Shown one piece after another: positions 1 through 64,000 of a DNA stretch of 64,000 bases (positions are counted from its first letter, which is position 1; the number at the start of each line of letters is the position of its first letter). Source of the DNA: Adineta vaga (taxonomy: Eukaryota > Animalia > Rotifera); NCBI GenBank assembly GCA_021613535.1, contig CP075496.1:9734001-9798000 (forward strand). The letters run 5' to 3'. Position numbers and translations under genes: made by a program. A model generated the notes under the pieces. That model was not told the origin of the DNA, did not search any database, and was given only the letters and a program-made list of their open reading frames with translations.

Positions 1-174
1 TTAGCTTCTACACTTCGTCGACGACTTATTTACCTGGCAGAATTTAGTTGCGAACTTTTATGTGTAATGACAATTGAAGAACTTGAACAATTGTCTCAAT
101 TACATACATGTTTTAAACGTATTCAATATGAATCAAAATACGGTGGACAATGTATTAGATTATTTACAAAATAA
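1..174 (+). CDS. 3' end of a probable F-box/LRR-family gene (truncated by window edge)
   Basis: Frame 1 is open from base 1 to TAA at 172-174 (…YLAEFSCELL…LSQLHTCFKRIQY…RLFTK*), loosely resembling the C-terminus of the F-box gene at 47683-48630 (LQRFDCEI…QVHPSFNHI…RLFHT). Confidence 0.5.
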   Translation, partial: LASTLRRRLIYLAEFSCELLCVMTIEELEQLSQLHTCFKRIQYESKYGGQCIRLFTK

Positions 175-1062
175 TCATCTAAGCAATCTTCTTTTAAGTC
201 TTCTAAACATATATCTTGATATGTTACTATTTTAATAGTATACCAAATTTGTATTCACTTATTTTCTTTCTTTTACAATAAATAATTACAGATATAAACA
301 TTTTATTACTTTTTTTACCAGTTATCTACAATTTTGAAAAAAAAACGATAGAAAATTACGTTGTTGATTATACTTACTAATGTTTTCTGAATTTCTTAGT
401 GATATGTATTGTTTCATGACACCATCGAAGAAAACTGATCTTTCCTTGATTGACTGAACCGAGTCTATTGATGATCAATATGGATAAATTTCAAGCGAAT
501 CTTACATGATCTATGGATGACAACAATACATACTCGAAATCTTTTATGATTCGTTTTTCTTGACTTGCGATTTCAGTATACAATCATAGGGGTAAGAACC
601 TACAAAAACTTCGACATCTACATCATTCTGTTCTGCTATATTTTTTTCTCGTTTTTATGCGCATGAAATAAAGAATAAGATTTTTTCCTCTTATCGAGAT
701 TCATTACTATAAAACAACTGCAACAGAGACATCCATCCCTCACCCTTCAACAATTTACGAATGAATAAATAAATAAAAAGTGTCTGTTGAGGATTGTGTT
801 TGAAACTATGTGCGATAATAGGTACGCTAGGTTGGAAACTACTTATCTTAGAGAATTTTTGTATTTGTTCTTCTTTATCTGACTCGTGGTGATAAAGTGT
901 TGTTTGTCAATTAGAAGACATATTCCCTTTCTGTTGTTTCTTTTTATCTTTACTTTGAAAAAATATTTTCTTTTCATTTGTCTACTCCTTTTCTAGAAAA
1001 ACTCTTCGGTTTTTCAGATTTATACATATTCTTCTCATTGTCTAACACGTCTTAATTTCAAG

Positions 1063-2487
1063 ATGGCATCAATTAATAATGATACAAGTCAAACCCATGG
1101 TCGTTTTCTTGATGGAGCTGAAGAACCACGTAAAATGCTGCAACCGATCGAAGGATATCAAGATTTACCTTTAGTATCTCTTGAGGATTCAGTCGAGTCT
1201 ATCATTTCATTATGTTCCGATATTCATCGACGAGTATATATTGCCAAGGAAAACTGTAAAAATCTTCCTCCGAATCATTTGACAGTAGACGAAGTTGCAG
1301 CAATTCAACTTTATACCATGGAATGGAAACCAAGGGTTGGATGTCTTTATATGGCATTGAATACTGTGCTTCGTACTGAAAATCGTGATGAGATTACTCC
1401 TTGGTATTTATATTTGAAGTTAATTCTTTCTGCACTTACGCGAATACCATCGAAACAAACAATTATATGGCGAGGTGTGAAAGGTAACTTAAGTCAAAAA
1501 TATAACATTGGTAGTACATATATTTGGTGGGCATTTAGTTCCTGTACTGAATCACTTGATGTACTTGAATCAAATGTCTTCTTAGGAAAATCAGGAGAAA
1601 GAACTATATTCAATATTCAATGTGAAAATGGGAAAGATATTAGTCCATATTCTTACATTCCAGTTGAAAAAGAAATTCTTCTTTTACCAGCAACGCAATT
1701 TGTAGTTAAAGGCAAATTGAATCCATCACCTGGTCTTCATATTATTCAATTACAAGAAACGAAACCAAAATTTCCAATGATCGAGTTACCTGTGGTTTCA
1801 TCGAAATCGTCACAATCAGGATCAACTAATACAGCAATGAATTCCAATGTCAAAGTTCAACAAAGAATTTATCATTGTATGAAAGATTGTATGTATTTTG
1901 GAGAATTTAATCTAATCGATCGTGATATTCCACTAATTGTTGAACAAGCAATAAAAATTCGAAAATGTACTTTTCTTGATTTAAATTATAATAATATTAC
2001 AGCAAATGGTGCCGAACTTGTTGCTAATGCGTTAAAAACAAATACTTCATTGAAAATCTTACGATTTTGGCATAATCATTTACGAGATACTGGTGCCAGT
2101 TCTATTGCACAAGCGTTATGTTCTAATAGAACACTCACTACATTATGTCTTGCAAATAATGGTTTAACAGATAAATGTATTCCTGATATGGTTTATATGC
2201 TCAAAAAAAATCAGAGTTTGACTGTATTGTACTTAGATCGTAATAAGATTGGCGATGAAGGAATGGTCAGTTTAATGAACTCATTACATTATAATGAAAC
2301 TCTTCAAAATATATATTTACATGAGAATGCTATTACTGATCATTCAATTGATAGTACGAAGAAGATGTTTCGAAAGAATTACACTTTGAATCTTTTATCA
2401 CTTGGAAATAATCAATTCTCTGATCAAGGACGTGATATTCTTAAAATTTTTGCAAATTCAAATGATCATATTCGATTATTTGTATGA
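1063..2487 (+). CDS. Mono-ADP-ribosyltransferase (R-S-E clade) fused to C-terminal RI-like leucine-rich repeats
   Basis: 474-aa intronless ORF; AAIQLYT..LN..LR helix, IWRG (Arg), FSSCT (Ser) and EKEILL (E-x-E) ART motifs; ~28-aa LRRs (LDLNYNNI, LCLANNGL, LYLDRNKI, LSLGNNQF). Confidence 0.9.
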   Translation: MASINNDTSQTHGRFLDGAEEPRKMLQPIEGYQDLPLVSLEDSVESIISLCSDIHRRVYIAKENCKNLPPNHLTVDEVAAIQLYTMEWKPRVGCLYMALNTVLRTENRDEITPWYLYLKLILSALTRIPSKQTIIWRGVKGNLSQKYNIGSTYIWWAFSSCTESLDVLESNVFLGKSGERTIFNIQCENGKDISPYSYIPVEKEILLLPATQFVVKGKLNPSPGLHIIQLQETKPKFPMIELPVVSSKSSQSGSTNTAMNSNVKVQQRIYHCMKDCMYFGEFNLIDRDIPLIVEQAIKIRKCTFLDLNYNNITANGAELVANALKTNTSLKILRFWHNHLRDTGASSIAQALCSNRTLTTLCLANNGLTDKCIPDMVYMLKKNQSLTVLYLDRNKIGDEGMVSLMNSLHYNETLQNIYLHENAITDHSIDSTKKMFRKNYTLNLLSLGNNQFSDQGRDILKIFANSNDHIRLFV

Positions 2488-3069
2488 ATTATAACTTAGC
2501 AGTATAAATTACAAATATAACGATTAAATATAGATTTTTAGAATGAAAATAAAATTGTTTCGGAACGAAAGTATGTGTAAAAGTAAATCGAATATTTTCG
2601 TTTCATACGTTTACACATATGGTACTTATAATTATAGACTCGTGTAAACGAAGATGAAAGCCTATCTAGTTTCGTCATCTGTTTTTTTATTCTTATGTTG
2701 AAAATCGATAGTATGTTAATATCAATATAGTTTAGTTCACTCGTGCAATTTGTTTGATATTTATTTATGACATATTGCCATTGCAAAACGATGATGCAAA
2801 TGTTGATTTTTTATTATCAAACTTTTGCCATGGATAAAAAGTTGTTTTTCTACGAGATTATGTATTAAATTAATAATTCATTTCCTTCTACCGCATATGT
2901 TTTCCTTAGATAAAACGGTTGTTCTGTTGACTTCTGTTAAAACGTCAGATAAAACCTACTCCAAACAAGCAAATGGTCTTGTTAATCACATTATTTCTGA
3001 TATGATGCTAACATCTGTTAGTTTTTTTTTTAATTTTCTACCCAAACGAATATGTATTGTATCTTTTAG

Positions 3070-4054
3070 ATCGAACAGCAGTCAAATGATATGGTTATTG
3101 TTCGGTTTGTATAATTTTCATAAAACAACAATATCTTTCGCTTATGCAGAATTGGAAATGTTCGTCGATGGAAGCTGATATCATTAGTCTTGGGTATCCT
3201 CTGTCTTATATTAACCAGTGTTATTGTATTCATGATTTCTCGTCGATTATCACGTGAGTTACATCGAATATATTGTCTAACAAAATAAAACTGGCGTCCA
3301 TCTTTAGTATGTCAATCGTCTACTCCATCGGTAATTGCTGTAACTGCGAGTATATGAGAAAAGAAATACAATATTATTTTTATGATCAGAATGATTTCTG
3401 TTTGTTTTTGTAGGTAATTTCATCGATATTACCACTGATTAAGTGGAAACTTCGCTCGATGGTGAAATTCAGACAATTTCTGACAATGCGTCGAATATAT
3501 CGACGACAACTAAACCTAACGTTGCTTTTATTTGTTCGTATTTATTTTTCTTTTGTTTCTTTACTTCTTTTATTTATATTAATGAGTTTAGATAGACCAA
3601 CCAATATTAGTCACTTTGGTAATTATCAATCGTTTGGTCTTTCTCTTAGTCATTCAATGTATACTAATATTGCTTATCCATGTAAAGTTCAAGGATATGT
3701 CATCAGTGTTAATGGAAAAGTGATTCTCCATTGTATCTTTTCGAGATTTATACAGGTTTTCCTTCTCATTATATTCTTCAACGATATCCTTTTATGCCGA
3801 AAAGAAACACTACCGACTGGCAAACGATCAATACTCCATCAGGAAAATTTCCTGTAGCACAAAATCACCAACTGGCAATTGGTATGCATGATCATAGTGA
3901 TACGAACGAAATTCATGCTGTTCGATCAACGATTTCTCTCCATGGGCGAAATATTACTAACAAAACAAAGACCGTTCTTGCACAAAATACAGAAGGTTTT
4001 TTTGGTGTCGCATTCATATATACCGTTGTTGAAAATGGTAAAAAAAAGAAATAG
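3070..4054 (+). CDS. Multi-exon single-pass membrane protein of unknown function, apparently frameshifted
   Basis: Splice-bounded exon ~3150-3253 encodes RRWKLISLVLGILCLILTSVIVFMISRR (TM helix). The last exon (~3590-4054) changes frame near 3715-3730, between ORFs 3459-3857 and 3731-4054. 5' end not resolved. Confidence 0.4.
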
Positions 4055-4200
4055 TAATATTAAAACTCTTTGAATCTATACTTTTGTTTTCTGGACGAAG
4101 CTGAGATATTAACACCATGACTAAATGTATGAAAATATATTATTTAATGCTTAAAAGAATCTGATTAAAAAATAGAAACATATTTTTGTTTTTTTGAAAA

Positions 4201-7200
4201 TTACATAACAGAACATGCTCGACTTTGTGGCACTAAGGGTGCACTTGATGGTCGTTTCGGGCTTTGATCGAAGTCAGTACGATTGTGAGAAGCAGATGCA
4301 GGTCGATAAATATCGAGAAAATATCGTGATTTATTGGTTTGTACGGTTGACACGATTTGTTCCAGATAAGCAAGTAACATTTCAAATTGTTTTCCTGTCC
4401 ATCGATCATTTGCATTTGATTGTTGAAAATCAATCAATGAGAGCTTTTCTATTGGTAACGATAATTTTAGATTTGATGGTGCCCATGCTCGAGTTTCTTC
4501 AAGTAACAATGGTAGAATTGGTTTTTTCAGAGTACTAGCTAATGATAATTGATGTTGACAATGCATTGACTTCATAATTTTGGAGTAAGACAAACAAGTA
4601 GACATGTAGCATGTCGAATTGTACTATCATATTTCTCGGTCAAAGTACCTCCACCTGTCATTTGAAATAGATCAAGCCAAATTCGATATCCTAATTGTGT
4701 CAATTGTTTATAGAGATGAAAAACATCCTTTTGAGAATCCCATTGATAGGATATGATGATTTGAGGATGAACAACAACCAAGGGTATATTATCAAATGAG
4801 ATGAAATCAGATGCAGATTTTAGAAATATAAGATCATTTAATCGAGGCACAAACCAATGATGATATTGTTCTTTAATTATATCAGAATCTGGTGCAACAT
4901 AATAACGAATATGAGCAAGTAATTCAATAAACTTTTTTTCTGACCAATTTATATCATTCTGTGAATTAGAAAATTCTATCGAGGAATAATCTTGAAAGAT
5001 GGATTGAAATATTCCTTCTGACGGTAACCACGTTTGTTCATCCATATGTAAAAGAAGAAATGGTTTTTTCATGTTTAAGATCAATTGAAATACGTGACAA
5101 CAATTTTCTGATTGAGTATAGAATCTATTCACACAACAGATGATTACTTTTGCTCCACAAATATAAGTATGAGTAGTATTCAATTCAATATGTTCATCAT
5201 ACATTTGACAAATATAACCAGCTGCTGCTAGATGTTCTTTCAATTTCGTTACTAGATCTTTTTTACTAGAATGAAACGAAAGATTGATCGATGGTCGACG
5301 TTTTATATCAATGGAAAGATCAGATGGAATAATTTGTCCCGTTGCTAATACAGCTTCTTGAATAATTTGTTCGACATCATGTCGATCGATTTCACCAAGT
5401 GCTTTAATAAGACTAAGGACAGCTTCATCTGTCTCATGCGTTGTAAACCATTCATCGAGTAAAACCATACAAGGATTTTTCTGCATAAGCCAATGTCTTA
5501 TTTCTGTCAATGTAAATCCAAGTTGTCTAGCAAGTAGTCGCCAGTCTTTGTTATTTCGACGATTCAATAGTTCAGCGACTGCAGATGCCCATGACGGAAT
5601 ATTACTTGAATAGACATTGATGTTACTTACAATTCGATTTGCCATTGTTTGATTAAGATATAGTTCTATTTGTTGTAACTCATGTTGAGCACGTTGAATT
5701 TCTGCTTGATCAACATCATTAATGACTGTATCATCTAAGTAATTCAATAATAAAACTCCTTCAGGTATTACGAAGTCATGACGTCGATTAATTAATAATT
5801 GTTTATTTTTCAATCCAATGAGTAAACATGTATAGAAAATTTCTTTTTGCATTTGTTTCGAACAATTTTCATCTTTTAAAACCTCTATAAAAAGATTCAA
5901 TCGTTCACTGGCTTTAATGTCATCACTAGTTAAAATGGATATCACAAAGTATTTTTGAAAACTTTGATAAACGAATAAATTTTGTGTTTTGATAATGAAT
6001 TGAAAAAGTTTGTCATAATTCGAATAAAATAAATGAGGATAATTATTCGCTATAGAACTTAACGATTGAATAAACATACAGAGACCATTATTAAATGGAA
6101 AACTTTCTATCGATGAAAATATTTGTTCAATATGTTTTGGAAATATAAGTTCGGGTTTATCACGAATGATTAATTGAAATAAAGCAGTTAAAGATATGAC
6201 ATATTTTCCTTGATCATTGAGTAAAAAATTAACCAAGTTGTCAATATGAGAATAAAATAACTCAGGTCGTAGCATTTGTATAGTCTAAAATTTGATCGTT
6301 ATACTTGAAAAGTATACATTATGACTTACCGTTAATAATCCGATAAAATTCATTTCTTTACTATTGTTTGTATATTCCAATAATTGTTCAACATGATCTA
6401 TAGCTATATTTGGTATCTTTGCACCCATGATAAGCCAAATTTGAACCCACCATTGATATAAACATGTTTTCTCTTCATATTTAGCATCATGGTATATACG
6501 ATCCAGTAATGGTTCATAAAGGCGAGCATCATTTTCAATCGAAATAGTTAATACTACACGAATTATCATAGATGCCATAATAATAAATTCAAATGTCATG
6601 TTTTGATTTTCATCATATAATGGATAGTTTAAAACAGATTGAAAAAGATTAACTAATAGTGAATGAATATTCGTAGATAATGTTTGAAGTTTTTCGAAAA
6701 CTACAGCAAGATGACTGCACATCGTCTAGATAAACAGCATGTTATCAATAGAAAATAAATACAAATCATTTCACTTACAGTAAAAAACACACGATTATTT
6801 TGATTGAATTCTTCATTTTCAGAATAATTGACTCGATTTTGTAAGGCATTGATAAATTTTATACATATATCTTCATTCACTTGTTCGATATCAATTAATT
6901 GAAACATATATATTCCCATTCTATAAACATGAGTATCAAAAATAAACTCTGGATTTGACCATCGAAGAATCGCTTCAACAGCAATTGGATGCAATGCTTT
7001 ACAAATTGTTGGATTACTCTGTGCTATATTGGCTTAATCTCCATAATATCTTCTAATCTATCCAAACTACTGAAATTCGCTTCACGGACTAATGTATCAT
7101 ATAGAATACAAGTTTTCAAACAATCAATTAAACCATTCACCATATCTTTCCATGGATAAAAGTCTTTTCTTCGTAATAAATGACATGATAATTCTGGTGC

Positions 7201-8379
7201 TTCAATACAATGTAATTTTAAAATTGCTAAGCTCAAATCGAAGAATAACAAAGCTAATGTTTTCATTCCTTTTAAATCTGCTAATGCGCGTACAAACGGA
7301 TCAAGAATTTCCGAACAAAATAATTCTTGCTGTTGAACAATCGAACAAAGTGATATCATTTTACGTAAAAATAATTCCAGATCAATCGAAGATAAATTTG
7401 GAATAATTAATTTTAATAATAACAAATAAGCATCCTTGTATCTATTACTTAGAATTAACTGTTCGATTGTGATTATTAATGGATTAAAATTGGTTTTAAT
7501 CAGTTCAATATTATCTTTACATGATTGAATTTGATGAGCTATATAATTAGATGATATGGTTTCTATTGGAAGATTTGAATCGAACAAAACGATATTAGAT
7601 TGAGTATCGAGAGTAAAGATTTTCGGTGAAGATTCGTTTAATATTTTAGCAATTTCTAACCAGATTGATGATGATTGAGATTGTTGAACAGCATGTCTTA
7701 ATAGAACATAAATTATATGTCATTTGGAATGAGATTTTGTAGATAATAAGACTTGATTTGATACTTACTGATAAAATTGTTGAAAAATTGTTTTCATATT
7801 TGTGATGATATTTCGTTTGTTGAGGATATTTCTACCATCTATTGATGTAGAGAAAACTGACTGAGTTAAAAATCGTTGCCAGTTAATTTCATCTGATGAT
7901 GAAATTGAAGTAAATATTTTCTTTTGGAAACTTTCAAGGATTTGCTCGATTAAATTCGTTTTCAATGGAATTTTGCATAACTGTTCACCAATTTGAAATC
8001 GTTCATAGATCATTTGAAGAAAATGTAAATTCCATCGATCAATTTTTGCTTGTTCGAGAACATGTGTAAAGATTTTTAACAAATCATTAATTTCTATCGA
8101 TTTATCAATACGAATCATTCGTTCGATTACCATTGTAATAAAGGTATACTTAAGTTCAGATGATGATTGATCTGATGATTCTGCAAGAACATATTCACCT
8201 AGAGCATTTAATACTAATTTTACATCATCAGATACGGACTCTTGTTTAATACGATCAAATGTATCGGACCATTGATCATTGAAGAGATCGTTGTCATGAG
8301 TTAATTGCTGAATAAAATTACTAATCATGTGAAATAGTTTAGAAGAAATAAGAGGAAAGTCGTTTTTACGTGAGGACAC
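4201..8379 (-). CDS. Large helical N-terminus - Death domain - TIR - TIR protein with two apparent 1-nt frameshifts (possible pseudogene)
   Basis: ORFs joined by GT-AG introns at ~7699-7768, ~6727-6778, ~6287-6329. Death domain KDWRLLARQLGF…LLDEW…LIKALGEIDRHDV; TIR1 INLSFHSSKKDLVTKLKEHL; TIR2 IIISYQWDSQKDV…GYRIWLDLFQM…LLVCLTPK. Frame breaks at ~7033 and ~4575 have no splice signals. True start not resolved. Confidence 0.8.
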
Positions 8380-8767
8380 TTATTTGTTATTGAAGAGAAC
8401 AGGAAAAAAAGTAGATCGTTTTCTTCATACCAACGGTTGACAATAACAATGAGTCATGTTAGATGGTGAAAATTATTGACATGTGAAATAAAAGATTTTG
8501 ATTGAATATAAATATTGAAATTGGAGAAAGTTTTTTAAAAACAAATATCAAATTTTCATTGAGTTCTCTTCAAGTGTGTAGAAAAGACTGCTTATACTTT
8601 GAATTTTGTTTACCTATATTTTGATGTATTATGCTGATTGATCGGCCGATTGTGTGTCATTTTGAAATAGAACGAAGAATAACATTTTTTTCTTTGCTCT
8701 CCAATCTTTAAATGTGCAAAGAAATCATTCTTCAAGAGTAAACATTCGATTGAATCTCAAAAAAACA

Positions 8768-11200
8768 ATGGATGCACTGTGAGTTGACATTTGTTGAAAT
8801 CTATTGTTCAATATATATCGTTTATTTACATTAGAAATTCGCACAAATCAAATGATCCATATTTTCGTAATAAATATATTCGTCAGTATTTAATTAATGC
8901 GGATTTAGTATGAGTATTGATGAGAAAGAAAAACAAGTCATTTTCTTGTTTATTTCACTATGACTAGATCAACAGACGAAGAAATAATGTGCCGCGAACA
9001 TCGTATGAAGTGATTCTTGCTGAACGAGTAAAACCGAAATATATTAAAGCACGACCATCACTTAACATTACGAATTAGTAAATGATATTTTTCTTTGATT
9101 TATTTAAATAGTAATATTATTTCATAGTGTCATTGAGAAAATACCACAACAACGATTATATAGTTGTGATGAATTTGTTACAAATATCCAGCAGTTTCAA
9201 AAACGGGTAATGTATTATGAATGGATTACTTTCTCATAATTGAAGAGAATGTTTCATAGAAATCAAGATGTTCACAACAACTCTCTATGTCTCGTAACGT
9301 AACTCATATCGATGTAACTTTGAAAAGTAAAAGTAATCAACCATTAACTTCAGTTAGTATTGAAAATATTGGAGATATCTTGATGATATTATCTTAATTT
9401 TATAGAGAAGTCCAAAACGGTCGTCAGAACGGACGAAATCAGCTCACCGATCACCAACTAATATTAAAAATCAGTTAGAACGACGTTCAAATACTACCAA
9501 GGTGAGATTGAATAGTCTTCTAATCAGAGCGAATGTACAAAATTATCTAAAGAATAATTAGCCACAGCAAAATAGGAACTTCACTTTTTAATCTAGCAAC
9601 TCTCAAATGATGATCATTCTTATGTAACAATGATCTATTATGGTTCTCAATTAAATCGTGATTCTAATCATGATTGGTATCAATCAGATGGGGATGAGAT
9701 TGTTGTTATGCAACAATATTCTAGTGGTGAAAATCTTCTAGTTTACAAAGGTTTTGTTAAACTCAACGGTATATTTCAAATTTCTATTGATTGATGAAAA
9801 TATATACTTATCTATTTAGAAACCTTTACTTTTGAATCTCGTCGTCATCCAAACTATCCATTTGCTTTAACATTGTATATCAACAGTTATATTGATAGTC
9901 GACTATCTGTTTGCTGTGAATACAAATACAAAAATAATGTTCGATTGTATCGAAATCGTGGATCATTTGGTATATATGATGTACAGAAAGTAAAACCATG
10001 TCAACAGTATGTTAATAAATAAGAAAAGATAGTTGGTTAAAACGTCGTATGTATGTTATTTTATTTGAGTTGTCGATTTGAGAACCAGAAAAACAAAAAA
10101 ATATTATCAACATCGTTAAATACTACTCGCTCTCGTAATGCATCAACAAATACAGAATTGAATCGAAGGTTAAGTCCTCCATCGAAAACTAGTGAGAATG
10201 AAATTAACTGCACCTTTCAGATATCTATTCAATATATTTTTAGATAAAAAAGAACCGTCGCAATCTAGACGAAGTCGTGCTCCTAAAATAACACAGGTAT
10301 GTAGAATTTTGAAGTAAAAATGAATTTGAAAAAAAAAGAAAACGAATATTTTTAGGCAAATAAAAGATCAAAACCGATAGATCCAAGATCACTAGCGTAT
10401 AGATCGTTTCGAGATAAGAAAGATATTTTATCGAGTAATCTACAGGAAGATACTTCTTATACATTGGATCATCAATCATTGAATGGTCAGTCAATGAAAT
10501 ATAAAAAAAAGATCAAATATACGGTTTTTCTTCTATTACAGGACGAAAGACTAGGCATGAAAAATCACTTCAAACATCATCTACTACTTGGGAAGAAACT
10601 CGTCCATCGTCGCCTACGATACCAAACGAAATAAAACAGTATTCTCACTCTTCTCAATCATTGCTTTATACAGGATATAGCAGTTATCCAAAATCCAACG
10701 TTTTAGAACAATCTGTCGTTTCTTCAACTTATCTCTCTGGCAATGATGATAGTCATCATTCATCTAAATTAACAAAACAAAATCAAACTTCAAATGATTC
10801 TTTGGTGAGGAATATCTCACGTAGACATCAAGACAAACATACAACAACAATATCATTCTCATCGTCGAATACTTCTACTTCTACATCAATTTCTGATTTT
10901 GATGGTGAAAATGAGAGTACTACTGCTAAACAATATACTTCATCACCATCATCATCCCTTTTCCTTTCCGATGAAGAACAAAAATCAAATTCATCGGAAA
11001 AAGAAAAATCCTCAAATCTTGTCGATAAAAATAAGCAAAATAGTCGTTACTTATCTACTTCATCATCTCAATCGAGTGTGGATAATAGTAATCATATGAC
11101 TCATTCATTCCAACGTCGTCATCTATCAGCATCTTCGACAAATACTACAACTCATAATGAAAATTTCAACTTGAAATCAATCTTGTCATCAAAGAAATAA
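8768..11200 (+). CDS. ERICH3-like / DUF4590 domain protein, multi-exon, Ser-rich tail
   Basis: Spliced exons ~9596-9768 and ~9820-10006 give VTMIYYG…DEIVVMQQYSSGENLLVYKG…ETFTFESRRHPNYPFALTLYIN…RLSVCCEYKY…KPC, matching the DUF4590 pattern as I recall it. N-terminal exon has PYFRNKYIRQYL; last exon is within ORF 10661-11200. Confidence 0.75.
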
Positions 11201-11876
11201 AATAATATCCATTGCAGTTTAATTGCAAACCAAAGCTTGACTAAATAACATAGAAGAAGTTATTTTTAGATATTGCATCTAATCGAACAGATATTGATAA
11301 TATGAAAATATAAACTTCTTTACATTTATTACCAAAATACACTCACAATATCTATTTACATAATACTTATTCTCGTGATAGTATACATGAGTCATAAATA
11401 TTTTCTATAACATGTACAAAACAGGTAAGTATACAAAAAAATAAATAAACCAACTCAACCATGACAAAAAAAATCGATGAGTTATTAAAACAAATATCAT
11501 TCTAATGTTTGTTCACATATGTACTTAAATAAAATTGACTTTTACTTTTAGTTAAATCTCTTCTCAATAATTCAAAAAACCACCTAAGCTTTATTCTCTC
11601 TCTCTCTCCGTCTGAGTATTGAAATTGATAATCGATCTATTTCAAACATTCATCAAATGATAAATAAAGAAAAACAAGCACAAGATTATTTGCGTGGGCT
11701 AATGATTACTTGTATGCAGGTAAACGTACTCACTGGTTAAAGAGAAAAAAAAAGTATTCAGAAAAATATTTTCATTCAAACGTTAACGTTGCATCTTTAA
11801 TTCAAGGTAATACGGTCTTACTATTCCGTTTATATTCGAGTACATATTTTACTTTATTTCGCCATCTTATACAATC

Positions 11877-12956
11877 ATGTCTCATACTGATGAATATGAA
11901 TATGAAAATGAATTAGCAATCGATTCCAAATTGATCTGTGCTATTTGTTTACTTCCGTATATGAAACCAAAATCAACATTATGTAATCATATATTTTGTC
12001 GAAATTGCATTGAATTATGGCATGAGAAAAGTTTAACATGTCCATTATGTCGTGATATATCGAGTAATAAACATATTAAAACTGTTCGAAATGTTGATTT
12101 ACTTACAAAACTTAATCAATTGAAAGTTAAATGTTTATTATGTGAACAAACAGGAATAGAACGAAAAGATTTTGAATCTCATCGAAATAATTTCTGTTCG
12201 AAACAACATAATACTCATTCATTAGATCAAATGAAAGATTTATGGAAAGATTTTCGAGATGATCATCAAAGTCGCATACCATTTAAATCAACTTATTCAC
12301 GTCGACGACGACTTACTCATATTATTAATCAATTTCCATTGAATTCCAAAATTACTTTGCGAAATTATCAATTAACTGACTCTGATATGTCTATTGTTGT
12401 TCATTATGCAATTAAAAAACGACAATGTCGAATACTTGACTTAGGAGCTAATCAAATTGTTTCCTATGGTATTATACATCTTGCTGATAGTTTAGAGAAA
12501 AATCGTAAATTAAAATTACTTTCACTTCATCAAAATTCGATCTCAGAAAAAAGTATTAAATATCTCACAAATAAACTTTCAACCAAACGTTCATATTTAA
12601 AATGGCTCGATTTAGAATCAACTGATTTAAATGATCATTCAGCAGAATATTTAGCTGAAATGCTTGCAACAAATCAATCAATTACTGGTCTATGGTTATC
12701 AAATAATCGAATCGGTTATCGTGGTGTTATGCTATTAACTTCGATATTAAAATCTTCGAATACAACATTGAAACATTTAGATTTAGAAAATAATCCATCA
12801 ATAGATGATTCATGTTTAGATTATGTAATGGACATGTTAAAAGAAAATCAAACATTAAAAACTGTGTATCTAAATCAATGTCAATTATCGATGATAAGTA
12901 AAAGAAAACTTCGAGAAATCGCAAATACGAAAGCTAATTTTCATTTATATCTTTGA
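11877..12956 (+). CDS. RING finger (C3HC4) + TRAF-type zinc finger + RI-like LRR protein (putative E3 ligase)
   Basis: CAIC…CNHIFCRNC…CPLCR; VKCLLC…H…C; LRRs LDLGANQI, LSLHQNSI, LWLSNNRI, LDLENN; intronless, 359 aa. Confidence 0.88.
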   Translation: MSHTDEYEYENELAIDSKLICAICLLPYMKPKSTLCNHIFCRNCIELWHEKSLTCPLCRDISSNKHIKTVRNVDLLTKLNQLKVKCLLCEQTGIERKDFESHRNNFCSKQHNTHSLDQMKDLWKDFRDDHQSRIPFKSTYSRRRRLTHIINQFPLNSKITLRNYQLTDSDMSIVVHYAIKKRQCRILDLGANQIVSYGIIHLADSLEKNRKLKLLSLHQNSISEKSIKYLTNKLSTKRSYLKWLDLESTDLNDHSAEYLAEMLATNQSITGLWLSNNRIGYRGVMLLTSILKSSNTTLKHLDLENNPSIDDSCLDYVMDMLKENQTLKTVYLNQCQLSMISKRKLREIANTKANFHLYL

Positions 12957-14449
12957 TAAATAAAATAAAATGATTTGTAAAATTGTATTTTGTTGGTAAA
13001 GAATATATTCGTCGTGTTTTATTTCAGTTTATTAAGAACTATTACGGATGATTTCTCTTTATGGATAATTGATAAATGTTCAAGAGCATCGAGACTGAAT
13101 AATAAAGCGTATAAATACTTGTAAAGTTTCAGAACAAACAAAAAACAACTCATCGTATGTGACACAATGACATAAAAGAAAGAAAGTTCCAATTGAAGTT
13201 CAATATTAATACCGAAAGTTGTGGGTTTAATACAATCAAGATGAATACTTACATGATAATGGCGAACAAGATTAGTAAAACGTGAATATATGGAAGAACA
13301 TAGAGCAAATAATAGTTCATTAGACTGAAATTCAGATGTTAGTAATCATATTAAAAACTTATTGTTTTATAAGTAGAAATTTATTCGATTCTTCTAACAA
13401 AAAACGATGAATATTATTGCAAGATCAAGTGATTGTGTAATAATTTGTTAACAAACTAGTTCGATAGTATTCAAGTGAAAAACGTTTTTCATTATATCAA
13501 ATGAATTTATTCAAAGATACTCAGCACTTCGAAAAGTATTCATAGATTTGTGCAGCTCCTTACTTTTGTTTCTTCGTGTAAATGTACTAATTTTCAAGTC
13601 CATATGAATAATATTTCATACACTTGATGATTCATAAAAAACCTGCAAGTGAAAACTCTCGTATGTAAATGTTTTCTGTGCAGTCAATAAATGGAATGAG
13701 TATTGTAAATACTTCTGCAATTGACACTAATACGAAGTAACATCATATGTTGACATGTTCTTTTCACCTAATTAATCGACAAAATTCTATCATATACTCG
13801 ATTATAATAGATGTCCTATTTTTAAGTCACGTATTCCAAATGAAATAATTAATTATGTTCTTTGAAAGTAGAAAAGTTCTAATTAATGTAAAACTCGTTT
13901 AATCATTATCTTCGTTATTAAAAAAATCATTGTCAAACACTATTAACAAAGACAAGCAGCAGTGAATACAAAATAATTACTTATTAAGCTTAGAAAGTTC
14001 ACGTCTCCTTTGTGTTAAATATGCCTTTCCAATAGATGGGTGAAATAAGAAGCAATGTTCTTTTTTTATAATTGACGAAATTAATGAGCAACAAAACTGA
14101 CTTACTTTTTATTTGAAAACTATTCATAGAATTGTACGCTTCTGGAATTCATTAACCTATACACTGTATCTTGCTATTTTAATAAAATGATAAATTGATG
14201 ACAATTCAAAACGACGCAAGAATTTTTGTTCTGTTACAATGGAATAATTTATGAGTGCACTGAGATGATTATTGATCATCAAAATGGATATATCTAGACA
14301 AAATGTGAAAATCGATATCTCTTATTCTACCCAAGAATGATATATTAGTAATATATTGGCGAATATAAGTTCATCACTTCTTATCTGAATGTATTATAAG
14401 ATAGTTCGATAAGGATTTCTTTGAGCTTATTAAAATAATCGGTAAAACT

Positions 14450-15394
14450 GAATTCCGGCAATTGGAATTTCGAAACCTGAATTTCGACACTGTCCAAATT
14501 CAGAAATAATTTGGACAACGTTGTCGAATTTACACTATTGTCCAAATTCTTGTGGAATAACGACAGAATTTATTTTTCCTGGATATTTTGTTGTCCACTT
14601 TTCAACAGAATTTCGACAGAAGTTTATTCAAAAAATACGTCTGAAACTATATCTATAGATAATAAAAATGATGATTGATATTGTATTAAATTATGTGTAT
14701 AGGTATAGGATTTCTTAATTGTATTTTTTTAATCGAATACATTTTTATATTTCTTAAACTTTTTGTCTTTATCAAAACTACGCGATTGATCGATATTCTT
14801 GAAATTTTCTTTGATAGTGTACGAAAAATGTTTTGCCTTTCTTTACATTATCATACGATTTCATCTTAGCATATACCCTCGAACATCTTAGTTAACACAT
14901 GCATTATACAATCATTTTTCTCTATATCTATTATGTATATCTTTTGTTTGGGCTCGATCTAATCATATATATATATATCATTTGGTGTAGGGTGTGGGTG
15001 TGGATGGATGAGGGCGAAAAGAAGAGTATTACCCATCCTCACCCACACCTACCCATATTATTATGTAGATCTTTTCTTATATTGTTTTTCTGTTTCTTTC
15101 ATTTAATCTAATTTTTGTTCAGAATTTTTTTCTGTGTTCTATTTTTTGGATATTGCTGATCTTTTGATTTCTAACAAAATAAAATTCATAGACGGTTTGT
15201 TATAGAATATCTAACTCTTTCTAAATAACTATTTGTTCTTTCTTTGTGAATTAAAGAAAGAGACAAACTCCCCTGTTTTGTCAATATAGTTATTAGATAT
15301 TTTGTCGTATTACCGGAGGAAAGTCGACAGAAAAAAAATTTAAATCTTACACATTGTCGAAATTCAGGTTTCGAAATTCTAACTGCCGGAATTC
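14450..15394. mobile_element. Non-autonomous DNA transposon / MITE with 40-bp terminal inverted repeats
   Basis: 14450-14489 gaattccggcaattggaatttcgaaacctgaatttcgaca matches the reverse complement of 15355-15394 with 2 mismatches; no transposase ORF; no clear TSD. Confidence 0.75.
14990..15050. repeat. Short G-rich/C-rich inverted repeat (hairpin) with TGTGGG-like units
   Basis: ggtgtgggtgtggatggat pairs with acccatcctcacccacacc around a ~20-nt loop. Confidence 0.7.
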
Positions 15395-15446
15395 CATAGA
15401 ACCAAATAATCTAATAATTAGTTGGATACATTGTAGTTCAACTACA

Positions 15447-15727
15447 AAAGGGATTGGTCGAAAAATTATGTCTCTTAAACACGCGGGAAATGTCATAATA
15501 CGAAAGTCCCTACCACGTATAGATCACGAATCTGATGTCCTTTTGTCTAGATCTGATCGTTTCTTTTCAGCGATATCCATGGGGGAGTACCTGAGTCCAG
15601 TACTGAGATCTGGGTACTTCCCTACGGGAAACACCGGAAAAAAAAGATCAGATCTAGATGACAAGGGCTTTCGTATTATGACATTACCAGTATGAGTAAA
15701 ACGTCATAGTTTTCGACCACTCCCTTT
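15447..15727. mobile_element. ~280-bp palindromic fold-back element (MITE-like)
   Basis: Nested inverted arms: aaagggattggtcgaaaa/ttttcgaccactcccttt; aatgtcataatacgaaag/ctttcgtattatgacatt; tctagatctgatc/gatcagatctaga; centre cagtactg at 15598-15605. Confidence 0.8.
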
Positions 15728-16248
15728 ATCTCGTGTTTCTATTTCTGTATTTTCAAAGATATCGTGTAACAGACAAGGAAAGTGTGATCTCAAGATTAAA
15801 TCTTTTCATTAACTGATGTTTCGAGATCATTAACTATGCGACATAGGACGTACTGTATGATGTTCAGAATATGGGATAATTAGAAAAACGGCATGTTTCT
15901 ACAGAAAAAGGATATTCTATTCTATCGTGGCATTGATTTAATGAATAAAAAACAGTAAGAGTTCGATATTCTCCTGTTCTTTCACCCTTTATTCATAGTT
16001 ATATATATATATAAATTGTGAGACAAAATAGTTAGTTTCAATATTTGAAAATATGACAATACACAAATGATGCGTTTATAGGCACGATAAGAATAGTATC
16101 TAATCTTTCACGCTTATTTTTCACTCTTCATATAATTCTAATAATAAATTCTTATTTTTATTTTGTAGATTTTAAAATATATTAAGATCACGTGCAATCA
16201 ATTCATACTATTACTTTTAAATTATTACCTTCTATTCATTTTTTCATC

Positions 16249-17241
16249 ATGAAGTCATCCACAGACATTGATTTTATTGCATCATTAAATTACAACCAGG
16301 AGCAACTGAACCGATTTTTATCATCTACTATTTTCATTTTTGGTGCAGTGGGCAATATTCTCAATTGTGTTCTCCTGTCTGAACGAAAGTTCCGAGCCAA
16401 TCCATGTGCATTACTCTTCCTTGTCTCATCATTTGTTGATCTCATTTCGATTCTCGTCGGTCTACCTACGCGCATCTTAGCTGGTTGGCAACTCGATCCA
16501 ACTACTACCATCACTTGGCTCTGTCGATGTCGCGCTTTCCTCGTCTTCAGTACAAGAACAATGGCAACATGGCTCATCGTCTTCGCAACTGTTGATCGAT
16601 GGCTTCTATCATCCACTGATATTCATCGACGTCAACTCAGTTCAATCAAACATACTAAAATACAAATCATCATCAGTTTCATTCTTTCTATTCTTTCCTA
16701 TGGTCATATGTTGAGTTGTTATGAAGCCAACATCGTTGACCAACCATTGAAATGTTATGGAAATACAAATGCATGTCGACTAGTAACAGATTTGATGTAT
16801 GCAAGTGTTACAATTGTTATTCCATTGATTATCATGATTATCTTTGGTTTGATGACAATCTCAAATGTTCGTCATGTTCATATGCGTGTTCAACAAGGAA
16901 TCAACATTCCTGATAATCATGCATACATGGAACAGAAAAATCATCATGGCCGAAAGGTGAATCATCATTTGCTTCGAATGTTATTTGTTCAAGTGGTTTT
17001 TTTGATTATCTTATGTGTTCCACAAGCGATTCAAAAGATATATATAACTGTGAGACCATTTGGATCAGGATCAGAAGCTGAAGATGCCATGAAGACATTT
17101 TTGTATAATATTGAACTATTGTTGGCATTTATTGCAAGTGGAATGCCATTCTATATTTATACATTATCAAGTGGCACCATGTACCGTACAGCATTGATAG
17201 ATTTAACACATGCAATTCATCGAAAACTGACTTGTCTCTAA
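16249..17241 (+). CDS. Rhodopsin-like (class A) 7TM GPCR, paralogue 1
   Basis: Seven hydrophobic segments, GNILN in TM1, NPC, TVDRW (DRY-like), PFYIY in TM7; first ATG at 16249. Confidence 0.88.
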   Translation: MKSSTDIDFIASLNYNQEQLNRFLSSTIFIFGAVGNILNCVLLSERKFRANPCALLFLVSSFVDLISILVGLPTRILAGWQLDPTTTITWLCRCRAFLVFSTRTMATWLIVFATVDRWLLSSTDIHRRQLSSIKHTKIQIIISFILSILSYGHMLSCYEANIVDQPLKCYGNTNACRLVTDLMYASVTIVIPLIIMIIFGLMTISNVRHVHMRVQQGINIPDNHAYMEQKNHHGRKVNHHLLRMLFVQVVFLIILCVPQAIQKIYITVRPFGSGSEAEDAMKTFLYNIELLLAFIASGMPFYIYTLSSGTMYRTALIDLTHAIHRKLTCL

Positions 17242-18299
17242 TAAGTATATTGACTATCAAAAACAATCAAATTACTTTTTAAAAGAATGATGTATATCAT
17301 CGAATAAAAATATAGTTTATATTTTGTCTTAGCGGTGATTCAGATCTTACTACACAGATTGCATTTAAAAAGGAATTTATGGATGTCTCATTCGATCTTA
17401 CTGTTGCATATGGATACGATTTTAAATGACTCCTGTATGTGAGTGCATTTCCAACTCAAACTCAAGAATATATCAACCATTTTTATACTTAAAACTTATT
17501 AAACATTATAAACGAGAAAAACCTTTGACAACATAATCGAATATTAGATGTAAGTATAGCTTTAGGAGTTTAGATTGTCAAATTGAACACGTTTGTCATG
17601 TCGACCTGAAAATGGACTCTCTAAAAGTAATTTAATTAATTTATGTGCAAAGTATTCAATATGAATAGCTTTTCATCATGTACCAAAAATGATCTAAATT
17701 TAATCGATAAAGTTGGCTTGAAGATAAAAAGGCATGATTATGTCACACTTTTAAACGTTAGTAATTTCTTACGACTATATTTTGTATATTGAATTAATTT
17801 TTATCAAAGAGAAAACATAGATCGCAAACGGTTTCTTTCGTCTACGTGAAATTATCAAAATATGAAAAATGTTATACTCTCTGTGTTAGTCAATATTCAA
17901 CTTTCATTAAATCTTGCTATTCGTCATATAATTCAAGGATATTTCACAACGATGATGTTAGAATTCATTTACTGAAATACTAAACGCAGATCAGTATGCG
18001 TATTAATTTTTCTTCCGGTGTGTATTTAATGAAATTATTATTTATATACGTAAAAAAGATAAATTATATTTATATAGGTGTAATTGTTTCCGTTATATTA
18101 GAATACAAGCGTCTTAAAAATATATTAACATATTTTCAGCGAAATAATTATCAATTAAAATTCAAGTGACCATCTCATTCAAGGGCATTGTTATTGAAGA
18201 TTAGTTTACAAGAATGTTTGAAATTAAATGAACGAGAGAAGTCAAATCATTCTTGATATACTTGTTGACGAGTACTATATAATTTCGCACAGACATCCA

Positions 18300-18591
18300 T
18301 CAAATCCTGATTTTAGGTGATAAAGATGGTTCATTTTCGATATCAGAAGTCATTAGTTCCTGTCACCTCTTCGGGTGCTACTTAAGAGTGATTGTTGTTT
18401 TCTGACAATAATCCTAAAGTTATCAAATTTTGGCAAACCCTCAGCATTTTTTCGTTAGGATTAGACAACTTTTTCATTATCATGAGATGGAACAACGAAT
18501 GATGAGTAAGTAACACCTAAATATTTTGCAGGGACTGATGACATTTGACATCGGAGATGAGCCATCTTTATCACCTTAAAACAGGATTTGA
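18300..18591. mobile_element. ~290-bp MITE with ~60-bp imperfect terminal inverted repeats
   Basis: tcaaatcctgattttaggtgataaagatggttcat… at 18300 vs …atgagccatctttatcaccttaaaacaggatttga ending at 18591. Confidence 0.75.
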
Positions 18592-19249
18592 CGCACACAG
18601 AATTTCATAGAAAACATCTAGTGATTAGAAAACTGCTTTCTATTCCTTCGTTTCTCTCTAAATCCCTATAAGAATTAAGAATTTCTACTTTTCACAGAAC
18701 ATTTTCTATTTTTTTCTCATCTTACCATGTTATTTTGCTATCTCGTATTTTCCATTACATATAGAGTATCCACACTGCTTAATGATTATTATCAAAACCA
18801 AATTTAATTTTTCCGAAAGAAACCATCCAAATCGAGAAGTACATTTATCGTATTGTCGTTGTTAATAGGACTGCACTAAGTACCATAGAAAAACTTCTTA
18901 AAAAATTGACAGCAACAATGAAAGATATTCCACTCTTTTTTTCTAACATTCTTTCTAGAAAATGATTATAAGTTTATCGAAGCAGTAGGTGGTTTCGCAG
19001 TTACTTCTTTATGCTATAACATCAGAGGGTGTTTCTATTATAAGAATAAAGAAAATTACTTTCGGATGATAAGAATATTCTTTACCAATGTCGGAATAAA
19101 ATTTTACTTTATGTTGTTAGTGCAGATCAATCGTTTCTGAATTCACCTTTTGACAGATCCAATTAATATCTACTATCTATCTATATATAGTTTTAGTTTC
19201 AAAAAAACATTCTCAACCAACAAATTCTATAAAAAACGGAGCATTCCGT

Positions 19250-20275
19250 ATGGAATTATTAATAGGTAATAATAGTTTTGATACGCTAGTGCAGATTTCT
19301 CTGCAGTTTGATCGTTATTTCGCGTCTATGATCTTCGTATTTGGTGTGACGGGCAATATTCTCAACTGTCTTCTCCTATCTGAACGAAAATTCCGATCTA
19401 ATCCATGTGCATTACTCTTCCTTGTCTCATCATTTGTTGATCTCATTTCGATTCTCGTCGGTCTACCTACGCGCATCTTAGCTGGTTGGCAACTCGATCC
19501 AACTACTACCATCACTTGGCTCTGTCGATGTCGCGCTTTCCTCGTCTTCAGTACAAGAACAATGGCAACATGGCTCATCGTCTTCGCAACTGTTGATCGA
19601 TGGCTTCTATTATCCACTGATATTCATCGACGTCAACTCAGTTCAATCAAACATACTAAAATACAAATCATCATCAGTTTCATTCTTTCTATTCTTTCCT
19701 ATGGTCATATGTTGCGTTGTTATGAAGCCAACATCGTTGACCAACCATTGAAATGTTATGGAAATACAAATGTATGTCGACTAGTAACAGATTTGATGTA
19801 TGCAAGTATTACAATTGTTATTCCATTGACTATCATGATTATCTTTGGTTTGATGACAATCTCAAATGTTCGTCATGTTCATATGCGTATTCAACAAGGA
19901 ATCAATACTCTTGATAATCATGCACACATGGGACAAAAAAATCATCATGGCCGAAAGATGAATAATCATTTACTTCGAATGTTATTTGTTCAAGTGGTAT
20001 TTGTGATTATCTTATGTGTTCCACAAGCGATTCAAAAGATATATATAACTGTGAGACCATTTGGATCAGGATCAGAAGCTGAAGATGCCATGAAGACATT
20101 TTTGTATAATATTGAACTATTGTTGGCATTTATTGCAAGTGGAATGCCATTCTATATCTATACATTGTCAAGTGGAAACATATTTCGTAAAACATTGATA
20201 AATATGATCCGAAATCTCAACAATAAATGGATTATGTATATACTTCAACTTCATCGAGTACTTTCGTTAAGATAG
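19250..20275 (+). CDS. Rhodopsin-like 7TM GPCR, paralogue 2
   Basis: 341-aa ORF, core nearly identical to 16249-17241. Confidence 0.88.
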   Translation: MELLIGNNSFDTLVQISLQFDRYFASMIFVFGVTGNILNCLLLSERKFRSNPCALLFLVSSFVDLISILVGLPTRILAGWQLDPTTTITWLCRCRAFLVFSTRTMATWLIVFATVDRWLLLSTDIHRRQLSSIKHTKIQIIISFILSILSYGHMLRCYEANIVDQPLKCYGNTNVCRLVTDLMYASITIVIPLTIMIIFGLMTISNVRHVHMRIQQGINTLDNHAHMGQKNHHGRKMNNHLLRMLFVQVVFVIILCVPQAIQKIYITVRPFGSGSEAEDAMKTFLYNIELLLAFIASGMPFYIYTLSSGNIFRKTLINMIRNLNNKWIMYILQLHRVLSLR

Positions 20276-20563
20276 TTTTAATGAAATATTGTAGAATATG
20301 CTAGAATGGATATACCACGCTGTTGTGCTGTTGGAAATTTAGAATGACAGATTTTGTAAATAGAAAAAACTGCATTAATATCGTTCAAAAAATACATGTT
20401 CTTTGAGATATTGATAGGCATGATAGAATGATATATTTTAAAAATATTTAAATAGTATTTATTCTATACAAAATAGTTTTACTACATAAAATGTTTAGTT
20501 TTTTATGCGTTTCAATGAAGACGGAAGGATATTGTTATTTTTATTGTAAAACGCCTGCTGAGA

Positions 20564-21852
20564 TCAAACAATAACTTGATCATTCTCTAAACTTAATAGA
20601 CATTTGGTTTCTTGTACGACTGTTTGAATGAATTCTGTATGTCTTTGATTATCTTCAACAAGTAATGCACATATACTTTGATCGAGAAAGCATTTGAGTA
20701 ATGCAGCAAATCTTAATGCAGCTTCGTTGTAACCATATCGGTAATTCATATATTTAAATAAAATTTCAACATATAAATTTTGAAGATAAAATACATTCAT
20801 GTTATTCGAAAGTAAATTGAACTGGTCTTGGGGTAGATTATTTTCTAAATTCGAAAGTCATGAATGAGAAATCTAATACGAAAAAAAGAATAAATAATAT
20901 AAGTTATTATCTACTTACGAATGATAGCTTCAATAATTGAACTAACATCTTCACAACCCGTTGAAAATATCAAAATTGGTAAAAATAATTTGATTAAAGT
21001 TCCATCATTATCAATTCGCTCATAAATTTTCAAGCCTTCTTCCATAACTATAGAACCATAGATTGCTGGAAAACCAAATTTAAAAGCAACACTATGATAA
21101 GCATCTGTCTCGCGAAATATACTGATTCCAATAAATCCACATGTACTTTTCATATTTCTCTCAATCAATATTGAACGATCATTGATGGAAAGTGAAGAAA
21201 ACTGAGATATAATGTCGATTAACGGTGAGAGAGATAAATACATGGAACTGATAATATCTAAAATATTACTCATTGCCATTTTAATACGAAGTTTCATTGG
21301 ATGCGTCGATTGAGTCTTTAATAACTGCCGAATATATGGTATCGGTGATTTTATAGCATAAACATTGATAATATTCGATAAATTATTCCATTGTTCACTA
21401 TTTAATAGTGATCGATCATTTTGAAGTAAATCCAGTGGATAAATCACATATGATGATTGTTTCTTTTCCAATGTTCGTGTTTTTCGTTTTTGATGAGCAG
21501 CACGAAGTAATTCCCGTTGCATACCAACGGATAAGCATTTCTTCAATCGACAATATCGACAAGCTCGTCGACTATGTATTGTTACATCACATTGACTGGC
21601 AAATACACATTGATTGTTACTCTAGAAAAGATTTGCAGATAGTCTTAAGATAGAGAAAAAGAAATTTCATGTACGAACGAGATCATATTGAGCATTTCGT
21701 CGAAAAAATATTTTACATGACTCACAACATAATGCACCATAATGCATAATTGCTTTTTGTGTACCACATACTGTACATATTTCATCCGATCTCACTTGTA
21801 GAAGTGAATCAGAGACACAAGCAATGACTAGTTCTTGATCTTTATAATCCAT
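20564..21852 (-). CDS. Nuclear hormone receptor (C4 zinc-finger DBD + divergent LBD), 3 exons
   Basis: Exons 21679-21852, 20919-21621 and 20564-20844 splice in frame; CTVCG…HYGALCCESCKIFFRR and C…C…RRACRYCRLKKCLSVGM. Confidence 0.9.
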
Positions 21853-22118
21853 TAAATGTAATCATGTGAATCTAAAATGATAAGTTTTCGTATTAGTTTT
21901 AATAGCGGTAACAACATCATTTCCGTATGCGGGCTGTATAGCAAGCAAACTATAGGATTTAAACAATAACATAATAATATACAACCTTTGAAATTGTTGA
22001 ATGGTATTGACAAGATTATCTATGTAAAGAAAATATAAGAGAGAATTTTCGAACTTTTATTTATGATTTTAACAATCTATTCTCTTGCTGCACAGGCAAG
22101 TATAAAAAATACATGATT

Positions 22119-23136
22119 TCATCTAAAATCATTTTGCATTGATAACGGTTGTCCACTTTTTTCGATCATAGTTTGCACTAATTATTCATCCTTTTAAATT
22201 TCAGCTGCACAATATGTACACACACTTTGATCTAATAAAATCTTAATCAATGCTAAAAATCGTAAACAGGCTTGTTCATAATCATCACGATAGATCGTAT
22301 ATTTAAAATAAATATCTATATAAAAATTTTGAATCGATATCATTTGTTTTGTATTTGAAAATATTCGATATTTATTGATGGAAGTATTGCTATCCAAATA
22401 GATGAACTTATAAACAAGAACTGGTACGTTTTAAATAACAATCAAACCATGAAATGCGATTATCTCAAGATCAAGTATACACACTTATTTCATAAGCATT
22501 GGTAGAAAGTATCAGTTTAGTGGCTGTTAGAAATATCATTATTGGTAATAATAATTCAATTAAACTTGCATCATCATCTGTTCGTTTTATAGATAATTAT
22601 TGCAATATCAGCAATAATTGATTCATAAATTGAAAGGAAACCAATTTTAAATGTTGGATTAGAATAAACATCACTATCATGACATAAAATAATACCACTA
22701 TTACCGGCAACATTTTTTTATATTTCTTTATAATAATATCGATTGAGTCTCCAGTAAACTAACGAATATATGGTATCGATAAATAATTTCATTGTTCACT
22801 ACTTAATAGTGATCGATTGTTTTGAAGTAAATCCAATGAATAAATCACATATGATGATTGTTTCTTTTCCAATGCTCGTGTCCTTCTTTTTTGATGATAA
22901 TATCGGCAAGCTCATCGAATAGACATTGATTATTCGCCTATGAAAGAAAGAATGATGATCTTCTACATTGAAGTAAAATAACTAATGAAATGAAAGATTC
23001 ACTAACTAGATCAAAATATTCATTTCGACGAAAATGTATTTTACATGAAGAACACCATAATGCACTGTAATGTGATTTTGCAATTAAAATCTGATAAATT
23101 CGACATAATTGATTATGGTATCTATTGTTAATCCAT
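22119..23136 (-). pseudogene. Decayed tandem duplicate of the adjacent nuclear receptor
   Basis: Clear nucleotide similarity (e.g. ttggaaaagaaacaatcatcatatgtgatttat in both copies), with deletions removing zinc-finger cysteines, in-frame stops and frameshifts. Confidence 0.85.
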
Positions 23137-25294
23137 CAACGAAGAGTGAAGTCCATAATCCGATGGGTAATTTTTTTGCATTCTACAGGTAAAAACAAAT
23201 AAAAAAATAAAAAGATTTAAGACATAAATATAGGATAGCAATAAAAGTACATATAACGTTGTTCTAATGAAATTCACAATGAATATCATTTCTTGTCAAA
23301 AAACAATCAAAACTCTGTCATTTATTTCAGCATGAAATGTGTAAGATACATATTTGACGATGTTTTTCTTTCAATTTTAAAGTATGCAATACCATTTGTT
23401 ATACCTTTACGTATTTTTTTTATTGTAAAAATATTAATACTATATTTAGTTGATAGAAGAGAGTCAAAAGCACTAACCAAAGGCAATTGGTTCAATTCTT
23501 ATATAGAATTTAATGCACTCACATGCTTTGAAATTTCTCTATTCCTTTCTCGTCTTTTGACGCGTTATACATATTTATGTATATACCTGTAGAAATGAAA
23601 TAATCATCGTCAATAAACAAAATATTTATAATTATCAACTTATTGTCTAAATCCGTTACTAACGATCATATATGTTGATTTACGAGAAACTTTTACAAGG
23701 ATGATCAGATACCATATCGAGTTTTTGAAATTTCCTAATAATTAAGCTGAATGATTTTGCTCATATTATTATCACTGAACTGCTGAAATCGTATAATTAA
23801 TATTAGATCTATATGAAATTGTTCTGTCAAATATATATTTTTATTGAAGAAGTGTATGCCGATAGTTTTCTGCTGCTTTCATATCATACTTAGAAATGAG
23901 TTTAAAGTCAAGTTATGAACACATTCTTATCATGTCGAATAACATAACTATTAAGATACAGCTGAAGTTACTATTCTAATCAGAAATAGGAAAAACTTCC
24001 CTCAAAGAACAAGCATATAGAGAAGTACAACATATGTTACTATTATTGTTTTTGAAAAATATGCTCCGGGAAGAGATATAAAATTAAAACCAAAATGAGA
24101 TATGTTACATTCAGTACCATGACTGTCGAAATATGAGCACTAATTGACGTTTTGAGATCGATATTAACAAGGAAAAACTATTTTAAGTCGTCCTGTCTTA
24201 ATGAACTATGAAGTGGAGAATAGGCATCACAATCGCACAAGCACAAGCCGAAATGTAAAGTCAATGATTGGATTATTCTTTGTGTGCAATGATGAGCGAT
24301 AAGAAAGATGTCGTTCTCTATTGATATCATCAAAAGATAACTGCAGTATTGAAATGTATGAATGTTAGAACAATCTGAGAATGGGCTTAGAAGCAAAACT
24401 TTTCAGATACAAGTCGATGATGATCTAATATGAGATGCGTGTATAGTTTCTCCATACAAACAATTTCTTTGGCATGATTTTAATCATGATTTTTTTAATG
24501 AAACAACTAGGTTGAATACTAACATTGATTCAAGTGTGAGTGTTCGATGGCAAGTAGAAAGTTAACTGCTTTGAAAAGAATCGTTACCTCGAGATATTAT
24601 TCCTTTAGTCACAAAGGATTTAATATGCGATAGAGAAAACTTCTATATTTAACAATCTATTTTAAACTGTTTTATGTAAAAAAATATCATGAATATAGTT
24701 TATTAATAAAAGTAGAACTAAATGTCACTACGGGAAAAAGTCATTTTGTTTCTTAAAATCGCATATGGGTTTGATCAACTTGGTTACATTTATGTTTCTT
24801 TGTCTTCTAGATAATATTGTATGACTAGAAGAAAGTAACAAATTATATTCATATATTTTATTTGAATTTTCATAAAGAATCTTGTTTTTTCCTGAATGAA
24901 ATATATACATGTCGTCTTTCTCTATGTTAGAAAAAAGAAACTTCAGATCAGTTTTTGCATTCAATCGTAAACAGAAAAACAGTCTCATCACTTAATGATT
25001 TAGTTGCTTGATTGAGCAGAAAAAATAGAATCGCATAAACTGCTCAATATGATCTAGACTATGAATAATCATGAAATGAAAATATCCTATTTTTGTTTTC
25101 TACTTCTCTAAGTTTTTCTCATAGGAAAAAGAAAAATCTATTAGTTTTATTATTTTTCATAAAAGGTATGAAGTATTCTCTTTTCTGAGATATATATAAT
25201 TTTGACATTAACCAGAACATTCTCTTCATTCAATAATCTCAATCACAGATAATATTATTTTCAATAAATCCTCTTCGATTTTGAAAAAAATCAA

Positions 25295-26272
25295 ATGGAT
25301 AATGATGAACTTATTAAACGATTAGATTACTTATCCGAACAATTAAATCGTTATTTTGCCTTACTTATTTTTATTTTCGGCATTGTTGGAAATATTCTCA
25401 ATTGTTTCGTTTTATCTCAACGTTCATTACGAACTAATCCATGTGCACTACTTTTTCTTATTTCTTCATTTATTAATCTTATTTCTATTCTAATTGGATT
25501 ATCTACGCGAATCTTAGCTGGTTGGAATCTTGATCCTACTGCAACCATAAGTTGGATTTGTAAACTGCGAGCATTTATTACATTTAGTACACGAACAATG
25601 GCGATCTGGTTAATTCTATTAGCTACAGTTGATCGATGGTTATTATCTTCAATGAATATTCATCGACGACAAATGAGTTCATTAAAAAATGTGAAATTTG
25701 GAATATTATTTTGTATTATTTGGTCAATTATATTTTATATTCATATGTTAGATTGTTATGAAGCTAATCGTATCGATGAACCATTGCGATGTTATGGTAA
25801 AACAGGAGCATGTCATCTTATAACTGATATTATTTATTCAATCGTTACAGTTATACTTCCTTCAATACTTATGATTATTTTTGCTATTTTAATTGTTTCA
25901 AATATTCGTTTACTTCGTATGCAAATTCAAACAGTATCATTAGCAGCATTAATTATTCCACGAAGAACAAAACAATTCAAAATGAAAAAAAACGATCATC
26001 AATTACTTCGCATGCTTCTTGTACAAGTCTTTCTTCTAGTTATTTTTTGTATTCCACAAGCCATACAAAAATTTTATATCACATTTCGATCATCTAAAAC
26101 TTATAGTGAATATGAAGATGCTATAAATCGTTTTTTGTATAATATTGAAGTTTTATTAGCATTTATTGCCAGTGGAATGCCATTTTATTTGTATACATTA
26201 AGTGGAGGAGTAGTTTTTCGAAAGGCATTAATGGATTTAATTGTCATGGTTTATAAAAAAATGAAATGTTAG
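25295..26272 (+). CDS. Rhodopsin-like 7TM GPCR, paralogue 3
   Basis: 325 aa; shares GNILNC, NPCALLFL, TVDRWLLSS, PQAIQK and LLAFIASGMPFY with paralogues 1 and 2. Confidence 0.88.
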   Translation: MDNDELIKRLDYLSEQLNRYFALLIFIFGIVGNILNCFVLSQRSLRTNPCALLFLISSFINLISILIGLSTRILAGWNLDPTATISWICKLRAFITFSTRTMAIWLILLATVDRWLLSSMNIHRRQMSSLKNVKFGILFCIIWSIIFYIHMLDCYEANRIDEPLRCYGKTGACHLITDIIYSIVTVILPSILMIIFAILIVSNIRLLRMQIQTVSLAALIIPRRTKQFKMKKNDHQLLRMLLVQVFLLVIFCIPQAIQKFYITFRSSKTYSEYEDAINRFLYNIEVLLAFIASGMPFYLYTLSGGVVFRKALMDLIVMVYKKMKC

Positions 26273-26698
26273 ATGTAAATTTTTTAATTTTAATTTTAAT
26301 TGATGAATTTCTGTTTAACGCATGAAAATAAAAAGTTATTATTAGTGTTGATTGCTCTATGTGTTTAAAATGCATTATTACACTGCAAATGAATAGAAAT
26401 GTCTGTTAAATATGACATTCATAACTATTAGCTACTTCTTTATTTGAACTAAACGTCTATTACTTATGTCAGAGCTGGGCATCTCAATTCGATTCATTTT
26501 TGAGTTGACATGGATGGAATTCAAGAAGCTTGTCAGAGTTAAGAGGTTCAATTTAAAAAATTTATCAATCAACGAAAAATTTATGAAAATAAGATGTCAC
26601 AATTTCTTTGAAATTACACAATGTAATTTTCTCTATAGTTTACCTCCATTATAACTGTATGTTACAACTTAAGAACAATCAAAAAATATAAATATTTC

Positions 26699-28429
26699 TT
26701 ATCGAATCCATAATCGAATATTATTATGAACTTCTTTTGATTTTGAAATCGAACATGTTATTGGTAGTTGTTGTCGTAACCATTCGATTAGATTTTCGTC
26801 ATCTGTTTGTATTGAATTCTCTTCAATACATCGTACAATTAAACTACGAAGATGTTTCATATTATTTACAAGATCAATTATATTCGTTCGTTTGGCCACC
26901 GTGATAAAAAGTATTTGACATTGTTGACCAAGAGAAGAATATGCTAATTTATCACATTGTTCTTGATTATAAACTATATCTGGTCCTTGAAGATTAAGTT
27001 CACGAATAGTTGAATGATCAATATTAAATAGAAAATTATGTTGAGTAAAGGATGACAATAATTTCAATGAACGAAGTTGTGATGCTTTTTGACATAGTAA
27101 TCGTAAATTTGATTGAATATTGTCAGTATTCATATGGTCATATGAGTCAATTTTTAAAGAATCTAATTGTTCAAGTGATGATACTAACGAATGAAATAAT
27201 TGATCAAAAGGTATTGTGATATCTAAATGACGAATATTATCGAAATGTATTTGTGGTAAAGGTAAATTCTTATATGGAATATATCCATAATATAAATTCT
27301 TTATTGAATTCAATGACCAATGATGAATTTCTTTGGTAACAGTGGATTTCATTTGAACATGTCCGGCAAAGAAGAAATCTTGGAATGCATATGGTAATGT
27401 ATAGATAAGAACAGTTCTTGAATATTCATTTGGTATCCAATTACATTGTACAAACCATTGATGTTTTTGAATCCAAAATTGACTTCGAAATGAATTCAAT
27501 ATTCGATCAATTTCATCTTCTTTATTCTTCTCAGAAGAAATCATAATATTTGTTTTGAATTGAAATTTAATCAAATGTGATAAATATGTCTCAATCATCG
27601 TTTCCCATTCATATCCATTGATAAAAATCGGTTCTATGTCAATTTTGAATTCTTCTAAATTAGGCATGGTTTGTAAAAGATTGTTAAGACTTTGAACAGT
27701 ACCATAAAAAGTTATATTTAATTTCTTAATTGACAAAAATTCAATCATTGAAATATGTGAAGTACTTGATTGATCAACAATTATTATCTTTAGACAAACA
27801 AGATTCAGTAAATTACGTATAAGATAAATCATTTGATTAATATTACAATTTAAATATGGAAGAGATAAATATTTTAAAGATGAAGATTTCATCGATAATA
27901 CTTGACAAGAATATTCATTATCATAAGATATATCCAAATAACAGAAAGTTAATTTTGGTAAATATTCAATGAGATAGATTAGATTAACATCGAAAGTTTC
28001 ATTATATTTTATATCATATCTGGTGATTTTCAAATAATTTAAATTGGTAAGATTGATTAATTGTTCTAAGATAGTGCTTAAATAATGAAATGAGTTAAAT
28101 TGATGAATAGTTAATGATTTTAAATGAATAAATTGGCGAAATGATAAACCATAGAAGAAGAATAAATCAATTTGTTGTGGAGTATTATCATCATCGGAGA
28201 ATCGAAGAGAAGAAATATAATTTGTTATTGATGGAAGATATTTTTGACAAAGAACATCAAAGTTAGATTTTGATATTGATTGAAAATTTACCGTATGACT
28301 TTGAAAATGAATATAAATAAGTTTAGTAAAACGATTATTTAGTTCATAGAAAGATTGAAAAAGATCAATAGTGCTAAAATATTCGAATAAATCAAGTAAT
28401 AATTCATTAGGTAAGGACTCGAACGTCAT
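26699..28429 (-). CDS. F-box domain protein with degenerate LRRs
   Basis: N-terminal FESLPNELLLDLFEY F-box motif; LRR-like repeats; F…FW…HQWFV…YTLPY block; intronless. Confidence 0.85.
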   Translation of the reverse strand: MTFESLPNELLLDLFEYFSTIDLFQSFYELNNRFTKLIYIHFQSHTVNFQSISKSNFDVLCQKYLPSITNYISSLRFSDDDNTPQQIDLFFFYGLSFRQFIHLKSLTIHQFNSFHYLSTILEQLINLTNLNYLKITRYDIKYNETFDVNLIYLIEYLPKLTFCYLDISYDNEYSCQVLSMKSSSLKYLSLPYLNCNINQMIYLIRNLLNLVCLKIIIVDQSSTSHISMIEFLSIKKLNITFYGTVQSLNNLLQTMPNLEEFKIDIEPIFINGYEWETMIETYLSHLIKFQFKTNIMISSEKNKEDEIDRILNSFRSQFWIQKHQWFVQCNWIPNEYSRTVLIYTLPYAFQDFFFAGHVQMKSTVTKEIHHWSLNSIKNLYYGYIPYKNLPLPQIHFDNIRHLDITIPFDQLFHSLVSSLEQLDSLKIDSYDHMNTDNIQSNLRLLCQKASQLRSLKLLSSFTQHNFLFNIDHSTIRELNLQGPDIVYNQEQCDKLAYSSLGQQCQILFITVAKRTNIIDLVNNMKHLRSLIVRCIEENSIQTDDENLIEWLRQQLPITCSISKSKEVHNNIRLWIR

Positions 28430-29634
28430 CTTATTCAAATAAGTATTATTTATATACGAATAAACATGTTTTTGCCAATGTCATGTGGAATATATAGAAA
28501 TTCTTTTTCTGTTCTTCTGCAGAAGGGGAAAAATATGTTTATAGACATCAAGGTCATGCAACAAAAACAATGAGAAAAGATCAAACTTTTTTAGATCGTT
28601 TTCTTAACAATTCAATGATGATAACGTGTTACACGTCGATTGACCTGTCTCTTTTATTATTGTGATGGAATTATTTGATGATTCTCTCTGTATAAACCTA
28701 TTTTAGGTTTCGTATCCGATGCAATTATTAATCGTGATATATCAACCATATTACAATCAGATCGTTGACTAATCGAGAATTGATCTGATTTGTTACTAGA
28801 TCAACAATGTTGAAATCAACAACAAAATCGAACTGATTCAGAAAAAATGCCAACAAGACAAGAATGAATTTTAATTGCACATTTATTAAAACAAAAAGAG
28901 GAGAATTACTATATGAACTATGTGATAATGAAATTTTTCTTTTTAAAAAATACATCTCTGGTCAATATCACTTTGCGTGTATAGAGTGAAAATATAAAAA
29001 ACAGAAGCAATCATGAATTGCAGACAAATAATCTGCTTTTTTTCTATATATTCATTTTAAATCAATCACCTTTGTGTTTAGACTGCACGGCATGAATAGT
29101 CATATGTATTTTAATATTCGATACATACGAAACACGAACAAAGGATTCTCTTTCGTTTGATTCATTTAATCAAAAATGCAGCACGATAAAAAAAATTATT
29201 TGAGCAGTAATTGAGCTGATGTGTTGGCAAGTTTTATAATCTGAGGTCAAAATATTCTGAATTTTGTCAATTCTTTTGATAACAAGCAATATCATTCTAA
29301 AAGAAGTACTTCCATATGAAACCGAGATTGCTACATTCGTCTTTGCATATTATCGACTTATTAACAAGAAGAAACTACGTTAACGAAAGATACAAGGCAA
29401 AATATCGATTAGAAAATGAATTGTATTCATTACATGCCCACGTAATTCCCATTTATACCTTTATTCTTATCTTTCCGAACGACTTTATTTACTCGACGTG
29501 TTTGTTGTTCTATCAATTTCGTTTTTATCATTTTCCCTACGTCAATAGGAAGAATATATTCAGGTATAAATATTGTCATTACGATTATATGATTTATTTT
29601 GACGAACAAATACAACGTTTTATCGACAGTACAA

Positions 29635-30066
29635 ATGATACCTGTTTGGGTAAAATATTTTTTGATTAAAGTAAGATCGAAGAAAGCACAACGTCGTTCT
29701 TATCAACGACCATCACCATCACAATCACAGCCAACAAAAACTCAATCAATTTATGGGAAAACGTATGGGTATGAATATGTTTCGTCTAAGAATGAACATG
29801 AACAAGATAATTCTTTGAATTATACATCGAATGATGTGCAACAAAAACCTAAACGTATACAACAATATTATTTTTATGATCATTTTGATGGAGGATACAG
29901 TACCTGTAGTGGAGCAGAAATGACGTGTGAAACTGAAAACTGTGGTACTAATGATGGTTGTGATACGGGAGATTCATATGGTAGTGGTGGTGATGGTGGC
30001 GGAGATGGTGGTGGTTGTGGTGGAGGAGATGATGGTGGTGGTTGTGGTGGATGTGGAGGTGATTGA
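29635..30066 (+). CDS. Small protein with Gly/Cys/Asp-rich C-terminal tail
   Basis: ORF with ATG at 29635, ending …GGDGGGCGGGDDGGGCGGCGGD*; codon-periodic composition. Confidence 0.6.
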   Translation: MIPVWVKYFLIKVRSKKAQRRSYQRPSPSQSQPTKTQSIYGKTYGYEYVSSKNEHEQDNSLNYTSNDVQQKPKRIQQYYFYDHFDGGYSTCSGAEMTCETENCGTNDGCDTGDSYGSGGDGGGDGGGCGGGDDGGGCGGCGGD

Positions 30067-30677
30067 ACTGATTACTTGCCAATCGATTTTTGTATACTAA
30101 TTTTGTATTATAAAATTTAAAAATGATGATTCCATTCGAGAAAAACATATACTTGTTTTATTATTCTCCAAGTTTTTTCTGTATTTTTGTATTAGTGTAA
30201 TAATCATCAGTATGAGTTTATCGAAAATCAAATTATTTCGATTTGTGAAAAGTTAGAAATCTATTTTCTTAATGATGAAAATTATTTCATACTCAATTAT
30301 AATTCTTAGAACAAATACTGACAGTCAATATAAAATCTATGATTCATATTAATATTAATCGATAACGATCGTTTGTATTCTTTTCGTTTTCACTCGACTC
30401 TCCAAGAATGTTCTACGTTGGAAATTTTGTATATTTTCTGTAAAGAATAAATCGATAAAGTCATTTTATCTTTTTATATCAAGGTAAGTGATATCAATCG
30501 ACTCTTTTTTCCTTCTTATATCATTATATCTGTTAGAATACGGAAATAGATACAGATGAATAATATTGATCGACAGTAACAACAACTGACGTAGAGAAGT
30601 TTAGAACATTTTTCTATGTTTATATATATACATTCATTGTGTTACTGATCTACACAAGTCGTTTTATCTTGGCTAAA

Positions 30678-32427
30678 ATGAATACGATACATCCTAATCG
30701 AGTAGGCAGATACTTTCAGAAACAAAGAAACAATGTTTTTCAATTGATTTCTTTTTGTAGGTTACTTTCACATGTTTACTTTTAATCTCTATCACCTTGG
30801 TACATTCAATTGAAGAGAATACTACATATGAAACAATAACTATTGAAAATGAGAAAGAAATGATTACCGATATTGATGTTATTCAACTTAATGTTGGTGG
30901 AGAATTAATAATGACCACACGATCAACACTCACATGTATTTCGAATTCTACACTTGCTATTATGTTCAATGGGAGATGGGAAAATGAATTAAGTAGAGAT
31001 AAACATGGAAATATTTTCTTTGATTTTAATCCAATATTATTTCATCATTTACTCGAACAATTAAGATTCATTGAGAACGGAAACTCAGTTCTATTCTATC
31101 CGCCATTTTTATCATCATTAAAAACTCCATTTGAAAAAATGTTGAGAAAATTAGGATTGAATCAAATGAAGAAATCTAAAGATGATATTATTGAATTGAA
31201 TATTAGTGGAGAAGTGTTAACAATACGACAGAAAACTTATACTCGATTATCAAATTATACAACTGATCTATTTGTTGATTCAAATCCACAAATCTTCCGT
31301 CAAATAATCAATCAAGTCCGAGAAGAACAAATGAATGAGACAATTGAAGAAATCGACCTTGAGAATACAACGATAGATCTTAATTGTAAGTTCGAATGAT
31401 TTGTTTTAGTTTGTATTACGTTGAATTTATATTTGTTTAGCTGAAACGGAATATGATGATGGGATCTGTACAGATGCTACTTGGAATACAAGTGGTATAA
31501 CAATTGCTGGTGGAAATGGTCAAGGTTCCGGATTAAATCAATTAGATCATCCGATGGGATTATTTATTGATAGAAATGGTTTGGTTTATATTGCTGATAC
31601 TCATAATCATCGAATAGTTAAATGGAAACCAAGAGGTATTCGTGGTGAAATTGTTGTTGGAGCAAGTGCTGAATTGAATGGAAAAAATTATGTATCCAGT
31701 GTCGTTGTTGATAAAAATGAAACAATTTATCTATGTAATCGAGATGAAAATCGTATTGAACGTTGGGTAAAACATGTTGAACAGGGTGAAATAATTTTTT
31801 CAAATATCTCATGTTGGGGATTAGCATTGAATAAAGAAGAAGTTCTATATATATCAGGTCATGAAGATAATCGAATTATTACATGGCCTAGTTTACAAGT
31901 CGTTGCAGGTGGAAATGGTGAAGGTAATGATGACAATCAATTATCAAGTCCTTATCAAATTTTTATTGATAATAAACAATCGGTTTACATAGCGGATTAT
32001 TTCAATCATCGAATTATGAAATGGGTGAATGATTATAAAGAAGGATTACTTGTTGCTGGTGGAAATGGTTATGGTGATAAATTGGATCAATTGAAATTAC
32101 CTCATTCAGTTGTTGTTGATCAAATGGGTACAATGTATATTGTCGATTTTGGAAATGATCGAATTTTACGTTGGTTTAAGCATTCTAAAGTCGGTACGGT
32201 TCTTATTGGGCATGATGGATCAGGAAATAAAGCAAGTCAATTATCGGATCCATATGATATTGCATTTGATAGAGAAGGAAATTTATATGTAGCCGATACA
32301 TCTAATCATCGCATTCAAATGTTTCCTATTGATAAAAGTTTATGTACAAAGAGTAAGTTATTTATTGAAAAATGGATTATTTATCTATTTTTATTTCGTT
32401 TTAGCAGCAAAATCGGATAGACGATAA
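30678..32427 (+). CDS. Signal peptide + KCTD-type BTB/POZ domain(s) + NHL-repeat beta-propeller, 4 exons
   Basis: Exons 30678-30701, 30761-31385, 31441-32352, 32405-32427. IQLNVGG..TTRSTL…FFDFNP.LF (BTB) plus a second partial BTB; NHL repeats (YIADTHNHRI, YIADYFNHRI, YVADTSNHRIQ). Confidence 0.85.
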
Positions 32428-32585
32428 ATTCAATTCGATGTCATTCATGCTATTTAACATCTATGAATTACAGTGAAAGTCTTTTGTCTTGAATATAGAT
32501 ATATTGAATAAATATAATATGATGTTTAAGTGATCTTTCTTAAGAATTTTCGTTTCTGTTCTACTAGAAAAACTTCATCGGAAAG

Positions 32586-34904
32586 TTATGGGTGGTTATT
32601 AGAAAGTGAATGAATTCGTTCATGATTTATTGTTGATGTTGATGGATCTTCATCATCAAATTTTGATGGATTTTGTGGGATAAGCGATGCTGAAGATGGT
32701 ACTCGAATTTGCGGCCGTTTCATTTGAAATAAAGGTGAAGATGGATCTTCAAGAAGTATTTGTGTTTCATCAGCATGTGGAGATATGTCTGGAATTCTTA
32801 AACTAGAAATCAATCAATAATTCCAATCTTGTTTATTTTCAACTCAATTTATTTACTTTCGTAAGATAATCATACCAAACATAGCCAATATATTTAACAC
32901 AAGACAAAGTATAAATACAACAGATATTGAAAAATGCTACAATGACGACAATTAATATAAAAATATTGAAGTCTGATTTGTATTTTCACAACTTACTCCT
33001 AGTAGAACAATAGAAACCATAATAATTTGTGGAATACGTATGAAACTCATTATCGTCACTCGAGCTAAAGAAAACTTGAAGTATGTAAATTATAATTCTT
33101 AACCTGCAAATCTAATTCATACCTTCATTTGGAATATATGAATTTCTTAACATAGAAAGCGATGGACGACCGATGCCAACACAAACTTCATATGCGAAAA
33201 AACTAATCCATATTGTTATAAAAGACTAGAAGAACAATAATAATATCATATAAATCTATAAACCAATCAAATAATCAACTAACTTGAGGGAAAAGAACTG
33301 GTATTAATAATATAATTGCACTTAGCAGATAGATTAATCTAGAAGAATCAGCTTAGAAAAAACGAAGAATTTCTTACGTACAATAATGAATAGTTACATC
33401 ATATATGATTGAATCTGGATTCTTTTCGCAAGCGGATAAAATAACAAAGAACCAATCATATCAAAAAACTGATTTTTTCATTTAGAAAGAGAAACGTATC
33501 AATCAATATTAAAAATTCCTACCATAAAAATAGCAAATATAAATCCAAGTGGTAATTTATTAGAACCAGTAGGACTAACAGCTTGTTGAAGTGTTGGTGT
33601 CCATTCGGTAACAAATATGTGTAGTGATGCTTCGAATAATGCTGTGCACATTCCAAGAATAACAATACGAGGATCTGATAGAAAGAATAATAATGAATAC
33701 ATTTCTATTTATCAGAGCGAGAAAAAATATTTCAATGGGTGACGAGTTTTCTCATTTTTCAACTCGAACTTTCAAGATATGTTAAGATATATGAAATCTA
33801 CTTATAGACCGAATGCTACTAGAATTGTCTTAATCTCTTGACAAAGTGAAAAGAAACAAACCAGCTCGGAGAATGTCAATAGCAGAAATGAATGATGTTG
33901 AAGGTTTTGCTTGTTTATTTCCATAGTTTTCAGGCCAAAACTTCAAGGTAAAGATTATCATCAATGTAAAAAAGACAATTGAAATATTAAATGGAGCACT
34001 ACAATAAATATGCAATTCAGATGCTTGATTTTATAATCAAGTATTTACGCATAATTACTGATTTGAACTAAAAATTGAGCTACAATTCCCATGATTACTG
34101 AAACGAATGCTACACCGACGTCTGTAAAAGAAATAAAACGATTGAATATTGAAATTGTGTTTCTTAAAATTCAACTGACACGTATTTTGTAATATTTGTT
34201 TGAGATATTGATCATCAAGAAGACGCTATAGAAAATCAATATAAAAATTTTGGCCAGAAAATAACATACATTTTGGTGTTCTTGAAAGAGCCAAGATTCA
34301 AATACTGATGAGTAAAAAGCATGAGCTATACCCCATAAGATATTTGCAATGAATATAATCCATATAACAGAAAAGTTCTGAAGAAAAAAAGAAAAGATTT
34401 CATAATGAAAATTATCATTTGACCATAGTTACCAATAAAAAACTCATTAGAATATAGAATAAAGCACAAGCTATACATGCTAATCGACGTCCACTTCATA
34501 AATACATATACTTTACATATTCCTAAGAAAATCTAGAAAAGAGTAACTTACTATCGATCAGCAAGTGAAGCAACGAAAGTACCAATAACTAATGATGATA
34601 TATATCCAATCACGTATAATAATTCCACTGTTGAACGACTGATTCCATAACTTGCAAGAAGAGCATATCGATAGGAACCATACAGATTGTCACCAGCTAT
34701 AATTTTTCAGATAAATGTTTTTTTGTATAATAGAGAAAATCTTAATCGATATATATGCATATACGTATTATTACCTGCTGCAAGTAAATATCCAACTAAA
34801 TAATGCCATTGTAATTGTTTAAAAAGCGAAGACGATGATGCTGAAATTTGTTCTTCACTATTGTCTATGTTTTTCATCACTATCTTACTGTTTCTTTCGC
34901 TCAT
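32586..34904 (-). CDS. MFSD5-like (MOT2 molybdate-anion transporter family) MFS transporter, multi-exon
   Basis: Spliced translation …YLVGYLLAAAGDNLYGSYRYAL…SLADR.GRR…FESW…APF…WPENYG…LFEASLHIFVTEWTPTL…PLGFIFAIFM, the MFSD5 motif series. Confidence 0.8.
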
Positions 34905-35716
34905 ACCAGTAATATACACTTAGACGCACATGTGTTATGCATGAATGACATCGTTTTCATATCACCTCATCCTTCGTATCTTAACTGAGTAGAGAAAAGT
35001 AATGTGTATATGCCAGTGTACATTGGAAACAAATATGATGTAACTTCTATGAATATTTATTTTTCAGTATATCTAGATTTGTGTCGAAATATTACCTCTG
35101 ATACTTCAGGAAAACGATTTTAGAATGTCCGAAATCATCGGATTTCTAATAAGGATGGTGATAGTTTATCAAGAATTGTCGAACTACGAGATGAAAGATA
35201 AATGATATACTAGTTTTCAATCGTATCAACTAAATCATAAATTATCTTCGTAAAATAATCGTGTTATTAGAAAATGCTATAAGGAAAAGAATCGACGTAT
35301 TAATTTTGTTTCCATTTTTTAAAACTGAGAAGTCAAGCAATATTTTTATCGATGCTTGAATGATGATTGATATGCTTAATTCAATAATTTCTTGAAAGAA
35401 GAGCGTTCTAAAAGAACAATTTTATAAATATAAAGTATTCAAGTCATAATTGTAAATAAAAGCTCATTGCGATCAAAGTTTTTTTTTGTCGACATGATTC
35501 AATGTATATTTAATTGACTGAATTTTGTTCATAAAATCAGTAAAATAATACAGTTGTTTCCTATTCAAAATCCATTGTAAAAATACTTTCGAATGATATC
35601 GAAAGTAAAAGATTTCTGATAGACCAATAAAAAAGAAATAAACATCTCAGGTGTTTCATCTCTCTTCCTACTACCGTCTCAGAACAAACAATATGCATAT
35701 TCAACCAAAACTAGAA

Positions 35717-36992
35717 ATGTCTTTGCTCGATACGGAAGATATTTTGTTTTCCGTGCAATATATATATGTAAACGTTTCAATTTAATTACTCAGAATTACA
35801 ATAGATTAAAAATGAACTATAAAAATCTATCAGAAAACAGAAATTTCATCAATTTTGTCGGTTAATATGTTCAGTAAATATTATCTCTTTCACTCGATCA
35901 GATGACGATCATACACTAGGACAAATTGGTTTATTTCTTTCTTTGAATTATATAGAAGATAACACTCGTCTTCAATCTGTAACACTTCTATTCATCTCAT
36001 TTCGAAACAATGACTATATTAGATTGTCAATTAAATGATTTGGAAATGATTAAGCATCAAAATCATTAACATTAGAAAATTCAGAGTGTAACATGGAAAC
36101 AATTGAATTACTTTTAACAATGACACCTTCACTAAGATATTTATTTCTACTAAATAATAATAATGTGGACTTATTTGATGGTACTCGATGGGAGTATTTG
36201 GTCGAAATGAAATTACCTTATTTGAATACATTTCAATTTGCATTTCAAAACGTTATTGATGTAAACTGTGAAGATATGGATTTAGAATCAATTCTGGCTC
36301 CGTTTCAGACATCGTTTTGGTTACAAACGAAACAGTGGTTTGTCACGGCTATAGGTGTTAAAAAAAATCTCCTTGTATGAATCTATTTACATTACCAGAT
36401 GGAGCATCAAAAATAAGATTTTTTCCAATTCATATAAAATATCGCGATCTACTGTGCTGACGATGATGAATGATCGTATAACAATGGGCAATGTACGTGA
36501 ATTAATATTAAATTTAACAGAAATGAGTGAGGTAAATATTGATCGAGAAGTTCTTATGTATTGTCTCAAATTAACTTCGTTACAAATTCAACAATATAGC
36601 CTCTTATTCTGTTTAGACACAAATATCAACACCACCATTGTTCCATAAATTGACCAACCAATTCAGTAGAATTACTTTCATCAATTATTGATCTCTCTAC
36701 TATCCGAGATTTGGTTCTCGAAATCAGCTGTACACCTAGTGATTATGGTTATTGGTTGACAGGTATTAGATCTCTACTTGAACTCACTTCAAATATTCAA
36801 TCATTGATAATACCTACTCAATATGTTGCTATGCAAAATATCTGTAAAATTATATCTAAGCGTATACAACATTTACAAATTGCTGTATGTATATTTAACG
36901 ATGCGAAAATAGTTCTTCAAAGATTGTTGTTAGCAAATTTTCTTTTTTCTTTTCAATACAGAAAAAGATCTAGAAGTGGAAGACGTATATAG
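35717..36992 (+). pseudogene. Fragmented F-box/LRR-family relic
   Basis: Pieces SDDDHTLGQIGLF, DGTRWE…LPYLNTFQF and FQTSFWLQTKQWFV match blocks of the 26699-28429 protein but are split by stops, frameshifts and deletions. Confidence 0.7.
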
Positions 36993-37249
36993 AGTAAACT
37001 TAACTCGTTATGTAGTCTTGTAAAAAGACCAGTCTTAATAAATTTCAATTGAAATTTGAAAAAATAACCGGATATCAACAACATTACCACGTTTTCTATA
37101 TTTATTTCTTTGGTGATATAAAACATATAATCTATATTCTCTGTCGAATTTCATTGGTGCGACAATCATTCCCATATATTTATCAAAGTTTCATCAAGAA
37201 AAAGGTTTTTACTGATAATCAACTATGTAATTGTCATTGAAAAAAGTAG

Positions 37250-37329
37250 TGACAGCGGTGAGATTCGAACTCACGCCCTTTCGGACCGGTGCCTTAAACC
37301 GGCGCCTTAGACCGCTCGGCCACGCTGCC
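37250..37329 (-). tRNA. tRNA-Leu(AAG), copy 1
   Basis: GGCAGCG/CGCTGTC acceptor stem, TGGCCGAGCGG A-box, CCGGT-TTAAGGC-ACCGG anticodon arm, long variable arm, GTTCGAATC B-box, T-run terminator downstream. Confidence 0.96.
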
Positions 37330-37691
37330 TATTTAATCCCATAGTAATACTTATTCTGAAAATAAATCGAAATACCTAACGGTAACAATGAATTTGATAC
37401 ATAACAATTCTCAAATTACATGTACATATTCAGAGAAAAAAAGAAAAAAAAACCATTATCATGTTTCACTAGATATACAAAATAATTGTAATTTAACTAA
37501 TTGTACTTATATAATTAATTGCAAATGAATTCGACTCGTATGAGATGAAATTGAATATCAGTACATATGTTCGATTCTCTCATGGATAAGTATTCTACGA
37601 CTCATTATTACATATTTTTAATGCTCTAGTAGAATCTATTGACAAATCATTGATTGTCTCGTTAATAAACTTGAAATGTGAAAAAAAGTAG

Positions 37692-37771
37692 TGACAGCGG
37701 TGAGATTCGAACTCACGCCCTTTCGGACCGGTGCCTTAAACCGGCGCCTTAGACCGCTCGGCCACGCTGCC
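37692..37771 (-). tRNA. tRNA-Leu(AAG), copy 2
   Basis: Identical to 37250-37329, followed by ctacttttttt. Confidence 0.96.
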
Positions 37772-38504
37772 TATTCAATTCCATAATGATAACAATTCAA
37801 ATAATGTCTGACATATACTCTATTAATCAATGACTAAGAAATCGGAAGAACAGAACAAAATAAAACATACTCTTTTTTTCTTAAATACATGTGTGTATCT
37901 CATTGTAAGACATTGGGTAGTTTCAAACTGAGAATCTTTATTAAACGTATTGATCCTTGAAAAAAAAATCGCTTATGACATCATCTTCGTTATTACATAT
38001 TTTATCTCTGATTGTATTGTTCTTGTTCAAAACTTAGAAAAATGAAGATCGGTCTTATCTATGATATTGTTTAGAGAAGATTTCTTTCTTCAGGTTCCAT
38101 AAATCGATCGTTTTCTTCATCAATATATATATACATATATGTAATTACCGAAGCAATATAAATACTTCCAAACCAGTTCTTTTCTTTCTATTCTATCTCT
38201 AAAGACAAGAAAAGAGCACGTATAACATATGGATTTATTGAATAAATAGCAGCGTGTTTTTTTCGTAATAGGATTTCTATCGATTTCATACTTTGGTCCT
38301 TCATAGACTCATCGAAAAAGTTTGACAAAAATACTTTCGAAAAAAAAGTAGGTATTCTCTCATCTATTTTCATTTACCATCAAATATCGTTCCTTCAGTA
38401 ATAACTCATAAAATAGTTTACCGGTATGACACATTTCTTGTTAATTTGTATATCGTTATGATCTATTGAGAACCGTGATATTTCAGATCGCTTCACTAAT
38501 TTAA

Positions 38505-39242
38505 ATGTTTAATTTTATTTTAGTCATCAATCATTCAACTCTTGATATGATTTCTTCTCGATCTAAACGACGTGATACTATTAAATGTCATACTTGTGGT
38601 CAGACATATCTTTCAAAAGATAAAAATCCTCATGAAGAATTACTTGATGAACAACTCGATTGGTTAACTGTAGATCATGATGATCTACGACAAGACATAT
38701 TGGAACAAAATTCCAGACCAAAATATCATCCTTCAATGTCAATCATTGATCATTGGGAACAAGAATCAATAGAACGTATTAAATACATAGCATATCGTGC
38801 ACGTCGAACATTGATTGATGCTTTAGATGAACATATGTTCAAAGTCGAAAGAATTCTCAATACTCTAACACCAAAATTACATGAAGCACGTCAATCTATT
38901 AAATCTTATAATGAAAATAATATCAAAGAATGGGCGAAAACATTGCATGAATTGAAGCAAATACCATTATTACCTATCGTTATTGACAAGGATAATAAGA
39001 TTTTTGGAATAACTGTCAATAGTGGAAAATCAACAAGAAGTTCTCCTTCGAAATCGATTACATTTAGTTTAGATTCTACATCTTCGACTAATATATCGAA
39101 TGAAAATCAATATCTGTCGCGAAATATTACACCAGGTGGTGTTCTTATTATTAGAGATTACGAATGTCATAATGATAATTCAATTCTTTCAACAAATCGT
39201 CAATCTGTCGATAGAATTCATAATACATCAGAAACAACTTGA
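38505..39242 (+). CDS. Degenerate B-box-like / coiled-coil protein
   Basis: CHTC…H followed by a helical heptad region (IDHWEQESIERIK); true start may be ATG 38547 or an upstream exon. Confidence 0.55.
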   Translation: MFNFILVINHSTLDMISSRSKRRDTIKCHTCGQTYLSKDKNPHEELLDEQLDWLTVDHDDLRQDILEQNSRPKYHPSMSIIDHWEQESIERIKYIAYRARRTLIDALDEHMFKVERILNTLTPKLHEARQSIKSYNENNIKEWAKTLHELKQIPLLPIVIDKDNKIFGITVNSGKSTRSSPSKSITFSLDSTSSTNISNENQYLSRNITPGGVLIIRDYECHNDNSILSTNRQSVDRIHNTSETT

Positions 39243-40241
39243 TTCGGTATATTTTTTCATATTGTTATATCCAAATTCGTTTTTAAATAAATATCTGATC
39301 CAATCGTTTTACAAAACGTTACTTATTCAGTCTATTTTTTCTTTCAATTTATTTGATGATGCTGATGATAAAATAACAGTAGTAAATCAGCTATAATTTC
39401 TCTTGTCTGAGTCATTACAAACAGAATCGAAGGATGGAAAAAAAACATCATATGATGCAAAGGTTTGTTATTGCATAATCTTACAGAAAATCTTATGAAA
39501 TTATTTTTCTTTATATAGTCTTTACGGCGAAGGAGAAAAAAATAGATGATTCAATGTATATATAACTTGCAAGGAAAAAAGTGTTCTTATACGGCGCACA
39601 TAAAGATTTCTGTTTGAACATGCTTTTCATGTGTGTCGTCTTAAGCAATCGTTAGCGAGAAGAGAAAAAAAAGAAAGTGAAAACAAACGTCAATGCAAGA
39701 AAAGAAGGTGAGCGTCGCTAGGATTTTTATCCCAATGTAAATACTTATGTCTATTTTATTTAAGAAAATTTTAGTTACTGAATAAAAATGATCATTAAAA
39801 GATAGTTTAGAAATGAGTTTATGTTAATAGAAATTATTTTGTCGTCATTTTAACGCATGAATCAGCTAATTTCGATATTGTTTTCGTTTATCAATGAGTC
39901 ATCATACGAAAAAAACACTTGAGTCACGAGCGAAACTTTCATTTTTCTTTTTTTTTCTTTTTAAATTCAGTTAAGTATCTGTTCTCAATTCGAAAACAAA
40001 TCAAAACATTTCTAAGCTAATATATATGTATGACAAGCATTGACCTTCATATATATTAGAAACCCACACGACTGGAAATTAACCGGATGAAAGATAAATA
40101 ACAGTCATTGTTACATTTATCTTTTGATATATTTACCCATTCTGTCTCATCGATAATATACAACCACATGGGAAAAAGATTGTACTTGATATTTATTGAA
40201 ATGAATATTGTGTTTTAGATATAAAATTTATTTATTTATTT

Positions 40242-41021
40242 ATGGCTCAATTTGAAAAAGATTTTCGTTTTCTATGTCGTCAAATCGGCTCATTATCGAA
40301 TGGTCAAGCTCGTGTTAGTTATGAAAATATATTTAATCGTTCCAATTCAGTAACTTGTACTTCCACATCATCAGACTCATCATCTTCATCAGACTGTGAA
40401 GAAAGCACTTCTAAACTTGCATTTTACATTGAAATTACACCAGACGATGGCCCATATGCTCACGGTTCTTTTATATTTCATATAGAGATTTCTTCTGAAA
40501 GTGAATATCCAGAGTGTCAACCAACTGTATCATGTTTAACACGCATCTATCATCCAAATATTGATACAACCTATGGAAATTCTCATAATAATGTTTGTGT
40601 TTCGACGTTAAATGATTGGGATGGTGGATCTAGTTCAACATTAGAAGATCTTCTTCAAGGTTTAATGTTTCTTTTTCATTCACCTAATCTTGAAGATCCA
40701 CTAACATCAAATGTCACAACAGATGAAGATGAATTTTTCAAAAATGTTCGTTTATCGATTGAAGGTGGTTTGATTGAAGATTTTGATAATGAAGGTGCAT
40801 TTGAAATGAATTACGGTTATAAACGTTATTTAAAAGAACAAGAACAGCAACAACAACACATCGAAGAAAAGGAACAGCTTGACGATTATCTTGTTGAACT
40901 TTTAACACGTAAACCAAATTTTAAACAAATATTCAATAGTGATACATTGGATCTTCTAATGACTAATCCTCCAATAACTCATTCAACACGGCATAATAAA
41001 GAAACCACAACGAGTTCTTAG
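40242..41021 (+). CDS. Ubiquitin/NEDD8-conjugating enzyme E2 (Ubc12/UBE2M-like, divergent)
   Basis: ITPDDGPY.HGSF.F, YP..P.V.CLTRIYHPNID, catalytic VCVSTL, FLFHSPNLEDPL. Confidence 0.85.
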   Translation: MAQFEKDFRFLCRQIGSLSNGQARVSYENIFNRSNSVTCTSTSSDSSSSSDCEESTSKLAFYIEITPDDGPYAHGSFIFHIEISSESEYPECQPTVSCLTRIYHPNIDTTYGNSHNNVCVSTLNDWDGGSSSTLEDLLQGLMFLFHSPNLEDPLTSNVTTDEDEFFKNVRLSIEGGLIEDFDNEGAFEMNYGYKRYLKEQEQQQQHIEEKEQLDDYLVELLTRKPNFKQIFNSDTLDLLMTNPPITHSTRHNKETTTSS

Positions 41022-41169
41022 AAACATTTTACATTTCACATTTTTGTATTATATTAATTCGTTTTTAAAACAAACTAATTGAGACTTCTTTTTTTGTTAT
41101 GCAAACAAAAAACAAACCGATATAATAATTTATGATTGTTATGAAAACAAAAAAAGGAATGTGAGATAG

Positions 41170-42093
41170 TTAACAATTTGATTTTAATAATAGGTTATAT
41201 AATTGCGTAGTGATAAATGGAAGACTTAAAGAAAATAAACAAGAACTTAATGATGAAGATAACCATTGAATACGATAAATAATCGGATCAAAATGATTTT
41301 GAATAATACCTCGAATATAAAGAATAAAGTAAGGTATTGTTACTATAGAGAGAATAATTGAATTCAATAACATTCGACGTACAACAATATAATCTCGTCG
41401 GTTTTGTTTATGATATACTCGTATAGTCGATAAACGCATTTGTCTTCCAATCCAAAAATGAAAGATACATAAAATAGTGTACGGAATACCAAAACCAATC
41501 ATGCAGACATATATCAAAATATAAAATGATTGAAATAATATATTACAATAAGCTTCATTAGATAAAAGATGCATACCATCGAAGATGAGAAGAGCTGGAA
41601 GAATACCTATGAATTCGATGATAAATTGAAAGGGAATTAATATGAAGAGATAGAAAGATGGTTGATGAAGCCACGATTGTTTCGGATAAATAACTCGAAG
41701 AAAACGAAAAAATGCAAGAAGAACATAGCTTCAATATAATTGACCAATAACTGCCCATAACATATATGAACGAAAACGACAAAAAGGTGTTTCATAAAAA
41801 ATATTATTTATATGAAAATCATTCATTATCGTTGGAATGGTAACATGAATGATTTGTAGAATACTTTTCACACAAATAATACATATGGTATTGATCGAAG
41901 GAATCAATGTAACATCAATTGATGTTTGATCACGTTGAAATCGGTTACGAATAAGACGACAAATAATCGTAAAGAGGAAAGTTATACAAATACAAACAGC
42001 GATTGTGTCGAGTAAAATCGAAAGAAGATTCAATGACGAATAGATACTAATCGAATTCGAAGAATTTAACATCTTATCAATTGAAGAATCCAA
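41170..42093 (-). pseudogene. 7TM GPCR-like gene interrupted by one in-frame TGA
   Basis: ORFs 41731-42093 and 41170-41574 share a frame; reading through TGA 41731-41733 gives FCRFRSY…QLY*SYVLLAFFRFLRVIYP… and a continuous ~300-aa multi-TM protein. Confidence 0.75.
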
Positions 42094-44070
42094 TGTTATT
42101 AAAGAAATAGTCTCTTAATATAACATTGTCGACATGAAAAGAAGAAAGGAAAATTTACTTTTTTTTATAAGATTCTATATTTTAAAGAGACAGGAAAAAT
42201 AATTAAGCAAAAACTTCTAATTATGAATCATTCATATCAAAGAAAAGAGAATATTTTTTACATTTTACACAGCATCATCTATCGACTGTCTATTTTAAAG
42301 AGATATACAAACATACAATACAAAAAACTTCTATGAATAGTGATAATCAACAAAAATAAGTATTTTATTTCATAGAGATTTAACACATATTTATACCAGT
42401 ATTAATTACTTGTCTCACAACTGTCAGTAGACTTTGAACTATAATGATTATAATACGTACTTTCTCATTATTAAAATTTTAAAGTAAAGATCGGTAGTAT
42501 ATTCTTCAACTGATTATAGACATCTTTCTTATGATCTGTTTTACAGTGAGATGATTAATAGACATATTGATTCAAAAGCAACTTATACAAATACACAAAC
42601 GTACGTAGGGTGAATCAGTAGAGAACAAAGACACGATAAACTATAAATCGAGAATCAATACGAAAAATAAATATTTCTCTAAGAATTTACAAATATGAAT
42701 CAAAATTAACATTGTCAAAGCAAAACCTCTGTCCAATCGTTAAAAAAAAATAATAAAATGATTGTTCTTCTAATTGATTCTAAAGTTTTTCTTCAGCCAG
42801 TATTCTTTCGTTTTTAATTGATCAATTCATAATTTGTTTTGAGATTGAAAGATATTGCCATCTGATGACATATACATTAAAATAAAATGAACAATAAATT
42901 TTTATTTAATAAATCATACTCATTGTTTCATATGAATTCATTGAACAGAATTCTAAATATAACAGATTCATTCAACTTGACCTTCTACAAAAATTTTCGA
43001 AATTAATAATTTTACCAAATAAACTTCCATTAAAAAAAGAGAATCGTTTGATAAGTATCAATATCACATAAAGTCATTCATCATTGATTTACTGATGATT
43101 AATATTGTTTGACATAGGTCTTTCGTCCCCTCTCTCTCTCTCTCTTCCCTTTTGTTAATATTCATAAATGATATTTAGTCTGTTCCTTCTAGTTATGTTC
43201 TTTAATTACTCAAGGATCAAGAGAAATGACATTTTTTCTTTCTATAAATGTATTTTTATCCCTAAAAAATCATCCTTTTTAGTATGGTCGATCGAGCACG
43301 CAACATACGTACATCCAACTACCACGCATAATGTTTTTTTCTATTCCTTCTAATATTCTTTTTCTCTTTCGTTTCAATCTTAAAATTGTTATGTCGAATA
43401 TAAACGAACAAATAGAATCAGGACGAGCATGAATTTGAATTTTTTCAATTAAACGGAATTTTAAGACAAAGTAATATGCCACCATTGCAAGATCATGAAA
43501 AAATTAGCAATTATTTCAAGGAACAGCTCGAATCTGTATGAAATATGATCATATTTATATTGTGAAAAACGCGCTTGCAGTATTTGGAAAGAAAAATGAT
43601 AAGGATAAAATAACAACTCTTGAAGTTTTGGCGGATTTAACATCTATTTTAGGACAAATGAAATTTCAAGATATTCTTGTTCTCTACTGAATTCATTCAT
43701 TGTGCATATCTTCGAAAACTTGACATGATCATGTATAGATTGTCACTTTTGAGAAATTACTCAACTTTGCTCTTTGACCTCGAGAATGTTTTTTTTTCAG
43801 GTATGATTGATGTTTTTTACTCTTGTTTTTAAATTTCACTCTCCCTGTAAAATGTACCTTTTATTTTTATACAATCAGTTAAACAGTCAATGTCATACAT
43901 GATAAATATCACCTATGAAGCGCGGATAAGAAGCTCTGATAACAATAATACCAATCATCCATCGTCTTTTTACTGTCTATAAATACTTTCTACATTTCTT
44001 CATTTGATCATACAACGACATTACATTATATACAAACTTTCTTCTTCTTCATCTTCAATTACAAACAAAA

Positions 44071-44520
44071 ATGGTTTTTTCAAATGTATTGACTCCTGAA
44101 CAAATCGAAGAATCTCAAGCATGGGTTTATAAATTTTATCGATCATTCGATTCACTTGAAGTTGATCCATGGCTTGAAGAGTTTTACAAACCTGACACGG
44201 TTGTAAATTTTGGTAATTTTCCACCAATGAACGGTATTGAAGTCATGCGTGCTCATTTCAAACAACAAAATTCACAATTATTATCCATGAAACATCGTAT
44301 GAAACATATCGATGTATTTGCTGATCGAATTTATGCTCAAAATGAAGCAACATTCATTGTTAAAAATGATCCTGAACACAAGGAAATCAAACTTCAAGCA
44401 GTATGTTTATTTTGGAAGAATATCAATGAGAAAACGGCAACATCAATCGATGTATTTCTTGATCCATCACCTCTCCTAGAACGAATTCATATGTTTTTAA
44501 CTCAAAATCAATCCGCATGA
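44071..44520 (+). CDS. SnoaL-like / NTF2-fold protein
   Basis: 149 aa, intronless; FYRSFDSL…FYKPD.VVNFGN.PP..G.E.MRAHF…H…DVFLDPSPL pattern. Confidence 0.7.
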   Translation: MVFSNVLTPEQIEESQAWVYKFYRSFDSLEVDPWLEEFYKPDTVVNFGNFPPMNGIEVMRAHFKQQNSQLLSMKHRMKHIDVFADRIYAQNEATFIVKNDPEHKEIKLQAVCLFWKNINEKTATSIDVFLDPSPLLERIHMFLTQNQSA

Positions 44521-44900
44521 ACATCTTTTTCTGTAATATTAAATCTTGAATCGAAAATAATAAAATTATTGATAAAACTACTCAAAGTATTTCTTTAATA
44601 GAATAGCATCGAAATTTTATCTTGCTGTTAATTTCACATCACTCATGTTAAGAATATTTATCTGGTAAATTTGTTTTTAAGGTAGATCATATATTATTTT
44701 CTTTTCAAATTACGATTCTTATCATCTGTATAAGTGATTAAGCAAATAATTACGTGTATACTTCCTTTCGTTCGAAGGTCATTTATCGTTTTGCTTTGTC
44801 ATTATTATTCACTCTACTTTTGCACTCCTCAAAAGAAAAAAGACATGTCAAGAGAGGTGAAAATTAAATATTCGAATTGGATAATGTTACGAATGTTCGA

Positions 44901-46915
44901 TCATGTATTTTGGAGTGATAATAAATATTGAATTTTTTCGTCATTTTGTACAAGAATTGGATCAGTTAAACTGATTGTTCGCTGATAAATATTCGATATT
45001 TTCTTATAATAAATCAATGCTTTATCATAATCTTCTTTTTGTTCGTAAAGAAATGCAATATTCTTCAACATCATAAGAATATTTGGATGATCAAATTTGA
45101 ATGATTTTTCATAAATATTCAATGCTGAATGTAAATGTTCTAAAGTTAAATCAATTTTATTCAGATTTTTGTACATTGAACTAATATTACAATGTAAACT
45201 TGCTAAATTTAAATGATTTATTGGTAAGTATTTTTGAAAAAGACTCAAGGCTTTTAAATAATAATTTAATGCTTGAGAATAATCTTTTTCTTGTGATATG
45301 ACTGTACCCATATTATTCAAACACGTGGCAACATCCATATGATCATATCCATAAGCATTTTGAAAGATTTCTAATGCTTTATGAAAGGAATTTAATGCTT
45401 GATGATAATCACCTTTTTTCCAATAATTTGTTGCAATAGCATTGTAATTATCAGCTAGATCAGGATTATTTGATTTCAAGATTTTCTTCCATATTTCAAG
45501 AGATTGATGATAATATTTTAAACTTAAATCATAATCGTTTTTCTCCGAATAAATATGTCCTAAATTATAATAAAAATCTGCTGAAATCAGTTGATTTTTC
45601 TGCGAGACGATGTCGATCATATATAGATAATAATTTTCAGCTTCTGTTAATTGATTCATTTTTGAAAGAAGATTTCCTAATGTTAATAGATTGACTTCTT
45701 TGTTATTATATGCAAATTGACGTTTAAAACAATCAAATTTAGATATTAAATTTTCATCATTTAAACTTGAGAAATTCATTCGAATAATCCAAAGTTCATC
45801 ATTATGATGATAAACATCGACTAAACGAAAAATTGATCCACACATAAATAAAACTTCTGAAGAATTAATCATTGAAAATGGATAAGCATCGTTAATTGGA
45901 GAATGAACTTCAATTTCGAATAGAACTCGATGTAAATCATTCGATAAATGTAAATTATCAACTTCCACTAATGCTTGTTGACGATTGATTTTCGTTGTTA
46001 AAAATGTATTTATGGAAATAAATTCATCGATTGAATCTTTTAAGATTTGTAATTCTTCATTTGATAGAATATATGTTCGATACAAAGAAATCGACGATAG
46101 ATATTGTTTTTCTTTTAATTCTTGTCGAAGGTCATAGAGAAAAAATCGAATTAGAAGAAGTTTATTAATATTTTGAAAACAAAGAATTTTGTTGAGCATT
46201 TTCGAAAAACATCTATCTTTTAAATACCATAATAATGCTTGATTTGAAGAATATGTTTGTTCGAAATAATTAATCTGATTCATTCGATTGACATTATTTT
46301 TGTAAATATCTCGACAGAGAGAAATAAATGGTCTATGATCGAGTAGATTCATTTCTTCATGAAGAAGGCAAGTCATAATTAAATGTGAAGTGAAAAATGA
46401 TGACACCATTTGACTGGAATTTGATTTGAATATCGAGATGGGAAAATATTCATCGAGTTTGGAAGGAATTTGTTTGTCTTGATCAGATTGAAGTTTTAGA
46501 ATGAGATCATCCATATTTAACGTGGTGCATTTTATCTGAAAGAAATCAATGAATTGAGAAAAAAATGAGATCGCTTTCATTCATGAAGATTCATATATAC
46601 TTTAGGATATTGTTTATTTAAATTTATATCTGTGCCATAGATATAAATAGAGGAGATTTGTCTAATTGAATGAATACATAAGAGAATTTCATGAGCAAAT
46701 TCAGAAGGAATTATAAGTATAATTCGATCATATTGAGATATAGTTTGAATATATTGTTCACATTGATCGATAGTTTGGAATAGTTTTGTATAGTTGATAA
46801 TATTTCGAAGTTTTTCTTCAATTTCTGGTGAATTGTTAGCATGTGAGTCGAGCCAAATAAGAGAATATGTTTCGTAATTAAAATCATCTAGACATGAGGA
46901 TTTCTTTGTTGTCAT
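44901..46915 (-). CDS. Degenerate ADP-ribosyltransferase domain + TPR-repeat protein, 2 exons
   Basis: Exon 1 (LIWLD…IYIY) spliced via a ~46538-46602 intron; ALLWY…MLNKIL, LYRT, NTFLTT, VLFEI, SEVLFMCGSIFR; ~42-aa TPRs (YNLGHIY, NNMGTV). Confidence 0.85.
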
Positions 46916-47682
46916 TATAGTTTAACGTAATGAGAAATTTTTATTATGCAATTCGTTTTTTCATAGATCTATATGTTTTTCTTGTTTTGATTTCATGTTC
47001 AGTCAAGCGCAACATGAATTAGTCATTGAAAAGTAGTATATTTAGAAAATGATAGATCTTGACATATAATGAATAAATTAAAATAATTAAGAGATCTTTT
47101 TTATTCATATGGATAGAAGAACTGGATATTATGTTATGAAAATTTTCATGAAGTATATGGCATGATGCTAATGTAAGTTATAATTTGTAGAGCTTGAAAT
47201 TTTATTGTTATTAGAGAAGGAAAAGTTCTTTCTAAATCAATTGAATTTGTGATGATGTGAATGATTGCATCTACTACAAGGTAAAATCATTCGAATATTG
47301 TCATGTTTAGCGACATCTATCGAAAGATCAGGTACATCTGATAACAACTTATATTTTCTAGCTGATATATATGTATAAGATCATAAAGATTATTGAGATT
47401 CTTTGAAGAGCGAGGTATTTTGAAATCAAATCTTAACATATCGTTATCTATGGTCAACGATAGCTCGCGAATCCTAACCTTATGAGTCATCGTAATGATT
47501 AAGGAAGAAGGAAATAAAAAAAGAAAAAGTAATGAATATATCTAAATGTTTGTATTAAAAATAGGAAAAGGTTATTAATTAATATCGATACGATTTTATC
47601 AAATAATATTAACTATTCTATTCATTGATAGGAAGAAAAAGAAATCTATCGAAGAAATCATAACTGTTATTCTATTATAGAT

Positions 47683-48630
47683 ATGAGTATGACAACACAG
47701 TTTGAAGATCTGTCTAATGAGTTATTGTTGGATATATTTGATTATATGAATGTTCGAGATGTATATAGTATATTTTGGAATTTGAATTCACATTTAAATA
47801 AACTTCTTATTTCTATTGATTATCTTCAACTTATTATTGATCATGATGAAAATGAAGAAATATTTGATTTTCTCGCTCCTCATATCGGTCGATTAATAGT
47901 AAATTCATGGGATGAAATTGATTTACAAAGATTTTCGAATTTATTTTCATTAACATTGACTCGTCCATCACCAATGCAATTGAAGCAAATTCAAGCTGAT
48001 ACAATGCCGAAAATAACCTTTCTTTCATTATGTTCAAATATGTATATTTCTTTACCTAAACAACTCATCTATGATGTATTTTCAAACAGATTTTCTCATC
48101 TTCGTTGGGCTCGATTAGGTCGTATTGATACGTTTGATTCACTTCTCTGGTCTCAATCATTTTCACTTCGACATCTTCATATTGATTGTTCTCATCCAAC
48201 GATGATTCCATTTATTCTTACATCATGTCCCAATCTTGATCATTTACATATCGATTTCTTACGTTATAGTGATAAACTTATACTTCCATCACCGGTTATT
48301 TTAAATCATCCACTTCGTAAATTCATTTTACGTGATTATTGCCATTTAATATCGTATGATGATATTCGTATGTTGATTATCTTCATTCCAAATACAACAA
48401 AAATCGAATTAAAATTCTTTTGTAATACTTCATTTATTATTCTAATTCAATATCTCTGTATTCATTTGGCTCAGTTACAAAGATTTGATTGTGAGATAGT
48501 TGAATATCCGATCGATTCAACAACTAGTATAACAACTATTCGACAAGTTCATCCATCTTTCAATCATATTGCTTGTCAAACACATGGCAGCGACTTTCGT
48601 CTATTTCATACCAGATCACAAAATCAATGA
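47683..48630 (+). CDS. F-box domain protein with LRR-like region
   Basis: TQFEDLSNELLLDIFDY F-box motif; 315 aa, intronless. Confidence 0.82.
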   Translation: MSMTTQFEDLSNELLLDIFDYMNVRDVYSIFWNLNSHLNKLLISIDYLQLIIDHDENEEIFDFLAPHIGRLIVNSWDEIDLQRFSNLFSLTLTRPSPMQLKQIQADTMPKITFLSLCSNMYISLPKQLIYDVFSNRFSHLRWARLGRIDTFDSLLWSQSFSLRHLHIDCSHPTMIPFILTSCPNLDHLHIDFLRYSDKLILPSPVILNHPLRKFILRDYCHLISYDDIRMLIIFIPNTTKIELKFFCNTSFIILIQYLCIHLAQLQRFDCEIVEYPIDSTTSITTIRQVHPSFNHIACQTHGSDFRLFHTRSQNQ

Positions 48631-48840
48631 TTTTTTTAAAAATATTTATAGTTTACCATTGTATTTCATTATTTACTTTTTCTGATGCTTCTGAATCATA
48701 TTGTAATAGAAGTAAAGATAGAACGAGAAAAGAAATATATGCAGCTTGTTTTTTTCCTTTCTTCTTTCTTTCTTTCTTTTCTTTCTAGCATCATAAGAGT
48801 CGAGAAGAGAGAATAAGAAAAAATAAACCATGATTATATA

Positions 48841-49434
48841 ATGCTTCGAATACATTCTATATTCATCTTTTCACTATATTTTTGTTTAGTAACTGCTTTA
48901 TTTCAAGAAGAAGATATGTGTTCAGCAGCAACAAAAGCGAGTGCTGAATTAGCAACATTTGGAGCTGGATGTTTTTGGGGAACGGAAAAGTTCTTTCGTA
49001 AACAATTTGGAAATAATTTACTTTCAGCCGTAGTTGGTTATATGGGTGGTGCTTCGAAAGCTAGTTATGAAGATGTCTGTAAAGGTACTACAAATCATGC
49101 TGAAGTTTTACAAGTTTCATACGACCCAAATAAAGTAGTATACGCTGATTTAGTACGCTTTTTCTTTCGTATGCATGATTCAACAACATTAAATCGACAA
49201 GGAAATGATCGTGGTACTCAATATCGTTCGGTTATATTTACTCATACAAATGAACAACAGAAAACAGCTGAACAAGTTCGCGATGAAGTACAAGCAAGTG
49301 GTAAGGTTAAAGGACAAATTGTTACACAAATAGAACCAGTCAATGGTCTTAAATTTTTTGAAGGTGAACCATATCATCAAAGATATTTGGAAGAAAATCC
49401 TGATGGTTACTGTAATCATCGACTTTATTTTTAA
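48841..49434 (+). CDS. msrA: Peptide methionine sulfoxide reductase A
   Basis: GCFWG active site, GYMGG, YEDVC.G.T.HAE, RQGNDRGTQYRS, YHQRYL; alternative start at 48916. Confidence 0.95.
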   Translation: MLRIHSIFIFSLYFCLVTALFQEEDMCSAATKASAELATFGAGCFWGTEKFFRKQFGNNLLSAVVGYMGGASKASYEDVCKGTTNHAEVLQVSYDPNKVVYADLVRFFFRMHDSTTLNRQGNDRGTQYRSVIFTHTNEQQKTAEQVRDEVQASGKVKGQIVTQIEPVNGLKFFEGEPYHQRYLEENPDGYCNHRLYF

Positions 49435-50761
49435 TATTATGTATCCTCTGTAAATGCTACATAATTTTTAGTTATATCGAATACATATATATATTTTTAA
49501 TCTAGAAATCAAAAATAATTTGCTATCGATGTTTTGATTATTGTCAATGATGGAATGATTTTAATCTATTTGAAGAATACTAATCTATATTTAAATAAAT
49601 TTAGATCTTTTGTAGTTACACAATGGAATATGATAATTCTAAATTTGGAGGATAAAACTTTCTAACTTTCCTAAGAGATAAATCTTTGATTGAATTCAGT
49701 AGTTCTTACTATGAATATATGTAAGGAGTTGATAGAAAACTATCGAAGTGTGTTAAAAACTAATTCTTATGCATATGATTGATGATTTATAGAATTTGTA
49801 TTTAGTTCAATAATGAAGCTAAAACGGGAAGCTTTCTACTTTGAAAACTTTCACTCACAAATTTAACAATTGAATCTATCTAAGCTAATATACCGACAAA
49901 GAATATCGTCTGTTCTATATTACAAACAAGACCTGTTAAAGGTAAAAACATATTGAAGTAAAAGAAAGATGTTGTTCTGCATATATCTACAACTATTTGG
50001 ACAGAAGAATACGATACGATCAAAGTTATAAATGTTTTTTTAATGGTACTTTATATATAGACTCATTTCTACTTTGGACCACAAGAGCATAATAAATTAT
50101 TTTAAAAAATGTGGTTAGTTCTTAAATTAACTACTGAATAATTTAGTTTTAAGTTGAGTCTCAAATGTTAGTAAAATTTATTTTCATTGAACTACTGAGT
50201 CAGCAAACACTTTATTGATACTATTCAAAATCACTTCTAACGAAAAGTGATCTGCTTCGATCGCAACAATTAGTAATATGCATTTTTATTGCTCGTAAAA
50301 AATGTTCTGATTCATCTAAGTTCTTAACACTCGCTGATAAATTATAATCGATACTACAACTATAAATATTTCTTTTAAAAAATACCATACTTTAACGAGT
50401 ATATGTTATACTAGTCACAAACGTGACTTTTCTCTAATATTTTGTGACAAATTCTTATTAAATGAAAATCTTAAGACAGATGTATTCACAGAAACTGCGT
50501 ATTTACATGAGAGAAGTAATGTATATGATAGCCATATATAATCATGTAATAGACACGATAAAACTGAATAATTCAGTGCTTAAGTGAGTTCTACAGAATG
50601 TACATATATTCACAGTAGCTTGTTAAACGAATATAAACTGCAGTCAAAAGTAACAGACTTAGAATTCGCTAATTTGTATAATCGAACATATTTTCACTGT
50701 TACGATTTTAGTTAGTCTTGGTTGTTAAGATCTATTTGCTTTTGGACGTCTTTTCACAAGT

Positions 50762-53283
50762 ATGCAATTTCAAGGTAAAACAATTCGTAATTTCTGATAC
50801 ATTATTTTTCCTTCTGCAACGAAATATTTTGTAGCGTTAGCCATCGTTCTAGCTTCTTATTTCTTAATACAAGGATCAAGTCCTGTCTTAGCAACAGAAT
50901 CGCCAACATCGGCTACAGTATCTACAACAACAGAATCGCCAACATCGGCTACAGTATCTACAACAACAGAATCGCCAACATCGGCTACAGTATCTACAAC
51001 AACAGAATCGCCAACATCGGCTACAGTATCTACAACAACAGAATCGCCAACATCGGCTACAGTATCTACAACAACAGAATCGCCAACATCGGCTACAGTA
51101 TCTACAACAACAGAATCGCCAACATCGGCTACAGTATCTACAACAACAGAATCGCCAACATCGGCTACAGTATCTACAACAACAGAATCGCCAACATCGG
51201 CTACAGTATCTACAACAACAGAATCGCCAACATCGGCTACAGTATCTACAACAACAGAATCGCCAACATCGGCTACAGTATCTACAACAACAGAATCGCC
51301 AACATCGGCTACAGTATCTACAACAACAGAATCGCCAACATCGGCTACAGTATCTACAACAACAGAATCGCCAACATCGGCTACAGTATCTACAACATCA
51401 GGATCGACAACATCGGCTACAGGATCTGCAACAACAACAGTATCTACAACATCCACAACAACATCAGGATCCACAACATCCACAACAACATCAGGATCTA
51501 CAACAACAACATCGTCATCTATAATCAATGGATCTACAGGAGCAACAAGCTTTTCAACAACAGCAGCAACAAACGCAAGTATAGTAACATCTACGACAAC
51601 AGCTCATAGCACTACAATTGCTTCTTTATTATCTAATATTACTCTATTTGAATGTGACTTTTCTAAGTCATCATGTTTCACATCTGATAATGATTCTGTG
51701 ATTATTACAAATGGAAATGAATTTGCTAAAGCAATCAAGAAAGACAGTAAAGAACCTAGAGCACCCGTCTCGTCAGCAGAATTCATGAGTAAGTCTCTTA
51801 TTATATAAGCAGATGATGCACGAATAAATGCTCTTTTTTTTAGCTAAACAAGGAAGTGGTAGTGAATCATGTGCAATACCTTATAATGTTTCGTTTTTCA
51901 CAAATACATCTATCAATTGGAATATATGGTTTTGCTTTGAGAATGAATGTCCATCAAATATTGACAACAAAACATTAAATTGTTCATCAGGTAGGTGATA
52001 CGGTTGAACTTGTGTACATAGATCGTGTTGGAAATTATCGATTTGTTTATAGAAATGTCTTTGTCACTGTGCGATATTTATAAAAATATAATTTGTAACC
52101 TAATGATGATTAGACAATAGATTTACTTCGATATTGAATAATGTGATAATGAGTTTTCTTTAAGAATGCAAACTAGATAGTGAATCTTTCATGAGATTAC
52201 TTTCATTATCTATCTGATTTATTTGTTTCTGAAATATTTTTCATAATACGGTCGGAAAGGAACTAATTTATAGTCGAACGAAAAGTGCTTCTATAGTAGT
52301 GTATCGCTTTTATTTGTGTTCATTATATAATACATATTATGATAACTAACTTCTATATCTGAATCTTACACAAGAATCCCATCCACTTGTTTTGCTTTTG
52401 TAGGAAAGTATTCTCTAATTCCATTTGAACCGGGTGTTTCAAACAGAACAATTAGTATAAATGTGCCATCTTCTAATGGAAAGCTCCGTTCAAAAGATTC
52501 ACAATGCTTGTATTATTACTATTATATCACTCCTTTGAATACAACTTTGGAATCAAATGCACGAATTCAAGTGTACATGATTGATAATAATACTGAACTT
52601 TCAATTAGTATCGCCACAGATGTGAATATGACGCAAAATAGTTGGCAGAAGAGTTATGTAGATATAGCATCTTCCACAGGCAATTATACCGTAAGTCCGT
52701 AGACTTCAATACAATGATTATAAGCTGTCTAATATATTTTGTTTTTAGGTGGAGTTTCGCTTCGAATATAACATAAAGGATTTAGAAACAAATGAGACAA
52801 TTTATTTTGCTCTTGATGATATTACAGTGTATGATGCTAATTGCAAACGTAAGTTAAAGTTAATATTGAAAGTAAAAACTATTTTAATACTTCTAACAAA
52901 ATATCTAAACCATAATTTATACCAATGGTATAATAATATTTCGGTTTTCAATATGTTTTCAGATGTTCGTGAAATAAAAGATTCCGATTCAACTACAACA
53001 ACAATATCTTCGCTCCCAAGTCAAACATCTTTTTTCCTAAGTTTACATCGCTTTAATACTTTTGTTTTTTTCTTTTTCAGATAAACCTGATGTTGGTTTA
53101 GCTTTGGGCTTTGGATTGGGTCTAGGTTTACCATTTATTTTTTTAATAGTGTTAGGTTCTTTTTGTTATATGAAGAAATGTCGACATAAAAATACGAACA
53201 ACGAAATAATTACCAAATCCTATACCTCAAGAACATCAATCAATCCTTACGATTATTACGATATTCAAACAACATATTTTTAA
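50762..53283 (+). CDS. Type I membrane protein: signal peptide, Thr/Ser mucin repeats, MAM-like domain, TM helix
   Basis: Spliced start MQFQALAIVLASYFLIQGSSPVLA, then (TESPTSATVSTT)x14; FECDF..SC, CLYYYYY, SWQKSYVDI, ALDDI (MAM-like); TM VGLALGFGLGLGLPFIFLIVLGSFCY. Absent from the + ORF track because the ATG lies in a micro-exon. Confidence 0.8.
50894..51397 (+). repeat. Coding minisatellite: 14 identical 36-bp units
   Basis: Unit acagaatcgccaacatcggctacagtatctacaaca recurs every 36 nt from 50894 to 51362. Confidence 0.95.
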
Positions 53284-54033
53284 AGACAAAATTGAATTAT
53301 CAACTTTTTCTTATTGTTATTATTTAGTTAGCTTTACCATAGAATTTTCTTTTTTGTTTTAATTTAAAGACAAAAGAGTTGTTCGTATAGTTTTGTCTCT
53401 TAGATCTTTAAAGGTTGTAATGCTTCAATTTTCTTTTCGTCATTCATTAAAACGACCTTGGTAGTACTTTTTGTTTCTCTTTCATATGCTTGCTAAATGC
53501 AAGGATGTTGTTCTGTAATAAAACAAATACGATACGAATGATAAAGTTAGCAGTAAATATTATTGCTATAAAGAACGATAGGACTGTGCCTTCAATTTGT
53601 CACAGTTGTAAAGACATCGTTATATTTTGAAATAATTTTATCGCAAAGAGAGAGAGAGAAAGAACAAGCAAATGATTTGATTGGAGTGCATGACAAAACC
53701 ATCGATATTTAACGAAAGAGAACGAACGGGTACGTAAAATTTTTAGATATTTTGTAATGAAAATGACTTTTTTTTCGACACAATAAACAACAAAATATTG
53801 TCAAAGGTAATTTCGAAAAAACACAAAATGATATTGAATAAAATACATTCTAGGAATTCAATTAGCATGTAAAAAAACACATTCTTTCGACTTTCTTCTA
53901 ACATGAATTTGAATCTATTGTGTTATTCTATTGAAAGAAAATTGTTCAGATCTTTTCATCAAGAGAAAAAAGAAATCGAAGAATTTATGATTGAAACTAT
54001 ACAAAATACTTGACTAAAAAGAAATTGATTCAA

Positions 54034-55117
54034 TTAAACAATTGTATTGGTCACTGGAAACGTTCCAAAAGCAAATGAGCGTGGTCTACGACGAGATCGT
54101 TTACGCTGTGAATCTTGATGATAATAAAGTGTAGCTAAACTTCGCATTGGTGCAGAATAATCCATACGAGGTACAATTTGTGTTATAGCCCATGAATAAT
54201 CGGGATAATTAACAAGACGTTCATCTAATAAATATTGATATGGAAGATAACAATAACCATAATTACCCTAGAAAAAAAAATTATTGAATTCCACGTAAAT
54301 CTTATGAAAATGTTGTTCGTACCCAATCACGTCCCCATGAATTTCGTGCAATAAAACATTCGGAATCATCATCATATCCAACAAGAAGTATAGCATGTGA
54401 AGTTAGATAAGCTATTTCATAGTCATATGGATCAGGTATATTAATATAACCACCATTAGCATTAGCTTCACCATTAATTTCATATTTCATTTTTACAGCA
54501 ACAACAGCTGGTATTTGATTAGCTAGACATGTTTTAATTGCATGAATATTAATTGGTATACGAAGCGGTATAATCGTATGTTGTCTTGCTGCTGCATATA
54601 CTTCAGGTGGTGGTTTTCTATTTAATAAACGTCGATCATATGGCCAAAGTTCTTCTCTACATAAACCATATTTACGCATACCAACAACGACATTTTTTCT
54701 TGATGCACCTGCATCTTCAACCGAACGAGTTCTTTGATCTATAATCTGTCCGTTAAAATAGATAAATAATCGAGAAAGTGCAGTGTATACACCAGTTCGA
54801 CGTTTTAGTAAATATTCACATGCACTAGCAAAAGCACTAGATACACTAAAATCAAGAAGGAGAAAAAAATCTAAACGTTACGTTACATATGAATACATTG
54901 ACAAGGTAACGTACCAAGTATTCATATAATCTTGATTTACGATAGGAGACATCCATCGTCGTAAATCAACTTGACGTGGTAATATGCCATAAGCGGCATT
55001 ATCTGTAAGCATCGTACTACGAAACATTTCAGCACTATCAAATGAACGATAAGCGCTCGACATGTATCCATTTGTAGTGTTGAACATATAGTTACTTGTC
55101 AACATTTCTTTTCTCAA
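54034..55117 (-). CDS. Papain-family (C1A) cysteine peptidase of bacterial/xylellain-like type, with introns
   Basis: LPRQVDLR…PIVNQ…TC (Cys codon split by the ~54847-54914 intron), LSRLFIY, GLC.E..WPY, HAILLVGYDD, RNSWG..WG..GY.YLPY; no I29 prodomain seen; 5' end uncertain. Confidence 0.85.
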
Positions 55118-55669
55118 CTAATATTAGATGTGTACAAAATTAGAAGAAGAAAGAATCATTCAATATTCGTTGTCGTCAATACTGATCAACTATAGGAAGA
55201 GACAGACCAATATACGTTTGTATTTATTACCATGACTAATTGAGTGCAGCAAGTAGGAGTTGTTCGTTTCGGTTGACATTTTTATTTTTATATACATATA
55301 AGAGAGAAAAATGTCTAAATATTTACTATATTACCTTTAAGTCTACGCCAAATGACTACTATTTTTCACACACAATTCGAACATATGTTTATTATTGACA
55401 ATTAATTAAGTAGAGAGTGTTGAGTCAAGGTTATGAATAATATTTTCAATGTGTTGAAAGTCACGAAAGTTTTTAGAACAAGAAGTGTTCTAGTGCTATG
55501 ATATTCGTACATAATAATGATAATAATTATAGTTATCAAAAACGAATCATCTATTCGTAAGATAGAAGGTCGCAAAGAACTAGAACTAGAATCATTTCTT
55601 TGTTTATTTTTCTGCTTTTATCCATCAGAAAAAATGACTGTTACAGTGTAAAATTTGATTTTTCTTTAA

Positions 55670-56152
55670 TTAACCTGAATTCTCACTTGATGTTTGATTC
55701 CACATTGTTAAACCTCGAACAAGACTAAGATTGTCGATTGATGTCCATTTAAATCGTATTGTTCCACCAGCAATTGGATTAGCAAGAAGATGACGTTGTG
55801 GTACATTTGGTGTACGTCGATCTCCAACAATAAGATGATTATCAACTAATAATTTGATATGAACACCTTTATCTTTATGTACTTCACAAGAACCTTGATA
55901 AGTAATTTCAAAAGGTGTTGGTTGAGCAACGTTAAAAACCGTTTTTAAGCCAGGAACTTGAATATAAATATCCGAAACGGAAACATTAAAATGACTTGGT
56001 GTTTGATATTTGAAATAGAAATGAGTTGGCGATGCAGAAAAATCACGTGTCATTTTGGCTGGAATATCAATAATATCAACATCCGTGAAATCGTCGCATC
56101 GAACGACAACGATCAACAAGACACAATTAATGCAGAAAGTAATGAATGGCAT
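55670..56152 (-). CDS. Putative secreted beta-rich protein of unknown function (possibly truncated)
   Basis: 160-aa ORF with hydrophobic N-terminus MPFITFCINCVLLIVVVRC; no family recognised. Confidence 0.5.
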   Translation of the reverse strand: MPFITFCINCVLLIVVVRCDDFTDVDIIDIPAKMTRDFSASPTHFYFKYQTPSHFNVSVSDIYIQVPGLKTVFNVAQPTPFEITYQGSCEVHKDKGVHIKLLVDNHLIVGDRRTPNVPQRHLLANPIAGGTIRFKWTSIDNLSLVRGLTMWNQTSSENSG

Positions 56153-56521
56153 TCAAATAATGCAAATACAAATGATGAATACTATACACATTCCGTTTTG
56201 TCCTTATATATAGATTGTTTATTTGACATATTTGATTTCATTGAAAATACATTGTCGAACGTTCCTTGTAGTTTCAAATCATCATATGATATGAGAGAAA
56301 GTAATCCAAAACAAATAATTTCCATCAAAAGAAATGGAGGAAGTACTCAGACACTTGATTTTCTTGAGGAATAACCGATAACAGAAAATGTTTTGTAGAT
56401 TACAAGATTTACCTTCAAAACTGGAATACATATAGTCTTTCATGTCATTTGACAAGTTAGCAAATATGATCCAATACACTTCCATGCGTCTCATATTTCA
56501 TATCGTATACTTTTCTTTCAG

Positions 56522-57350
56522 TTTGAAGTGAAAATATACGCTGGTCCAGATACTCTCTGTACTGTAACTCAACAAAACTTTCAAATGCAACGATAAAAAT
56601 TGTAAAGATATTTGATGAATATATTGACTGTTTCACATAGATTTTATTCTTGTTTTAGTTTTAAAAGTAGAAAAAATGAATGGATTGATGACAATCGATT
56701 ATGAAGAAGCAGATGATCTTAGTATCATAATTAGTTCTTATGTAAGTGTTACAGAAAACTGATTTTGAATGAATGACTTGATCGTTTTCTAACTGAAATA
56801 TGACTATATAGGTAGTTAAAGGTAAAAATGTTTATGATATTACTATTTCACAAACATTTTCTTTAATTCGTCAATCCTCTGGTCTTTGCGTTTTAATAAA
56901 CAAGCTGAATGTCAATTGGAAAATAGAATTAATCCATTTGGTAAACGAAAACGAAATTTAGATAGTCAAGTAGCTACACAATGGTGTGATGCATATATGA
57001 AACAAGCACATGCAATTGCAAAAGAAGAATTCGGAAATATAGGTAGTAAATTAGCAGAACATGCTCGTATGGCGTGTATCGATGATGTCTCTGTAACAGG
57101 TGATCGATCGGTTAGTTTCATTCGTTTTTAATGAATGTATATATCATTGTTTAATATTTAGTGGGCACAAAGTTCAATTAATTTTGTTACTATGGATGCT
57201 CTGAGAGTGAGTCGATTAGAAGGTAAAGCACGTCAGATGAAATTACGAACATTGTCATCACTGTGGCAAAAGCAAAATTATGTGCTGAAGAAATTATTGG
57301 TAAAGATCGATATCCTTCTACAAATGCTACTGAAATTTATCAATAAATCT
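56522..57350 (+). pseudogene. Fragments of a Cys-containing extracellular protein gene (resembles the C-terminal region of vWD-type proteins)
   Basis: Exon-like pieces …ATQWCDAY…MACIDDVSVTGDRS|WAQSS…, with stops and frame changes and no intact 5' part. Confidence 0.35.
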
Positions 57351-57522
57351 TATGAAATAATTTTGAACGACAATTCAAATCGTATAAAAAAAACTTTCGA
57401 ATTTCGATGATAAAATAAGATTTGTTCGAAATAAAACTAAAATGATAATTATTATTATCGATAGATATCTCTTTTCTAGAAGAAAATAGTTTTTAATCAT
57501 TGATTTATTCTGTAAAATATAT

Positions 57523-58046
57523 TTAACAATTTCTCCATCCATTAAGTCCAAGACGTGTACGAATATCTCGTAATTGTCCACCATTAATTTCTCTGACTTG
57601 AGCATGGAGATGAACACCAGTCGATTGACCAGATGTACCCATTAAACCAATATATTGTGCACGAGCAACTCTTTGACCAACTGATACAGTAATAGAATTT
57701 GCAGTCATATGACAATAGAGTACTTTGACAGTATTATGTTGAATCTCAACATAATTACCACAAGCACCACAACGACTTTGATCAAAATCACCAGCACCAT
57801 TACAAACACCAATAACTGTTCCATCCCAAATAGTATATAAATTAACTCGTTTAGCACCGAAAGAACCAATATCTACAGCTTGATGACCAGAATGAAATCC
57901 TTGTGTAACACAAGCTTCACCATATGAAACAGGTGGAAAATGTTCTTGGCCATGAACTAAAATTCTTTCGAATAGATAATATTTCAAGAATAACAAAACA
58001 AACCTATGCTAACAATAACAGCAGCAATGATGAGTACTGGATACAT
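57523..58046 (-). CDS. Secreted M23-family (lysostaphin/LytM-like) zinc metallopeptidase, 2 exons
   Basis: Exons 58004-58046 and 57523-57956 (47-nt GT-AG intron) give 158 aa: MYPVLIIAAVIVSIVHG-QEH…; HQAVD (HxxxD), GNYVEIQH, YCHM, VGQRV, IGLMGTSGQSTGVHLH (HxH). Confidence 0.92.
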
Positions 58047-58593
58047 GATTTAATTCGAAGAAGAAACGAATAAGCGTAATGAAAAACTTCTCTTTTCGAG
58101 TCATGAAGGAAGAGCTATAGTTATATTACGAAAATAGAGGTATGCTGTGAGAAAAATACCATCTGTTACTTGATAATATATCGATCATCGAGTTCTCATT
58201 CTAAACTAGATATTTTCGTCATATTTTATATGGACTTTATTCCTTTTAACATTACATATATGATTAAAAATAATTCGAGTCCATGAGAAATAAAAGCAGA
58301 TTTTTAAATCGAATGATTCTATCACGTCTGTAAGAAAATACAATGGTAAACATATACGTATACATTCCGACATCTGTTTAACCATGACTTGCGTAATATT
58401 CCATAGAGAAGAAGAGTAGCATTAGGTCATATCGATGGATGATCTATCATTCTGTCTTGTATATTCTTCTATTCAGACTGAAGATAATAAATGTTATTTT
58501 CTTTCTGTTCTCTTCGTTCATACATGATCTAACTGAACATAAGAGAGCCATTTGAAGAAACAGTTGTCTTAGTATATCGAACATTTTACAACG

Positions 58594-58884
58594 ATGCATT
58601 TACTCATTGGAATCATTGGTTTTAGCTTATTTTTTGTTACTCTCAATGGTCTAAATGAAACATGTCTTCATATTCAAAGCAAAGGAAAACATTGTACAAT
58701 GGAAAAAGAATCGATTCTTGAACGTATGTTCATTCCACCAACAACAACAGAAAATCAAGAATGCGAGAGATCATGCATTCAATCAGGTTACAATGGTGGT
58801 GGATATTGTTCAATTTCGGAAAATTGCTTTCGTTTTTGTTCTTGTTATCATTTAGTAGTTAGTTCTTCCTTTAAAAATGAATAA
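58594..58884 (+). CDS. Secreted 8-Cys macin/defensin-like (CS-alpha-beta) peptide
   Basis: Signal peptide (~19 aa); Cys at 24, 34, 57, 61, 72, 78, 82, 84 with CxxxC, GGYC and CxCY motifs. Confidence 0.7.
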   Translation: MHLLIGIIGFSLFFVTLNGLNETCLHIQSKGKHCTMEKESILERMFIPPTTTENQECERSCIQSGYNGGGYCSISENCFRFCSCYHLVVSSSFKNE

Positions 58885-59507
58885 ACATGATTAATTCTTG
58901 ATGCAAATGTGTATTCTCAAGATTATCTCAGGAATAATACCTACTTAAAACAAATGAAATGAATTTGTTACGGAGAAATATTTTTAGACAAATATCTTTT
59001 TGACATCGCATTTCTAATATTAAACTCATCATATACTAATTCTATGTGAATATGTCGAACGTCATTAATGTTCTCATTTAGATAGTAACAGTTTCGATCT
59101 ATTTCACTTCGTCAGATTTGAAATTTTTCTCATTGTTATTAATTATGTTATTGTAAGTAAACATTATACTAAATCAAAGTATTATCTTAAAATAGAAGTC
59201 AGTAGTTCTATTTTGAACTTAAAATACACATTTTCATAGTGAGATACATCTAATTCGACAGGTAGGTTAAAATAGAAATCAACGTACATAGAATTTATTT
59301 ATAAGTATTATTATGTATAATGTAAAATGTCAGCGGGTATGTCAAAAGATTTCTAATTAGCCTTTCACATCCTTTAGCTAATGAAAAAGGAAATGTAATC
59401 ACGAAATTTATCTTCTAGTAAAGCTCACTTTAGTCTCGACAGTTTTCCTTTTCATTTCAAAAAGAAAAACTGAGTCGCGAATACTTATAAATAAATATAA
59501 AATTCTA

Positions 59508-60500
59508 ATGAATTCTAGCAGCACATCAACCATTCGAATTACAACGACAACAATAACAAGTTCACTTACTGTAATTCAAAATCTAATCACACAATACACA
59601 TTTCTCGTGATATTTATTCTTGGTAATGTCAGTAATCTTACAAATATCTTAGTTTTTCTTCAAAAAGCTTTACGAACAAATGCTTGTTCATGGTATTTTG
59701 CATTGGTATCACTTGGTCATCTAATATTTCTTTATTTCGGTTGTTTAACACGAATTCTCACTACATGGTTAGGCTATGATTTAAGTCGCACATCAATTAT
59801 CTATTGTCGTATTCGAATTTATTTTCTTACAATTAGTTTATTAACAGCACGACTTTTCTTATGTTTTATTTCCATTGATCGATGGATGGTTACATCACGT
59901 GAAAATTCTATTCGTCAATTAAGTTCCATGAAAATTGTACGTTGGTTTATTTTCATCGGAATCAGTTTTTGTATTCTCTTTAGTATTAATTTTCCAATTT
60001 GGTATCGTATTGAAGGAACACGAGGATGTATTGGTGCACCAGATACATTCTATCCGTTATTTTATACGATTTATAATTTAGTTATTACAATTGGTCCATT
60101 CGTAATCATGATTTTCTTCAGTTTATTAGTTCTTAATAATCTTCGACGAAGACACCGACGACAAATTATAGGAACAACACAAACAGCGGTGCCAATCGTA
60201 ACTACTCAACAATATTATCGAAAAGAAATGCAATTCATAAAATTATCCTTAATTCAAGTATTTCTCTATGTTCTTTGTAATACATTCTATGCTTACAATG
60301 CAACATATGCTTTCATAACACAATCATTTGTAAAAACACCAGAACAAGTTATTCTAGATTCATTTTTGAGTACAATTGGATTAAATATTAGTTATTTTTA
60401 TATGGCAATCACATTCTTTTTATATACGGTTGTGTCAAGTACATTTCGAAAAGAATGTCTATTAACAATTAAACGAATTCTACAATGCAAATTTCAATAA
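59508..60500 (+). CDS. Rhodopsin-like 7TM GPCR
   Basis: 330 aa; GN..N in TM1, NAC, SIDRW, FFLY..S.TFRKE. Confidence 0.87.
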   Translation: MNSSSTSTIRITTTTITSSLTVIQNLITQYTFLVIFILGNVSNLTNILVFLQKALRTNACSWYFALVSLGHLIFLYFGCLTRILTTWLGYDLSRTSIIYCRIRIYFLTISLLTARLFLCFISIDRWMVTSRENSIRQLSSMKIVRWFIFIGISFCILFSINFPIWYRIEGTRGCIGAPDTFYPLFYTIYNLVITIGPFVIMIFFSLLVLNNLRRRHRRQIIGTTQTAVPIVTTQQYYRKEMQFIKLSLIQVFLYVLCNTFYAYNATYAFITQSFVKTPEQVILDSFLSTIGLNISYFYMAITFFLYTVVSSTFRKECLLTIKRILQCKFQ

Positions 60501-60759
60501 ACAGACATCAAAAATGATATTCATTGAATGTTGTAATTTGTAAAAATTGTTGTGTAAAACTTAATAAAGAAGATGAAAGTCATATATCTATTGCTAACGA
60601 TTGCATGTTTAAATAGATTAAAGAACTTTTCATTATCAAATTTGACAAAAATAACGAGTAATTTGAAAACCTCTAATTGTTCTGATGATAATCTAAATAA
60701 AAGATGTATATAGTCGAAAAATCATTATTAAACTCGTTGACATTTCCTTTAAATATAGA

Positions 60760-61803
60760 ATGAACAATACAACTGAAAATATTCTTTCTGAAAAATATAA
60801 ATTTTTAACTCAACAATTTACAAAATATCTTGGTATTCCATTATATACTCTTTGTTTCTATGGAACAATAATGAATATGATTATTTTTACTCAACATACT
60901 TATTTTCATCGATCTGGTTCTCTCTATCTTTTAATTGCTTCATTTTGTGATTGTATCTATTTACATATTGCACCATTATCAAATATTCTTCAATATGGTT
61001 TTCATTATGATTGGACAATTAATTCAATTGAATTTTGTAAACTAAAATCTTGTTTCGTTTTTGTTATCACAGGTATATCAGCAACATTAACAACATTAGC
61101 CAATGTTAATCAATATATATTAAGTTCGAAAAGAAATAAACGATGGAAATATACTTCAAAACGAATAACAATTCGATGGATTGCTTTTACAATCATTACT
61201 TTATTGATTCTTTCTATTCCAATTCTTTTCTGTTATACACGACATGATCATTCATCGAATAATGAACAATTGATTTGTTCAAATTCATTGAATAATCAAA
61301 TTTGCTTTTGGTTACAAATATTTTATGTTTGTTTATTGAATGGTTTTATTCATCCATTTCTTATGCTTTTCTTTGGATTATGTACATTTAGAAATATTCA
61401 TCATCTAAAACAAAGATCGATAGTCAAATCTAAACGTATTCGACAAGTTAATTATCAAATATCATCGATGTTAGTTCTGCAATCAATTAAATCAAGTTTT
61501 GCATCAATTCCTTATGCAATATTTAATTCATATGTTTTAATAACGATTAAAAAACAGAAATCATTATTTTATCAAGCAAAAGAAAATATTGTTAGTCAAT
61601 GTGTTTATTTTCTGTTTTGGAGTAATTATACAAGTTTTTTTATTTATTTATATTCATCAAATATTTTCAAACATCATTGGGAAGAAATTATGAAGAAAGT
61701 CATCTGTTGTTTGTTTGGAAGAAGACAACAACGACAACAATCAAATTATCAAATTCAAATGAAAAGGATGACTATTGTACGATCGATTGGTAATCCAAAT
61801 TAA
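60760..61803 (+). CDS. Rhodopsin-like 7TM GPCR (DRY motif replaced by NQY)
   Basis: 347 aa; 7 hydrophobic segments, FCKLK before TM3, FFIYLYSS.IF. Confidence 0.8.
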   Translation: MNNTTENILSEKYKFLTQQFTKYLGIPLYTLCFYGTIMNMIIFTQHTYFHRSGSLYLLIASFCDCIYLHIAPLSNILQYGFHYDWTINSIEFCKLKSCFVFVITGISATLTTLANVNQYILSSKRNKRWKYTSKRITIRWIAFTIITLLILSIPILFCYTRHDHSSNNEQLICSNSLNNQICFWLQIFYVCLLNGFIHPFLMLFFGLCTFRNIHHLKQRSIVKSKRIRQVNYQISSMLVLQSIKSSFASIPYAIFNSYVLITIKKQKSLFYQAKENIVSQCVYFLFWSNYTSFFIYLYSSNIFKHHWEEIMKKVICCLFGRRQQRQQSNYQIQMKRMTIVRSIGNPN

Positions 61804-61919
61804 AGATTCTTCTTCTTCTTCTTATATTTTCGATAAATCAACAAGAGATTATAATATGTATTTTCAAATCTGATATTTGATTTTAAGGAAATAAATATCT
61901 ATATGAAAAAGTATTAATA

Positions 61920-62837
61920 TCATTGATCTATTGACAATGAAAATCTGTACATCGTGGAGAAAGGAAAGTATCGTTGTATAGCAGATTGTAGTGGGAACAA
62001 TAGACATTACTCACTGCGGTTTGATAATGATGGAAAAAGTTATGTCACTGATACTGGTAATCCTCGAGTTCAAAAACTTGATTTAACATTAAATTCTTGT
62101 AGTAAGTTTATGTGCTAAAGTAAAGTTCTGTAATTCGTGCCAGTTGTATGCAAAAGTAATATTTTCATATATTCCGTTGATGAGAAAGATAATATTTTGA
62201 TGATTTGTTGATATATGAAATCTCGTAGAAAACAACTCTTTGTACATATGAATCTGAGAAAACCTTTTTATTCGAATAATATATTTTCGAGAAATCAATC
62301 AAGCATGGCATTTTTACGGATAGTACAGATACTTCTTTGTTGTCGATTGAGACTACGACAATTGCTGATACTTCACGACCGGCGTCTGCTTTCTGATTGG
62401 TAATCATTTAGATACAAAATTGCCGGCAACAACAAGCCAAACAACTGAATTTACAAGTGTGTCATCAGGTACGTATCTTTTTGTATATAATAAATTGGGT
62501 CTTGATCTTGTCAGAAAAGACTTCTCCCAGAATTAAACAGAGATTTGGGAATGAATACTTTTAGTAAATCCTGTCACTGAATTATATTCAACAACAGCAG
62601 GTACTACTACTACTACTATTAAAACCATGATAATAACATGATAATGGTACAAATCATCTAGGATACTTTTGTTTATGTCCAACTGATTTTAATGGTACGC
62701 ATTGTCAATTAGACCATTAAATTTGTTTTGGTATTCATCCAACACGTCAAGAATTAGAACGAATTCCACGATTTGTTTATATAGATCCACTTTCAACTAA
62801 AGAACGAATTAATACAAGCGAAGAAACAGTTATCTAA
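61920..62837 (+). pseudogene. Relic of an NHL-repeat / EGF-containing gene
   Basis: SLRFDNDGKSYVTDTGNPRVQK (NHL-like, ~62010-62100) and CLCPTDFNGTHCQL (EGF-like, ~62670-62710), separated by stops and frameshifts. Confidence 0.55.
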
Positions 62838-63780
62838 TTTACTTGTATCGATACGCTTTGCTTCCTATGTTACAAAAAGTCTTGTCTGTACATGTATGTG
62901 TTATGTTGTGTAATAAATAATAAATTAATTTCTGATAAAACAGTTCGATGATGGTAAAAAAAGGAGTATTTGTTATTCTTTCTGACTCATGAGGGGATAT
63001 GAACGGTTATTATTTCTAATATTTATATGTATATTTTTACAGAAACGACTGAAAAATAAATACTCCTCGAGAAGCGAGATTCAATAATTCGATGTATTGT
63101 CCTAGAGACAGTAACTATATTCACACAATTGTATAGATGATATTTTCTTTTCTTCAAAACAAAAAAAAGAATTGTATTATATTTCTGCATATTTCACACT
63201 TCTTTACACTATAATTCACTTCTGAATATGTCTTTCCATGATGTGAATGTAGATATTTCGTTGATATAATATGTCATATAAAGGAGAGGAATGTCGATGA
63301 TTTCTATCGAATTTGTCATGCAAATTTCAAATATTTGTCATGTGAGAAATTATTTTTTCCAACAAAAAATTCTATTTGCATTGAATAATGCGAGAAAGAA
63401 AGAGTTTTTCATCCTCATCTTGTTTGCTGTCGAGAGAAGTTTGTTGGAAAAAAAGAACAGACTAAATGCTTTGAAAAAAAAGTTTACTTGCATTATTGTT
63501 CTTCAAATAGAGCAGACATAAATGGATGCGAGGAAGAACGAACAACAGCAATAAAAACAGCGTAATAAGAAATACCTTTGGATTGCATTAGTTCGAAAAT
63601 AACCGTACATCTCGTATGTAAATGTCGATTTTCGGTATACTCATGACTGTGTTACTATGTTAACTTCATCGACTTGTCAACAAAGTTTAAAAATCTTACT
63701 TTTCTTATGTTTTATTTATATAGTCAAACAAATCAGATTTATGTTCACATTGTGTTGAAAGTTGCTCGTCAACTACTTAC

Positions 63781-63903
63781 CTTGTCGAGATTTGAGAGCA
63801 TGGGTGAGACAAAATTCAAGCGTCCATTAGCCTCTGCAACAGATAGAGATGAAAAAGTCAGAGCAAACCCAAAGAAAATAAATATTAAAACTTCGTTCGT
63901 CAT
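63781..63903 (-). CDS. Possible first coding exon of a secreted protein
   Basis: ATG at 63903 reads MTNEVLIFIFFGFALTFSSLSVAEA…LDK into a strong AAG|GTAAGT donor; downstream exons not identified. Confidence 0.35.
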
Positions 63904-64000
63904 TGTAATTGACGTTGTTTTTTCGTTTTTCTTTTCTGGGTTGTTCTTTATCTTGATTGACGTGTATCTCGGTTGTTTTGCATCTTACACACTGCTAGTC

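Follow-up and report, generated by a model that had tools for sequence, protein, structure and literature searches.

Divergent genes for a predicted secreted M23 peptidase and a putative defensin-fold peptide in the bdelloid rotifer Adineta vaga

Among animals, bdelloid rotifers are the group most noted for retaining foreign genes. On contig C4 of Adineta vaga, two genes are placed back to back within a stretch of 64 kb that was analysed whole and is called the window here (C4:9734001-9798000); the minus strand carries a gene for a peptidase of family M23 and the plus strand a gene for a small cysteine-rich peptide. A first-pass annotation of this DNA had read the two as an antibacterial or bacterivory module of two parts, in which a bidirectional promoter may co-express a wall-cutting enzyme of bacterial origin with a membrane-active peptide of the macin or defensin kind. 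The question raised by the locus is whether these genes belong together or are simply neighbours. The best overall explanation, to which a probability of about 0.65 was assigned, was that the two expressed genes are independent of one another, adjoin only within Adineta and do not form a conserved two-part module. Each of them adds to a kind that is already known, the first to the domesticated wall hydrolases and the second to the CS-alpha-beta peptides; their pairing, in which the chief interest would have lain, was weakly supported.

Arrangement and transcription of the two genes

The pair had been described as divergent genes for small secreted proteins with 547 bp between their start codons, and these coordinates were verified. 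The ATG of the M23 gene occupied 58046-58044 and that of the peptide gene began at 58594, which leaves an interval of exactly 547 bases. The M23 gene spanned 58046..57523 on the minus strand, was interrupted by one intron of 47 nt and encoded a product of 158 aa, while the peptide gene (58594..58884, plus strand) was an uninterrupted ORF of 96 codons with no intron. As judged by eye, the first 17-19 residues of both products formed a hydrophobic leader. The features of the locus were as follows:

57487..57522, minus strand: 3' UTR of the M23 gene; the last positions reached by RNA-type contigs are 57487 (X1) and 57489 (X6), and a minus-strand AATAAA lies just upstream
57523..57956, minus strand: exon 2 of the M23 gene, holding the whole catalytic domain; 143 codons and stop, with HxxxD, the catalytic His, HxH and six Cys
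57957..58003, minus strand: M23 intron, GT..AG, 47 nt, phase 1, which splits the signal-peptide exon from the domain exon
58004..58046, minus strand: coding part of M23 exon 1; 14-residue hydrophobic leader MYPVLIIAAVIVSI and the first base of the split codon
58047..58098, minus strand: 5' UTR of the M23 gene; 5' ends at about 58095-58098, with one contig extending to 58149
58099..58424, no strand: interval of about 330 bp between the mapped 5' ends, with mirrored CGTAATAT elements inside
58425..58593, plus strand: 5' UTR of the peptide gene; contigs start at 58419-58429
58594..58884, plus strand: peptide CDS, 96 aa; leader of about 19 aa, 8 conserved Cys and a CxxxC...GxC...CxC core
58885..58907, plus strand: 3' UTR and poly(A) site of the peptide gene; AATAAA overlaps the stop codon
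59508..60500, plus strand: intronless rhodopsin-type GPCR, a separate gene downstream of the peptide (Pfam PF00001, E = 6.8e-8)

Contigs from four RNA-type sequencing runs of the same organism were mapped to positions 56500-60700. Within this region they covered only the M23 and peptide genes, both of which were present in 4 of 4 libraries; the evidence is one of presence in contig-level libraries, where contig depth is unusable for comparing expression levels. Three runs (X2, X3 and X6) skipped the intron at 57957..58003 exactly, with the joint at 57956/58004. In X6, a library from 2013, the sequence of a cap-switch oligo abutted position 58095 on the M23 side, in reverse complement, and position 58429 on the peptide side; the 5' ends of the M23 gene were also marked by the ends of contigs in X2 and X3. 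The peptide contig in X1 stopped at 58907 and continued into a run of A residues, AAAAAAAA. The run labels alone permitted only a guess at the nature of these libraries; that they are RNA was evident from the removal of the intron together with the oligo sequence and the run of A. Both genes are real, their transcripts are spliced or polyadenylated, and they are transcribed separately, with about 330 bp between their 5' ends. With starts at 58095-58098 (minus strand) and 58419-58429 (plus strand), the pair fell within the distance used for bidirectional-promoter gene pairs, in which divergent starts are less than 1 kb apart.

The arrangement itself was not above chance expectation, since approximately one quarter of neighbouring gene pairs were divergent and gaps of 0.4-1.5 kb were the norm in the annotated Adineta loci that were compared. 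Head-to-head spacing of around 0.5 kb is ordinary for the compact A. vaga genome, which comprised 100.8 Mb in six contigs in the assembly compared. It can be supposed that a gene for a wall hydrolase would seldom come to adjoin one for a defensin-fold peptide by chance, because both classes make up a small fraction of A. vaga genes, and this speaks for a possible shared regulatory unit in Adineta.

The M23 peptidase and its probable origin

The minus-strand product had been annotated as an M23 peptidase, and this was borne out by its Pfam score, its invariant zinc-binding and catalytic residues and its LytM-type fold. Searches were made with exon 2 alone, and the joined CDS was translated for length and charge. 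Exon 2 scored 56.7 bits against the Pfam Peptidase_M23 family (PF01551), for which the cut-off is 28.7 (E = 2.9e-15). Residues H24, D28, H82, H115 and H117, in exon-2 numbering, correspond to the zinc ligands of the HxxxD and HxH motifs plus the catalytic histidines; they were invariant in an alignment of bdelloid sequences with metagenomic relatives (alignment A3), and no orthologue from Adineta or Rotaria had lost any of them. An AF2 model of exon 2 was obtained with high confidence (pLDDT = 94.6, pTM = 0.89), and Foldseek matched it to the catalytic domains of ShyA, EnpA, StM23, lysostaphin and LytM (E ~1e-7 to 1e-6). There were 66 fold matches in the PDB with E <= 0.001, and the 50 listed were all of the LytM/M23 fold, mostly M23 peptidases. 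The top sequence match among solved structures was 9gy1 (StM23), an M23 hydrolase of 144 residues. Sequence and model together indicate that the minus-strand gene encodes a genuine M23 zinc peptidase, predicted to be secreted and with the residues of its active site intact.

The mature enzyme would have about 141 residues, with six cysteines and a pI of ~8.3. It shares its fold, zinc ligands and catalytic histidines with peptidases of the lysostaphin/LytM type (MEROPS M23, PF01551; StM23 9gy1, ShyA, EnpA, LytM), and its size equals that of their isolated catalytic domain. It differs in being encoded by an animal, from a gene that includes an intron and an exon for the signal peptide, and in lacking SH3b, LysM and an occluding pro-region, such that the product consists of a signal peptide and a bare catalytic domain without any targeting or occluding domain. 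Other differences were the six cysteines, a bdelloid-specific N-terminus (PPV.Y) and a C-terminus of the form GLNGW..C; identity to any solved M23 structure did not exceed 32%.

Orthologues of 158 residues were found in A. ricciae (94% identity), Rotaria magnacalcarata (91%), R. socialis (89%), R. sordida (76%) and others. A relative in Didymodactylos carnosus was 43-45% identical, and displayed both the terminal motifs specific to the family and its cysteines. A paralogue in A. vaga, situated on contig C3 (C3:17057346; I4U23_016331), was 73% identical and had an intron at the identical position. A. vaga also carries a second family of M23 genes, which are intronless (C3:4839903 and C1:11867074) and may represent a separate acquisition. 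Among named sources, the family was confined to bdelloid rotifers (Adineta, Rotaria and Didymodactylos). The next-best proteins in an exhaustive search were metagenomic, often long and multidomain, and not more than 49% identical; a few relatives among these had names, and were annotated as murein DD-endopeptidase MepM/NlpD. Phage lysins and tape-measure proteins reached 39% identity at most. When the clusters of the closest metagenomic matches were consulted with a view to naming a donor, almost no names emerged. Comparisons between species gave values of omega (dN/dS) of 0.07-0.13 for the M23 gene, i.e., strong purifying selection.

Given that named members are exclusively bdelloid, while the nearest outsiders are metagenomic proteins of no more than 49% identity, the named ones being annotated as bacterial murein endopeptidases, the M23 gene is most likely to be an old acquisition from bacteria, which would have preceded the divergence of the bdelloid families sampled and would have gained its leader exon and intron later; bacterial origin is deduced here from the distribution of database matches and not from a taxon-labelled tree. 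The same observations agreed with the original description of the gene as a domesticated bacterial one. It might be objected that the domain has a bacterial affinity because the sequence is bacterial contamination, or a recent insertion without function. That affinity was the one point in favour of such an explanation. The gene sits between animal genes in a chromosome-scale contig, and its G+C content is that of its surroundings (~30% throughout the window); it has a leader exon of eukaryotic type and a spliceosomal intron that was removed in the RNA contigs, and it has orthologues in several bdelloid genera with omega of ~0.1. The spliced transcripts and syntenic orthologues refute this explanation, and its probability is regarded as negligible.

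Under the preferred explanation, a bdelloid ancestor would have acquired the M23 gene from bacteria, a signal-peptide exon and intron would have been added, and purifying selection would have retained the gene thereafter. Outside the cell, the secreted enzyme would presumably act on bacterial peptidoglycan by cutting its peptide stems or its cross-bridges. It may serve either in the digestion of bacteria that have been eaten or in defence.

Tick dae amidases and the hydrolases of dust mites are bacterial wall hydrolases that have been domesticated. Like these, the rotifer enzyme is of bacterial type, expressed, predicted to be secreted, equipped with eukaryotic gene features and subject to purifying selection, in a host that meets bacteria; unlike these, and unlike the GH25 and NlpC/P60 enzymes, it belongs to family M23. 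Domesticated bacterial wall hydrolases in eukaryotes also include GH25 lysozymes (PMC4241558) and NlpC/P60 enzymes in Trichomonas (bioRxiv 10.1101/320382). For bdelloids, foreign transcripts encoding peptidoglycan-degrading enzymes have received a general mention, with the suggestion that they may aid digestion (PMC4632278). Full-text literature searches returned no specific description of a bdelloid M23 family, nor of a bdelloid defensin-fold peptide. A preprint on a tardigrade 'M23-like' protein was considered as a precedent and set aside, as it concerns a different family. As a clean, expressed and deeply conserved wall-cutting enzyme of bacterial type, reduced to a catalytic domain and a secretion leader, the M23 peptidase is a good candidate for learning what foreign genes contribute to a bacterivorous animal.

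The peptide and its predicted defensin core

No Pfam family matched the peptide above threshold. A profile search recovered a family of 43 proteins, of which all those from named sources belonged to Adineta or Rotaria, and which divided into two subfamilies: type A (92-96 aa), including the peptide of the window, and type B (84 aa). There was one copy of each type in A. vaga, with type B located at C4:8591193; a paralogue of the peptide in this species is listed as I4U23_019760, on the same contig as the window. Eight cysteines (C24, C34, C57, C61, C72, C78, C82 and C84) were conserved in an alignment of 10 sequences (alignment A1), and these included the cis-defensin framework C...CxxxC...GxC...CxC, in the form of C57xxxC61, G-x-C72 and C82-x-C84. 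In the AF2 model, this framework was represented by a helix at 51-63 (bearing C57xxxC61) and by strands at 69-74 (C72) and 80-85 (C82-x-C84), with pLDDT of 71-89; residues 16-45 were modelled without confidence.

Comparisons to known structures and families pointed consistently to the same fold, each at low significance. The Foldseek matches listed were almost all CS-alpha-beta proteins, namely drosomycin, long-chain scorpion toxins and defensins of plants, fungi and insects; every one was weak (E = 0.4-3), as follows from a core of only ~35 residues. When the peptide profile was compared to PDB sequences, weak matches were obtained to a plant defensin-like protein, gamma-thionins and drosomycin (E = 0.07-1.3). 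Three Pfam families, Defensin-like (PF24552), Gamma-thionin (PF00304) and SLR1-BP (PF07333), matched 9-10 of the 10 members with best E-values of 0.0035-0.015, all of the matches scoring below the gathering thresholds. Taken together, the alignment and the model support a peptide, predicted to be secreted, with eight cysteines, a predicted CS-alpha-beta (cis-defensin) core and an N-terminal extension of ~30 residues containing two cysteines.

The annotation of this gene as macin/defensin-like stood in part: the CS-alpha-beta core was upheld by the model and the fold matches, but Pfam, PDB-sequence and fold searches offered nothing for the macin half of the claim. Macins (hydramacin, theromacin, neuromacin and mytimacin) have at least eight Cys around a CS-alpha-beta core, the extra Cys being N-terminal and in the hairpin. 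Pfam Macin did not match any of 10 members at E <= 10, no macin was found among PDB sequence matches at E <= 10, and none occurred among the 50 fold matches listed. Thus, the peptide differs from macins in the absence of any profile, PDB-sequence or listed fold match and also in not being cationic; as far as sequence and model can tell, it should not be classed as a macin. Closer likeness was seen to the CS-alpha-beta peptides with four disulfides (drosomycin, plant defensins/gamma-thionins and long-chain scorpion toxins), with which it has in common the helix CxxxC, the strand GxC and CxC, and eight cysteines. It departs from these in that all sequence matches were below family thresholds, in the ~30-residue N-terminal extension that bears the first two cysteines, and in having an additional Cys three residues before CxC. 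It is also distinct from them in being mostly acidic or neutral with N-glycosylation sequons, and in belonging to a family that is restricted to bdelloids among named sources.

Mature peptides of the family were mostly acidic or neutral, with a net charge of -5 to 0 and pI of 5.4-7.2; only 2 of 18 were basic, and the homologue in Rotaria sp. Silwood1 was strongly cationic (+7). By charge calculation, therefore, most members lacked the cationic surface that is expected of an antimicrobial defensin. Sequons of the form N-x-S/T were conserved in the type-A subfamily, and the peptide is probably N-glycosylated. The charge and the sequons together make classic cationic membrane attack doubtful, and with it the earlier suggestion that this peptide is membrane-active. 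Values of omega were 0.2-0.47. The family was undescribed in the literature searched, and is atypical for a defensin fold in being acidic and probably glycosylated.

A secreted peptide with a near-neutral to acidic charge could still have a part in defence. Bdelloids are known to be killed by fungi (bioRxiv 10.1101/2021.09.04.458992) and the best matches include the antifungal peptide drosomycin and plant defensins, so that, by analogy, action against fungi may be no less plausible than action against bacteria. It is also conceivable that the peptide is not antimicrobial at all, and acts as a CS-alpha-beta signalling molecule or inhibitor comparable to SCR/LURE peptides, gamma-thionin inhibitors or channel-binding toxins, perhaps linked to a GPCR, with the M23 gene as an unrelated neighbour. 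The acidic or neutral charge and conserved sequons would suit such a molecule, as would the presence of SLR1-BP and gamma-thionin among the sub-threshold Pfam matches; the charge of +7 on the Rotaria homologue, which resembles that of antimicrobial defensins, would not. This explanation appears quite improbable, and is taken up again below in connection with the neighbouring GPCR.

Linkage of the genes and the region between them

If the genes formed a functional unit, their linkage might be expected to persist in relatives, and synteny had been proposed as a check of the module. The result was mixed. The head-to-head pair was present in three species of Adineta (A. vaga, A. ricciae and A. steineri), and in one assembly of A. 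steineri (L007) it was duplicated as a single tandem unit, being single in the others. However, the flanking genes, comprising a C1 peptidase, two unnamed genes and two GPCRs, were collinear among Adineta as well, and adjacency within the genus is therefore background synteny. Outside the genus, and at the paralogous locus, the linkage was lost. The M23 gene of Rotaria socialis had other neighbours, with no peptide gene within 6 kb; equally, there was no M23 gene within 6 kb of the peptide gene of Rotaria sp. Silwood1, which was adjoined by an IBR-domain gene and a kinase gene. A metagenomic bdelloid contig of 570 kb (L025) carried the left-flank genes of the window, the peptide and the GPCR in order, but the M23 gene was absent and its expected place was taken up by 3.6 kb of other genes (SBP56-like and ART-like ORFs). 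No peptide adjoined the A. vaga M23 paralogue on C3, and within +/-20 kb of that paralogue nothing was common to the window except M23 itself; since there is no other synteny, the C3 copy offers no independent view of an ancestral pair. Absence of conserved linkage had been named in the first-pass annotation as a refutation of the module; by that standard, linkage that is background synteny within Adineta, and is not conserved beyond it, weakens the idea without refuting it for Adineta.

The intergenic region was inspected for signs of shared control. An 8-mer, CGTAATAT, occurred in mirrored orientation at 58123-58130 (minus strand) and 58392-58399 (plus strand), with each copy preceding the 5' end of its gene by approximately 25-35 nt; it occurred nowhere else in the 64-kb window. 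The copy on the peptide side was kept in A. ricciae only, while that on the M23 side was kept in neither A. ricciae nor A. steineri; the remainder of the intergenic sequence was poorly conserved. A scan for sigma-70 promoters and terminators produced nothing, although these are bacterial signals and irrelevant to a eukaryotic host.

These data bear upon the proposal that one bidirectional promoter region drives both genes and that their products act together on bacteria, as a co-regulated antibacterial or bacterivory unit. The head-to-head orientation, the 5' ends ~330 bp apart and the occurrence of both transcripts in four libraries are all as this proposal would predict, and it gains from adjacency in three Adineta species, from the joint copying of the pair in A. 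steineri and from the mirrored 8-mer upstream of both 5' ends. It is opposed by the disappearance of linkage in Rotaria, in the collinear metagenomic contig and at the C3 paralogue, and by the conservation of the Adineta flanks, which means that adjacency says little. The failure of the M23-side motif to persist in other Adineta, in a poorly conserved intergenic sequence, is further evidence against it, as are the non-cationic peptide, the very different evolutionary rates of the two genes and the ordinary nature of divergent pairs at such spacing in annotated loci. A co-regulated unit of this kind is considered unlikely. A narrower version would hold that the pair is a two-component effector peculiar to Adineta, co-induced against bacteria or fungi; the compact, divergent control region with its mirrored CGTAATAT elements, and the copying of the whole in A. 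steineri, could be read in this way, and such an effector is judged to be quite unlikely.

The preferred explanation, that the two expressed genes are independent and adjoin each other only in Adineta, would have each gene using its own 5' end, and it would still accommodate some shared regulation. On this evidence, the pairing resembles the ordinary gene order of a single genus; functional coupling would be hypothetical within Adineta and is unsupported beyond it.

The peptide gene was more widely associated with the GPCR downstream than with the M23 gene, since the peptide-GPCR adjacency was kept in A. vaga, A. ricciae, A. steineri and the 570-kb contig. This favours the interpretation of the peptide as a signal or inhibitor, as introduced above. 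Against any tie between the two, orphan GPCRs are very numerous in bdelloid genomes, with two side by side here, so that adjacency may be due to chance; moreover, the peptide gene of Rotaria sp. Silwood1 had no GPCR directly adjoining it.

A second candidate for a 'peptide + hydrolase' pair was evaluated at C4:8.59 Mb, where in A. vaga and A. steineri the type-B peptide gene is head-to-head with an ORF containing a CHAP domain. This ORF was rejected as a wall hydrolase; it has no leader and is a stand-alone amidase of the trypanothione-synthetase type, most similar to the N-terminal amidase of that enzyme (E = 7e-41 to 2vob), which indicates a place in cytosolic thiol metabolism. The adjacency was also absent in Rotaria sp. 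Silwood2. As the ORF encodes a cytosolic amidase and Silwood2 is without the arrangement, no general rule that joins peptide and hydrolase genes was supported.

As a separate observation on the annotation of these loci, the gene model for A. ricciae merges the peptide ORF with the downstream GPCR.

Sequence elements between the two genes

58123-58130, minus strand: CGTAATAT element, M23 side
58392-58399, plus strand: CGTAATAT element, peptide side

The interval separating the M23 peptidase gene from the defensin-fold peptide gene contained a mirrored pair of CGTAATAT elements, which were the only two occurrences of this sequence in the entire 64-kb window; each lay upstream of a mapped transcript 5' end, at a distance of about 25-35 nt. 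Of the two copies, the one on the peptide side was retained in A. ricciae, and the one on the M23 side was not conserved.

Neighbouring genes and fused gene models

54028-55324, minus strand: papain-family (C1) cysteine peptidase gene
59508-60500, plus strand: rhodopsin-type GPCR gene 1, intronless
60760-61803, plus strand: rhodopsin-type GPCR gene 2, intronless

The C1 peptidase gene was separated from the M23 gene by 2.2 kb, and its synteny was shared by A. steineri and A. ricciae. It would represent a further secreted hydrolase in the neighbourhood of the M23 enzyme, should that enzyme be digestive. The two GPCR genes were arranged in tandem downstream of the peptide gene, the first adjoining it in all Adineta loci and in the metagenomic bdelloid contig L025. 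In public gene models, the peptide ORF was fused with the downstream GPCR in A. ricciae (locus L010, 3713-5409) and A. steineri (protein P0180). These models are probably annotation errors, because the A. vaga peptide transcript has a poly(A) end at 58907.

Duplication of the pair and related loci

L007 4135-11134, A. steineri: tandem duplication of about 4.8 kb
C3:4839903 (L005 1303-1743), plus strand, A. vaga: second-family M23 peptidase, intronless
C1:11867074 (L006 1447-1884), minus strand, A. vaga: second-family M23 peptidase, intronless
C4:8592103-8592687 (L002 2402-2986), plus strand, A. vaga: stand-alone CHAP/amidase ORF, 194 aa

The A. steineri duplication had copied the M23 and peptide genes together; in one M23 copy the 3' half was additionally repeated in part, and the called product had 196 aa. 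The second-family M23 peptidases of A. vaga were small, secreted proteins of about 146 aa with HxxxD and HxH intact, sharing only about 25% identity with the window's enzyme, and probably represent a separate acquisition, present in two copies.

The CHAP/amidase ORF lacked a leader and most closely matched the N-terminal amidase domain of trypanothione synthetase (PDB 2vob, E 7e-41), with no synthetase part within the ORF. In both A. vaga and A. steineri, this ORF and the gene for the type-B defensin-fold peptide were arranged head-to-head.
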